Shown here one piece after another: positions 1-64,000 of a DNA stretch of 64,000 nt. Every line of letters starts with the position of its first letter. Positions within the stretch are counted from its first letter, which is position 1. The notes below the pieces were generated by a model, which saw only the letters and a list, made by a program, of their open reading frames with translations, was not told where the DNA came from and did not search any database. Position numbers and translations under genes: made by a program. Source of the DNA: Vitrella brassicaformis CCMP3155 (Eukaryota > Protista > Chromerida); contig CDMY01000434.1 in the NCBI GenBank assembly GCA_001179505.1, positions 13,243-77,242 on the forward strand. Reading direction: 5' to 3'.

Positions 1-253
1 TGGTCACGAATATGGCGAGGAAGGTCGTGTAGAGCAGCCCCGAGTAGAACAGGCTGTTCCGCTTGGCCTTCTTGAACGAGTATATAACGCCGCCCAGCGG
101 GATGCCGCCTGCGGTGGCTGCCTGCATCTCCGTATCCTCCTCATCGGCGTCGGGCTCAACGGGAGAATGGCGGTCAGTCATCGTGATTTGTTGTGTTTGC
201 GCGCTTTTGGGGGGCTTGGAGCTGAGCTCGCCGGCAAGGGATCCGCGCGACAT
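1..253 (-). CDS. 5' part of a gene running off the left edge; probable membrane protein (first hydrophobic helix vaguely PKD2/TRP-channel-like)
   Basis: Minus-strand frame open from ATG 253 (or ATG 181) to the window edge: MSRGSLAGELSSKPPKSAQTQQITMTDRHSPVEPDADEEDTEMQAATAGGIPLGGVIYSFKKAKRNSLFYSGLLYTTFLAIFVT. It has no stop, so it is absent from the ORF track. The family guess is weak. Confidence 0.5.
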   Translation of the reverse strand, partial: MSRGSLAGELSSKPPKSAQTQQITMTDRHSPVEPDADEEDTEMQAATAGGIPLGGVIYSFKKAKRNSLFYSGLLYTTFLAIFVT

Positions 254-407
254 TCTTGAGGTTGTTCTCTACATTTGATGGATTGGCACATCCACATGAC
301 ATGGTCAGTGACACGCATCGTGCTCAGTGACACGCAGGGCGCCTCACTCACTGTCTCATTGATCGACGGACGGAGACGCAGAGGGCGCAAAAATCCCATA
401 GTCCATG

Positions 408-408
<1 letters not shown>

Positions 409-459
<51 letters not shown>
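409..459. repeat. Compound (CA)n(GA)n microsatellite, representative of dozens of intronic/intergenic SSRs (CA, GA, GACA, GGAT, GGCA, GGGA, GACT) across the window
   Basis: Directly visible; similar tracts occur in most introns. Confidence 0.95.
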
Positions 460-646
460 TCTCACACACGTGCATGTGCACGTGAGAAGCAGGTCCACAC
501 ACAGACACACAGATTCAGACCTATATATATCTTGGAGAGCCACACTCTCACGCACAAGTGAGGTGAACAGAGAGACACAGCAAGACAGCATGAACCCCTG
601 GCCAGCTATACAGACGCTTTAGCAGCTTCTTCTTGCCGTGTCTTGC

Positions 647-4990
<4,344 letters not shown>

Positions 4991-5041
4991 TGATTTTCCT
5001 CTCGGTCATCTCAACGACAACGGTGCCTGATAGTGGACACG

Positions 5042-8000
5042 ATGCTGAGGCTATTCAGCGGCCTTGATCCCAAGAACCGGTGCGTGGCCAAGGCCACCAA
5101 CAAGTACGCAAGGAAAGAGTTAGCAGAGGGGCCTCGCCGCAGGCCGCTGGTGTGTTTGTATGTGATGGATGTGATTGACACATGTGGTTTTGCCCACACA
5201 ATTCCTGCAGGCGTGTTGAGGGGGCCAAGCCCAAGTACTACCGCACCATCCTGATCGAGCTGTGGGGCAAGGAGACCGCCCAGCAATGCAGAGAGGCCTA
5301 CCAATGGCTGTTCGACAGACTCATGGTCAGTGCTCAGCCAGCCAAGCAGGCCAAGCCACAGCACACCACACAGTACAGTGCAATCAATCGAGCTCGCCCC
5401 TCTACTCTTCTTTTTCAGATTCGTCCAATCACTTCGGACCCTGTGGTGACCCTCAAGGTGCTGCTGCTGGTGCACAAGGTGTGCCAGCAGGGGCCCCTCG
5501 AGGCCGTCATGCAGAACCTCCCCATCAACCTGCTCGACAAGATACACGGCGCGTGGATGGAGCCCTTCCCTGACAGCAGTAGCCACCCCCACCACACCCC
5601 CGACCTGCAGGGCAGCCAGAACCACATCATGATGCTCAACAGCAGCGGGGTCAGCAGCGGCCCGGAGGACGTGATTGTGGAGCGGATCGACTCGAACTCC
5701 AGTGTGCTCAGCACCAGCGACGACCAGAACCTCAAGGCGGTGATAGCCGAGTACAGTCGGTTCCTGCAGGCCAAGGTCAGCACCCACAGCAGGTGGGAGC
5801 TCTTCTTCCAGGGCAACTGGTCCATCGACCGCTACCTCGCTACCAACATGCTCACACTCGAGCAGGCCGCGCAGATCTACGACCCCACAATGTCACCCAT
5901 ACACCCAACCGTCCTCACCTCGCTGCTCGACCTGGCCCCCGCCCTCGCCCGCCTCAACGCGCGGCTGATTGAGCCACCGCCGGACGGGGGTCAGCCCGGC
6001 TGCATTGGGTCGAGGTACTTCGTGCTGTATCTGGGGGTCATCACTGCCCTCATCGACGAGTCTTGGGCGCTGCTGTCGATCGCCACGCACATCCTCGGCC
6101 GTCTCGTGCTGAAGCTATACCCCTCCCGCACACCCTCTCCCTCCCCCAAGCACCAGAACCAGCATCAGCAGCAACGGTCGCGGTCCTTTGGCCACGCCCG
6201 GTCCTCCCTCCGATTTGACATTGACAGTCTGATGATGGAGTCGACGGCTGCTGATGATTTCGACTCATCCCCCAGCCAGTCGGCGGCCTCTCTCTTCGCG
6301 TCGACCAATCCGATGCCCCCATACCCCCCACAGCCACCCGAGACGTCGGCAACGTTTCCCTCTGGCGACGAGAGTGAAGCGTCTTTGCGGAGGCGGCGGA
6401 CTTTGGCCAGCCTGCCGTCGGGGATATCTGAGGGGAGTGACAGTGAGGGCGGGTGGGGGTCGGTGACCGGCGACCAGCGGCGGAGCTTGGCTAGGGTGCT
6501 GCTGGCCGTCAAGGAGAGGTATCTCATGTTCGTTAGGACTGTCAGGGCGCTATCAGGTACACACACACACACACAACAGACGATGCAGGGGCGCATCCGA
6601 CGCACACGCCTTCTCTCCCTCCCTGTCGTGTGTCGATCGATCAGATTTTTGTCGTCGTTTCGAGAGTGTGTTTCCCGAGCTGGCGCACATGGCGTCGCCC
6701 CCCGACGTGGTGGAGGACCTCTTCTCCGACCTGCCCTCTCTCGTCAACCAGCCCACACCCACCAGCCCTCGCACCTCACGCGCGTCAAGGGCGACGCCCA
6801 TCGTACCCACCCCTCCCCCACAGCAAGCACGACCACAACAGGCCGCACGACAGCAGCTCTCGCCCAAAGAAGGCATGGCGCGCACACACTCGCCGCAGAG
6901 GGGTGACGCCGGTCGTGGTGGGGGCCGGTTCCCCGATTTCGAGCCGCCATCGCCGCGGGGTGTGGCTGCCCAGAGGGCTGATGAGGCCAAGACCGCCAGT
7001 CCGGCTGTGGGGCGGAGGGAGGGGGAGGGGGAGGCAGGGGAGCGCGACAAAAGGCCGGGGGATCACGCGGCGTCGGCATCGTTGCTGGGGCTGTCCCTGG
7101 CCCATCGGAGCCGGCACAACATCCCCAGTGCAGTCGTCAAGGCGTGCGACACACTCAGCGGGATAGAGCTGCCCAAATCGTCTGGTGAGAACAGGTTGCA
7201 AGGCCGACACACCGAGTATGCAATGTGCTTGCCATCCCTCTCTCCCCTCCCTGCCTCAGATCGTCTCTACCTGAACCCCTTCATCCCCGACCCCAACCAG
7301 CCCTCATTATCCGCCGATGGGCCGCCCGTCGAGGCCGGGAGTGCGTCAGAGGACGAGTTCGAGGACCTGTTTCTGCAATCAGACACCTCACAGCCACAGT
7401 CACAAGGCCCCTCCTCACCCAAACACCGGCCGACAACGGCGGTTGAGGATCTCATGGATAGGGCGGTAACGAGTCCCACTCGGCCACAGCAGCCATTGCA
7501 GGAGCAGCAGAAGGAGCTGGGTGTGACGGCAGTGTCTGAGCAAGCGCCGCCGAAGCCTGCTGCATCACGACCCCCTCCGCCCCCACCACCTCCCCCACCC
7601 CCTGCCCACCCCTCGCTTGCAGCGCAAGCAGGCCACGTGCGGTCCTCATCTGCCGGCCCGGTGCCATCCGTGGCACCAGCACACGCCCCCCGACCTCAGC
7701 CACTGGAACAGCCTCCGCCCAAGAAGCGGGCGGCACCGGCTGTCTCTTCGCCGCCTGGTGTGGAGCCCAAGTTCGGCCCAGGTGTGCTGCTGCCGCTGCC
7801 GGACGGTCCGGTGGGGAGGGGGAAGCCCCCCGAGGGGACCTCGCAAACTGCGTCGCCCACCCCTCTGTCGTCACCACGGCCGCCTCATGTGGAGGCAGGT
7901 CGGGGAGGTCGGCATTTGTGGGTGCAGCAACAGCAGAGGCTGCCAGATCTTGGTGCTCTGCAGCAGCAGCAGCAGCAGCATCACGTCAACAAGCAGGCGA

Positions 8001-10154
8001 CGATGCCGGTTGGAGAGATCATGGCGGCCGCGGGTGGGGGGCACGGACACGGCAAAGCAGCAGCCGTCGACCACCCGGTGGGGCGTGCTGTGATGGCTCG
8101 GGCACCGACGGCGCCGCAGATCGTCAATATAAATGTGTCCCGTCCGCCACCACCAGCCCCCATCCCGCCCCTGCCCCTGCCGGTGCGTGAGGCGAGGCGC
8201 TACTCGCGGGGCTCCTCCCACAACCACAACAACCCCTTCTCGGGCTCGCAGCAGGTGTCAGCCGCCCCATCGTCACAGCACACGCCGGGAGTCCAGACGC
8301 CCGCAAGGCCGCTACACCCTGGCGGGCAGCAGCATCAGCAGCAACAGCAAGGCATCCAGGGGGTGTGGGCTGCTCAGCACCAGCATCACCACCAGCAAGG
8401 TGGGGGAGGGAGCCCCAAGCACGGCATGCAGCTGCCCCCGCCCCAGCCCCCCCAGGGAGAGCTGTTTCGCAACGCCTCCTACGGCGTGTTCGACCACTCG
8501 GCGCGTGCAGGGGGCGGTGGTCATGGCGCGGGCGGGTCACCAGCACCGTCCAACCCCTTCTTGCAGCAGAACTTGGCTTACATGGACCAGCACGCACCCT
8601 TTGGTGCGGGGCAGCGGCAGCGCCGCGCCAGCCAGCAGGAGATGCACATGCACCGCGTGTCGATGACCCCTCCTGCTGTCACGCCGCGGATGGGACAGAC
8701 ACCACACGCACACGTGGCCGCCGGACGAAACGCGGGCCTCATGCAAGCAGCCTTCCCCACTCCCCCCAACGCACAGCAGCAGCAGCAGCAACAGCACCTT
8801 CATCACCACCACCATCACCACCAGCAGGCAGCGGCGCCGCAGCAACCCCACCATGCCCACCCGCAGCCAAAGGGTGCGAGAGCGATGCCCCACCACGCAC
8901 CGGCACAGGCAGCGCCCGACAGCCCCTCGAGCAACAACAGAGTGGCGCCGGAGTTGGAGGTCGATCCAAAGGAGATCCTGTACGAGCGGCTGCTGGGCCA
9001 GGGCGCCACAGCCAAGGTCTACAAGGGCAGCTGGCGGGGCACCGAGGTGGCCGTCAAGCAGCTGACGGTGGCCCTGCCCCTCAACAGCGACGACAAGGCG
9101 TGCACCGAGTTCAACCGGGAGATGGCCATTATGATGCGCCTGCGGCACCCCAACCTGACTCTGCTGATGGGGGCGACCACTAAAAACCGGCCGCTTTGCG
9201 TAATCATCGAGTACTGCAGCGGCGGGACGCTGTTCGAGCTGCTACATGGGCAGCCACAGGTGCCGCTGACGTGGCGGCAGAAGATCAAGCTGGCGACGGA
9301 CATTGCCAAGGGGATGAACTTCCTGCACACCTGCAAACCGCAGATTGTCCACAGGGACCTCAAGTGAGCCAAGACGGAGAGATCGAGAGATGATGACCTT
9401 ATTGGATGGATGGATGGAATCGTTCGTGTGTGGCAGGTCGCTGAACATCTTGTTGGCCGAGCCGGTCCGCTCGCCGTCAGACAATCCGCTTGCCAAAGTC
9501 TCCGATTTCGGTGAGTGAGCACACAGACACTCAGGCAGACAGACAGACAGGCAGGCAGGAGAGGAGCCGAGAGCACCTCCCTCCCTCCCTCCCTCCCTCT
9601 CTCCCTTGTGTGTCGTTCATTCAGGTCTGAGTCGCATCAAGCGTTCGGCGGGTTGGGGTCACATGACGGGCGCCGCGGGCACCTACCACTGGATGGCGCC
9701 GGAGGTCCTCACAAACCAACAGTACAACGAAAAAGTCGACGGTAGGCCCTGCCAAATCAAAGGACACGCAAACAAGCGAGCGATCGCATCTCTCTCTCTG
9801 TGTGTGTGTGTGTGTGTACTTTTATATGCAGTGTTCTCGTTTGGCATCGTGTTGTACGAGATCTGTTCGCGTCGCATCCCCTACGAGGAGCTCAACCTGC
9901 CGCCCGTCTCAATCGGCATCGCCGTCTCGAAGGGCGCCCGGCCCGACCTTAAGAGGATCCCCATCGACACACCTGTTCAGATCAGGTGGGCAGGCAAGAA
10001 GGCGACACACGCGCAGCGCACAGCACAGCGGAGTGTGTGTGGTTCGTCCCATGTGTGTGTGTGCAGGCAGCTGCTGCAGATGTGTTGGGCGCCGAGTCCG
10101 GCGGATCGGCCGTCGTTCGAGACGGTCCTCGCCGTGCTCAAACAAGTCAGCTGA
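5042..10154 (+). CDS. ANTH/ENTH-like N-terminal domain + long Pro/Gln/His-rich linker + C-terminal TKL (Raf/MLK-like) protein kinase
   Basis: Spliced N-terminus KATNKRVEGAKPKYYRTIL...SDPVVTLKVLLLVHKVCQQGP (ANTH pattern; intron 5104-5210). Kinase motifs GQGATAKV, VAVK, HRDLKSLN, DFG, GTYHWMAPE, DVFSFG, CW...RPSF; stop TGA 10152-10154. Confidence 0.9.
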
Positions 10155-11014
10155 TGGGGGTGGGGTAGGGTTGCGTTGCGTTGGGTTGGGTTGGGTGTTC
10201 TGGGTGCGGTGGCGGTGATGCGCTGTCGAGTGAAGGTGCATAGGGGCTGGCTGCTCGGGACATGTAGTGTATTTGGCCGGGGGGGAATTGCGTGTGTGCA
10301 TCCTTTTGTGTTGGCTGGTTTGCTAATGGAAAGATTGGTCTGGCAATGAAGGTGGTCGTGAGTGATGGTAGGTTGGCTGACACGAACACTTGCTCGCGCA
10401 CAGTGACTGGGTGAAATGCGGTGTGTCCTCTGAGAGGAATGAACTTCAGCTGGCAGTTCGATGGATGCGACACGGAGCGACCGACGTCCATTTGCAACGG
10501 TCAGCGAACGAGTGACGGCTCACATCACACAGAAATGTACCACAGCATATTGTGAGAAAAAACCGTGTATCTAGTGTGAAGGACCCTTGAAAACCAGCGG
10601 CACACCGACCGACATATGAGCACGATGTGATGTGTATACCGACCATACCAGGTGGGCTCTCTCATCAACACATACACACCACAAACACACGCAATCCCTA
10701 TCTGCCCTGCCTAGCCCCCACACATGAGTGGAATGCTCTGTGCCTGATACTGTAACTGTACAACGCATAAAATTGCCACGCCAGCCACCAATTAGGAATC
10801 CATGGTGAATTGCCCGTTTGTCTCCCTGTCTGTGCTCCGCCCTCCCTCCCTCCCTCCCTCCCTCCCTCACTCATCTATACTACAAGGCGGCCACAACGCA
10901 TTTGCAGCAATCATGCACAACACAGTGTTCGTCAACCATCATCGGCCAATGGCACCATTGTATGAAGCAGCCACAAGAAAGCGCAACACACACACTCAAG
11001 ACACAGCGGGGCAG

Positions 11015-11045
<31 letters not shown>

Positions 11046-11239
11046 GACAGGAGAGGGAAAACCAGCTTTTAGCTGACTATGCTCTGGACACACGCATGAC
11101 ACACACACACACACATACCCACACGCATACGTCGTGGCAGCCGCCCTTTGTCCGAATCGCAGAGAGAGCGAAAAAGACAGAGCAAGCATACATTCGCACA
11201 CACACAACAGAGCCTGTCGAGCCTGTCTGTCTCTAGTCT

Positions 11240-12886
11240 CTAGGGCGCCTCAGTGGGCGACTCCGGGGCCCTCACACCCGCCGGCGTGCTGCTCGGGCGG
11301 TTTCCCTTGGCTCCGATGGCCTGCCCAGTGTGCCACTGGGGCGAATAGGGTCCACTGCCGGTGACCACAGTGAGGCCGTGGGAGCTCAGCTTGGTGCGCA
11401 CGACGTTGGGGGGGCTGCCTGGATGAGGTCCGTCGGGCAGTCCGTCGGCTGATGTCCGCTTTGCAGGTGGTGAGATGGGTGGCTGTGGTCTGATCCAGTT
11501 GACCTTGTAGTAGAAGGCCTCGTTGCCGTTGGACATCCGGAGGGTCGTCTTCTCAATCGCTATCGACAGCTCGTGCTCTTGCCTGATGCACTCAACGACG
11601 GAGGGATGCAGGGAGGGATGGATGGGGTGTGTGGTCATGTCATCTGTGTGGTCATCGGTGGGGGACTGCTCACTTACGCCATGTACGAGATGAGAAGCTC
11701 CCTCCTGCCAGCGATCAGCTCACACAGACTGTCGGAGAAGAAGGGCTCCACCCAACACACGGGGGGCGGGGCCTGCGGGGTGGCGGCAGCGGGGGGATGG
11801 CCGCCCACACCACGAGACGGCAAAGACGAGCCCCTCACGTGACACCTGGTATCGTCACGCCCAGACAGACAGACAGACAGACAGACAGAGGACGGAATGT
11901 TTTCTCGACCCTCCAATCAGTCAAGTCGATGACTCCGTCATCCATCCATCCCATCACGTACCTGGCCACAATGTCGTCTCGGTGCACATCGATCTTGCCC
12001 CAGCCGAGTATCTGCACCGTCACCCTGTCCTCCTCCCGCGCCGAAGGGAACACCCCAACCGCACACGCCTGCAGCGACACACCCATACCCGCACCGCCGC
12101 ACGCCGACGCCTCACGATGGTGGTCCCTCTCACGCCGCTCCTCATCCCACCCCTCCCCTGCGCAATGCCTCGGCAGCCCACCGCCGTCCACGAACTGGCG
12201 GAAGCCTTTGAAGAGCACCGCTGCGAAATTGCGCAGGAGCGCGCGCATCTTCTGGTCGCCCCACCTCTGCTCCTGCGCCAGCTCCTCCAGCTTCCGGTCA
12301 GAGAGAGTTAGGGGTGGGGGCAGGGCGGCCGCTGTGCGACCGTTCTCGAGCAGCGCCTCGATATCAATGTTGTAGAAGTCGAGCTCTTTGAGCAGGTGGT
12401 CCTCCATCAGGTGAGGGGGGCAATACCAGGACCGGGAGCGGAGGATCTCCAACACGGCCTCATAATACGCACCCGACCTGCAAACACATGGGAGAGAGAG
12501 AGTCTGAGTGAGGACGGTGCCTCTGCGGCTGTTTGTGTGAGGGAGCTCTGCAGGGATGCCCACGCACCTATCGATGAAGTATGCGCCGCTCTCGTCGCGG
12601 TAGGCAGGAATGCGGCCACTCAGGAGGCCGACGAAGAAAGAATTCTGGGCCAAACCGGTCTGCACACAAACATAACCAGACAGACCCCACAGGCTACCAA
12701 ATAGATGCCACCACCTTTTGCCTCCCGTGGTGTGCGAGTGACCTGCCAGCCTACCTGGAGTGTCGACGCGAGTGTGGTGAACTTCATCCCTCCGACATTC
12801 AGATGCACCAACGGAGATGGCGCGGGCGGCGGCGAGTAGTCGGGCGTAGACTGCCTCACGAGCGATGACGACGAAGCCTCTTCCAT
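11240..12886 (-). CDS. BTB/POZ (KCTD/potassium-channel tetramerisation-type) domain protein
   Basis: VHLNVGGMKFTTLASTL...FFVGLLSGR...DESGAYFIDRSGAYYEAVLEILR...LLKELDFYNI across spliced exons; the start could extend to ATG 13024. Confidence 0.85.
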
Positions 12887-13099
12887 CTTCCAGACCAGCT
12901 GGATGGTCGTGCCATCAAAACCGTGATTCTCGTTCTCCCTCTTTCTCAAGCTGGCAACGGTTTCAGGAAGCACCCTAGGCGGCCTTTCAGCTCGCAAGTG
13001 GCTTCGAGAGGGAGAAGAGAGCATAAGGGCCAGGCCATCAGCACAAGGACAAGGACAGCCATAAGAGAGCATCGGAGGAGCAGATCAGCAAAAGCCGCC

Positions 13100-16049
13100 A
13101 TGCGGTGGTGGGATCCGGCAGAAGAGGCTTCCGCCGTGAAGCAGTGTGCTGCTCAACGACCAGGGAGAAGGAGGAGCCAGCAACAGCAGCAGCAGCAGTG
13201 GTGGCGTCAGAGTGCTCTCCAGCCGTCGAGCGGAGTAATGGTCATGTGCTTGTGCCTTGTGCAGTGGCTCTATCTGCCGCTGTGCGAGGGTGCCACACGG
13301 CTGGCGCGAGGGAGATTGCTGGGATTTGGTTCTCTTCCGACGCCTCGATTGGCCGCAGGCGTGCAGTGGAGGGAATGTCGACGCAGAGAGGGTGAGCGAA
13401 TCATGACTGACAGAGAAACATAGACTGGATGTCTGTCTGTCTGTCTGGTGTTATTATCAGGTGGTCAGCCGCCTCTCCTCCGTCTTGCAGCGAAGAAGCG
13501 GTCTGTAGAGCCGCCTTCAGACGGGGACGACGAAGCAAAGCCGAAGAGCGCGAAAGCGGATAATGCTGATACAGCCCCCCCGTCGCTTACCCCCCTTGCT
13601 TCTCTTGGCGACATCGAGATGGACGTCGGCGATGCATCCGCTGCTGCTGCTGCGCCTGAGTCGGCCCCGAAAGCCAAGAAGTCTCGAGGCAAGAAGGCGG
13701 AGGCAGCGACGCGGTGGTTCCCGACCAACGATGAGGAGTGGAGGACAGAGGCCGCTCTCGCAGACTTGGAGACCAGAATGAAGGTGAGGGAGGGCGACTA
13801 CACACAGGAGCGGGTGACTGACGTGCAGGTTGCTGGTTCAAATGTTCTTTCTGCCTGTCTGTCTGCAGCGTGCTTCGGATGAGGGCCGGTACACAGAAGC
13901 GGCGGCTTTGCGTGATGACATCTCAAAGCTGCACACAGACGAGTACCTCAGAGTCCTCGAGGCAAACAGACGATTCTACGCCGCGTAAGGAAGACACACG
14001 CCCGGCCAAGCGGCGCTTCACCCACACATACATTCCTCCCTCCCTCCCTCTCCCTCTCTGGATGTCTGTCTGTGTCTTGCGTCCGTCAGGTTCTCTTCCA
14101 AGTCGCTGCAGGAGATGCAGGCCGTGTGGATGAACAACAACATGATCTTGTGCTTCCACCCCTCGTCGCCCAAGCCCATCAGCGGCTACGAGGCCATCAT
14201 GGACTCATGGAAGCGGCTCTTTCACGCGACAAACAGAGACGGCGAGAAACAGCGGGTCATCCAGCCGCACAACATCGCCGCTCGGGTGAGGGGCACTACT
14301 GCCTGGGTGACGTGCGAGGAGGTGGTCCTCAAGAAGGTCTCTGGCAACTCTTCCCCCGTGCCCACGGGGAGGCGTCTCATCGCCACAAACGTCTTCCACA
14401 AGCTAGATGGGAAATGGTCAGTGTCGCGAGCAAACGAGCGAGATTTACTAGACATGGTGCACACAAGTTACTTAGTTGGTTGTTTCTTCTTTGTCGGCTG
14501 CAGGCTGCTGGTGCACCACCACGCCTCTGCACCACAGAGGGTCCAAAGGCGCCAGCAGCAAGTGTGGGCTTCTGGCAACATATTCGGTGCACGCACACAA
14601 AACACACAGCCACACGGGCACACGCCAGGGATGCCATTCCTCACACACGCCCTCTGTCGCCCGTCCCGTCTGTGTGAATATCAGATTTATTCGACGGTGG
14701 CCAGGAGATGGAGGAAGAAGAGGACGAGTACGACGCCAGAGAAGACGCGGAGGGACCCGGTGAGTCAGACAGATGAGGGCAGCCAGGCAGGCCATGTAGC
14801 CCATGCCTTGGACGCATGTCTCTCCGTGATCACCATTTCAGATGACATGTTTGAGTTTGACACGGACGACCAGGAGCCGCAGCAAGTGAGGGTGATAGTG
14901 GGCGGCCCAGGGGCACCTCAGCAGCTGGGCGGCTTCTTCAAGCGGATCCTCATGGGCGGCCAGGAGGGCGGCGACATGATGTTCGACTCGACGGGCGACG
15001 ACAACGGCAAGAAGGTACGTACGCACCTACCGACCGACACACGACGCCCATCAATGTCCTCGATGCTGTGTTGTGTTGGGGTGCGCTGTGTCGGGTGCAG
15101 GGGTTTGTGGCTCATCAGTTCTTCACCATCGACCAGAACGGCAACATCCGCAGCGCATCCATAGACGACGGCGACAGTGACGATGAACAAGACGACACCA
15201 AAACCACCGGCGGCCAGCAGAACAAGAAGAAGAAGCGGGGGCAGAACAACAGCAGCAACAACAGCCAAGTGACGCCCAACCTGGCGGCTGGGGGCCCTTT
15301 CTCCCTTTTCGACCAGGTGCTGGGCCTCCCGCCCGGGCCGGTGATTCGGCAGCAGCAGATGGGTGGCCCATCAGGGATGCAGATCACTCCGCTGCATCAA
15401 ATCATCAACGATATTGATGAGAATGAGTCACCCGAAGACGCTGCTGCCGCCGCTGCATACCAGACCCCCTCCATCTCACTCCACAACATCCCCCTGACCC
15501 GCGTCGAGCGCAACGGCAGCGTCGCCTTCGAGGCGCCACAGATCAGCCTGGCAGCAGCGCCAGCACCACCCTCCCCGCCCCCCACCACAACAGCAAAGGA
15601 TTGGATCGATCTGTCCGACCTGACGCCGACACAGCCACAGCAGCCGAAGGTGGAGCCCTCCGTGACTTCCAAGGCCGTCAAGGCCATCCGTCGGCTGCAC
15701 CGGCAATCACGGCTGTCTAACTTTGAGAAGAAGGTGCTGCTCAAGGAGCTGGTGGACGACCAGGTGATTGCCAGGGTGGGGGAGGGGGCGTCGAGGGGGC
15801 AGAGAATCGATGTCGCCTATCGGTTGCTCGTCGAAGAAGCCACCAAGGTGAGAGGGAGGGGGCGTGGTGGCAGCTCCACACACACAAGACGGCAGAGGAG
15901 ATGCATTTATTGCGTGTGCGCTTGTGTGTGTGTGGTGCGTTCCAGAATGGCACATCGGCTGAGGCGGAGGAAGCCGAAGACGACTTTCTTCAGCAGCTCC
16001 AGATGATCACAGCCGCGGCGAACCAGACCACCACCCCAGCCCACAATGA
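13100..16049 (+). CDS. SnoaL-like/NTF2-fold protein with possible signal + transit peptide and an uncharacterised C-terminal helical domain
   Basis: VLEANRRFYAAFSSKSLQEMQAVW...CFHP...ISGYEAIMDSW...AWVTCEE...ATNVFHKLDGKWLLVHHHAS (SnoaL_3 pattern). Hydrophobic MVMCLCLVQWLYLPLCEG near the N-terminus; last exon 15944-16049. Confidence 0.8.
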
Positions 16050-16441
16050 GTAGGGTACGTCGATGTCTATCCCTGTGTCTTTGTTTGACGGGTTTTCCAT
16101 TGCGTTGCCACCGTTCCATTCCGTTCCGTTTCGACCCACAAGGCAAGGCAAGGCAGGGAGGGAGGAGGAAGGATTGTGTGTGTGTGTATGTGTGAAAGCA
16201 GTGTGTGCATATCCAACCGAGATGATGAGATTTTTGCACGTCCGTCCCCGCTGTCTGTTTTGGCTGGCGATGCAGTCAGTGATGTCGTGACTGACGAAGA
16301 TGTGAGACCCTTTTGAGTTTGGCATCTCTGTCTGTTCTCTTCCAACTGACCAACACGCTTTAAGCCTACACATATACACTAGTGCTGGCAACACCCGTGC
16401 GATCATGCGCAGCCCCTGGCCGCGTCTACACTCGGCTCGGC

Positions 16442-16458
16442 TCACCAGATGAACTGAT

Positions 16459-16493
<35 letters not shown>

Positions 16494-17195
16494 CACACAC
16501 ACACAAGGCCACTGACAAGAGTATGACAACGTTCGGGCATCTCGCGTGGTCAGGTACTGGCAAACTCCTGTAGAGTCTGTCGGGCTCTGTGCAGTCCTTC
16601 TGCCACATCGCCCTCAGCGACGCCCCTCTTGAGGAAGTGCACGGCGTTCTTGATCTTGGACACCACCATGTTGTTCGAGGCACGCAGCCTATCGAAGCTC
16701 CTGCGGTCCGACTTAAGGATCTTCCCTGCCATGGGTCAGAAGCAGTCAGGGCAGCGACGCGAGAGGCAGTGGTTTGTGTACCGAATTGGTCTTTGGTGTG
16801 TTTGTCCATGCGGTTCGACGACATGATGTCGCTGAGCCCCTCTGATGTGTCCTTGTTGAGTGCTTTGGTCCTCTTCATGTTGGCCTCCAGCTTATGCTGG
16901 ATGCTCTCCAGCTTCGTCACCATCGCCTCGGCCTGCGTGCACCGCAGCGGCGTGGGTGAGGAGGAGAGTTGACGCACGTGTGGCCCTCTTACCTCTTTCT
17001 TGTCTGCGGCTCTGTCCTTGGTCTGCGCCTTCGGCCCTCCATCGTGATGGATCTGCCCGAGACTCGACGCTGCTGAACCGAACCACAAGCTGGGTTAATG
17101 CATGCAAACTGAAAGATTTCTTCTCACGTGCTACCTGCTTGGCCTCCCACAACCAGCCATGAGGCCAGCAGCACCGAGAACGAAAGGAAAACCAT
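16442..17195 (-). CDS. Small (166 aa) putative secreted coiled-coil protein, unknown function
   Basis: Five exons (17195-17128, 17089-16993, 16932-16782, 16725-16558, 16458-16442) sum to 501 nt in frame with GT-AG sites; signal-peptide-like start MVFLSFSVLLASWLVVGGQA. Confidence 0.65.
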
Positions 17196-17305
17196 TGGGA
17201 GACCTCCCGTATTTACAGCCTCCTGATGAGTTTTTCGCCCTGCCCTAAACACAATAACCAAAACCAAAACAGAGCGTTAGCCTGTGATATCGCAAGCAGA
17301 CAGAT

Positions 17306-17994
17306 ATGGTAAGTCGAGGGTGGCAACAGGGCATCGGGTTCACAGGCAGATCACTCAGGGCAACAAGCCAGACGTGACGTGGGAGTGGCAGAGTGTCCGC
17401 GTGGGATCTCATCTCACGGTGGCTGTTTGGCGTCGTGTTTCTGGCTGTATGTGGTTGACTTGACTGACACAGGCGCGTGGAGCGAGCGGCAGTCAGGCAG
17501 CGACTTCAGCCAGCAGCGGCAAGGGCGGTCCAGCCACCACCATCGGAGGACAGCGCACCACGCTCGCACGGTACACAAACAGACAGACTCGGACACACAC
17601 ACACAGCAAGACAACACGGATAGCGGCGGACACACGAGGAGGGAGGCGATGTTCATCTTTCTGGTCTCCTTGTCCCGTGTTGTGTTGGTGTGGGTGTAAT
17701 GTCACTCACAGGCGCAACGTAGGTCGTTCGTCTGCTGTGGCGCCGAGCAGCAAGGGCCGCGGCGCCTCGTCCCAGGGCATCCTGCGGTTCTACACCGATG
17801 ACGCACCGGGACTCAAAGTGTATGCGACCACAGCGAACGAACGCCCTCCACGCGATTCTGGGTTGGTTGATGTGTTTGTTGTATTGCTCAGTGGTCCGAC
17901 GACCGTATTGGTGTTGTCGTTGGTGTTCATGGCGATCGTGGTTATCTTGCACATCATGGGCAAGACGCGAGCTGGCAGATACGAATCCGCCTAG
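17306..17994 (+). CDS. SEC61B: Protein translocon subunit Sec61-beta (103 aa)
   Basis: Exons 17306-17308, 17473-17570, 17712-17819, 17892-17994 give ...GQRTTLARR...[41 protein letters not shown], the Sec61-beta signature plus tail anchor. Confidence 0.95.
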
Positions 17995-18192
17995 AGGGAG
18001 GGAAGGGAACGAACCGCCACCCCAATACACACAAACGGCGGGAGAGGGGGAGGAGCGAAGGAGGGAGAGGTGGCGGGGGGAGAAGCAATAGTATCCCGAT
18101 CGCACGATGGGTGCGTCCGTGTGCTCAGTTGCACACCGCGCCCCGTCGGCTCTCTTGGCGTTGCGTGCTTGTGCGATGTGATGTTTAATTAG

Positions 18193-18492
18193 NNNNNNNN
18201 NNNNNNNNNNNNNNNNNNNNNNNNNNNNNNNNNNNNNNNNNNNNNNNNNNNNNNNNNNNNNNNNNNNNNNNNNNNNNNNNNNNNNNNNNNNNNNNNNNNN
18301 NNNNNNNNNNNNNNNNNNNNNNNNNNNNNNNNNNNNNNNNNNNNNNNNNNNNNNNNNNNNNNNNNNNNNNNNNNNNNNNNNNNNNNNNNNNNNNNNNNNN
18401 NNNNNNNNNNNNNNNNNNNNNNNNNNNNNNNNNNNNNNNNNNNNNNNNNNNNNNNNNNNNNNNNNNNNNNNNNNNNNNNNNNNNNNNNNNNN
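18193..18492. other. Scaffold gap (300 N) between the convergent 3' ends of SEC61B and MGMT
   Basis: N run. Confidence 0.99.
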
Positions 18493-19016
18493 GGGGGGGG
18501 TGCGTGTGAGCATAATTCACTGACGGACTCTGCATTGCATGGAGGGGGGAGGGGAGGGGAGGGGCGGGGGGGTGGGAGGGAGGGATGATCCACGCACATG
18601 TGCCCATGGCGCCTGTGTCACAACATAGACAGCCAGATCGATGGGTGGCTGTGGCTCTCTGGATTTTTGAATGGACCTTCCTTGCATTCCTTCCATGGTG
18701 TGTCGCTCGTCGTTTCAATTCAATGAATCAATCAGTTGACGGCCTCAAAAACGTCTGTCTGTCTTCACAATGAAGGGTCTGTCTATACAGTACAGCCGCA
18801 CGAGCCTCGCCTCGCCTCGCCTCCTCTCTCGCATGCTTATCAGCCCATCACCAGATGCTCGCACGCATCCTTGCGGCGATGAGCATCACACGCGCGCAAG
18901 ATGAAGCAACCAGGCAGAGGCACCGCAGCAGGCAGGCAGGCAGGCAGCACACATCCACCCACTCGAAAACGTGCTGATGCCATGCCGCACATCACATTCC
19001 CCTCCTCTAGTCTAGC

Positions 19017-19812
19017 CTAGCCGTTCTTCTGTCTCTTCTTGGGCACATCATCGTTGCCATGGTTGCCTAGGGAAAGCTGGCGCTTGTCCCCTGCCCTCAC
19101 ACCCGGCTGCCTGTCCTGCTCTTGTCTGTGGTCCTCCAGGGCGGTCTTGCCTGATCCGAGGTCGAAGAGGAACTCTTTTGGAATCCTGCTGTCGCGACTG
19201 CCCGGCGCCTTGTTGACCGTGACGCCCTCCTGCTGCAGTCGCCTGACCTTGTCAGGCAGATTGGGATTGTCGGGACCTGAACGGCCACCTGCAGACAACA
19301 GCCAGAGGTGAGGTGATCCAGGCAGGCAGGCAGGCAGGCAGGCCGGCAAGCGTTCCTCTTCCCCACCGAAGCCGCCGATGGTGAGGTCAGCGTTGACGAC
19401 CCTGTGTCAGGGAACCGCCGGGGCGAACGGGTTTCTCTTCATCGCTGCACCACAACACAGGTACCTCACGAGCACAGGACACAGAGATCCATCCCACCCA
19501 TCCCCACTTCCACACATCCATCCCATCCCCCCAGTGCACCGCACCCACCTTACCTTGTCCAATAGCCTGGCCAGATCCACAGCCAACCGCCTCGCCCAGT
19601 GCCTTGTAGGTCGTCACCTTCCCCGCAGGCACACGCATCAGCGCCTCAAACACGCGCCGCTGGAATGGCGTGATGCGATGCGCAGACCAGTCAATAACAC
19701 CTGGCGCACCATCGCCCTCATCCTCTGCTGCTATAGCCGCAGCGCTCGAGTGGCCGCCAGGCCCATCCTCAGCCTCCCCGGCCTCATCGTGGCCATCTGC
19801 ACTGCGGCTCAT
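19017..19812 (-). CDS. MGMT: O6-alkylguanine-DNA alkyltransferase (MGMT/Ogt C-terminal domain) with an in-frame TGA at the catalytic Cys; candidate selenoprotein
   Basis: Exons 19812-19554, 19444-19367, 19288-19017 (609 nt): ITPFQRRVFEALMRVPAGKVTTYKALGEAVGCGSGQAIGQAMKRNPFAPAVP[TGA]HRVVNADLTIGGFGGRSGPDNPNLPDKVRRLQQEGV. The canonical motif is PCHRV. Confidence 0.9.
19407..19409 (-). other. Putative selenocysteine UGA codon at the alkyl-acceptor position
   Basis: CCC TGA CAC AGG GTC GTC = P-*-H-R-V-V on the minus strand; no SECIS confirmed. Confidence 0.6.
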
Positions 19813-20135
19813 GCTGTGCGGTGGCAGATCTAGACCGACTCCCAGACGGCGTGTTGGGACTGGAGGTAGGCGCGCTCCTGTGAGCTGTAGACGAGGAGGG
19901 CGACGTGGAAACAGCACAGGTGCGAGCAGAGATGGATGGTGACGCCGAAAGCAGAGACGAGGAGGATGATTCTGAGCCAAATTGGCATAGGCTGGCCCAC
20001 GGAGCAGTGATGCCAGCCTTGTGCTTCGAGCATAAAGATGCCACGATCTTGGTAGGGCATAGCGTGAAACCGCCTCCCAGCTCGCAACACTAAGGCAGCC
20101 TCAGACAAGCGAGCCGGCCGTTTGTGCACCTAACG

Positions 20136-21716
20136 ATGGCGACAGAGTCAGCTGAGCCCTCCACTTTGACCAACGGCGCGAAGGCTGCGGACGCAGATCC
20201 CTCCCAGGCAGCCGTCACGACCCAGGAGGAGCTGGACGAGAAGGTCAAGGCACTCGCAGAGGAGGTCAAGGTCAGCCACCACAACGCACATGTCAACTCG
20301 GGCGGGAGAGAGGCGGGCGATGAGATGAGGCAGCCGGGCACTGCGTGTGTCTCGCACGTGTGACGTGGGAGGGTGGTGGGGCATGGCTGGCGACAGATCT
20401 GCGTGTGTGCGGGTGCGGCCGGTGGGCACACCACACTCTCCCTTTGTGTGTCTGTCTGTGTGTGTGGCTCGTCAGGCGTTGCGCTCCGACTTGAATGACG
20501 TCAAGCAGAAGAGCCTGCGCAGCTCCCGCGAGGTCGGCCAGCTCAAAGTCGTCATCCACGAGCTACACCAGCTACTCACAGTAAGCACAACATACGCCCA
20601 CCCTACACACCACCCACACCACCCGTCCCTCACACCTCTCCTCCCTCTCTGTCGCGCCCTGTGTTGTTGTGTGTGTATCAGGGAAGCGTCCAGGGTCGTT
20701 CGAGTGAGGCAGCTGGGTCGTTGCCAGCTGAGGAGTCGCCCGAAGCGCAGGACCAGCACGACGAGGACGGCCATGGCGGTGAGGGCGGTGGCGGCAACAG
20801 TGGGCGCCGACGGCGGCGAGGTCGCGGCACTGCTCGGCAGGACATTCAGCCCAAGGTCCCCCAAGTGCAGTGGAGGCAAAAGGGACTCGCTCACACGTAA
20901 GCCAAGGGAAGAAAGACGGAGAGATCCGATCCAGGTCGAATGCACTGCCATGTGCCTCCTCGGTTGGACGTGTGTGTACCTGGTGCTCAGTGATGAAGCT
21001 GCCGCCCCCAAGTCTCCCGAGGACGGCACCCCGGCCTCCCAGGCGGCCCGCGGCGACGAGAGCCATGGCGAAACACCCGAAGAGGGCGCCAAGGACGAAA
21101 ACGGTACCCAACAACACAACACAACACAACACTTCGTACCATCACACACATCACCATACCATACCTCCTACGTGTCTTGTCTTGCTGTTTATCAGGTCGG
21201 GGAGACCGTAGCGGCCGCAACCGTCGTCGCCACAACGGACGTCGTGGTGGCAGTGGCGCCAAGGGTGCCGGTGCGGCTGCTGACAAGTCCGCGTCGCCTG
21301 CCAACGCAGCTGGCAAGGGCGGAGCGGGCGGTCGCGCGTCGGGCAGTGCACCCGCCATGACCGACCAGCAGCGGAAGGAGGAAGAGCAACTCAAGTGAGC
21401 AGAGCAGGGCGTGCCATGGGGTGGACGGCCTGTGTATGCCCTTATACTGTCTGAGTATGTGTGTGTGTGTGTGTGTCCATCAGGGAGGTGTTCCGCAATG
21501 CCAACACGCCAGACGAGGTCAAGAACGCCATGCAGCGGGTATGCAACACAGTTACCTGCAAGGGAGAAGCCAATCAGAGAGAGGGTGTGGGGTGTGGCAT
21601 GGTGCAACGCTTGCTTTTAGGCTCGTGAGTTGGATCTGAGTTATTTGGTTGAGTTGGGGGGGAAGAAGCTCAAGAAGGTGGAGGACGCCGCCAGCGCACC
21701 CTCCGGACCCGCATAA
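20136..21716 (+). CDS. Hypothetical protein: N-terminal coiled coil, Arg/Gly-rich low-complexity middle, short helical C-terminal module
   Basis: In-frame spliced exons: MATESAEP...EELDEKVKALAEEVK|ALRSDLNDVKQKSLRSSREVGQLKVVIHELHQLL|...GRGDRSGRNRRRHNGRRGG...|EVFRNANTPDEVKNAMQR|ARELDLSYLVELGGKKLKKVEDAASAPSGPA*. Confidence 0.75.
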
Positions 21717-22854
21717 CACACACACACACACACACAGACATGCCATCGACAGTGCACCAACTACAGTCGTCCATTGCACACCGACAGACACACCGAGACA
21801 TATGGCTACCTGGTAATTGATTGGAGAGACAGATGGAATGAGGCAGAGAGACGTCGATGTGCGCGGTGTTTGCACCAGCACGTCCGTCTTGCTCACATCT
21901 TTCTGTTCCGTCCACGCACTCTCTCGTGACATGTGGTGTGTGGTGGTGTGGTGTGTTCGGTGGATGGGTCACGGTGTGTTGTGGTGTGGTGTGGTGTGGT
22001 GTGGCCGCTTGTCTCTCTCACTACTCATGGCTCGCTCTCCTGCCGAGCCCCCGTTTCTCTCTCCCTCCTTGCTCCTTATCCTTCCTTGTCCCTTGATTGC
22101 TCCCCCTTGCTGCTGACTGGGTGCCTTTACTGGGTGGGTGACGGCATGCACTCACTCCTTTGCCCCCCTGTCTGCTGTGCCATCCATCGTATGCATCGGT
22201 TGGTGTAAACGAGCGTGTTTGCAAATGGATGTCATGGCGACCGACCGATCGGTCTACCGATATATCAGAAAGGTCCGTGGCACGGCACGAGGGAGCGAGC
22301 CGTGTGCGGCGGATGGGTGGGCGGGGAACTGTATGTGTAAACCGACTGTGCGTTTTGCACCGGTACTTCCGCCCGAAACCCGCGCAAGCAGGCCCGCCTG
22401 CACGCACCATGCACCTCACACGAGAGCGTCTCTGATGCACTCGACCGCTTCCTGCCTGCCTGCCTGACTCGATGCTCCGCTGCCGAGGTCTGTTCCCTTG
22501 ACTGCCTGCCTCCCTGTTACTACGACGCTTCCTCTCTTGGTCTGCTGTGTGCCTTGCCTGCCTGCTTGCTTGCTTGCTTGCTTGCCTACCTTTCACCCTG
22601 GTGCCTGCCTGCCACCGACACAACCAACAGCACTCAACTGGCGTGTCTGTCTGTCTGGTCGGGACGAAAGGCAGACAGGCAGGCAGGCAGGCAGGCCAGC
22701 AGCGAGGCGGGCTGGGCTGCTGGGGTCGGGTGTGTGAGGTGCGGGTGGGGGGGTGGGCTTGCCCCTGCCCCGTCACGGACTGGCTTGATGTGGTGGATTG
22801 ACTGACATGACGTGTGGGCCGCGCTTCTTGCTTCGTTGTGGGCCTTGTTACGCG

Positions 22855-22926
22855 TTCCCGTCGCGAAGGCCACACGGTGTCTGAGTTCCTCGATACTCAG
22901 ACAACGAGTTGCTTTGGCGTCGGGAA
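22855..22926. repeat. Imperfect inverted repeat: 32-bp arms, 8-nt loop, 26/32 Watson-Crick pairs
   Basis: Left arm TTCCCGTCGCGAAGGCCACACGGTGTCTGAGT versus reverse complement of the right arm TTCCCGACGCCAAAGCAACTCGTTGTCTGAGT. Confidence 0.9.
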
Positions 22927-23463
22927 TGGATACCTGGCCTGCTAAGAAGAAGAGCCACGCAAGCGGCAAGCGAAACGGATGCTGTGCTTCCTTCATGCAG
23001 TCACGTTTGTTTCTTTCTTACACATGAGCGGGAGTGCTTTCTACTCTACCCACCACACACGTGCCATGACTGTCATGACGACGGGCGGAGAGAAGAGAAG
23101 AGAACAGGCCTGCCTGCAAGGAAGGACCGAAAGGCGAGGTGCCGTTGCCGTCCGTAGCCCTCCGCGGGTCTCTCTGGGTGGATGGTGTGATTGATTGATA
23201 CGTGTGTATGCTATGCTATGCGGGGAGGGAGACACAGACATAGACTTACATGATTCCACCACCACCACCACCACCACCAAGGACTCACTCACTTGATGCA
23301 GTGCATGCAATGCTGTTTGGAGCTCAACCACCGTGACGCAACGCAGGCACAAGCTGGAAGGAAATGCACTCATTCAGAGTAGACGCACACACACACGAGC
23401 ACTCCAGTGTCGATTCGTTCGAACAGACAGACAGACAGACAGACAGTCACACCCATCCATCAC

Positions 23464-26400
23464 TCAGTCCTCGTCCATGGCATCGTTTTCGTCGTCCCCG
23501 CCCTCCTCCTCGCTCGAGCTGGCCTGGCTGGACCACACCTGATCGCTCGCCACACTCGAGCCATCCTCCTCCTCCTCGCCACCCTCACCCTCGTCTCCCT
23601 CCTGCTGCGCCTCGGCAGCCGCCTCAATGTCCTCCTGCACCACTGCCGCCAGCTGCTGCTCCTCGTCAGGCGGGAAAAACTGACACAGACAGACAGACAG
23701 ACAGATCGACCGACACGCGTGTGGAAGGGGGTGGCAGGGCAGGGAGTGCAGTGTAGTCGGTAGGTACCTGCTCGAGGAATCTGAGTCCGTATGCCATGAG
23801 TGGGGTGAGCTCCACCACGGTCTTGTCGTCGATCCGCAGCAGCACCGTCTCCTCTGTGCTCTTCTTGGCCGGCCCGCCGCCCGAGACGATCGTCTCACTC
23901 GCCTCTTCGGGCGTGCCAGCTGCTGCTGCTGCCATCGCGCGGCGAGACGTCGTGAACTCCTGACAACACCAAACACACACACACAGCAACATGAGCCCAT
24001 CCATCCATCCATGTGGGCGTGTGCACTCTGTCACCCGTTTGAACTCGTCCTGTTCGTGAGCCTTCTCGGTCTTGGCGCTCCTGAGTGCGATGACGTCCGC
24101 GGCGTCCTCCACCTGTGCGAGGGCCTTCTCGAATGCCTCGGCCTCCCTGACGCCCTCGACAGGCCTCTTGGTGACGGCCACACCGCCCTCCTCGGCCGGC
24201 TGCTGGTCGTGCAGCACTCGCGTCTGGTACAGATCGCTGGTGTCGGCCAGTTTCTGATCTCGTGGTGTGACAACAGACAGACAGAGAGATACAGAGAGAG
24301 AGGGTGAGGGTGGGTGTAAGGGTGGGGTGGGGGTGGTCGGCGCACTGACTGACCACGAGTACGTCTCTGACGTCCGTTTTGCTCATGAAGTCTGTGGTGA
24401 ATTTGCCCTGGTCGACCACCACGTCGTCGAGCTGGCGCTTCTGCAGCTGCTTGCGCAGAATGTTCTCCTCGATGGTGTGCTCGCTGATCAGCCGGTAGAT
24501 GTGGACGTCCCGCGTCTGACCAATACGGTGACACCTGCAGCGCACACACAGCACAGCAACACACACGCATCCCTCTCTGCGGGGACTGGTCTGGTGCGTG
24601 GCGTGCCTGTCCATGGCTTGTCGGTCCATGGCGGGGTTCCAGTCGGAGTCGTAAAAGATGACGGTGTCTGCGCCAGTGAGGTTGAGCCCGATGCCGCCGG
24701 CGCGTGTGGAGGAGATGAAGAGGAAGATCTTCCTGTTGGCGTTGAAGGTCTCGACGAGCCGCTGTCTGTTCTCGACCTTGGTGCTGCCGTCCAGCCGCAC
24801 ATAAGTGTGGCCGTGCAAGTTGATGAAGTCCTCCAGCACGTCCAGCATCTTGCTCATCTGCACCATGCATTGCATGCCATAAGAGACAGACACAGAGAGA
24901 GGTCCGTCCGTGTGCTGTGGATATGGGGGGGGGGGGGGGGGGGGGGGGNNNNNNNNNNNNNNNNNNNNNNNNNNNNNNNNNNNNNNNNNNNNNNNNNNNN
25001 NNNNNNNNNNNNNNNNNNNNNNNNNNNNNNNNNNNNNNNNNNNNNNNNNNNNNNNNNNNNNNNNNNNNNNNNNNNNNNNNNNNNNNNNNNNNNNNNNNNN
25101 NNNNNNNNNNNNNNNNNNNNNNNNNNNNNNNNNNNNNNNNNNNNNNNNNNNNNNNNNNNNNNNNNNNNNNNNNNNNNNNNNNNNNNNNNNNNNNNNNNNN
25201 NNNNNNNNNNNNNNNNNNNNNNNNNNNNNNNNNNNNNNNNNNNNNNNNGGGTGTCTCTGTCTGTGTGTGGGGTGGCTGGTGCACTGCACTGCACCTACCT
25301 GTGTGAAGAGCAGGCATCTGTGCCCCTCTTGCTTGAGCCGCTTGAGCAGCCCATCCAGCACCGTCAGCTTGCCGCAGTCCCACTGCAGCATCCGACGGTC
25401 GGGGAACGAACACAACAGACTGGTTTGCCACACACACCCACACACCCACACACCCACACACACAACACAAGGGCAATAAGCCAAATGCATGTGCCTGTCG
25501 GTCTTTCTGTCGGGCGTACTTGAGTTGAATGGGGTGCAGCAGAGTGTCCCTTGAGCGCAGGAGCCTCGTTGAGACGGGCCTCAAGAACATCTCTGACCGC
25601 TGCACGTTGTCGCAACCCCCCGGGCCGGTCAGACTGACACGCGCGCACACACACAATGTCAATGTGTGTCGGTGTACCCCTCTCCCTCTCTCCCTCCCCG
25701 TGTCGTCTCTCGTACTGGAGTATCGGGGCTGTCGTCGTGACCTTGGGCACGGCGCACAAGGCATGACGCAGCATCGGCCACAACCTGTGTGAGCCCAGCA
25801 CACACACACACGAGTGAGTGCCCGGAGGCCCATCCAGCCATCCATCCCCGTCAGCTCCCTCGCCGGCCGACGCACCTGTGCAGCACTTGCAAGGGTGTGG
25901 GACACATCTCCTTCAGGGCAGCCGTCATGTCCAGCAGATCCTGGCTCGACTTGGCACGCTCATGCACCAGCAACGCCGCTGTGTGCGGCGCCCGATGCAC
26001 CCGGTCACTGTCACTGTCACCGTCACCGTCACCGTCACCGTCATCGTCATGGCCGTCTGGTCGTCTCCTCCTCCTTTGCTTGAGGATGCTCTTGACCATC
26101 TTGATGCAGTCGGTGCCGTAGACGACGTGCGCCTTGTCCAGCCGCTGAGTGTTGAGGGCGTTGTTCATGCGCCAACGGCCCTGCCGGAAGGCCACCTCAC
26201 GGTGCTCGACGTCCTTCAGGGCCCTGAGCACAATGAATGCCATGCCCGAGATGCAATATTTCGTGTGTGTGTGGTCGATTCCTTTCTCGTTACTGACTGT
26301 TCGATGAAGGGGTGTCTCGCATAGTGTGAGTTGAGCCTCCAGTGCTCCCTCACGAGCTGCGCCCGCATCTTGCCCAGCACGAACTCGTCCAACGGCGGCA

Positions 26401-28071
26401 CACTCGCACTCCCCAGCCGCCGCCCCTCCTCGGGTGCAAACCCGAAAGGCGAGCCCCCGTCGCCATGGCAGCTGTCGACAGCTGGGGAGACGTCTACCTC
26501 CATCTCGACACCATTGGCCACACCCACGCCCACGCCGTGGTTGTCATTGGTGGGCTCTTCCTTGACCACCGGCAGTGGACGCTCGTCGACGGCCATCATG
26601 CTCATGCCGACGTCCTCCTCTCGCTTTGGGAACGGGGGAGGGGGAGGGGCCATGGGCGCAGGGCGGGACTGGCCGAGAGCCACAGGGGGGTTGAACAGAC
26701 CATTGGCGGCGGACGGGTGATCAGGTGGTGCATGTGCAGGGGGGGCTGCCTCCGGTGGCTGCGGTGGCTGTGGCAAGAGGGACTGCCGTGCGCTCTTCTC
26801 CTCGGCCCGCTTCTTTTCCCGAAAAGCGCGGTCATCTTGCTTGAGCAGCGTCCAGTTGACCTGCCTCGATTTGGTCTCGTCGTCCTCCGGCATGTCGCAC
26901 GTGACCTGGTGGCAGTGGTCGCACCGCATCAGCTCGGCGTCGTTGGCGCAGAAGGTGATGAGCTTCCGCTCCTTGCGGGTGAAGCGGCGCGAGTCGCCGA
27001 GGCAGCGCCACTTGTCGCACTTGATGCACTGGAACCACTCGATGCCGCCCACAAAGTCCTCCTCGGGACCGTCGTCCTCGTCGCTGTCACCGAGACCGAG
27101 ACCCGAGTCTGCGGCCGCTGCTGGTGGTGGTTGTGACGCAGACGGCTGCTCCGGCTCGACCTGATTCTTGATGGCGAGACGGCCACACCACACACACAGA
27201 CACAGACACACGCAAAGAAAGATGCAAGCTGCACTCCTTCCCCGCCTCTCTCTGTCCATCTGTCTGTCTGTCAACCTCTCTCCCTCTCACCTTGGCGTCA
27301 TTCTTAAGCATGCGTGTGGCGACAGGCTGCATGAGGGCCTGCTGTTGCCCCCTCCCACCCGCACCACCATCGATGGTCTTCCTCTTGCCCCGCAGCCTGT
27401 TGAGGAACGACCCCTGCAGGTTGGCACTCACATCGAGGGCCGACTTGCGCCGGGGAGAGGCCCCCGGGTGGTCGACGGACACCTGCAGGCCCGCGAGGGC
27501 GTGCTCGAAGGTGGCGTCGTCTGGGGTCCACTCGGCCGTGAGGGGGAGGGGGTACCGCAGCTCCTGGGCTCGGAGGATCTGCGTCTTCTCTGATGTGCAC
27601 TCGGTGGTGAGGAGCGACCACACCGGCAAAGCGCTCTTCTCACTGTACCCATTTACCCAGAAGTGACCCACACACACACAGCGATGTGGTCTTGGGTTTC
27701 CCCGTGTATGTGTGTGTTTGGTTACTTGATTCGCTGCATGGAGGTCATGTTGTGCGGCTCGTCCCGCCAGAGGTGCATGAAGGAGGGCACGCGACACACC
27801 AGGGGCGAGTCGGGGATGAAGGGGCTCTCCACACCGCGGGGCTCGAACAGCTCGGGATGGTTGCACACCTTACGCAGCTGCACACATGGTGAACACAACA
27901 CACACACACATGTGGATGGATTGTGTTCATCGTGTGGGCGGCTGAGTGAGTCGGTGGTTTGGCTGACCTGCATGAGCACGTTCATCATGCCGATGAAGTC
28001 CGCACCGGTGAGGCACGACTGCGCCTGCCGGGAGGCCATGAACTCCTCGTATAATGCCTGTGGTCACATAG

Positions 28072-28102
<31 letters not shown>

Positions 28103-31100
28103 TGGGATGGATGGATGGATGGATGGATCGGCCTGATGCGTCATCATGTACCTTACCCTCTGTCGTTTTTGTAGCGAGCATCTGATGACGTGTTCGAACT
28201 TGGAGGGCATCTGCTGCTCCACGTCCTTCTTGAGACGACGCAGCAGAAAGGGGCGCAGCACCGCATGCAGCCGCTTGATGAGCCCCTGCTCCCCTGACAC
28301 CTGCACACACACACACACACACACCTCCATCACGCACACACGAAAGCGCCCCACCCACGTGTGTGTAGGTGTGGTGTGTACCTGTTGTTTCTCGATGGCG
28401 GCGGTGAGCGGGTCAGAGAACCACTCCTTGAAGTCGGCGTGAGACTCAAACACAGTCGGCTACACACACACACACACACAGAGAGAGAGAGGGAGAGAGC
28501 AATATTGTGTGTGTGTGTGTCGCGCCAACTAGCTCACCATGAGGAAGTGCATGAGCGACCACAGCTCGAGGAGGTCGTTCTGCAGTGGGGTGCCGGTGAG
28601 CAACAGCCGCCGTGACGTGTTGAAGGTGAGCAGCGTCTGCCACCTCTGCGACTTGAAGTTTTTGATGTTCTGCGCCTCGTCCAATATCATGTAATACCTG
28701 CAATCAATACAATGGCCTCACAAGGCACAGCACAGCTCGGGCGGACACAATCTCTCCCAGTCTCTCCCTCTCCTCTCTGTGAGTGTGTGTCGGTGCAGTG
28801 CAGCGGGCGTACCATTGTTTCCTCCTGAAGACGACAGCGTCCTGCAGCACGAGGGTGTATGACGAGATGCACACGTGGAATGAGTAGGGCTTAGACCAGC
28901 CCTGACGCTTGGCCTGACGCTCGCCCTTAGAACCTACACACACACACATACACCCCCACACCCACACCATCCTTGTGTGGACGTTGTGCGTGTGTCCCTG
29001 TCTGCAGCGTACCGTAGTAGGTGAGCACCTTGAAGCCCGGGCACCACTTCTTGAGCTCCATCTCCCAGTTCAGCATCACAGAAGTCGGCACCACTATCAG
29101 ATGAGGACCCCATATGCCCTACCAACCACACACAGCGATGCGGCCAAGCCCTCCCCCCCCTCCCGCTCCCTCTCCCGCCGATCTGCATACATACCTGTTC
29201 ACAGGCCAGATGCGCGAGCAGTGCAATGGTCTGGATGGTCTTGCCGAGCCCCATCTCGTCCGCAAGTATGCCGTTGAGGTTCTTGTCGTGGAGCGTGGCC
29301 AGCCAGTGCAGCCCAATGTGCTGGTACTCGCGCAGCGGCAGCTTCAGCAGGAAGGGCACCTGAGTCGACACCTGCGTCGTCGACAGCGTGTTGCCCGTCG
29401 GCTGCGCCATCCGCAGCTCCTCCGTCACGGTCTCGAGCGTCGTCTCTCCATGGCCACCCTTGCCGCCACTGCCGCCTCTCTTTGCAGCCTGGCCCATTCT
29501 GGCGACTGGCCAGCCTCCAGCTGAACCGTCTGGGCGTCTGCTGTCGGCCTCTGAGGGGGTGGGGGAGGGGGAGGGGAGCGGGGGAGAGGCGCGCCGCTGT
29601 GCCGGTGCTGGTGGTGCTGCTGGTGTTGCGGGTGAGGGCGTGGGTGTGGGTGACTCTGCTGCTGCCGGCTTGGGGCGTTTTGGGGGAGGCATCTCTGCGT
29701 CAGGTGCGGGGGGCCGTTTGATGGAGGGTGAGGGGGCTGACGCTGACGGCGTGGGGGATGGCTCCAGCTGCATGGAGGAGGAGGACGGCTGCTCCTCCTC
29801 CTCCTCCTCCTCCCCCTCCCCGCCTTGCTCGTCGCTCTCCACTTGCTCGTCTTCTCCTTCTTGTTCTTCATCATCATCATCATCCAGGCCCTCACCCTCC
29901 TGAGCAGCACGGTACCTGATGACACAGACATACACAGGGAGGGAGGGAGGGAGGGAGGGCGAAACATTTGTGGGGTGTGTGGTTCATTCATTCATGTGGC
30001 CGGCCAGTGTGTTATAAGCTGATTGCTTATTGACTGACATGGCCATGAGTTGTTCGATGGGCATGTCGGCCTCCGCCTTGAGGGCGTCGACCTCCTGCTT
30101 CTGCTCCTGATGGCTCATCACACCCTGGCCCTCCTCTTCTTCCAGAGTGGCCTCGTCGTCGACCTCTTCCTCCACCACATAATCTGCAACAAACAACACA
30201 GCACACACACGCAAACACACGCAGACAGAGGGGGAAGGACGGTGCTACAATCAATGGAGAGGTGTCGAGCGTTGGCTGGCTAGCTTACCGGCGTCGTCAT
30301 CAGCGGCAGCTGACGACGATGAGGGTCCGCTGTCGGCTGCTGCTGCTGCCGGCTGGGAGGCTGCCAGGGGGCGTGCGCGTCTCGACCTCGTCACGGCCAG
30401 TGGCGGGGGCTTGGGGACGGCCTCTTGTTCCTCGGGGCCCTCCTCTTCTTTGCTCTCGCCCTCTTCCTGTTGCCCCTCCTGCTGTGGTGTGGTTGCGTCT
30501 TCCATGCCGGCGTCCTCTCCCTCTTCCTCGCTCTCCTCCTGTGGCTCTGACTCCTCCTCTCCCTGCCCATCGCCTTCAGAGGCCTGGCTGCGGTACCTGA
30601 TACACAGAGAGATGGCACACACGCAGTGAGGGAGGGAGGGAGGGAGAGGTTCCTCATATATCTCTGTGTGGCTAAGGGCTAACTACTTCGCCGAGTGACT
30701 GACGCACGCACATGGCGAGTAGTTGCTCGATGGGCATCTCGGCCTCATTGAGTAGGTCTTGCGCCTCCTGCGCCTCCCGCGCCGCGACTCCCTCCCCCTC
30801 CTGCGCCTCCTCCATCTCAATCGTCGCCTCGTCGTCCGCAGCCACATCACCGTACTCTGCCAACGACACGACCACACACAACATCACATCACATCGCACC
30901 GAGCTTGGCGTGTGGTTGGTACCTTTGGCGTCGTCGAGCTGGAACTCCTCGTCCGCTGTGTCCGCCGCCTCCTGACCAGCTGCAGTAGCACCAGCGGCCC
31001 TGCCCTTGGCGGGCTTGGACCCTTGCTTAGCCGCAGCTGCCCGCTGCTGCCTCTGGCGGGGAGACGACGCGCGTGCGAGGGGCTCCTCAGCCACTGCTGG

Positions 31101-32998
31101 TGGGGGTGGAGGGGGCATGGGTTCGGTGCCGATCTGGTCGATCTCCATTGCCGCCATGTCGCCGTGGCCTTCTGGTGGTGGTGCTTGGGCACTTCCCTCG
31201 CCCTCAGCCTCCTGGTCGTTGGCTTCAGCTCCGATGCCCGTGGCCATGTTCTTGAAGAACTGTCCTGTCTGCTCGACCAGTCTGTCCAGCTGCTTGCTCC
31301 GCTCCTCGCGCAGCTGGTTCTGGATCCGTTGCTGGTGTCGCATCTTGACGATCTTCTCGCACAGTTTCCAGAAGGCGTCGACCTTCTTGGCCACGAAGGA
31401 GGCCTTCCGACGCAGCTCGCCCTCTTCGTCCTAACCAACCAGCCACACGAAGACTCAGTTCAGTGAGCGTGTTCGTGTGGCGCTGTCTGTCCGTCCGTCT
31501 GTCTGTCTGTCTGTCTGTTTGGTTCACTTACCACGAGAGCGGGGTTCCTCTTTTCGACTTCCTTCGCCGCGGCGCGTGCGAGGGCTTTGAATTGCCGATA
31601 CTTGTACTTTCGCTCGTCCAGGAAATCCTTGGCCATCCACTCCTAAACACACCCACACACACGTAGCGACACACACATGTACAGTCAGTGGCGTGGACGG
31701 CAGGGCCCTGCCGGCACCACTCTCCCTCTGCCTACCATTTCCTTGAGTAGGTCGTCCCAGCTGGTTGGCTCGGTCTTGGGCTCGTCCAGCTCCTTCTGCA
31801 TCTTACGCACATCGACACTAAATAAAACACAGACAGACAGACAAACGCACATCACATCGACAGACAGACAATGTGTCGGCTGCGCGGCTGCTCGGCTGTC
31901 TGTCTGTCTGTCCGTCTGTGGCGTGATGTCCACTGACTGACTTGAAGATGGATCTGTCTTCATATTTCTTGCGTATGTCGCCCTTGAGCCCCAGGTCGGC
32001 GTGCAGCTTCTTCAGCTCCTGCTCCGCCTCCCGCTTCTTGGCGATCAGTGCCGGTACGTCCACCGTCACCTCCTCGCTGACTGTGGCCGTTGACGATGCC
32101 TGCACACACACACACACACACACAGATTGGTGTACTGCACGTCTTTTCTTCTCCCCGCCTCCCGCTGACCGCTTCATGGTGCATCATCTGTGGTGGTGCC
32201 GCCGCCGGTTTGACATCTGCAGGCAGCAGTGGCGGCCTCTTCGCCATTACCGGCACCGGCGCAACCACAGGCGCCGACACGGGCGCTGACACGGGTGCAG
32301 GAGGCGGCATCGGCGGGACAACAGCAGCAGCAGCCGGCGATAGCGATGGCCTCAACAGCGGCGCCATCGGGTGCTCACGCGGTCGGGATGGCGGCGCAGC
32401 CTTCACCGCCGGCACACGGATCGCCGGCACACTCTCGCCCCTCACACCCGGTGGCACCACTGGACGAGCTAGAGGTGACACGAAAGGCCTTGACGGCGAA
32501 GCAGACGACTGGGAAGGAGACGTTGGCGGTAGCAGGGGTCCGAATGCTGGCCGGGTGGTGCGGAAATTCATGAACCCCCCGGGTGGGAGGAGGGGGTGGC
32601 GCAGCATGGGTGGGAGGGAGTGGGAGGGCGGTAGGCCGCTTGACGACTGGCCGCCCGACGACATGGGCGCCAGCCCTCTCAGCGGCATCTGCAGCGGGAC
32701 CGTTGCCGGTGGCTGGCCGTCGCGGCCAACAACCCCCGTAGGCGAAGCAGCGGCACCAGGACCACCGGTGCTGCAAATGCAAACCACACACAGGCAGACA
32801 AAAGCCCATTCAGAGTCAGATCACGCCGTTCGTTCGGAAGAGACCGACTCATCCAGGCAAGCACATGCAACACGCCCTGTGTGTTCTTGCTTACACGGAT
32901 GTGTTGGGTCTGGCGAACATCTGTGGGTGGAGGCCTCGCGGCGGCTGGTGCTGCTGCATCGGCTGCAGCCGAGGCTGACTCGGACCTCGCACATCCAT
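23464..32998 (-). CDS. SWR1: SWR1/SRCAP/Domino-family SNF2 chromatin-remodelling ATPase (HSA + split ATPase, zf-CW in the insertion)
   Basis: HSA-like EWMAKDF...[14 protein letters not shown]; [37 protein letters not shown]; [15 protein letters not shown]; [13 protein letters not shown]; DCGKL...[17 protein letters not shown]; [50 protein letters not shown]. Confidence 0.95.
24949..25248. other. Scaffold gap (300 N) in a SWR1 intron
   Basis: N run flanked by poly-G. Confidence 0.99.
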
Positions 32999-33223
32999 CC
33001 TGAGGGACGGACGAGATCTGATGGCTCCTTCTACCGTCAGACGCTGTGTTGAGCGATCATCCCATATCCCATCTTCTTTCCCTTTTCTTCTCTGTTGTGC
33101 GAGCTGAAGGAAAAGGTCGCCTCAAAGAAGGAAACTCCCAACTGCTGCTGCAGAAGGAAAACTGCATGCGCAGCGTGTGTGCCTGACGAGCACTGATCTT
33201 GCCGCGCAACCCATTGCCGAGCC

Positions 33224-36004
33224 ATGGCTGACATAGATCCACCTCTCACCAACGGCGCGCCGTCCTCGCGGCTCCCCCCCGGCACCAAGTGGGCTGACGT
33301 CGAGCGCGACGCGCCCGCCGACGTGGAGGCCGACGACGAGGAGGAGACCCCTTACACGCGTGTGCGGGGCGAGCGGCAGGCCAGCAGCCACCGAGTGGGT
33401 GGCGGGGGTGGCGGCAGGGGAGATCCGCCGCCTCAGGTGCAGTCCTTTCTGCGGAATTTCTACGAGGACGTCGAGGGCCGCAAGGTGGGCAACATCGAGA
33501 ACGCCTACGAGGGGCAGTTCCCACGGCTGTCGGACCAGTACTACTCCAAGACGCGGTGGGTGGACCCTTCGTCTGTGAGCCGGTACTACGCCGACCAGGG
33601 TTTCGAGAAGGAGAAGGACGTCGTGCTAATCCTGTACAAGGAGCTCTTCTACCGGCACCTGCACACGGTGGGCGGGCCGGAGAGCGCCGTGCGGGTGAGG
33701 GTGGAGGACCGCGAGGACTCCTGGGGCAACTACCGCGACCTCTTCGACTACTTCCTCGAAGTCGAAATGGAGAAAAAGTCTGTGTGGACACACACAGAGA
33801 GAGGAGGAGAGTGCGTGGGTCACTGTGTTCATGTCCGTGTGTTGGATGGATGGGTGGGTGGCCACAGGCCTGGTCGTGGCGCCCGCGGTCTGCAGTTCCC
33901 CTACACGTGGACCTTCGACATGCTGGACGAGTTCGTCTACCAGTGGTCGCAATTCAAGTTCTTCCACAACAAGGTAAGGTAACCTCACCATCAATCCATC
34001 CATCCCTCCATCCACCCACAACACGCACCCATCTCTCTCTGTCCCTCCCTCTTTGTATGCAGACGAGTCAGGGCCGGAGCAAGCGCAGTGACGACGACGG
34101 CCGCATCCGGTTCCGCGAGATGGTTGCGTTGGCCGACCGGCACATATGGGACAGCGCGAGGGTTATCGAGTACCTGCAGCTCCTCGTCAACAAGTCGGGC
34201 ATCAACCAGTACTTCAGACACAACAGAGAACGAGCAAGGGTACGTCAGGCGAGGCTTGGCGAACTACAGAAGGACGTCACACGAAGGATTCTCTCTCTCC
34301 CTCTCTCTCTCTCTCTGCGTGTGTGTGTGTGTGTGTGTGTAGGGTGATGATCGCATCGAGACTGACCTGGGCTTGCAGGTTGGGTACTTCGCCATTGTGC
34401 AGCTGCTGCGGTGAGACAGACATCTCTAACAAACAGACAGACAGACACACCTAACCACCTTCTCACCCATCCCACCGCTATCTCTGTCTCTCTGTGTGTG
34501 TATTTTGACGTGATGGTTGAGTGCAGAGTCCAGTGTCTGGTGGGCGACTACAGGCTGGCCCTGCAGCAGCTGGACGAGTTTGACTTCAGCGGCGACTCGC
34601 TCTTCTACCGTGTCCCCAACTGCCACCTCAGCCTCTTCTACTACATGGGATTCTCGTACATGATGCTCAGGTAAGTCGGTGTGGTGGGGCGGTGGAGGGG
34701 TGTGTGCTGCATGGCATGGTGTGGGGTGGGGTGGGTGCCATCGTCAGGCGGTACACCGATGCTGTGCGGGTCTTCTCGCAAGTGCTGACCTTCCTGCACA
34801 CCAAGTGAGAAAGGGCGACACACACACACACACACACCCGACACGCCACACACACGATCACTCTCTGTCTGCCTGCCTGCCTGCCTGCCTGTGTGTGTGT
34901 GTGCCTGCCTTTCAGAAAGGACGACTACCTGCAGGGTACGGCGATGGGTCACCTGCTCAAGATGAAGGACCGCATGTACCAGCTGTTGCTGCTGTGCGTG
35001 TGCCTCCACCCCCACCGACTCGACGAGAGCATCAACATGTACCTCAAAGACAAACACGCAGACAGACACGCACGACTCCTCAAAGGTAAGGAAATAAGGG
35101 ACACACACAACACACGACCTGCGGTGAGGAGAGGAGAGAGGGAGAGGGGGAGAGATTGTGTGTGTGTGTGTGTGTGTTGGGTTATTGGGTGTGTGTGTGT
35201 AGATGACGAGCAGGAGTACATCGACGTGTTCAACTATGCGAGCCCCAAGTTTGTGCACCCCGGCTACCCGCCCTTCGACGACATGGACGACTACGACCCC
35301 ACCGAACTCTCACGCACCCAGGTCGAAGTCTTCCTCGAGGTCAGTGCGGTGGACCCACACCCTCTCACACACATCACGTGACATGACCCACCCAATGCAA
35401 TGCAGCCCAGCCCAGCCACCATTGTGTGGTGTGTGTGCATGTGTGTGTGTGTGTGTTAATGCAGGAGGTCCGGCACCAGAAGCTGGTGCCCACCATCCGA
35501 TCGTTCGCCAAGCTCTACACAGCCATCCCCATCCAAGTCAGTCAGTCTGGCGCCTCCCCCTCCCCCTCACTCTCGCCCTCACCCCTGCTGCTGCTGTGTG
35601 TCGATTCGATGGTTGGTTGGCTGAGTGCAGAAGCTGGCCTCCCTGATGGAGAAGAACGAGGACGAGATCCGCGAGATCCTCCTGTGCGTCAAGCACAAGG
35701 GCCGACAGCTGGTGTGGCGCAGCGGCCCGCCCTTGTCGGGGGAGGTGGTGACGATGGAGGAGGGCGTTGACTTCTTCCTCGACCACGAGATGATCCACGT
35801 CAAGAGCACCAAGATACACCACAACTACGTCCAGTACTTTGTCCACAGCATCCACACCTTCAAGGTCAGTGAGCATCACGCTGTTAGGGAGGGAGGGAGG
35901 GACGGAGGCAGAGGGACAATTTGCGGCTGTGTGTGTGTGTGTGTGTGTTTTAGGACATGATCCGGTCTGTCGAGCACGGCCTGCAGAGGCGGGAGAGGGT
36001 CTGA
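33224..36004 (+). CDS. EIF3L: Eukaryotic translation initiation factor 3 subunit L
   Basis: FPRLSDQYYSKTRW, LILYKELFYRHLH, DSWGNYRDLF, WTFDMLDEFVYQW, LGYFAIVQLLRVQCLVGDYRLAL, YYMGFSYMMLRRYTDA, FNYASPKF, IRSFAKLYTAI; stop TGA 36002-36004. Confidence 0.95.
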
Positions 36005-36503
36005 TCGACCCACCCAGAGAGAGAGGCACGCAGGCAGGCAGGCAGGCAGGCTTGTGTGTGTGTGTGTGTGTGTGGTGTGTGTGTGGCTGCCTGCCTGCCT
36101 GCCTACCTGCCGGCTTGTCTGCCTCCCTGTCGGGTTGATGTTGATGCGTACGTGGTGTGTTTTAACGGATGTCATATGGTGCGTGGGTGTGGTGTTTTGA
36201 CATGTCCCTTGCTGGGAGGGACAGAGAGAGCGTCCTATGCTGTTGCTGCTGCTGGTGTGTGGCGATTGATGCGTCGTGTGATGTGGTGTGGGCGTCATCA
36301 GAGCGGAGTGTTAGACGTGGCGATGCCTCCATGCGGCCATTGGAGGCGTCACAACGTCTACCACTGCCACCAGATGGGCCTCACACGAACCACTCAGGCA
36401 CGTCGCCGTCAAAACAAGAAAGAATACACTCACTCAGGGGAGGGCTTCGTGATATCCTCACATGGCCCTGGTGTCATGACATTTGGTGTTGCATCTCACC
36501 TTG

Positions 36504-38466
36504 ATGGCCTTCAGCTGTCGCGCGTTTGGTGTCAGAACCAAACGAGCGCAGGTGGAGGACATCGATGAGTCAGATTCGACACCAAGTGTCCATGGCCGTG
36601 TGAGAACCGACTTTGTCTGCTCAATGCGTGAGATGCCTGGCACGTCTGCACTGCAGATCCACCGATGATCGAATCCGTTCGCGCGGAGATCTCCCCGATA
36701 AAGCTCGCATTGTAAGGAGGGACGGGCCGCCAGCGGGCGGGAAGATGGGCCTTCTCGACGAGTTGCGGCGTCTGCTGCGGCGCCTGTTCGAATGGATCCT
36801 CAGACAGATCACTGGTAGCTGAAAACCACATCACATACCAGTCAGCGAAAAGATGGCATGGTCTTTGGTCATCTTTCAGGCCAATGTGAGCTCGAGAGAC
36901 TCTCAAAGGTACGCTGCAGTGACGCACAATGGGTGATCCAACACGTGGATGGATGGATCTGGGTGCTGCCTGCCTGTGTGCCTGTGTGTCTGTGTGTGGA
37001 CACAGACGTTTGACCCGGTTCGTGTGGAGGAGTCGTTGAGGGCGTCGCGGCAGCTGCATGACGTGGCGCAGAAGCTGCTCATCAGCAAAAAGGAGGAAGA
37101 CCTGCAACAGGTGGGTGGGTGAGGTGGGCAGCTCCGTGTGCGGACAGGCAACAAGAGCATGCTTTGTGTTGGGGTCACGGTCCCTCGCCCATTGCAGATG
37201 GTTGACGAGGTGCTCCGAATCAAGGGCGCGAGAGACCCACAAGGGTGAGAAAGAGACAAAGAGCGAGACTGAGTCTCACAGCTCCACGCATGGCCTCGTT
37301 GACCATCGACAGGTTCCGCATCGGTCTGCAGAGGAACTGCCAGGCCCTCCGGAACGTCACTCGAGCATCCTACCTCATTACAGGTACTGACTGATTCCCA
37401 CACAAACCATCCCACGTCTCATCTGACGCCATGCAGATCGGTGTCACGTGGGTTACTCCTCCGACAACGCCGACCACGAGGCCCTGCTGGACGAGCTGTG
37501 GCGGCTGCTGAAGCCCGGTGTGCAGCGGTCGGGGCGGGTCACGAAGGAGTGGGAGGAGCTGGGGTTCCAGGGGCCGGACCCTGCTACCGACTTCCGTGGC
37601 CTCGGTGAGTGAGTGAGATGGGACACATCACATGGATGGACGAATGGACGTCTGCTGTGTTTGGCTGTGATGTGAGTCCATCAGGCATTCTGGGCCTGGA
37701 GAACCTCGTGTAAGCGTGCAAGCAAGCTGATAAAAAGAAAGAAACGATGATTCTTCTCTCCATCCTGTCTGTCTGTGTGTGTTGTCTGGTCTGGTCTGTC
37801 TGCCAAACAGGTTCTTCGCGCGACGGCACCCGTCTGTGGCCCGGAAGCTGATGGTCGAGGCGGGGAAGCACCCCAAGTACTGGTACTTCTTTGCCGTGAC
37901 CGGACTCAACATCACCGGATGGATGCGCGAGTGGCTTGAGGTGATCGAGATGCGGGCAGACAAACCAAACCACACACACAGCAACCGGGGGCAGCCGGGG
38001 GCACAGACATATGGGGTGTGGTGTGTGTGCCACATGTCTGTCAGAACCACGAGCGCATCGCCTTCTACTTCTACCACGCCGACACACCTGAGCAGGCCTT
38101 CGAGACCTTCAACCACATCTATGGTCGGTCAGCCCAGCCAGCCACCCCCACTCACACCCCCACCTCTCCTGTCTCTCTCTCTGCGTGTCTCTGTCAGTGT
38201 ATGTCTTTGCGTCGTTCCACCCCTATTGGTTTCGGTGCCAGCCCGCGTCCATCATGGAGTTCAACACCGTGGCCGACCGGTTCGTCAGCCAGCTCAGCTT
38301 CCCTGCCCTCCCGGCGCATGAGCTCACCACGGCAAGTACTGCTGCTGCTTCTGGTGGTGCTGGCGAGAGGGGTAGCGCGCCGAGGTCGGTTGAGTATGAG
38401 CAGGGCCATGTTTGGCATGAGCCAGAGGATGATAGGCCCACCTCGTCTAAGGCTCATGAGGAGTGA
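36504..38466 (+). CDS. ELMO/CED-12 domain protein (ELMOD-type ARF/ARL GAP-like)
   Basis: HEALLDELWRLL...KEWEELGFQGPDPATDFRGLGILGLENL...WYFFAVTGLNIT...ASIMEFN; the start codon is uncertain. Confidence 0.9.
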
Positions 38467-39111
38467 GGGAGTGAGGGACTCGGTGGTGTGCAGACAGACA
38501 GTCAGTGAATGGGTTTGGTGTACAGAGCTAGAGAGAGTCAGAGAGGACGGCATGGCTCCATGCGTGGGAGGGAGGGCGCATGTCATGTGGTTGATGTGAT
38601 TGATAAAGCGTCATGGAGCCATCCGGTCAGTGTGTGACATCAAATCACTCACTCTCACTCACCCTACACAGAAGGAAGGTGTCAGCCAGGCAGCCAGCCA
38701 GGCAGCGAGAAATGACATACACACGTCATCACAGCACAACACAGAACACACCACATGCAGGACGTCTGTCTACAAAAGACAGATAGACAGGCGCGTGTGC
38801 AGATGAACCCCACGAACCCTTAAGGTACATACCACGAACCCTTAAGGTACATAGATGCCTAGAAAAGGTCATTATCTCACACCCACCCACACCACACCAC
38901 ACCACATGGCCCACGCGCGCAGCATGCATCTCACACACCTAACCTAGCCAGGACAGCACTCAAGCCCCATAAAGGAAAGAAGGATTCACTCACTCCCACG
39001 CCCACCCACATGAAGGCGCACGAATGCATGGTTAGATGGATAAAACACGTACACACACAGAAGGGTGGATGACGTCCTCCCTTTGATGTGAGTGATGCAC
39101 ACTTTTCTGTC

Positions 39112-42100
39112 TCATCCCCCACCCCCAACCCCACTGCCAGCATCTTCCTGCAGCACATCAGCCATTGCAATGGCACCAGCCGGAAGGCTCTCGTTGGCCG
39201 CCGCCTGACCACCCTGATGTATTATGTCGTCCTGCCACTCGTCCACCAGGAGGTATCGCGGCCTGCGGTTGACGGCGATGAGCTGCGCGATGACGAGTGC
39301 GATGAAGGCGCAGAAAGTGATCAGGATGATGCTGCAGCAGCAGAACTTGATGCAGTTGTAGTTGTCAGGACCTACAGGCAGCACAGCCATCCACACACAC
39401 GTGTCAGGGAGCGAGTGGGGCGTGGGTGGTGGATATATGTGTCGTGTCGATCGCCCCCTAGCCACCGATGAGCATCCTAATGAAGTTGAATGGCTGTCTG
39501 AAGGCCAGGGACCAGTCGAGCCGGTCGCGAGGCGGCGGCAGGTGGGGGTTCCGGTTGGGCTCGTTCCGGCCATCACCCACTGGCTCGCCGTCCGCTAAAG
39601 ACTTGGGCACCAGCTGAACCTGCACCAACACACACACATGGGCTGGGCTGCTCTTCTCTCCCTCTCCCTCTCTCTGACTCTGTGTGTGTGTGTGTGTGCC
39701 TGACCTGCGCGTGAAGCGTTGCAGGTCGGTTCATGGGAGGCCGGCGCCATCGATGACACCCCATGCGACGCGCACACCTGTCAGCCAGCGATATATCGGT
39801 GCATGCGCTGCTTCCTCGGTGGCTGATGGCTCGCCCAGCTCAGCTGGCTCACTTCTTCATTCCGAGTGGGAAGAATCCCTTCTGTTTGGGCGCCTCGTGT
39901 CTGGGCGGCTCCTCCTGCGCGACCTCATATGTCGACAACACAGGCGCCTCGAGATCGTCTTCATCCTCATCTGCACCCCACACCCATCCCACCACACACA
40001 CACACACGCCCACGCCCCACACATACCATTGACATGTGTCTGCGTGTGTGTGACTGACTGACTGACTGACGGGATGAGATGGGATGGGCCGCTGACCTAC
40101 CTTTAGGGAAGCATGGCCTGACTCGGTTGCCGTATGGCTGGGGGATGCAGTCGAGGAAGCAGCAGCAGACGAACTCGCTGATGACGCACCACGTCATGCG
40201 GACGCACGCCCCCAACTGACCCGCGTCAATCTGACACCCACACCACCAACGCACACACACAGAGGAGAGGTGTCCGGGTGTGGTCCATCCAATGTATTGC
40301 ACACACACGTAGCACAGCACCGTGTCTTGCGCACCTACCTTTGACACAGGGGGTGGGCTGAATCTGACTTGCACGTTGAGGGCCGGCAGCGGCAGGTCTC
40401 CGTTGACCTGCCGCTGCAGAGCCACACGGCAGAGGTGGTCCAGCTCGTAGGACCGGGGCGCGTAGATGAGCTCGTCGGTGCTCAGCCTGACATAAATAAC
40501 CACACGCACACACCCACACCCACGCCAACACACAGAGAGAGAGGGTGAGGGGTGTGGGAGGTGTGTGGGAGGTGTGTGTTTTTGCTGACTGACGTGTCAA
40601 TGTCGACGAGTTTCACGACGAGCTCGACGTGATAGGCGGGGAGTGTGATGGGGAAGAGGATGCGGTAGTTGAAGTTGGCCATGTCCTGCGCGAACTTGTG
40701 CACGTCGGTGCGCTCGGAATAAGCCACGCGCCGGCCGTTGAAATGCGTCACCTGCACCCCCCACCCACACACCACCCACACACACCGCCCAGATGCACAC
40801 ACAGCTGGATGGATCGATCACGGCGCCCTTCCTTAGCCCGTGGGGGGGACACTTACGATCAGAGTGACTTCGACAGTTACGTCGTTCCGCCTGGCGAGGT
40901 CCTTGAAAATGGTGATGTTCTCAACGTTCCACACCACCTGACACACACAGAGGTGTGTGTGTTGGGGGGGAGGGTGCGTGCGTGCGTGTGTGTGTGTGTG
41001 TGGGCGGACCATTCTGAGCTGGAACTCCTCTGTGCGGACGCAGTCCTCGATGGGTATCTCGTCATAGAGCGATGTCTCCTCCTCTGGCACCAAATCGACT
41101 ATCGCCCTGCACACACACACACACACAGGGAGAGAGAGAGAGAGAGAGGGAGAGTCCCATACAGCCATGAGAGCATCCCATGCACTCCGAGAATGTCTGT
41201 GTGTGTGTGTCTGTGCTGTGTGTCTGTTTGCGCGCCACGGCATACCTGAGAGTGCCTGTGGGCAGCCCCAGGTGCTGCGAGCTGCCCGACTTCAGCAGCG
41301 GGAGGATCTCGACCGGGAAGGGCCGCTTCGGCGCCAGGAATGCCCCTCCTCTGAACCATAACAAACCACACACAACCACACCATGCCATCCATCCATCCA
41401 TCCACCCCCCCCCACACACACACATACATCTCATGCGGCCCGACGGTCTGCATCTCTCGCTTATACGCCAGCCACCGGTCCTCGACGTCGATGCGCGCCT
41501 CCCCAATCAGCTCCTCCCCCATGGCCCTCCTATCAAACACCCGGACCCGCAGCTCAGCGTCCCCCGGCACCCTGGCCTGGAACACCACATGTCTGTAGAA
41601 GCTGGGGCTCGCCGTGTTGGTGCTGCCGCGGGGCATCTGGGCTGTCGCTGTCGTCGTTGTGGTGTCGCTGCTGGTGTCGGTGCTGCGGTACTCCTGGCTG
41701 CCTAGCGAGGCCACGAAGAACGGGCTCATCTGGGGCGAGGGGGTGCCCTCCATGCTGACGAGATTGCGCGCCGAGAGGACGTAGAGGTGCACTGCTAGGG
41801 GCTCGCTGTGCCACAGCTTGTCCAGGGGCACCGTGCCCGCCAGAAGGGCTTTCTCCGGAAGGGGTGTGAGGGAGTCCTGGGTGGACCGGGCGGACATCAC
41901 CTTTGCTACTGGCGTCTTAGTGCCAGACGGCCTTGCGGTTGTGCCAGCAATGGGTAGCTCGGGTGTGTCCTCGTTGACAGCCTCACCGCCCTCGACGCCG
42001 TCGGCCTTCTGCTCTTCCACCGTGATGCTCCCTGCGGCATACACGTGTGTGCTGATGGCGGTTGTGCGAACGGGTTGATACCTTTGAGTTGACCGATGGA

Positions 42101-44396
42101 CTTGCGCGCGTCGCCCCAGAAGAGCCTGTGGTTGAGGTTGATCAGCGGCACCGCGCCCATCGCGCCGAACCAGTCCACCCCCCGCCCTGCGCCCAACACA
42201 CAGACACAGAGGCGTTCACCTCAATCCCCATCTCTCTCTCTCTCTCTCTGTCTCTTTCTGTTTGTGTGTGTGTGTGTGGCTAAGAGTGGCTGGCCGGCTG
42301 ACCGGCCTGCGGTCGGTCGAACCCCTCTCTGCGCATGATGCGTCTAAGCCGCAGCACAAACTGCCCCACGCGTACGCGGATTGGCTTCTCGTGCCCGTTG
42401 GCCACCTCACAACCCACAAGCATCTCCTACACACACACACACACACACACATCATGATGTGCATACGAGGGTGTCCGCGTGTCGCCTCTGTCTCTGTCTC
42501 TGTGAACGACTCACTCACCCGGACAGCCTGCGGGACGAAGCCAACGGTCTCTGGTATGAGATTGACGCGGCTTCCCCCTCCAGCCGATGCGCCCGCCCCC
42601 CCGCCCACACCGCCCCCCCCGGCACCACCGGAACCGCCCAGAATGGCCNNNNNNNNNNNNNNNNNNNNNNNNNNNNNNNNNNNNNNNNNNNNNNNNNNNN
42701 NNNNNNNNNNNNNNNNNNNNNNNNNNNNNNNNNNNNNNNNNNNNNNNNNNNNNNNNNNNNNNNNNNNNNNNNNNNNNNNNNNNNNNNNNNNNNNNNNNNN
42801 NNNNNNNNNNNNNNNNNNNNNNNNNNNNNNNNNNNNNNNNNNNNNNNNNNNNNNNNNNNNNNNNNNNNNNNNNNNNNNNNNNNNNNNNNNNNNNNNNNNN
42901 NNNNNNNNNNNNNNNNNNNNNNNNNNNNNNNNNNNNNNNNNNNNNNNNGCATGGCCCGTCTCATCGCCTGTGCCATGAGCTTCTTCTGCCTCTCGTGCTC
43001 GTGCTGCACCGCCCGCCACTCGACCTCCTTCCACCGCTCGGTGATGGTGCGGCGGACGTAGTAGGCGCCCTCGTGGGGGTCGCGGATGTCGAAGGACGGG
43101 ACCGCTATGGGGTAGAAAAGCTTGTCGTCGCAGTTGCGGACGACGCAGACGGGCTCCCCTTCCTTGGCGAACTCGGACTGGGAAGAGCGCCAGACCACCT
43201 CGCCCTCGATCAGAGATTTCAATGACTGGTGGGGGAAGACACACCCACACACACAGAGAGGGAGAGAGAGAGAGAGAGAGTGGTGGTGAAGGGGTGGTGG
43301 TCTTGTGGTAGGGTGGGTTGGGTTACAATCATGGTAAACGACTCGCGCAGGATCCTCCGGTCGCTCGGGTCGCGGATTAACATCTGACACCACACAGACA
43401 GACAGACAGACAGACATAGAAAGCCGTCCACCCACCCCTAGACGCCACANNNNNNNNNNNNNNNNNNNNNNNNNNNNNNNNNNNNNNNNNNNNNNNNNNN
43501 NNNNNNNNNNNNNNNNNNNNNNNNNNNNNNNNNNNNNNNNNNNNNNNNNNNNNNNNNNNNNNNNNNNNNNNNNNNNNNNNNNNNNNNNNNNNNNNNNNNN
43601 NNNNNNNNNNNNNNNNNNNNNNNNNNNNNNNNNNNNNNNNNNNNNNNNNNNNNNNNNNNNNNNNNNNNNNNNNNNNNNNNNNNNNNNNNNNNNNNNNNNN
43701 NNNNNNNNNNNNNNNNNNNNNNNNNNNNNNNNNNNNNNNNNNNNNNNNNCCTGCAGCCGTGCCACAATGTGCGACCCCGGTATCCGGTCAGAAATGACGT
43801 GCCCCACCGGCCTGACGAAGGTCCGGTTGAACTCCCACTCATAGAACCCCAGCGACTTGGAGGCCACCATGGGCCTGTGGCTGGGGGTCCCTGCCGACGT
43901 CCGCATCCAGTCGGGGACGTGGATGTCCCGCACCGACGACCGCCGATAGCCCCCACCCAGGCCCCGCAGCGCCCGGCTCACGAGAGACGACCCGCTTCTC
44001 TCAGAAGCACTGTCTTTGTCAGCACCAGAGGCCGGCCTGATGGATGGATGGAATAAATGGGAAAGAAAGAGAGAGAGATGCAATGAAAGTGTCCTCTGTG
44101 CCCGCCATGCCGTACCATCTGTCATTGGCGACGTTTTGGTCGAGTATGGCAGCGGCCGACATGAAAGGGTCGACGGGCGGGCCGCCCTGCAGCTGAGCGG
44201 TGGCGGGCGCGGGCCTGCTGGCGTTGGGTGCGGGCTGAGGGGAGGGCGCGGGGTACTGGCCGTATCTTGTGGGGTCGATCGGCTCGTCCTCGGGATCTGG
44301 CGCCGAGTGTCCATAACCGTAGTCATTGGGGTTCACCTGCACACAGACAGAGACAGAGATGCATGGGTGTGTTGTGTTGTTCTTGTGCTGTGGCGG

Positions 44397-44428
<32 letters not shown>

Positions 44429-47400
44429 CCCTTACCCTGAGTATAGGGTTCTCGAAAGGAGTGTCGGCTTCAAGCGGGTTGTTGGCGTAGAAGTCGCCCG
44501 CGTTGAAGTAGAACGTCTCGGTGCGGCCCAGATCGTCCTGTGTGTCAGTCACATCACACACCACACACCAGACACAGACACATCAATCGAGAGCCACCAT
44601 ACGATATGGATTGGTTGGGTGGTACCCACCTACCGTGATGAAGAATATGTCCTGGTCCCTCAGGTGCCTCCCAATGAAGATGTCTTCATCGTACATGAGC
44701 TCGCCCTCCATCTCACTAAACACATCCACCGTCACCTCATAGGTGCTCACCGCCCGCTTGACCCTCAGCCTCGACAGGCGACTCCCCCCCGCCCCCCGCA
44801 CCACCCTCACCCCCTCCCCTCCCCCTCCCCCGCCCTCTCTCACGTCGCCCGCCATCACGGCAGCCCGTTTCTCGGGCACCACAGGCAAGCCCGCCTTCTT
44901 GCCGGTGAAGAAGCAGAGATCCTCCAGAGTGCCGCCTTCTTTGGCATGGTGAAGGTACCCCTGCAGTGGGAGGGAGAGGGTGCCGAGGTCCTTGGTGCCG
45001 CGGAGGATGGTCCAGGTGTCGGTGCGGAAGCGGAAGGTGACGTCTGGGAGGATGGCGTGGGGCTGGCTCGTTGTGGGGTCGACCAGGTAGGGGAGGGGGG
45101 GCGACCGGAACGGCGGGAGGTCCAGCCGCAGACCTGACAGACAGACACGCAGAAGGGATGAGGGTGGGAGGCATCCATCCCTCCCTCCTTCGATGTGGAC
45201 CATCTCACCCAGGAATCGGTGTGGCGACGGGATGATCACAGGGTCGTTCGCGCCGCCGCCCATGCGGCTGACGTTGCTGCTCGACACGATCGACGGCCCA
45301 CCGCCCCCGCCTCGTGCGCCAGGGGGCGAGAAGAGCTGCAGCTCGTCGAGGTTGTCGAGGGTCTCGGTGTGGCCGAGAGCCAGCCTGCGGAACTTGGTTT
45401 TGAACTCCCTGAACTCGTCTCGCGTTGGGGGGTCGGTCTTGATCTGCAGCTCAGGCAGCTGGGTCTCGTCCATGCCCACCTCTGTCTCGCCGCACCACGT
45501 CGACACGAGCAGCCTGCATTAGCAAATGGACGAATGGATGGATGGAGGAGGAGTGAGTGTGTGTGTGGGGGTGGGTCGCTTAGCTTACTTGGGTCGAGTC
45601 GGCGCCTGGTCATCCGGCACCCGCCGGACGCCCAGCAGGTCCAGCCGGAAGCGATAGTACCTGTCCTCCTCACCCATAGTAATCGGCCGCACGGCGTACT
45701 CACAGTCGACCCCTTTCCTCCTTTTCTTCCCCCTCTCCCTCTGCCTCTCCTTCTCCCTCCTGGCACCATCCTGCTGCCCAGGCCCAATGCACGAGTAACC
45801 CAGCGCACAGAGGATCTTGGTCCTCTGGCGCCATGCCGGCCTGTCCGCCGCAGAGAGGTCCAGGGGTGGCTCGTCGGTGAAGAGGTACCACATGGGTCTG
45901 TGGGCTGAGTTGAGGTGCCGGTCGCGGAGGCCGGGGTGGAGGGCGGCGTCGGCATACGAGCTGGCCTCGGTGTCCAGCACGTTGGGCGTCCACTCCACCG
46001 TCTGCAAGGGACACCACACCACACCACACCGACACAACAGAGATAGATGCCTCCATGCCTCTCCCTCCCTCCCTCCCTCCCTCCCTCTCTGCCTCACACC
46101 CACCTGGCCGATCTTCTCGAATGATTCTACGAATCCGACATCCCTGTCCTTCAGCTGCAGCACCACCGGTGGCAACGGCAGCGAGCAGTCAACCAAACAG
46201 GATGACGGCACCCCGCCCGCACCACCAGTGGCAGCACCACCACGGGCCCTAACGGGGCTGGGATTGGGGGGGATGTAGACAGAGATGGGGACTGCCGTGC
46301 GGTGGAGGAAGGACGGGTTCATGGACTTGGGTATCTGGTCTCGAGCGGGCCAGACGGTCTTGTCCTCGACGAGGATCTCCCACATGGGGTCGACCAGGCC
46401 GTCCTCGTCCATGGGGGGGATGTTCCGGCCCTGCCACACACACACACACACACACAGGGAGAGAGATGCACACATAAGAGTGAGTGATTGATTGCCACAC
46501 ATGGATGGAGAAGTGTCTGTTACCGTTACCTGAAGGATGTCGGCGTGGAGCCAGACCTCTTTCACCGCCTCCCTGGCCTCCCTCTCGTGGTAGATGGGCA
46601 GCATCCCGCCCTCGTCCTCCTCAACCACACCACCACTACCACGAGCCCCACCTCCCGCACCAGAAGCAGAAGGCACGAACATGCCACACAGCGGAGGGCC
46701 GTGGCCCGGGGCCGCCTTGGCGCCGTTGTCCTGCTGCTGCTGCTCGCGGTCGTGGTCGTGTTGGCCATGCTCATGCTCGTCCTCGTTCCACTGGTCGTCT
46801 GAGGCCTTGTCGATGTCGGCGTCGTCGAAGTAGGCCCGGCCCTCCTCTAGAGAGAGGGCGGCTGGGCGGGGGAGCCCCACTGCTGCTGCTGCTCGGCGAT
46901 GCTGAGCGACGGATGGGAAACACACAAAGAGAGACAAGTGCTCCACCCCCCCTTCCATTCACCCCCCCCTCGCACCCACACACCTGCTCTCTCTGCGCAA
47001 TGGTCTTGAGAGGCACCAGCCGGGCCCACCCCAACACACACCCCGCGAAGTTGCTCTGGATGGCGCTCTCGGGCGTGGCCACGACGCTCTGGTCCCAGTG
47101 CAGCCGACACCACCTGGGCGACGGCGAGCCGTCACTCATCAGAGGACCGTACTGGCCGCCCGACTGCGCACGGCGGACATTGAAGTCATCGCCGTCATCT
47201 CCGCGGAGGGAGCCGATGTCAGACTGGCGGTCCTCCTCCTCTTCGTCGACATTAGACTCGTGGTCCGAGTCGAACGCTGCGGATGACGAGCGGCGCTTCC
47301 TCGACTTGCGGTCTGCGAGAGAAAGAGAGAAGAATAATATGCGGGGGTGGCTTTGTCTGTCTGTCTGTCTGTGTGTGTGTGTGTATGTGTGTGTCGTGGG

Positions 47401-48631
47401 TGTTTGTCGGGGGTGCTGGGAGGGGGGAGGGTTCATCAACCATACCGTGGAGGTCGAGTCGAGCGAAGATCTTGGGCGGCTGCCACTCCTGGCCACGCAC
47501 CTGACCACACACACACACAAAGAGATACAGCTACAGCTACATGGCTGCGCCATGGTGCGGTGCTGTGAGCACTTTCCACTCCACCGACCCACCTACCTTG
47601 ATGTAGATGTAGACGTACTGCACCTGGGGCAGCACGGTGAGGTCGCGCGACACCCGCTGCACCCACGCGATCCTGTCCCCAAACGGGTCGCCCGTCGGCT
47701 GCTCCCACAACTCAGAATCGTCAAACACGCTGCTGCCGTCCTCGCCGTCCTCACCCTCACCATCCTCATCTTCGTCACTCTCTTTGTCCGTCTCCTGCCC
47801 CCCCGCAGCAGCAGCAGCAGCAGCGACTTGCTCAGGCGTGTCAGGGGCGTCCATCGCACTGCGTGCTGTGTCCACAGGGGCCGATCGGGACCTGTGTGTG
47901 GCCGGGCTCGCCACACGAGCGGTGTCAGGGGGCCGGGAGGGAGGGGAGACAGAGGGGGAGGAGGGCGATGGGGAGACGGAGGAGGCCCCCGCACCACCAA
48001 AGATGCTCAGGCGGCCGAAGGTGTCGGCGAAGGACGACCGGCGGCCGCGTTGTTGGGCTTGCTTGGCGCGTTCCTGGGCCTGTCTGCGCTTGGTCCGGTC
48101 CTGGATGAACTGCTTGTGCCGTTTGGCGCGCTCCGCCTCGCGGGCGGCGTTGGCCTCCACTGCGGCCTTGACGTCGTCGGTCGAGTAGAAACGGAGCACA
48201 CCTAACCACCCCACATGACACGGGAGAGGAAGGTGTGACAGGCGCGAAGCGCGAAGTTCTTCCTGACGGTGTTGTGTTACCGTGTTGGTTGACTCTCCCA
48301 GGGAAGGTGAGGATGTCGCCGGTCATGTCAGCCGGGTCGTACTCCCCCAGGTCGCCCTCCTCGCTCTCCACCCACAGCTGCCCCTTCTGCGTGCGGCGCA
48401 TCGACCGCTCGAGCATCCTCTCGAACTGTGTCTTCTTCTTGGGCATGGCGTGGGGCTTGGGAATGGCGCACCCGGCCACCTGCACCGTCACGAGCACCTC
48501 CTGGCCGCGAAAGGCGGGGTCCGTTATGTACAGGCCGCGGAAGAGGCGCACCTCCAGACGCATCGGGGTGGTGTCCTGGTGGACAGAGAGACAGAAACGA
48601 GTACATGGATGGATAGATGGTCGGCGACTCT

Positions 48632-48666
<35 letters not shown>

Positions 48667-51202
48667 TGCGTGTGTGTGTGTGTGTGTGTGAATGGCACAT
48701 CGGTGGGGGGCCAGTTGCGCTTCCTGGATGGCCGTCGAGTGTCCCATGAGAGGCAGAGGGATCCCCTGTAGGTGGACGGCGGGACGATGCCGCCCCGGAT
48801 CATGGCCAGCTCGTGGTCGGGGCGGGAGGAGTGCACGCAGCCCCCATACAGATGGTACCATTGCTGCACGGAGGCAGGGGAGGGAGAGGGTGGGGGTGGG
48901 GGTGGTTCTCTTTGTGAGTGTGTGTATGTGTGGTGTGTGGTGTGTTGTGTGTGGTGTGTGGTGTAGTGTGGTTACGCGTTTGTTTGGCCTGATTGACCAG
49001 AGCGCGAGGGACCCGATCAGCTCCTCCATCTTCATCGGGCCCATCGAGTCGTCATCCAACAGGTCTATCTGCTCAAACAGACAAACCCACCACATGCTTC
49101 CACGATGCCTGCCTGTCTGGCTCCCTCCGTCACTCAGCTCGTTCCTTACCTCAATCTTGGTCCGCTGCTCCCCTCTAATCTGTATCTGGATGGGCTGCCA
49201 GGCGACCCTCCGCTGCATCTTGACCAAGCGGGCGGTCTCGGCGCGGTCGCGACCGATCGACACACTGACGAATGGATAGCGAACACACACATGGATGCGC
49301 TGTGTGCGTGTGTGGGGTGGGGGAAGAGGGGGAGGGGGAGGGGGAGGGGAAGGGGGGGAGCACCCACCCACTCTGACGCTTACCGGAGGAAAGGGTCGCA
49401 CAGCCGGCCGACCATGGTCTTGCTCCAGGCCTTGTCCATCTCGGGCAGATTGTCAGCTGACACCCACACACACCCACACCCACACCCACACACACATGTG
49501 TGTGTGCTTGTGTGGTGGTGGTGAGTGTTGGCTGGCTGGCTGCCAGACTGACTGACTGACCGTAGGCGTAGAGCCAGAAGGGTTTGGGTGCGGAGCCCTT
49601 GCCCCCCGCCCACACCCCTTTGCTCCGGGGCGGGGCCTTGATGTCGTAGACGTACTTATGCGGGCCGTCCTCAGACACGTACAGGTCAATCTGATTTTAA
49701 GACCGATCGGACCGACAGACGTGTCGATGGATAGGTGACGACATCTGATCTGGATGGGTGAACGGTCACGTCTGTGACGTACCATGAGCTGGGCAGATCC
49801 CCTCTCGTGGATGCGGTCGAAGGCCACGCCGACCATCGCACGGACCTCTTTGCTCTCCTCTGATGTGATCACCGACATACCACATTTGCCACACACACCA
49901 CACCACACCCTCTCAGCCGTCGGCTCACCGAGTTCCGCCTCGACCACGTCGAGTGTGTCCTCCCAAGCGCCCAGCAGCTGCAGCAGCGGCGTCTCGCGCA
50001 CCCCAATGCCGCCCTGGTGCTCCTTATCGTCAAGCCAGTTTGTCCACTCCACCCTCTCCTGGCTCCCAACGCTGTACCGACGGCTGTCGGAGCGTGTCTT
50101 GTCACCACCCTGCTGCTGTTGGTGGAGGGAGGCCAGCCGGTCTGGCGGGGAGAGAGGCATCGGGGGCGACTCGAGATCGAGGTTGAGGCCGCCGGCTGAT
50201 GCTGCTGCTGGGTCGGCTTCTTCTTCTGCAAACAGAGAGAGAGAGGGGAGCAGAGAGAGAGAGAGAGAGGGAGAGGGACGTCCACCTCTGTGTGTGTGTG
50301 TGTGTGTGTTCGGGGAGGGGAGGGGAGGGGAGGGGAGGGGGGGGCTACCCACCTGGCATCGTCACCGTGTGGGCGAGACCACCCCCACCACCCCCACGGG
50401 CGGCGTTGTCGGCCTTGATGCTGAGCAAGGACCACTTGAACTTGCGCATCTGCTTCCTCTCCTCATGTTTGATCTTCTTGAGCTCTTGGGCGTGGTCCCG
50501 CATCCGCTGCCGCTCCTCCTGCCGCCGCTGTCGCTCCAGGAACTGGGCCTCGCGACGACGCTCACGGGTACACTGGTCCAGAAGGGCTGGAGACATGCAG
50601 AGATCCACAGAGAGAGGGAGAGAGGGAGAGAGGGAGGGAGAGAGAGAGATTGGGGGGCGGGAGAAGGGGTGATGTGTGTGCGCGTGCCTTCTGATGCGGT
50701 GAGTATTTCGACTCTGAGTTTGTATGAGAGCAGCCGGGCGCGGTCGGCGTCGAACTCAAAGATGTGTGTCCACCTGCAGCAGGGCAGACACATAGACGAG
50801 AGAGAGGCAACAGCGAGGGAGGGAGGGAGGGATGGATCGGGTGCACTTTCGCCTCGGTAGGTTAGGTACCCTTCCTGGTTCTCGCCCAACGCGGCCACAC
50901 GGCCGTCCTTCTGAAAGGCAGACAGACAGACAGATGTCGCCGCACAGAGAGAGATCAGCTGACTGACCAGTTTGGCAGGCGGCCCGAGGATCGTCTGCCC
51001 CTCACGCCGGTCGCCGAGCTGCGACAGACAGGCACAGACACATCACATTTCGTTCCTCGCGTCCACGCCTATGCCAGCCCAGTCTGTGTGTGTGTGTGTG
51101 TTGTGGCCACCGCATACTTACAATGAGTTTGGGCACGACGATGGTGTTCTTCATGGGCCGGTCCACCTTCATGTCCAGCACGGTCACCTGCAGCCATACA
51201 CA

Positions 51203-51237
<35 letters not shown>

Positions 51238-51651
51238 GGAGGGCGGATACACACTCTGTCTGTCTGTCTGTGTGTGTGTGTGTGTGTGTGTGCTGACCGC
51301 CAGGCAGTATCGCTGCACCAGGTTGCTCTCTTCGATAGGTGCGCTGGTGCTCAGCTTGACCAGATCGGGCGCGTTCTCTGACCGACCGACCGACACACAC
51401 GCACGGCCATGCATCGGCTCGGTCCATGCGCCCTCCCTCCATCCCTCCCTCCGTCCGTCCCTCCCTCCCTCCCTCCCTCCTCACCGAGTGAGTCTGTGAC
51501 CTGGTAGGCCACGAAGAGGCGGCTATCCCTGACACGATACACACACGACACACATAAGCGTGGATCGTTGTGTGTGTGTTGTAGCCAGCATTGTGTGGTG
51601 TGGTGTTCACTTGTTCCCGGGGACGTTCTCCAGCTCAAGCAACTGCGAGGC

Positions 51652-51691
<40 letters not shown>

Positions 51692-52604
51692 TGAGAAGAG
51701 TGTGTCCAGCGAGTGGAGTGAATGAAATGCAGTGCATCTTTCCATCTCTGGCGACCCGCGTAGATAACGTTAGTTAGGTACCTCTCGGTTGATGCGCCGG
51801 TCTGTGGTGCCGATCCTGATCGGTCAATCGAAACATAGCATAGACACACACATGCATGGCCTCGCCTCGCATCAAGCCAAGGGGCCCTCCCTCCCTCCCT
51901 CTCTCCGTGTGTCTGTGTGTCTGTGTGCGCCTACGGCAGGGATGCGGTTCCCAGCAGGTCGTCCTTGGACAGAAAGTCGTAGTCGAACACCTTGAACAGC
52001 AGCTCCTGGATCAAGACACACACACACACACACACACACAGAGACTGGTTGATCGGTTCGTTCTCATTCACTCACACCCATGCCGTTGCTCACCCACCCC
52101 TTGTTTGCCAATTATCTCCGTTTCCCAAGTGTCGTTCCACACGGGGTTGAGCGACTTGGGCACCACACGAGTCTTGTGGGACTTGCCCTGGAAACTGACA
52201 CACACACACACAGACACACACACACAGACACACACACACAGACACACACGCACAAAGAGGGCGTACAGGCAGCAAGACACCCACTGCCGCTCCTCTCTCT
52301 CTGTCGGCAGCACTCACTGCACGACGACATAAGGGTCCGAGGAAGTGATATCCCCTATAGCGAGGTTCGAGGCGCTCAGCACGGTGAGGCGCAGGTAGGC
52401 GGGCGGGTCGTGGACGTCCCTCTCGATGGAATAGATGTTCTCCTCCTCCGGCTGCGGGGCGCTGCACCAGTTGAGCATCATCTTGGCCTGCTTCTTGGCG
52501 AGCTCGTGCTCCAGCGTCTTGGGCTCGTCCTTCTGCAGACCCTTGGACAGCTCTGATATCACCGACGCCGCGTTGGCGGCCTTCCACATCAAAGTGTTCT
52601 TCAT
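39112..52604 (-). CDS. Ferlin-family multi-C2-domain membrane protein with C-terminal TM helix
   Basis: N-terminal C2 (LRLTVLSASNL...SDPYVVVQ...KTRVVPKSLNPVWND...VFDYDFLSKDDLLG), WYHLYGG...STYRGSLCLS, IGEARIDVEDRW, TDVHKFAQDMANFNYRILFPI, GDGRNEPNRNPHLPPPRDRLDWS...FIRMLIGP, TM CSIILITFCAFIALVIAQLIAV. Some exons are hidden by gaps. Confidence 0.9.
42649..42948. other. Scaffold gap (300 N) within ferlin coding sequence
   Basis: N run. Confidence 0.99.
43450..43749. other. Scaffold gap (300 N) within the ferlin gene
   Basis: N run. Confidence 0.99.
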
Positions 52605-53017
52605 CTTTAGCTAGATAGATCTACGTGCCGGGCGGGCTGGCTGGCGGAATGGGATGAGTCAGCTCAGCTGGGGCGGCTCTGGCTGTTCTGTTGTTGGCTT
52701 TTGTTGGCTGCTTCAGCACCCCACCGCACCGGCCTCAGCGGCATGCGATGAAACTCATGTGCGATTTCTTCAGCGAGTCGGCAGATATGAGCCGACCTCT
52801 CCTGAGGCATCTGCACACATTGCTGATCCGATCTCTCCAGAGGCTCGCCGAGAAGTGTGTTTAAAGGAGATCAGCCGCCCTAAGCCCGAAGATCTGCGCG
52901 GCCCGATGGCTGTAATGTGCCAAGCCGAGGGCAGTATTCGCTTGCCGCGGCTGGGCTGACCCTTCATCCGTAAGTGACACACATCACATCGTCTCTCTCT
53001 GTGCCATGCCTTAGTGC

Positions 53018-55080
53018 ATGACGGGTGTCTGCGTGACCCGTTCGGCCCTCCCCCTCGCCCCTCCCTCCACCCATGGATGCCCTCACCTCCCCCACCCCCC
53101 CGCACCAGCAGCAGCCCCCTCTCAGACTGACCACCCTGCTGTAGCTGATTCACTCCCGCACACCACGGTGCTCGACCTGCCCCTGCGGACGCCCGACTCC
53201 ATAGTGGCAGCTGTGCTGGACTGGGGCGAGTCCACCGACGAGGACGACGCAGAAGCGGACGACGGCGCGCATTCACGCGCAGGGGCAGAGGATCATCATT
53301 GGATTGACCCTGCTGTTGGTGCTGGAGCTGAAGAGCTTCATCTCTCTCTTTGTTGCAAGGAGAGGGCCTTGGTATTGCCTGCTGAGGGAGAGGGGGACGA
53401 CTGCGTGGGGTTCTTCCAGCGGTCGACTGACATGCCGGCGGCCGACACCGAGATGACCCACTCTATACTCGCGGTTCATCCCATCTTCTGCGCAGACATG
53501 GACACACACGGGGGGGCCAGGGGCGGTGGCCGGGGTGGCAAGGGGCGCACAAGCAGCAGCGGCAAGGCACCATCCATCTCCACATCCACACCCACACACA
53601 CAGCCACAGCCACAGCGGTGCGGCAGCATCATCAGCAGCAGCAGCACTGGCCCGTGTCGATTCTCAAGCGCAAGGCGACTCCCACCGTCAGCAAGCAACC
53701 GGAGGGCACGCAGGCGAGCAGCGAGTCGGATACCGATCACCGCCTTAAGCAGCCCGTGCTCTCGCGGCATGACTCGATCGTTTTGCGCAAGGGGCAGCTG
53801 CAGGCCGACATGGACGGCAAACAGCACCAGAAGAATTGCGGCAGTGACTGCTGTGGGAAGGTGGTGGACGGGGAGGCTCTCGCCATGCCCGACGGCTGGA
53901 CCTCCTTCGCCCCAACGGCCTCCTCCTCCACGACCGTAGACAGCCCCACCCCAGTACCTGTCAGCTTCCCCGCCCCCAACGACACCGACACCGACGCACA
54001 CGCGGCACCGGCTGCATGTGACAGCACCAGCCTCCCCTCGGACGAGCCGTCCTCGGCCGACGACCACCTACTTCTTTGCCCCACTGCCACCGCCAACCAC
54101 ACGGACGGTCGTCTGGGTGGTGCTGGGTTTGGGTCGGTTGAGGCGTGTGTCAAGAGCGGGACTGATGTGAGCGGCATGAGTAGTGGTAGCGTGTTGACGG
54201 AGGGAGGGGAGGGGGAGGTAGAGGGAGGGGGGGAGGAGCCGGTGGATAGTCTCGGACGACTGGTGGAGTTTTGTGAGGACGGACGGCGCATCCGGAGGGA
54301 CGCCTGGGGCACACCGATCGGGGCAGAGGGCGGCAGGCACAAGGTCAGTCAGTCAGTCGGGCAGACAGGCACACAGCAACAGCACCATGGATGGATGGCA
54401 CATCTGTCTGTCTGTCTGTCTGCCTGGCTGTGGGGTCTTGTCAGGTGACGTTTCGCGACGCCATTCTCAACGCGCCTCTGTGCGACGTCCATGTGTCGTG
54501 GACGCACTACCCCTCGCCCTCATGCAAGACACAGCCGCCCTGCTTCCCCCCATTCCGCCTGGCACACCTCTCCCCCACACGACTCTTCCCGCCACAGTCG
54601 CCCATGGCACGACGGCTACAGCAGCACCAACACCAGCAGCTTAAGCAGAGGCCGCCACACCCACACGCCCTGCCGGCCCCCCCGACCACTCTCGACCCCA
54701 ACAGGATGGCCGTCGACCCCGCCAGAGTTGACTACCTGGATGTGGCCGTCCAAGAGGACCACCGCATCACGGGAAATGGGCGTGTGGTGGCCGTGCGGCT
54801 CAGCAGAGGGGCGCGGGACGATGCCGATGGCCATCATGGCGCGATTGGGCGGTCGGTGTCTGCGCCCGCTCTCGGGGGCCGGCTGCCGCTGCGTGTGTGC
54901 GACCAGTCGCCTGTGAGCCTGCACGGGGTGTCGGTTGCGTACGAGGTGCGCGAGGGCTGTGTGGATGGGGTGGGGGGGCTGCTGGGCGAGGAGGTGGGGG
55001 TGAGCGGCGATGGGTATGGGGACGGGTGGGACGATGTGAGACGCAGGAGGGGCAAGCACAAGGCGTGCGCCATCATGTAG
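53018..55080 (+). CDS. Low-complexity protein with SILK and RVxF-type PP1-docking motifs and a polybasic CaaX C-terminus
   Basis: Two exons (53018-54343, 54445-55080): VSILKRK; RRDAWGTPIGAEGGRHK|VTFRDAILNAPLCDVHV; ends RRRRGKHKACAIM*. Confidence 0.7.
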
Positions 55081-55876
55081 CCACCAACTACCTACCTAGC
55101 CTAGCTAGCCAGCCAGCCGCGGGGAGCGGGATCTTTTTTGACGTCCCGTCTCCTCTCCCCCCCCCCTCTCTCTGTCTGTCTGTCTGTCTGTGCGTGCGTG
55201 CGTGTGTGTGTGGAGGGGGTTGGTTGGTGTGGGTGTGGGTGTGTCTTCTTTCTCGCCTCGCCTTGTGAGCGAGTGGCCGGGTGGGTTGGTGGGGTGGGTT
55301 GGTGGGTCCTTCTTTCTTGATGCATCTCTTTCTCCCTGTCGGTCTGTCTGTCTGTCTGTCTATGTGTCTATGTACTGACTGATTGCATGGAATGCATTCC
55401 AGGAATGGATGGCTTTATCCATCTCTATCTATTATATACTCAATCTATCAATCGTCGAGTGACCGGATGGACGGACAAGTATGCCTAGTCACACAGGGGG
55501 GCAGGAATGGATGGATCGGCCGACCGATGAATGCATTAGCGAGGAAAGGCGGTGTGTGTGTGTGTGCGGATCGATCGCTCTGTGTCGAAGTGGCCTGTTT
55601 TGCTTGCCATGTGCCACAGTTAGCAGAGCCGAGATTCGTGACATGTGGCTTCTTCTCTGATGGATTGCCTGTCCGCCTTTCCTCTCTCTGTTGTGCGGGG
55701 GATGGCAAGCTGACTGACAAGCAGAAAGGACGGACCGATCGAGATGGATGGACAGAAATGAGATGCATTGCATGCGTGTGGTTGAACGAACAAGATTGCC
55801 CCGTGTTGGTGGTTGAACGAATGAACAAGATTTTCGTTGGCTGTGTCCTGTGTCCGTCCAGCTAGTTGCCCTGCGT

Positions 55877-56404
55877 CAAGTCAATGGCTGCCTGCCTGCC
55901 TGCGTCAATCAAGTGACTGACTGACTGACTAGCTGACTAACTGACTGACTGCAGGCGTAGCTGCCCTCACTGTTCATACGCACACACACCTCTTTCTTCC
56001 TACTTACACGTACTATCAGCGCCGCTCACTGGGAGGATGCCTGGGCTGCACACTATGGTTGCAGGGGGCGTGCCAGTGCAGCAGAGCAGGTGGGGGCGGG
56101 TTGGCTGACTAAGTGACTAACTACCTCTCTGGCTAGGGTTCAAGTCAATGGCTGCCTGCCTGCCTGCGTCAATCAAGTGACTGACTGACTGACTAGCTGA
56201 CTAACTGACTGACTGCAGGCGTAGCTGCCCTCACTGTTCATACGCACACACACCTCTTTCTTCCTACTTACACGTACTATCAGCGCCGCTCACTGGGAGG
56301 ATGCCTGGGCTGCACACTATGGTTGCAGGGGGCGTGCCAGTGCAGCAGAGCAGGTGGGGGCGGGTTGGCTGACTAAGTGACTAACTACCTCTCTGGCTAG
56401 GGTT
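55877..56404. repeat. Two apparently identical head-to-tail copies of a 264-bp unique sequence (55877-56140, 56141-56404)
   Basis: Base-by-base visual comparison found no differences. Confidence 0.95.
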
Positions 56405-57616
56405 TAGACTTTGTCCATAGCGCTGCTCAATGAATGAATCGATGGCTGATGAGTGGATGAGTGGATGGATGGATGGAAAAGATCACAACAAGGGGGTTGG
56501 GCGTTTTGTGACCTGCTGCCTGTCTGCCTGTCTACCCGTTGATCGTCGTAGCTAATGTCTCTCTCTCTGCTTTGCTCTTCTCTCTCCTCTCGTCTGCTCG
56601 TCTGACGCTCTCGCCTCTCTGCTGTCTGTCTGGTGGGCAAACCCGCTGAGCGACTCAAGTGAGTGACTTACCTTTATCTGCCACACACATTTTTGCCTTC
56701 TTGCTCTCTTGTCGACTCTCGTCTCTCCTGTCTGTCTGAGATCGTTCTCGTTGTGGCCTTTTGTCCCGGTGTGTACAACAACCCCCTCTCGCCTGCTCGT
56801 CTGTCTGTCTGTCTGTCTGTAGGCGACGCCACTCCTCTCTTGCACCGCTCGCTCACACATCTTCATGGCTGGCAGGACTGCTCACACACACACGGACACT
56901 CGCTACGCTACGCTACGCTACGCTACACGACCCATTTGTGCGACATGCATGGTGATTTCACTCAGTCACTCACTCACTCAGTCCCTCACAGTAGCTCGAT
57001 CGCCTCCTCACCCTCGTCTGCCTGCCTGCCTGCTCGTACCGCATCGTTGGAACCGATTGCGCCTGCACGTGTGTGTGTCTGTGTGTATGTGTGTACTGAC
57101 TTACACTGCTCCATTTGTCATGCCACACATGTCCATGGTCGACGCTGCCGAATTCTGTCTGCCTATCTATCTATCTATCTGCTGCCTCCCTCACTCCCTC
57201 GCCTGCCTAAGTGCTGTCTGTGATGCGTGGCTGGGATGCGTGGAGGACACACACACATACACACCAGATGGCGTGCGGACCTTTAAGCGATGACGTCCCA
57301 TGAACCCCCTGGTCATTTAAATACCTCGGATGGGGGAAAGATCCATTGTACAAATCATCGTCATCGATCACCGTGAGTGTCAAAGGTCCGCCCACCGCCC
57401 TGCCTGCCTGCCTGCCTCATCCGATACATCCATCCATCCACCATGACGCAGCACGCAAGCGACAGCGGGGCAGGCAGACAGGCAGGCAGGCAGGGGCGGC
57501 CATTCGTTCGCACCTACCTGTCTGTCTGCATGGCACTACTCCACAAGCAGCCGTGCACTGCACACTCGCGTCCATGCATGTAATGTCAGGTCAGGCCAGG
57601 CCATGACACGTTCTAT

Positions 57617-60600
57617 CTAGCTCGCCCCATCACCCCCAGCCCCCTCACTCCCCCCGGGCCCCTTCTGGCCACTCCCCTCTCCACGGCCCAGCAGCTGCAT
57701 TATCACATCCTCGGCCCGCCGCGGCAGTTCCTGAGCCATAGCGGCAGAAAGGGCCCGTCCCAAGGGCTGCTGCTGCAGCTGCTGCTGCTGCAGCTGCTGC
57801 TGCTGATGCTGCTGCTGTGGCACACTCAATCCACTCGGGCCTGTGTTGGTGTTGGTATTCGGCTGACCCCGGTGCAAAATGCCTCTCCCCAAGCCCCGTG
57901 AGAAATCGAAGTTCTCCGACACAGCTCGGTCCACAAAGGAGCCTGGCGCATGGTGGTCGACAACCATGGCTGTGGCTGCTGGGTCCTGCTGCTGGTGCTG
58001 GTATTGTGGCTGGGCCATGTCGAAGCCGCCTCCAGGAGTGTGTGGCTGCGGGAAGTGCGACAGCTGACGGCTGGCAGCAAAGGGGACAGGCATGCCGATG
58101 TTCCGTGGGCACGGCCGGTTCTGCCGCGTCATTGGCTGAGGGGTGTAGGAGTACTGCCTCTGAGCGTTGTCATCCCCACTCGGCCCGAAGCTGCCGTCGG
58201 GATGGCGCACCCATAGCCCATGGGGTGGGTGTGGGGGAGGGGGAGAGGGCGCCTGGACGACCATAGCAGCGTTGGAGTCGCTCTCCTGCCGCGGCAGCGC
58301 CACATGTGGTGGCTGTTGGTGCTGGTGCTGTTGTTGGTGTGGGAGGTACATTGGAGGGGCGAAGGGGGGCGGCTGCTGGCTGTCTGGCAGCTGCATCACG
58401 ATGGCGGGGCCGAACAGCTGACCGCCGCGGTGTGGATGCTGCTGCTGCTGCTGCTGGTGTTGGCGTTGGTTGTGGGGGCTGCCATCGAGCGATTCGGCGG
58501 CGGTGTGGGGGAGGGGGAGAGGGTGTATGTGGTGTTTGGGGGGCCTCTTGCTCTTCCGTCCTCTCTGCACATACGAGTGGGGGTACCCGTCGTTCTCGGG
58601 AAAGCTGCATGGGACCCTGTTGGAGCGACCGCGGAATGACACAGACAGACAGAGAGAGACCATTGATTGACACAGACCCACACCTGTTTGGCCTTCCACT
58701 ACCCATCTACCGACCCGTTGTTAGCCTGGCAGGCGGGGCAGGCCGGCTCGTATTTGGGCGGCTCTAACACGCTGGTGCGGGGCGTGAAGTAGGGGCACAT
58801 CGGCTTGTGCCCTGGTGGCGGCCCGGCCGTGGCCAAACCGCCAGACATCCACAACACAACAGAGATCAGATGTCACCTCACCCACCCATCCCACCGATTG
58901 TGTGGGAGCGTGTCTGGCGTGGCGTACATACATCTGTTGTCGTGTGCCATGGGTATCTTCCTGTTGACCCCGCAGTGCCAGCAAAACTCGTGACCGCACT
59001 GACATGTCACGTGGTCACACTCCTAACACACAGACACGCACACAGACACAGACACAGACACACACGAGGGCGGGGTGGTCGTGTCGTGGTGGCCGTCAGC
59101 AGCTCTGTGCGTGCGCTTGCGTGTGCGTGTGTGTGTGTGTGTGTGTCGCTTGCCTCTTCGCTTTTGAATCCCCCGCCGTAGGCGCACTTGAGTGGGCAGG
59201 GCTTCCATCCTTCCTCTAGCAACTGGACCGGGGCAAGGTACAGAAAGGCGCTGTTTGGGCGAGGGGATGGGTGCGTGTCTAGGTGCGTACCTGTCTAACT
59301 CTGGCCTGGTGCTCTCGGAGGTCCTTCTTGTGCACCTTGCTCAGACGCTGCTCGCACGTCTCACCTGAACCACACACACACCAAGACACACACCAAGACA
59401 CACACACGTGTGCCGTCCGTCCGTCCATCCATCCATCCATCCACTCTCGGTTTGCCCACCTCTATGCGGCCCGTGCTCGCACTGCCACCAGCCAGCCAGC
59501 CAGCCAGCCACAGATAATTATCACAGAGAATCAGACGGATGGATGGCTATCTCCCCCNNNNNNNNNNNNNNNNNNNNNNNNNNNNNNNNNNNNNNNNNNN
59601 NNNNNNNNNNNNNNNNNNNNNNNNNNNNNNNNNNNNNNNNNNNNNNNNNNNNNNNNNNNNNNNNNNNNNNNNNNNNNNNNNNNNNNNNNNNNNNNNNNNN
59701 NNNNNNNNNNNNNNNNNNNNNNNNNNNNNNNNNNNNNNNNNNNNNNNNNNNNNNNNNNNNNNNNNNNNNNNNNNNNNNNNNNNNNNNNNNNNNNNNNNNN
59801 NNNNNNNNNNNNNNNNNNNNNNNNNNNNNNNNNNNNNNNNNNNNNNNNNNNNNNNNNCCACCCATCCACCCACACGAAGCCCTTTTGTGCTGGCTGCTTG
59901 TGCTGGTGTTTGGTTACGTTGCGAGGGAGTGTAGGAGTTTCTGGAATGACTTGGGCTGCAGAAGGGACTGAAACATGGAGTAGTGCTGCTCCAGCTGGGC
60001 GCGCAGGTCGAACAGGCAGTCGGGCAGGGGACACGTCAGCTTGTCCACACGCCGGGACATGACCACCTCTGCAGTGCACCACACGTATCAGTCAACACAA
60101 ATCAACACACACATGTGTATGTGTGTGGGTGCTATGTATGTGTGTGTGTGTCAACTGACCCTCGAAGTGTCTCGCGATGCACGGCTTGCAGAAGCGGTGG
60201 CTCGAGGGGCACGGCAAGGTCACACTGCCGTCCACAGGATGCTCATACAAACTAAACCATCACATACACACACACAGACAGAGAGAGAGAGAGAGAGCAG
60301 AGGCGTCACCCCACAGAGAGGAGGGTTGCAGAGGTGACTGACCAGATGGCGCACTGGAATGTTGGCGTGTCCCGCTGATCGTCGTCCCGTTCGTTCTGCA
60401 GCTGCTGGATCAGCTCAAGGTTCGCAGCACTCTCCTGCTCCAACTCACTCTGACACACACACACCACACACACGGACACACACAAGCCACAGATGACACC
60501 CTTGCCCTGCTGCACGGCAGACACCAGCTGACCTTGAGGCTCTCTCTAAAGTCATGTGACACCGCTCGCTGCAGGTCTTCGGCGGTGAGGACGGAGTCGC

Positions 60601-63600
60601 ACGAGGCCACGGGGCAGGCCACATCGACCAGCACAGAGCCGTGGCGACGCACCTCCCCCCTCCTGCGCGGCACACACGCACACACACACAGACAGGAGAG
60701 AGAGAGAGAGGGGCAAAGAGCATATGAAGGGGCTGGAGGGGGGTGGATGGGAGAGGGAGGGGTGTGTGTGTGTGTGTGTGAGCACCAATATTCTCTGAGA
60801 CAGTCCAGGTGTATGTACACCCCACAATGCAGCCGCTGCAGCCGCAGTAGAGGCTGCCCGCCCTCCCCCTCCCCCTCTCTCTCGTCTCTCCCTCCCTCTC
60901 CCTCTCCCTCAACGTCTACCACCCCGTCTCTCAGACACACGCAGCACATCTGAGTCCGGCTGCTGCTGCTATTGTTTTGAGCAAAATCACCAACACCAGC
61001 CGCCATCGGTGTGGCCGCTTCACCCTCTCCCTGCCGCCGCTGCATCGGCACGTTCCCGCCATGCATCTCAAGCACCGGGGTCTCCTGCACATCTGGTGTG
61101 GCTGTGGCTGTGGCTGTCGGCTCCTCTCTCAACCCAACACCCACACCAACACGCACACCGGCAGCACCAGGGTCGTCATCAATGGCTACAGCCGCCGCCG
61201 GCAGGTCGGCCTGTTCCACAGGGGGGCTGAGGACGATCGTCCCGCAATGATCGTGGTCGTCACCCCCGCCTCCGCCCCCTCCCCTCCACACAACCGGTTC
61301 CAGCGACAGTGCACATGGGCTGGGTGATCCCTCGGTCCCTCGAGAAGCCGCGGTCACAGGGCTGTCCAGCGGCGGCAGGGAGGCCGGCACGGGCGAAGCC
61401 GCTGACACGAATCCCTCAGAGGCCTCGGCGTCGTCTGCTGCGGTGTCATTGCCGTCTATGGCTGCGAGCGAGACCTCGATGGCCGTGTCCACTGCGCAAT
61501 GGTCGTGGTTGTCCTCCTCCTGGCCCTCCCCAAAGTCGCCCCAGCCGTCATCCACGTCATTGGCCGTCATCAGGGCGGCCGCACCGTCAGAGATGCTTTT
61601 GCAGGGTATGGCTGGAGGGGGGTGCAGGGACCCCTCGGTGAGCGGCCGGTCTTGGGTGTCACGGTGGTGGGTGGGCTGGTTGCCATCATTGCCATCTCCC
61701 TCCCCCTCTCCATCCCTTCTGTCTGCGTGGCGGGATGACGACACGGGCGTGTGGTAGACTTCGACTTCGTCGCTCTCATTCGCCTCTCCCCCCTCTCCCT
61801 CCCCAGACCCGCCCGACACCTCTTGACACTCTGCCGTCTGGTGCTCGGATTGTGGTGCCATGGCCGCACCCCCAGTGCCGACCTCGTCATCAGGGATTTC
61901 CGCGCAGGTCTGGAGGTACTGGACCAGCTCGGAGCACACCCTCTGCCGCAGCGCCGCGCCCTGTGCGGCCAGGGCGGTAGGGGGGTGCGTGCGTGTTTGG
62001 GTGGTGGCGATGGTGGTGGGCGGGGTGGCGGCGTCATCGAATATGGAGGAGGGGATGGTGTCCAGCTCGGCGAGGCTGGCGCGGAGGGGGTCGATCATGC
62101 TCATCAACTGCATCCGTCCATCCATCCATCCATCCACATGCTCGTGGGTGGAGGGGTGGGTGGGTGCGGTGTTTGGCGTCACTCACTGACCTGTCCGAGC
62201 ACCACGTCGGCGTCGCATGGGTCGTTCTGCAGACGGCGCCGCTCTAATTGGTTCCGCAACAACTCCTCTAGACAGCTGAGCAGGCCCTGAAGACCCACAC
62301 ATGCGCCTGCACGCCGCGCCCTTCATGGTGAGTCACCGCTGACTCACCCCGGTAGACTCTACGATGCCCTGAGTGGTGAGAAGCAGCCGACTCCATCTAG
62401 CGGCCACCCGCTGTCTGAGGTTGCCGGAGGCCATTGTCTTGTCCCCGCCTCCTCCCCCGCCCCCCCGAGCCACCCATGGCACCAGCCCGCCCTCGCCACC
62501 ATCACTGCTCGCATTCTGGCTACTCGTGCTCACCTGCATCACGCACACACAGCGCCCACCCACCACACCCACCCACCCACACCCACACACACACACGTGC
62601 AACGCTCCTTCCCCCATCCACACCGCCTCCTTATCACTGCCCTCACTGACCGATAGCTGCATCTTGGGCCGAGCCTTCTCCCGCTCCCACCGCTCCGACC
62701 GCGGCATGACGACGAAAGCGTCCTCAGGCCGATCGGTAGTGTACAGGACGTCATAGTGGCCGGGCCGCAGAAGCACGTGCAGCATCATGCAGCATGGCTG
62801 GGGGGATGAAATGGCGTCTCGGGAGGATGATGCGGGTGAGCCCCTCGATGACTGTGAGGGAGAGTCGGCCTGGGGCGGCAGGGGGGCAAGGTCGACCTGC
62901 CCGCTATGTGTGTCGCTGCAGTCTACAATAGGGAGAGGAGGAGAAGCCGATGGCGAAGCCGACGGAAATGGTGACGGTGCAGCGTCCTCAGCGTCAGGCC
63001 AGCTGGCGGGGCTGTGCACGACTCCACCCACATCGCTGCCGCCCTGTGTGGTGCTGCCGCCGGTCGTGCTGCTCGCCTCGCCGCCCTTGGTGTGGTCGTG
63101 GTCGCTCTTAAGAGCCGACGACTGCTCGCGGTGGAGAGGGGGGTCGCCGCCGCTGCTGCTGGTGGTGGCGGCAAAGCTGCTGGGGCCGTACTCGATGATC
63201 TGCGGCTTGTCACCGTCTCTGCACGCACACATGGGAGCCGTGGGTGGGGCGAGGCCATTCATGAGCTTGGGTGCGCACCTGTGGACCATGACGATGCACA
63301 CGCGCACTTTAAGGACATAGGGGCAGGCAACAAGGGTGACGTCTGCAGCGTCCTCGCCCATACGCAGCACCGAGTCGCTGAATGGTTCACACGGGTGGCG
63401 ACACACACACACACAGGGGTGGGGCGCCTGTGTGGGTGGTTGCAGCCTCACTCCGCTCACTTGATAAAGTTGTTCATGTTTTGGTATGCGGTGGATTGCG
63501 CCCAGACGTCATAGGTGATGTGCCCGTTCTGCTCATGCGACCCATCGGGATTCACCTCCTCCTAACCAACACACACACACACACACACGCATCCTCTCCC

Positions 63601-64000
63601 TCTGTGTCTGTCTGTCTGTCTGTCTGTGTGTCACCTGAGCGTTTTGCTCAAGGAAGCGGCTGACAAGGTGCCTCAGCACGCGCACAAAAGCGGCGTCGTA
63701 TTCATCCGAGTTGAAGGTGGTCCACACCTCGTCGATCAGGCGGGCCACCTCGGGCGGCTCGGTGATGTCCGTCCTCGCCATACTGCATCACCTGCAGCGC
63801 ACACACACATAACACAGAGAAAGGTGTGGGTGGTTGGGCTGGTTTGTGGGGTTTGTGGGCTCGGTGCGGACGGACCGTGTCATGCAGCTCTTCAAGCATC
63901 TCTGGCCGTGCCCAGAGCGCCGCTTCGATGTAGCTGTACAAGACGGCACGATAGTAACAGTTCCCATCCCCACGCACCGATCGCCAACCTGACCACACCA
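57617..64000 (-). CDS. Otubain-type (peptidase C65) deubiquitinase domain + RING-like finger + RBR E3 ligase, apparently one multi-exon gene; 5' end lies beyond the window
   Basis: RSVRGDGNCYYRA (Cys box), LLRPGHYDVLY (His box); CCVCLRD...HCGVYIHLDC...CPVASC; RING1 CAICLYEHPVDGSVTLPCPSSHRFCKPC...CPLPDC; RING2 WKPCPLKC...ECDHVTCQCGHEFCWHC; Q/P-rich tail. The IBR probably lies in gap 59558-59857; one splice-phase inconsistency near 63790. Confidence 0.8.
59558..59857. other. Scaffold gap (300 N) where the IBR exon(s) would be expected
   Basis: N run between the RING1 and pre-RING2 exons. Confidence 0.99.

What the first reader, a model, noticed from the sequence alone, without database searches (positions are those of the whole stretch)
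19017..19812. Candidate selenocysteine DNA-repair alkyltransferase: UGA replaces the catalytic Cys of MGMT (PUHRVV)
Seen: the only in-frame stop in the 3-exon gene is TGA 19409-19407, exactly at the Cys of the invariant PCHR motif. Conserved residues continue downstream (HRVV, IGGF.G, K..L..EGV), including across a further canonical intron, and the gene ends at TAG 19017. Established: this Cys is the suicidal alkyl acceptor of AGTs, and a TGA aligned to a catalytic Cys is the classic selenoprotein signature. TGA is an ordinary stop in neighbouring genes (YME1, kinase, EIF3L), so the code is not globally reassigned. The NP 'Asn hinge' before the motif favours a true AGT over a PWHR alkyltransferase-like protein. 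Inference: a Sec-based repair enzyme would spend one selenium per lesion, outside the usual redox role of selenoproteins. I recall Sec forms of this family being predicted in marine microbes/algae but know of no characterised or alveolate example. Caveat: a single TGC/TGT/TGG->TGA error or nonsense allele gives the same picture.
Basis: partly seen in the sequence, partly recalled or inferred. Interest (0 to 1): 0.88.

Follow-up and report, generated by a model that had tools for sequence, protein, structure and literature searches.

The report
Selenocysteine DNA-repair alkyltransferase gene in Vitrella
The alga-like protist Vitrella brassicaformis expresses an MGMT-type DNA-repair gene whose catalytic cysteine codon is a UGA served by a selenocysteine-insertion hairpin in the 3'UTR, so it is very probably a selenoprotein that the public annotation hides by skipping the exon. 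Such selenium forms of this enzyme were already predicted in bacteria and other algae.

Summary
A three-exon gene on the minus strand (19812-19017) encodes a 202-codon MGMT/AGT C-terminal-domain protein. Its only in-frame stop, TGA 19409-19407, falls on the Pfam PF01035 position of the catalytic Cys (context AVP-U-HRVV).

- **The TGA is real.** It is present without any difference in three independent spliced transcript assemblies, one further RNA contig and DNA contigs of three runs.
- **A SECIS is present.** It has a GUGA...UGAU core, a 12-position helix II, an AAG bulge, a 6-bp mini-stem and a helix I of about 13 bp. A generic SECIS filter hits nothing else in the 64-kb window, and about 0.002 hits are expected by chance in this UTR.
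- **The public model is wrong.** CEM12158.1 / A0A0G4FFZ3 (176 aa) skips exon 2 and so lacks the active site.
- **It is not a new kind.** Sec-MGMT was reported in Carboxydothermus (2005), in marine metagenomes (2007-08) and as the algal "MDP" family (2020). Engineered human AGT-U145 is active (2014). I also found at least 120 metagenome contigs with TGA at this Cys.

Verdict: a real, expressed, mis-annotated selenoprotein and a new member of a known kind. The genome's Sec machinery and actual selenium incorporation were not tested.

The parts
19813..20052 (-). 5'UTR (minimum extent)
   Evidence: Transcript contig L001 matches the genome up to 20052. The X8 RNA contig reaches 20042.
19554..19812 (-). 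Exon 1 (ATG 19812-19810). Acidic low-complexity N-terminus, then the start of the MGMT DNA-binding domain, including TTYK (the Tyr114 equivalent) and Gln82 at the arginine-finger position.
19445..19553 (-). Intron 1, 109 nt, GT..AG
   Evidence: Joint 19444/19554 in the X8 RNA contig. It is absent from L001-L003.
19367..19444 (-). Exon 2 (78 nt): AMKRNPFAPAVP-U-HRVVNADLTIGGF. This is the active-site exon, and the public gene model omits it.
19407..19409 (-). In-frame TGA (codon 99) at the catalytic Cys position; proposed selenocysteine codon. The next base is C.
   Evidence: No differences in RNA or DNA contigs.
19289..19366 (-). Intron 2, 78 nt, GT..AG; contains a (CCTG)n repeat.
   Evidence: The X8 contig skips it (pieces 19284/19363, with a 4-nt ambiguity). 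It is absent from L001-L003.
19017..19288 (-). Exon 3 coding part. It holds the end of the domain (DKVRRLQQEGV) and a tail of about 65 aa ending in the basic PKKRQK motif. Stop TAG 19019-19017.
18587..19016 (-). 3'UTR (minimum extent, 430 nt). All transcript contigs break at the C-rich tract before the N gap.
18823..18906 (-). Type II SECIS element: helix I; core GUGA 18889-18886; helix II; bulge with AA 18872-18871 (AAG); 6-bp mini-stem with 6-nt loop 18864-18859; 3' core UGAU 18842-18839.

Best explanation
This is a genuine nuclear selenoprotein gene of Vitrella brassicaformis. It encodes a single-domain O6-alkylguanine-DNA-alkyltransferase-type protein (MGMT C-terminal domain only). The catalytic cysteine is replaced by selenocysteine, encoded by UGA and recoded through a type II SECIS hairpin about 440 nt downstream in the 3'UTR.

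Inferred mechanism: the helix-turn-helix domain binds DNA, and the selenolate of Sec99 takes the alkyl group from the lesion in a single-turnover transfer. The selenolate is ionised at physiological pH and held by the conserved Asn91, His100, Arg101 and the Glu of the EGV motif. The product is a Se-alkyl-selenocysteine protein that is then discarded, so one selenium atom is spent per lesion. The basic C-terminal PKKRQK tail, present only if the UGA is decoded, probably directs the full-length protein to the nucleus.

Shown: the gene structure, the TGA in DNA and mRNA, the position of the TGA in the family, conservation after it, and the SECIS-like structure.

Inferred: actual Sec insertion, DNA as the substrate, and nuclear targeting.
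For: - **Position of the TGA.** It falls on Pfam PF01035 profile position 52, with the flanks aligned to 1-51 and 53-81. Homologues have Cys there.
- **Sequence after the TGA.** HRVVNADLTIGGFGG...DKVRRLQQEGV is 49% identical to the closest Cys homologue P0005 (E 6e-9). The frame stays open for 103 codons across a phase-correct intron.
- **The TGA is real.** The exact CDS with the TGA is in three transcript assemblies from different data sets and one more RNA contig. DNA contigs of three runs show no difference.
- **Expression.** Word depth of the mRNA contig (25.7) is comparable with neighbouring transcripts (33-93) in the same run, so there is no sign of strong nonsense-mediated decay.
- **SECIS.** GUGA/UGAU core, 11 of 12 helix II positions paired after a U.U, an AAG bulge 13 nt after the UGA of the core, a 6-bp mini-stem and a long helix I. 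The unconstrained MFE gives this shape at -43.5 kcal/mol, z = -4.0, with 0 of 200 shuffles as stable.
- **SECIS significance.** A generic SECIS filter finds only this site in both strands of the 64-kb window. It finds 0.64 sites per dinucleotide-shuffled window, which gives about 0.002 expected in this 430-nt UTR.
- **TGA is an ordinary stop nearby.** Two annotated neighbouring genes end in TGA.
- **Sec at this position is natural and recurrent.** At least 120 metagenome contigs carry NPxAPxxP-TGA-HR[VI] with conserved ORFs continuing after the TGA. Published predictions exist for bacteria and algae (PMC1287953, PMC1976440, PMC2398784, PMC7539508).
- **A Sec-AGT works chemically.** Human AGT with U145 protects E. 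coli from MNNG (PMC4150793).
Against: - Rfam's SECIS_1 model gives no hit even at E up to 10. It also gave none on the other eukaryote-like Sec-MGMT loci, so this is weak evidence. SECISearch3 could not be run.
- My SECIS filter was written after I had seen the candidate.
- The genome's Sec machinery (tRNA-Sec, SPS2, PSTK, SepSecS, eEFSec, SBP2) was not tested here. Its presence rests on unverified notes from this scan about other Vitrella selenoproteins and on the known presence of Sec in related alveolates.
- No close orthologue with TGA was found. The nearest relatives all have Cys.
- The arginine finger of canonical AGTs is Gln here, so DNA base flipping may differ.
- There is no protein-level evidence.
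Confidence: 0.85

Rival explanations
1. The TGA is a true premature stop. The gene is a recently inactivated, still transcribed pseudogene or nonsense allele that makes only a 98-aa fragment lacking the active site.
For: A single-base change from TGC, TGT or TGG gives this picture. All closest relatives have Cys. Gene callers on the transcripts stop at 98 aa (P0001).
Against: A canonical-looking SECIS in the 3'UTR is not expected by chance (about 0.002). The downstream domain, frame and splice phase are intact. The TGA is identical in all RNA and DNA data sets, and the mRNA is not depleted relative to its neighbours.
Confidence: 0.06
2. The UGA is read through by a near-cognate standard tRNA (Trp, Cys or Arg) in the leaky UGA-C context. 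That would give an ATL-like PWHRV or an ordinary PCHRV protein, without selenium.
For: The base after the TGA is C, which from general knowledge is the weakest termination context. PWHRV is the motif of alkyltransferase-like proteins (PDB 3gva family hit).
Against: This does not explain the SECIS hairpin. It would give low yield. Sec forms at exactly this position are common elsewhere.
Confidence: 0.05
3. The functional product is the exon-2-skipped isoform of the public annotation (176 aa), and the exon 2 mRNA is a non-productive isoform.
For: The public model CEM12158.1 joins exon 1 to exon 3 in frame.
Against: All four RNA contigs include exon 2, and no exon 1-exon 3 joint was reported. The skipped product lacks the whole active-site loop and half of the PF01035 domain. 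The model looks like an annotation device to avoid the stop.
Confidence: 0.03

Closest known systems
[quoted passage not shown] 2020, BMC Genomics (PMC7539508)
   Same: A eukaryotic MGMT-domain protein predicted to carry Sec, decoded via a 3'UTR SECIS.
   Different: Neither Vitrella nor Chromera occurs in that paper's text, and Vitrella is absent from its species table. That paper gives no biochemical data.
Prokaryotic Sec-containing methylated-DNA-protein-cysteine methyltransferase (Carboxydothermus hydrogenoformans CHY0809, Wu et al. 2005, PMC1287953; Olavius symbiont and GOS metagenomes, PMC1976440 and PMC2398784)
   Same: UGA at the same catalytic Cys of PF01035. In the metagenome clade I retrieved, the protein is also short and single-domain, with NPxAPxVP-U-HRVV.
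   Different: The bacterial forms use a SECIS immediately downstream of the UGA, inside the ORF. An invariant CATCCGGTCGGAT lies 18-30 nt after the TGA in 23 of 23 non-redundant sequences. They form a separate, strongly supported clade.
Human O6-alkylguanine-DNA alkyltransferase (MGMT/AGT) and archaeal OGTs (PDB 4zyd, 1mgt, 1sfe)
   Same: The C-terminal domain fold family. The Tyr114, Asn137, His146, Arg147 and Glu172 equivalents are all present.
   Different: The nucleophile is Sec rather than Cys. There is no N-terminal domain. The arginine finger (Arg128) is Gln. There is an extra acidic N-terminus and a basic C-terminal tail.
Engineered human AGT C145U (Haruna et al. 2014, NAR, PMC4150793)
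   Same: Sec at the alkyl-acceptor position. That protein was shown to protect cells from MNNG.
   Different: It is artificial: an amber codon with an EF-Tu-dependent system in E. coli. The Vitrella gene would be a natural counterpart using UGA and a SECIS.
Alkyltransferase-like proteins (ATL; S. pombe Atl1, PDB 3gva)
   Same: Single-domain, lacking the N-terminal domain. A weak sequence hit was found.
   Different: ATLs have Trp or Ala in place of Cys and keep the Arg finger. Here the codon is UGA with a SECIS and the finger is Gln.

Membership tests
Eukaryotic selenoprotein | In-frame UGA aligned to a conserved Cys of homologues | tested here: met
   The TGA is at PF01035 profile position 52. 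141 of the 153 sequences in the family search set have Cys there.
Eukaryotic selenoprotein | Sequence conservation and an open frame continuing downstream of the UGA | tested here: met
   103 further codons. The HRVV...GGF.G...K..L..EGV stretch aligns to P0005 (E 6e-9) and to Pfam positions 53-81.
Eukaryotic selenoprotein | SECIS element in the 3'UTR: [A/G]UGA...AA...GA kink-turn core, helix I, helix II and an apical AAR | tested here: met
   Type II structure at 18906-18823. It is the only hit of a generic filter in the window, with about 0.002 expected by chance and z = -4.0. Caveats: there is no Rfam SECIS_1 hit and SECISearch3 was not available.
Eukaryotic selenoprotein | The organism has the Sec machinery (tRNA-Sec, SPS2, PSTK, SepSecS, eEFSec, SBP2) | not testable with these tools
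   Only the window is readable. There is no tRNA in it. Other notes of this scan report several Vitrella selenoproteins, but these are unverified leads.
Eukaryotic selenoprotein | Selenium in the protein (75Se labelling or mass spectrometry) | not testable with these tools
   An experiment is needed.
O6-alkylguanine-DNA alkyltransferase (AGT/MGMT/Ogt) | PF01035 / TIGR00589 C-terminal domain | tested here: met
   Pfam gives E 8e-13 for the N piece alone. NCBIfam TIGR00589 gives 41.7 bits for the truncated piece, against a cut-off of 46.4 for a whole protein.
O6-alkylguanine-DNA alkyltransferase (AGT/MGMT/Ogt) | P-C-H-R-V active-site motif with a nucleophilic acceptor | tested here: met
   P-U-H-R-V: the acceptor is Sec instead of Cys. 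U145 human AGT is active (PMC4150793).
O6-alkylguanine-DNA alkyltransferase (AGT/MGMT/Ogt) | Asn hinge (hAGT Asn137), Tyr114 and Glu172 equivalents | tested here: met
   N91 in RNP, Y69 in TTYK and E in QQEGV, each aligned to family-invariant columns.
O6-alkylguanine-DNA alkyltransferase (AGT/MGMT/Ogt) | Arginine finger (hAGT Arg128) for base flipping | tested here: not met
   Gln82 aligns with the Arg of SsOGT. At this position, 74 of 122 close Cys homologues have Gln and 40 have Arg. This is therefore a subfamily trait and not a defect of this gene.
O6-alkylguanine-DNA alkyltransferase (AGT/MGMT/Ogt) | N-terminal domain (Methyltransf_1N) | tested here: not met
   Only a low-complexity N-terminus of about 45 aa; there is no Pfam hit there. 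The closest homologues (112-165 aa) lack it too.
O6-alkylguanine-DNA alkyltransferase (AGT/MGMT/Ogt) | Stoichiometric alkyl transfer from O6-alkylguanine in DNA | not testable with these tools
   A biochemical assay is needed.
Alkyltransferase-like protein (ATL) | Trp or Ala replaces the Cys (PWHRV), with no transfer activity | tested here: not met
   The codon is TGA with a SECIS, not TGG. TGA is an ordinary stop in neighbouring genes.

The most novel reading that the evidence does not exclude
Vitrella's gene may belong to an unrecognised eukaryotic lineage of selenium-dependent alkyltransferases. That lineage would also include the two-selenocysteine MGMT-DUF3253 fusion proteins I found in metagenomes. 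An AU test does not reject one clade, and the constrained tree is even better by 10 lnL. Together with the Gln-for-Arg finger, this could mean that a selenolate acceptor was selected for a distinct substrate range or for faster kinetics. Selenium would then be spent stoichiometrically, a non-redox use of Sec that has never been characterised in a natural protein.
Probability: 0.3. Interest if true: 0.65.

Novelty: new member of a known kind. Interest (0 to 1): 0.45.

Why it matters
- **Annotation.** It corrects a public gene model (A0A0G4FFZ3 / CEM12158.1) that deletes the active-site exon.
- **Range of the family.** It adds a chromerid, and probably the first documented alveolate, example to the rare Sec-alkyltransferase family.
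- **An expressed natural candidate.** It provides an expressed Sec-alkyltransferase gene with a defined SECIS.
- **An open question.** AGTs are suicide proteins, so a Sec form consumes one selenium atom per repaired lesion. This is unlike the catalytic redox use of nearly all selenoproteins. No natural Sec-AGT has been studied biochemically as far as I could find. Only an engineered human U145 enzyme has been, and it was active and no longer needed Asn137 (PMC4150793). The Vitrella gene could be used to ask what advantage selenium gives here.

Tried and rejected
- **Rfam scans for SECIS.** I scanned 17000-20500 and 18800-18930 at E up to 10, and the whole window at gathering thresholds. There were no SECIS hits. 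The same scan found none on four other eukaryote-like Sec-MGMT loci, so I treat it as uninformative.
- **First SECIS scan.** It demanded at least 4 Watson-Crick pairs directly next to the core and missed the element, because helix II starts with a U.U. A tolerant scan found it.
- **Bridging the N gap.** I searched the metagenome and transcriptome collection for the 39 nt just before the gap and found nothing. This turned out to be unnecessary.
- **Word-indexed homology searches.** Searches with exon 1 and with residues 44-98 gave only 4 and 1 hits and no Sec-truncated relatives. The exhaustive HMMER search gave only Cys forms among the 150 best.
- **Trees.** The 142-row tree is unresolved around Vitrella. 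The AU test on it did not finish in two 300-s runs. A 39-row version finished and does not decide between one and two eukaryotic origins.
- **Other checks.** ARAGORN found no tRNA in the window. The bacterial promoter and terminator scan is irrelevant here. Literature searches for Vitrella or Chromera with selenoprotein or selenocysteine found nothing pertinent.
- **Global TGA reassignment (TGA = Trp giving PWHRV).** Considered and rejected on the basis of annotated TGA stops next door and the SECIS.

Full report
**1. What is in the sequence**

On the minus strand there is a three-exon gene:
- exon 1, 19812-19554;
- intron 1, 109 nt, GT..AG;
- exon 2, 19444-19367;
- intron 2, 78 nt, GT..AG;
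- exon 3, 19288-19017, ending in TAG.

The joined CDS is 609 nt, or 202 codons. It has exactly one internal stop, TGA at 19409-19407 (codon 99), in the context NPFAPAVP-TGA-HRVVNADLTIGGFGG.

**2. Is the TGA real and is the model right?**

Laying public contigs on 17700-20200 gave no base difference in any of four runs. An RNA contig of 1114 nt (run X8) is spliced exactly as modelled: it shows the joint 19444/19554 and skips 19285-19362, which is the second intron within a 4-nt ambiguity.

A word-indexed protein search returned a 98-aa ORF, P0001, that stops at this TGA. It is encoded on three transcript contigs from different data sets: Logan ERR558152, JGI 3300017297 and Logan SRR646408. Each contains the exact 609-nt CDS including the TGA, 186-240 nt of 5'UTR and 422-430 nt of 3'UTR.

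So the TGA is not an assembly error, and the mRNA carries exon 2. The word depth of the mRNA contig (25.7) is similar to neighbouring transcripts in the same run (33-93), which gives no hint of strong nonsense-mediated decay.

The organism is Vitrella brassicaformis CCMP3155. The cluster of P0001 also holds the public protein CEM12158.1 / A0A0G4FFZ3 (176 aa), on contig CDMY01000434.1 of GCA_001179505.1. That model joins exon 1 directly to exon 3 and deletes the 26 codons of exon 2, including the active site.

**3. Where the TGA falls in the family**

Pfam PF01035 (6-O-methylguanine DNA methyltransferase, DNA-binding domain) matches the N-terminal piece at profile positions 1-51 (E 8e-13). It matches the piece after the TGA at positions 53-81. 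The TGA is therefore position 52, the alkyl-acceptor Cys. NCBIfam gives the ogt superfamily.

An exhaustive HMMER search found 1710 relatives at E up to 0.001. In the search set (the best 150 plus P0002-P0004), 141 of 153 sequences have Cys at this position, and none of the others ends exactly at the site.

The post-TGA piece is 49% identical to the closest Cys homologue, P0005, over HRVV...GGFGG...LL..EGV (E 6e-9).

Alignment with solved OGTs (4zyd, 1mgt, 1sfe) shows the equivalents of Tyr114 (Y69), Asn137 (N91), His146, Arg147 and the Glu of EGV.

The arginine finger (hAGT Arg128) is Gln82. This is a subfamily trait: at that position 74 of 122 close Cys homologues have Gln and 40 have Arg.

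There is no N-terminal AGT domain. The protein has an acidic low-complexity N-terminus and a tail ending in PKKRQKNG. That tail looks like a classical nuclear localisation signal (inference) and exists only if the UGA is decoded.

**4. The SECIS**

Rfam gave nothing, and my first, over-strict scan missed it. A tolerant scan of the full transcript found one outstanding candidate at 3'UTR +128. In window coordinates it reads as follows:
- helix I from about 18906;
- core GUGA at 18889-18886;
- a U.U followed by 11 consecutive pairs (helix II);
- a 5' bulge, CAAG, with the unpaired AA at 18872-18871;
- a 6-bp mini-stem with a 6-nt loop (18864-18859);
- 3' core UGAU at 18842-18839;
- the other strand of helix I, down to about 18823.

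This is the textbook type II SECIS architecture (my knowledge of the Walczak/Krol and Grundner-Culemann models). An unconstrained fold of 18908-18822 gives this shape as the MFE, at -43.5 kcal/mol and 46% of the ensemble. The z-score is -4.0, and 0 of 200 shuffles fold as well.

I then applied a generic filter. It requires:
- [AG]UGA, with AA 10-14 nt after it;
- a GA partner;
- at least 8 pairs in helix II with at most 1 mismatch;
- a flank duplex of -6 kcal/mol or better.

It finds this site and nothing else on either strand of the 64-kb window. Twenty-five dinucleotide shuffles of the window give a mean of 0.64 sites, which is about 0.002 expected in a 430-nt UTR.

Caveats: the filter was written after I had seen the candidate; SECISearch3 is not available here; and Rfam SECIS_1 scores it below about 9 bits. 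Rfam also failed on four other eukaryote-like Sec-MGMT loci.

The SECIS lies about 440 nt after the UGA. It is well inside the sequenced UTR, so the gap does not need to be closed for this question.

**5. Is TGA an ordinary stop here?**

In the public annotation of the same contig, 2 of the 6 neighbouring genes (an SNF2-family gene and a 157-aa gene) end in TGA. The MGMT gene itself ends in TAG.

**6. Sec forms elsewhere**

I scanned the metagenome collection with a degenerate DNA pattern for N-P-x-A-P-x-x-P-TGA-H-R-[VI]. I expected only a few chance matches.

All 120 show the MGMT domain in frame on both sides of the TGA. Most belong to a clade of about 106-aa proteins on long, mostly sediment-derived contigs, presumably prokaryotic. 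It forms a 100%-supported clade. It also has an invariant 13-nt stretch, CATCCGGTCGGAT, 18-30 nt after the TGA in 23 of 23 non-redundant sequences. That fits a bacterial SECIS inside the ORF.

Five contigs (L078, L087, L088/L094, L109) are different. In them the MGMT domain with U is fused to a DUF3253 domain (Pfam E 3e-16) that carries a second in-frame TGA at its conserved CPSE cysteine. AUGA-type SECIS-like elements lie after the final stop.

**7. Relationships**

The trees are poorly resolved, because the alignment has only about 110 columns.
- In the free trees Vitrella sits among Cys forms from diverse protists and metagenomes: choanoflagellates, a euglenid and Platysulcus.
- An AU test does not reject Vitrella plus the eukaryote-like Sec fusions as one clade (p = 0.70). 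The constrained tree was 10 lnL better than the quick free tree.

So there are at least two origins of Sec in the family, one prokaryotic and one eukaryotic. Whether Vitrella's is a third cannot be said.

**8. What is known**

- Wu et al. 2005 reported a Sec-containing methylated-DNA-protein-cysteine methyltransferase in Carboxydothermus hydrogenoformans (PMC1287953).
- The family is listed in the Olavius symbiont and GOS selenoproteomes (PMC1976440 and PMC2398784) and in a 2026 review (PMC13188914).
- Jiang et al. 2020 list an algal 'MDP' selenoprotein family (PMC7539508). Neither Vitrella nor Chromera occurs in that paper's text, and Vitrella is absent from its species table.
- Searches for Vitrella or Chromera with selenoprotein or selenocysteine found nothing relevant.
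- Haruna et al. 2014 showed that human AGT with Sec145 protects E. coli against MNNG, and that the Sec form, unlike the Cys form, tolerates N137A (PMC4150793).

**9. Verdict**

This is very probably (about 0.85) a genuine, expressed selenoprotein of the AGT family that the public annotation hides.

The mechanism, single-turnover alkyl transfer to a selenolate, is inferred from the family and from the engineered human enzyme. DNA as the substrate is somewhat less certain, because of the Gln finger and the missing N-terminal domain.

It is a new member of a known, so far only predicted, kind. The interest is moderate: a useful annotation correction and a good natural candidate for biochemistry, but not a new principle.

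The Sec machinery of the genome and selenium in the protein remain untested here. Other notes of this scan reporting Vitrella selenoproteins are leads only.

Noticed in passing
L004-L123 (metagenome contigs), e.g. L005:361-422:-: At least 120 metagenome contigs, mostly from sediment, encode a single-domain MGMT-like protein of about 106 aa with TGA at the catalytic Cys. In 23 of 23 non-redundant sequences, a 13-nt stretch CATCCGGTCGGAT lying 18-30 nt after the TGA is invariant even at synonymous sites. That fits a bacterial SECIS. The prokaryotic Sec-MGMT clade seems far more abundant than the 1-2 sequences counted in the 2007-08 surveys.
   Followed up: partly
L109:11634-12306:+, L078, L087, L088, L094: Eukaryote-like contigs encode an MGMT domain (U at the catalytic Cys) fused to a DUF3253 domain that has a second in-frame TGA at its conserved CPSE cysteine. 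AUGA-type SECIS-like hairpins follow the final stop. This is a candidate two-selenocysteine fusion protein. No paper in the library mentions DUF3253.
   Followed up: partly
window 19367-19444 versus public protein CEM12158.1 / A0A0G4FFZ3 (P0157): The public gene model skips exon 2 in frame. The database protein therefore lacks the active-site loop and half of the PF01035 domain.
   Followed up: yes
window 19567-19569 (Gln82 codon): The arginine finger of canonical AGTs is Gln in Vitrella and in about 60% of the closest Cys homologues (motif C.S.QA[VI]GQA). These include choanoflagellate proteins. It appears to be an uncharacterised single-domain MGMT-like subfamily.
   Followed up: partly
window 19312-19355 and 18928-18948; 18510-18585: (CCTG)n tetranucleotide repeats lie in intron 2 and in the 3'UTR, and a long C-rich tract lies just before the N gap. 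All contigs of all runs break or branch at these places, which is probably why the assembly has the gap.
   Followed up: no
window 17700-18120 (+ strand): A convergent neighbour gene with Pfam family Sec61_beta in the public annotation has a 72-nt GT..AG intron (17820-17891) confirmed by an RNA contig. Its 3' end faces the MGMT 3'UTR across the gap.
   Followed up: no
window 18510-20100 (runs X10, X14-X20): Marine sediment and microbial-mat metagenome runs hold 7-46% of the 31-mers of this Vitrella locus. This suggests that Vitrella or a very close relative is present in those environmental samples.
   Followed up: no

What the first reader, a model, noticed from the sequence alone, without database searches (positions are those of the whole stretch)
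57617..64000. Otubain deubiquitinase fused to an RBR E3 ligase: possible single-chain ubiquitin-editing enzyme
Seen: on the minus strand the OTU Cys box (GDGNC, ~63950) and His box (RPGHY, ~62760) are linked by GT-AG exons that I could follow in phase (62282-62190, 62083-60790, 60663-60533, 60448-60344, 60253-60160, 60069-59908) to a RING-like finger, RING1 and then RING2. I saw no stop or new start between them. The RING2 catalytic Cys context is intact (ECDHVTC). Established: otubains remove ubiquitin and bind E2~Ub; RBRs transfer ubiquitin via a RING2 thioester; A20 is the textbook DUB+E3 protein but uses zinc fingers, not an RBR. Inference: opposing writer and eraser activities on one polypeptide (chain editing or self-restraint). 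I know of no characterised OTU-RBR fusion.
Basis: partly seen in the sequence, partly recalled or inferred. Interest (0 to 1): 0.78.

Follow-up and report, generated by a model that had tools for sequence, protein, structure and literature searches.

The report
Otubain–RBR fusion gene in Vitrella
The alga Vitrella brassicaformis very probably makes one long protein that carries both a ubiquitin-removing enzyme (otubain) and a ubiquitin-attaching enzyme (RBR ligase); no studied protein has this pairing, and assembly faults split and truncate the gene in the public annotation.

Summary
On the minus strand of Vitrella brassicaformis contig CDMY01000434.1, whose end is window base 64000, there is an otubain Cys box and His box. 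Both pass Pfam Peptidase_C65.

Downstream lie a long disordered linker, a degenerate RING1-like finger, a complete RING1, the tail of an IBR, and a RING2 with its catalytic Cys (Pfam IBR above threshold).

My exon chain reproduces two public gene models exactly:
- P0001 (1000 aa) already joins the otubain His-box half to RING1.
- P0003 (451 aa) holds RING2 and the tail.

Spliced RNA-like contigs bridge the N gap with 133 letters. These keep the reading frame, so P0001 and P0003 are one gene.

The Cys-box exon is out of frame with exon 2 in the window. DNA contigs from two other runs carry 65 more bases at 63769, which restores the frame.

The weak point is the pair of joints that make the fusion (E6-E7-E8, 62348 to 62107). 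No RNA contig covered them. They rest on consensus GT-AG sites, a preserved frame, codon bias and the public model.

I put a single polypeptide at about 0.8. Any ubiquitin-editing activity is inference only. I found no relatives and no paper describing this architecture. First readers of this scan noted otubain plus RING-like fingers on other pieces of the same genome; I could not check those notes.

The parts
63876..63998 (-). Exon 1 (partial). It holds the otubain Cys box GDGNC, with the Cys codon at 63957-63959. The 5' end of the gene lies beyond the contig end.
   Evidence: Pfam Peptidase_C65 scores 35.8 bits, E 7.7e-9, over profile positions 40-72. The contig ends at window base 64000.
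63635..63791 (-). Exon 2 (otubain helices). In the window it is out of frame with exon 1. The reference lacks 65 nt at 63769.
   Evidence: Frame test. DNA contigs X3 record 17 and X5 record 23 are a net 65 nt longer at 63769. 65 mod 3 = 2, which is the shift needed.
63461..63561 (-). Exon 3 (otubain).
   Evidence: Part of the chain that reproduces P0001.
63279..63377 (-). Exon 4 (otubain).
   Evidence: Part of the chain that reproduces P0001.
62651..63218 (-). Exon 5. It holds a low-complexity insert of about 130 aa inside the OTU fold, then the His box RPGHYD (62750-62767).
   Evidence: Pfam C65 profile positions 220-242. Alignment to C. elegans otubain 4dhi. RNA contigs X1 record 5 and X2 records 10 and 11.
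62348..62533 (-). Exon 6, the start of the linker.
   Evidence: The E5-E6 joint 62531->62649 is seen in RNA contig X1. Codon score is positive only in the model frame.
62191..62286 (-). Exon 7, 32 codons (GLLSCLEELLRNQLERRRLQNDPCDADVVLGQ). This is the bridge on which the fusion depends.
   Evidence: Flanked by the sites GTGAGT...CAG and GTCAGTGA...GATGCAG. Codon score is +0.40 per codon in frame and about -0.43 in the other two frames. Shuffle p = 0.0016. No direct RNA joint was seen.
60786..62107 (-). Exon 8: a 440-codon acidic and Gly-rich linker. It ends in the first half of a degenerate RING1-like finger (CCVC...HCGVYIHLDC).
   Evidence: RNA contigs cover 61014-61599. The sequence is unique in 1.8 billion representative proteins apart from P0001.
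60533..60662 (-). Exon 9: the second half of the RING1-like finger (CPVASC) and a helix.
   Evidence: X1 record 2 joins E8-E9-E10-E11.
60343..60449 (-). Exon 10: a helix and the start of RING1 (FQCAIC).
   Evidence: X1 record 2. Chain reproduces P0001.
60160..60251 (-). Exon 11: the RING1 core (LPCPSSHRFCKPC).
   Evidence: Pfam zf-C3HC4 scores 19.4 bits, below the cutoff of 21. The joint 60068->60160 is seen in X1 and X2.
59918..60068 (-). Exon 12: the last RING1 ligand pair (CPLPDC) and a helix. The public model P0001 ends here by reading TAA through the donor site.
   Evidence: X1 record 1 continues past this point.
59558..59857 (.). Assembly gap. It must hold the exon or exons for about 38 codons of the IBR.
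   Evidence: X1 record 1 has 133 letters between 59366 and 59916, and the frame is kept.
59460..59481 (-). Small exon at the end of the IBR (CEHGPHR-G).
   Evidence: Flanked by cag| and |gtgggc. Together with the next exon it gives C-x4-H-x4-C. It lies in a stretch that read laying masked as repeat.
59291..59364 (-). Exon for the last IBR ligand and the IBR-RING2 helix (ETCEQRLSKVHKKDLREHQARVRQ).
   Evidence: Joint 59222->59291 in X1 and X2. Reproduces P0003.
59154..59222 (-). Exon for the start of RING2 (WKPCPLKC...). It is followed by a GC-AG intron at 59023-59153.
58932..59022 (-). Exon for the RING2 catalytic core (ECDHVTCQCGHEFCWHC). The catalytic Cys codon is 59017-59019.
   Evidence: Pfam IBR scores 25.2 bits against a cutoff of 24.3. 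Atlas feature score 0.94 to IBR/Rcat clusters.
58715..58811 (-). Cys-rich exon after RING2 (WHKPMCPYF...CPACQANNG).
   Evidence: Joints 58810->58931 and 58615->58714 in X1 and X2.
57617..58616 (-). Last exon: a Q/P/H-rich disordered tail of about 330 aa, with the stop at 57617-57619.
   Evidence: Identical to the tail of P0003. X1 record 1.

Best explanation
This is one nuclear gene of Vitrella brassicaformis, on the minus strand from beyond 64000 down to 57617. It has at least 19 exons, and at least 1554 codons are visible or counted.

The encoded protein runs in this order:
- an N-terminal otubain-type OTU deubiquitinase with Cys, His and Asp in place;
- about 560 aa of disordered acidic linker;
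- a degenerate RING1-like finger;
- a RING1-IBR-RING2 (RBR) ligase module with the RING2 catalytic Cys;
- a Q/P-rich tail.

The public annotation hides this architecture for three reasons:
- The contig ends inside the gene.
- The reference lacks 65 nt in exon 2. This breaks the frame after the Cys box, so the model P0001 starts at a later Met.
- A 300-N gap swallows most of the IBR, so the model is cut into P0001 and P0003.

Likely mechanism (inferred, not shown): the RBR takes ubiquitin from an E2 onto its RING2 Cys and passes it on. The tethered otubain trims chains in cis. That would either protect the ligase from its own autoubiquitination or restrict the chain type it leaves on substrates. 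This would be a covalent version of the HOIP-OTULIN pairing.

Shown here: the domain identities, the motifs, most of the splice joints and continuity across the gap. Inferred: the E6-E7-E8 joints, and both enzyme activities.
For: - Pfam C65 hits on exon 1 and on P0001:1-330 are above the cutoff.
- The Atlas's own model of P0001 has TM 0.71 to an otubain cluster.
- IBR/Rcat: Pfam 25.2 bits against 24.3, and Atlas 0.94.
- All eight RING1 ligands are present, in the pattern C-x2-C-x13-C-x3-H-x2-C-x2-C-x18-C-x4-C.
- The exon chain equals P0001 and P0003 exactly.
- P0001 itself runs from the otubain His box to RING1. It was built by Augustus with RNA-seq intron hints (PMC4501334).
- RNA-like spliced contigs give the joints E5-E6, E8-E9-E10-E11, and E11 to the 3' end across the gap, in frame.
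- The intron 7 donor GTCAGTGA is identical to that of the RNA-proven intron 5, and the acceptor (GGATGCAG against TGATGCAG) differs by one letter.
- Exon 7 has a coding-type codon score only in the bridging frame. It has no in-frame ATG of its own, so it can only be coding if joined to exon 6.
- Runs X6 and X7 hold 0.37 of the words of 62108-62347. An exon-only RNA would hold 0.31. The same runs hold 0.62-0.64 of 59858-64000, against 0.67 expected.
- All counted pieces sum to 4662 nt, which is 1554 codons exactly.
Against: - No RNA contig covers 61600-62531, so the joints 62348|62286 and 62191|62107 were not seen.
- RNA contig depth is about 22 over the RBR end but about 5 over exon 8 and the otubain part. 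That could mean two transcripts, although contig depth is a poor measure.
- If intron 6 is not spliced, the otubain frame stops at 62333, four codons after the donor. ATGs at 62113, 62104 and 62098 could then start a separate RBR protein.
- Vitrella genes lie a median 92 bp apart, and Augustus can merge close neighbours.
- In the window as assembled, the Cys box is out of frame with the rest of the OTU domain.
- The kind of runs X6 and X7 is not on record, and DNA runs X11 and X12 also show partial shares.
- No relative with this architecture was found.
Confidence: 0.78

Rival explanations
1. These are two adjacent same-strand genes that the gene predictor merged. In this reading the otubain gene ends at TGA 62333-62335 (...STGVSQR*) with intron 6 unspliced. 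A separate RBR ligase gene starts at an ATG at 62113, 62104 or 62098. Exon 7 would be UTR or intergenic DNA.
For: RNA contigs are absent between 61600 and 62531. A stop lies four codons past the intron 6 donor, and three ATGs sit at the start of exon 8. Median gene spacing in Vitrella is 92 bp. RNA contig depth is uneven, about 22 against about 5.
Against: Exon 7 has a strong coding codon score in exactly the bridging frame: +0.40 per codon, with shuffle p = 0.0016. Both introns have consensus sites that match RNA-proven introns of the same gene. The frame is kept through both joints. The word shares of X6 and X7 fit an exon-only middle piece. Only 219 nt would have to hold a 3'UTR, a promoter and a 5'UTR.
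Confidence: 0.15
2. It is one gene, but the otubain part is a dead remnant. In this reading the 65-nt loss at 63769 is real in the strain. Translation then starts at Met 63781, as in P0001. The product would be an RBR ligase carrying a Cys-less otubain fold that could at most bind ubiquitin or an E2.
For: The window sequence is out of frame between the Cys-box exon and exon 2. P0001 begins after the Cys box. The same scan noted Cys-to-Ser otubain folds elsewhere in this genome (unchecked).
Against: DNA contigs of two other runs from two studies (X3 and X5) carry the extra 65 nt. That number restores the frame. It also restores the Cys-to-helix spacing to about 67 aa, close to the roughly 66 aa I recall for human OTUB1. 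The Cys box, His box and Asp are all intact.
Confidence: 0.07

Closest known systems
Otubains (OTUB1/OTUB2, MEROPS/Pfam Peptidase_C65)
   Same: It shares the DGNC Cys box, the PGHYD His/Asp box and the central helices, and it passes the Pfam family threshold. The best PDB hit is C. elegans otubain (4dhi), aligned over the His box.
   Different: Known otubains are small proteins of about 230-290 aa that stand alone. This one has an insert of about 130 aa inside the fold and at least 1200 aa of extra protein, including a ligase. The N-terminal E2- and ubiquitin-binding arm cannot be assessed because it lies off the contig.
RBR E3 ligases (Ariadne/HHARI, RNF14, RNF144, RNF216, HOIP, parkin)
   Same: It has RING1 with a C-x4-C last ligand pair, an IBR tail of C-x4-H-x4-C, a helix, then RING2 with the catalytic Cys in a GC-x-H-x-T-C-like context followed by CGHEFCW-x-C. 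The nearest Atlas clusters are IBR and RNF216-type Rcat.
   Different: It is very divergent, and single-sequence search gives no significant PDB hit. RING2 opens with C-x3-C rather than C-x2-C. An extra degenerate RING1-like finger lies upstream. None of the usual accessory domains (UBL, RWD, Ariadne, PUB) was found. An otubain sits at the N-terminus instead.
HOIP (RBR) with OTULIN (an OTU deubiquitinase) in LUBAC
   Same: An RBR ligase is paired physically with an OTU-fold deubiquitinase. In LUBAC the deubiquitinase limits the ligase's autoubiquitination (from my own knowledge of the literature, not tested here). OTULIN-family (Peptidase_C101) clusters appear among the Atlas neighbours of the OTU part.
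   Different: In LUBAC the two are separate proteins joined through a PUB-PIM contact. Here they would be one chain. Homology to HOIP or OTULIN specifically is not shown.
A20/TNFAIP3
   Same: It is a single polypeptide with an OTU deubiquitinase and an E3 activity, the textbook 'ubiquitin-editing' enzyme.
   Different: A20 has an A20-type OTU domain and uses zinc finger 4 as its ligase element. It has no otubain domain, no RBR and no thioester Cys.
Long otubain proteins (Chlamydomonas OTU2p; Atlas clusters of 639-1013 aa; the otubain + B-box cluster of 750 aa)
   Same: These show that otubain domains do occur inside long multidomain proteins of algae and uncultured eukaryotes (PMC8894339).
   Different: OTU2p carries UBA and UIM elements with a C-terminal otubain. 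The Atlas cluster carries B-boxes. None lists IBR, and kinship to this gene is not shown.

Membership tests
Otubain (Peptidase_C65) | Match to the family profile above the curated threshold | tested here: met
   PF10275 scores 35.8 bits on exon 1 alone and 26.6 bits on P0001:1-330, against a cutoff of 24.3.
Otubain (Peptidase_C65) | Catalytic Cys in a D-G-N-C box, with His and Asp in a P-G-H-Y-D box | tested here: met
   GDGNC (Cys codon 63957-63959) and RPGHYD (62750-62767) were read directly.
Otubain (Peptidase_C65) | One uninterrupted reading frame through the whole domain | tested here: inconclusive
   Exons 1 and 2 are out of frame in the window. Contigs X3 and X5 carry +65 nt at 63769, which would restore the frame, but I could not read those letters. 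The N-terminal 40 or so profile positions lie off the contig.
Otubain (Peptidase_C65) | Isopeptidase activity on ubiquitin chains | not testable with these tools
   This needs a Ub-PA or di-ubiquitin assay.
RBR E3 ligase | RING1 with eight Zn ligands (C3HC4) | tested here: met
   The pattern C-x2-C-x13-C-x3-H-x2-C-x2-C-x18-C-x4-C is in exons 10-12. The Pfam RING profiles stay below their cutoffs (19.4 against 21).
RBR E3 ligase | IBR (C6HC) between the two RINGs | tested here: inconclusive
   Only the last C-x4-H-x4-C is readable (59481-59460 plus 59364 onward). About 38 codons lie in the N gap. They are present in RNA contig X1 record 1 as part of the 133 unread letters, which is long enough for the rest of a short IBR.
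RBR E3 ligase | RING2 (Rcat) with a catalytic Cys | tested here: met
   PF01485 scores 25.2 bits against a cutoff of 24.3 on P0003:1-140. Atlas score is 0.94 with 185 shared features to IBR/Rcat clusters. In ECDHVTC the first Cys sits at the catalytic position.
RBR E3 ligase | RING1, IBR and RING2 on one transcript, in that order | tested here: met
   X1 record 1 (1609 nt) runs from exon 11 through the gap to the last exon, in frame.
RBR E3 ligase | E2-dependent thioester formation and ligase activity | not testable with these tools
   This needs an in vitro ubiquitination assay.
A20-type ubiquitin-editing enzyme | A20-type OTU domain plus A20 zinc fingers | tested here: not met
   The OTU domain is of the otubain type, and no zf-A20 hit was found. 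The ligase part is an RBR. The likeness is functional only.

The most novel reading that the evidence does not exclude
This is a natural single-chain writer-eraser of ubiquitin. In this reading the otubain is not only a cis-acting trimmer. Like OTUB1, it would also dock charged E2~Ub, and so feed or gate the RBR module on the same chain. The gene would be one member of a Vitrella-specific family of otubain-ligase fusions, as hinted by other notes of this scan on the same genome.
Probability: 0.2. Interest if true: 0.7.

Novelty: new variant of a known kind. Interest (0 to 1): 0.45.

Why it matters
Deubiquitinases and E3 ligases often work as non-covalent pairs, for example HOIP with OTULIN and OTUB1 with E2s. 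A natural fusion of an otubain to a thioester-forming RBR would argue, by the gene-fusion ('Rosetta stone') principle, for a direct functional link between these two families. It would also give a compact system for asking whether a tethered eraser protects a ligase from itself or edits its products.

On the practical side, a clear domain architecture is invisible in the public record. P0001 and P0003 have no precomputed Pfam domain on record in the protein collection, and the source names both generically (RING-type domain-containing protein). The causes are a contig end, a missing 65 nt and an N gap. The gene model should be repaired.

The find is limited to one species so far and has no biochemical support. 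It is moderately interesting, not striking.

Tried and rejected
- **Word-index search with exon 8.** Nothing in the 242-770 aa range.
- **Word-index search with P0001.** It found only itself in the 550-1750 aa range. Low-complexity words may have filled the candidate list, so this is weak evidence of absence.
- **Word-index search with the last exon.** It found only P0003. No ORF from an RNA contig is on record, so I could not read the IBR letters in the gap.
- **HMMER search of 1.8 billion representatives with exon 8.** It found only P0001 and an unrelated repeat protein, P0002.
- **AlphaFold of P0003:10-130 and P0001:790-1000 without an alignment.** Mean pLDDT was 39 and 37, which is unusable, so I ran no fold search.
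- **phmmer of the RING2 part against the PDB.** No meaningful hit. The RING1 part gave only weak generic RING hits, with RNF144A and RNF216 at E of about 0.06-0.08.
- **Two metagenome scans.** No relative was found. The single locus L002 is a bacterial flavoprotein contig that shares EEGWKPCP by chance.
- **Test for internal duplication between the RING1-like finger and RING1.** The motif matches are collinear but not significant (E = 0.057).
- **Tight spacing as an argument against two genes.** I withdrew most of this after reading that Vitrella genes lie a median 92 bp apart.
- **Literature searches for an otubain-RBR fusion.** None was found. The one joint hit for Peptidase_C65 and IBR was the author name Ibrahim.
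Full report
**Where this is.** The window is the last 64 kb of Vitrella brassicaformis CCMP3155 contig CDMY01000434.1 (77,242 bp). Window base 64000 is the end of the contig.

**The observation.** The minus strand carries the otubain Cys box GDGNC, with its Cys codon at 63957-63959, and the His box RPGHYD at 62750-62767.
- Pfam Peptidase_C65 hits exon 1 alone at 35.8 bits and P0001:1-330 at 26.6 bits, against a cutoff of 24.3.
- The ESM Atlas's own model of the public protein matches an otubain cluster at TM 0.71.
- Downstream I find a complete RING1 ligand set.
- RING2 passes the Pfam IBR cutoff at 25.2 against 24.3 bits.
- RING2 also scores 0.94 against IBR/Rcat clusters.

The RING2 sequence ECDHVTCQCGHEFCWHC has a Cys at the catalytic position.

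**The gene model.** I chained GT-AG exons by hand. A full HMMER search with exon 8 then returned the public model P0001 (1000 aa), and a word search with the last exon returned P0003 (451 aa). My chain reproduces both exactly.

P0001 starts at Met 63781, after the Cys box. It runs through the His box, the linker, a RING1-like finger and RING1. It ends at a TAA read through the donor site of exon 12, just before the N gap. P0003 starts at an artificial Met inside an intron and holds the IBR end, RING2 and a Q/P-rich tail. The public annotation therefore already joins half an otubain to a RING finger. No Pfam domain is recorded for either protein in the collection's precomputed hits, and the source names both generically.

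**The gap (tested first, as asked).** Runs X1 and X2 give spliced, RNA-like contigs. X1 record 1 (1609 nt) runs from exon 11 through exon 12, then through 133 letters that lie on neither side of the gap. It continues into 59366 and on through RING2 to the last exon.

Exon 12 ends with two bases of a codon. Two letters on each side of the joint are ambiguous. (2+2+133+2) mod 3 = 1, which is exactly the phase that the next exon (G|GT GAG ACG...) needs. The small exon 59481-59460 (CEHGPHR-G) plus ETC gives C-x4-H-x4-C, the end of an IBR. The remaining 38 or so codons are enough for the rest of a short IBR. I could not read those letters, because no ORF of that contig is on record. P0001 and P0003 are therefore one gene, and the RBR order is proven at RNA level.

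**The Cys-box frame problem.** In the window, exon 1 ends in phase 0, but exon 2 from the acceptor at 63791 is in the wrong frame. Two DNA contigs from different studies are a net 65 nt longer than the window at 63769 (X3 record 17 and X5 record 23).

A shift of 2 mod 3 is what the frame needs, and 65 provides it. It also lengthens the Cys-to-helix spacing from about 45 aa to about 67 aa. As I recall, human OTUB1 has about 66. I conclude that the reference probably lacks 65 nt here. A real deletion in the strain, which would leave a Cys-less otubain, stays as a minor rival.

**The fusion itself.**
- *Direct RNA joints seen:* E5-E6 (62531->62649), E8-E9-E10-E11 (X1 record 2), and E11 to the 3' end (X1 record 1). 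Exon 8 is covered at 61014-61599.
- *Not seen:* E6-E7 and E7-E8. No RNA contig lies between 61600 and 62531.
- *Splice sites:* the intron 6 donor is GTGAGT. The intron 7 donor GTCAGTGA is identical to that of the proven intron 5, and its acceptor differs by one letter.
- *Frame:* both joints keep the reading frame.
- *Codon bias:* exon 7 has a codon log-odds of +0.40 per codon in the bridging frame and about -0.43 in the other two frames. Only 0.16% of shuffles reach that score, and so do only 5% of all 96-nt windows of the remaining 57 kb, real coding frames included.
- *No own start:* exon 7 has no in-frame ATG, so it can be coding only if joined to exon 6.
- *Word shares:* runs X6 and X7, each with about 50 Mb of contigs, hold 0.37 of the words of 62108-62347, where an exon-only RNA would hold 0.31. 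They hold 0.62-0.64 of 59858-64000, where 0.67 is expected. Their kind is not on record, so this is only suggestive.
- *Against:* a stop lies four codons past the intron 6 donor, and three ATGs open exon 8. Vitrella genes are a median 92 bp apart, and the models come from Augustus with RNA-seq intron hints (PMC4501334). A merged pair of genes is therefore possible.

I put one polypeptide at about 0.8.

**What it probably does.** The visible and counted pieces sum to 4662 nt, which is 1554 codons, plus the missing N-terminus. The layout is otubain, then a disordered linker of about 560 aa, a RING1-like finger, RING1-IBR-RING2, and a disordered tail.

From established knowledge, not tested here: RBRs take ubiquitin from an E2 onto the RING2 Cys. 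Ligases commonly ubiquitinate themselves. OTU enzymes bound to RBRs limit this, as OTULIN does on HOIP. OTUB1 also binds charged E2s.

The most economical mechanism is a ligase with a tethered chain trimmer that acts in cis on the ligase or on its products. Nothing here tests activity.

**Comparison and novelty.** It is a member of Peptidase_C65 by profile and motifs. It is an RBR by RING1, RING2 and their order, with the IBR only partly seen. It is not an A20-type enzyme.

I found no relative with this layout and no paper describing one. Long otubain proteins do exist, including an otubain + B-box cluster and Chlamydomonas OTU2p (PMC8894339).

First readers of this scan noted otubain plus RING-like fingers on other pieces of the same genome: s1-231212, s1-233353 and s1-221890. 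I could not fetch those loci, so they remain leads. If they hold up, this gene is one of a lineage-specific family.

**Verdict.** This is a new variant of known kinds. The domain content is solid, the fusion is probable, the function is inferred, and interest is moderate.

Noticed in passing
window 63769: The reference is a net 65 nt shorter than the Logan DNA contigs of two runs from two studies (X3 record 17 and X5 record 23). The site lies inside exon 2 of the otubain, and the missing bases would restore the reading frame.
   Followed up: partly
window 59023-59153 (minus strand): This is a GC-AG intron (gag|GCAAGC...TTAG|gag) between the two RING2 exons. All the other introns of the gene are GT-AG. 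Most are 60-131 nt long and rich in (TG)n/(CA)n and GGAT repeats.
   Followed up: partly
window 62108-62347: Three marine sediment metagenome runs of 2025 (X13-X15) each hold about half of the sampled 31-letter words of this stretch. Near-identical Vitrella DNA therefore seems to occur in marine sediments.
   Followed up: no
window 59380-59445 (minus strand): The annotated start of P0003 (MDGRTDGTR) is translated from GGAT-repeat intron sequence. It is an artefact of the gap and not a real N-terminus.
   Followed up: yes
window 62790-63190 (minus strand): A Ser/Gly/Pro/Ala-rich insert of about 130 aa sits inside the otubain fold, between the IIEYGP strand and the His-box strand. It is in frame, and RNA contigs cover it.
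   Followed up: partly
other pieces of the same genome (notes s1-231212, s1-233353, s1-221890, s1-227121, s1-239598, s1-215899): First readers list several further otubain loci in Vitrella. Some have tandem RING-like fingers, some have Cys-to-Ser changes, and one lies on a retrotransposon. Together they may be an expanded otubain family.
   Followed up: no
L002 4119-4160: Metagenome contig OGCX01001548.1 matched only through the peptide EEGWKPCP inside a bacterial flavoprotein-like ORF. This is a chance hit and not a relative.
   Followed up: yes
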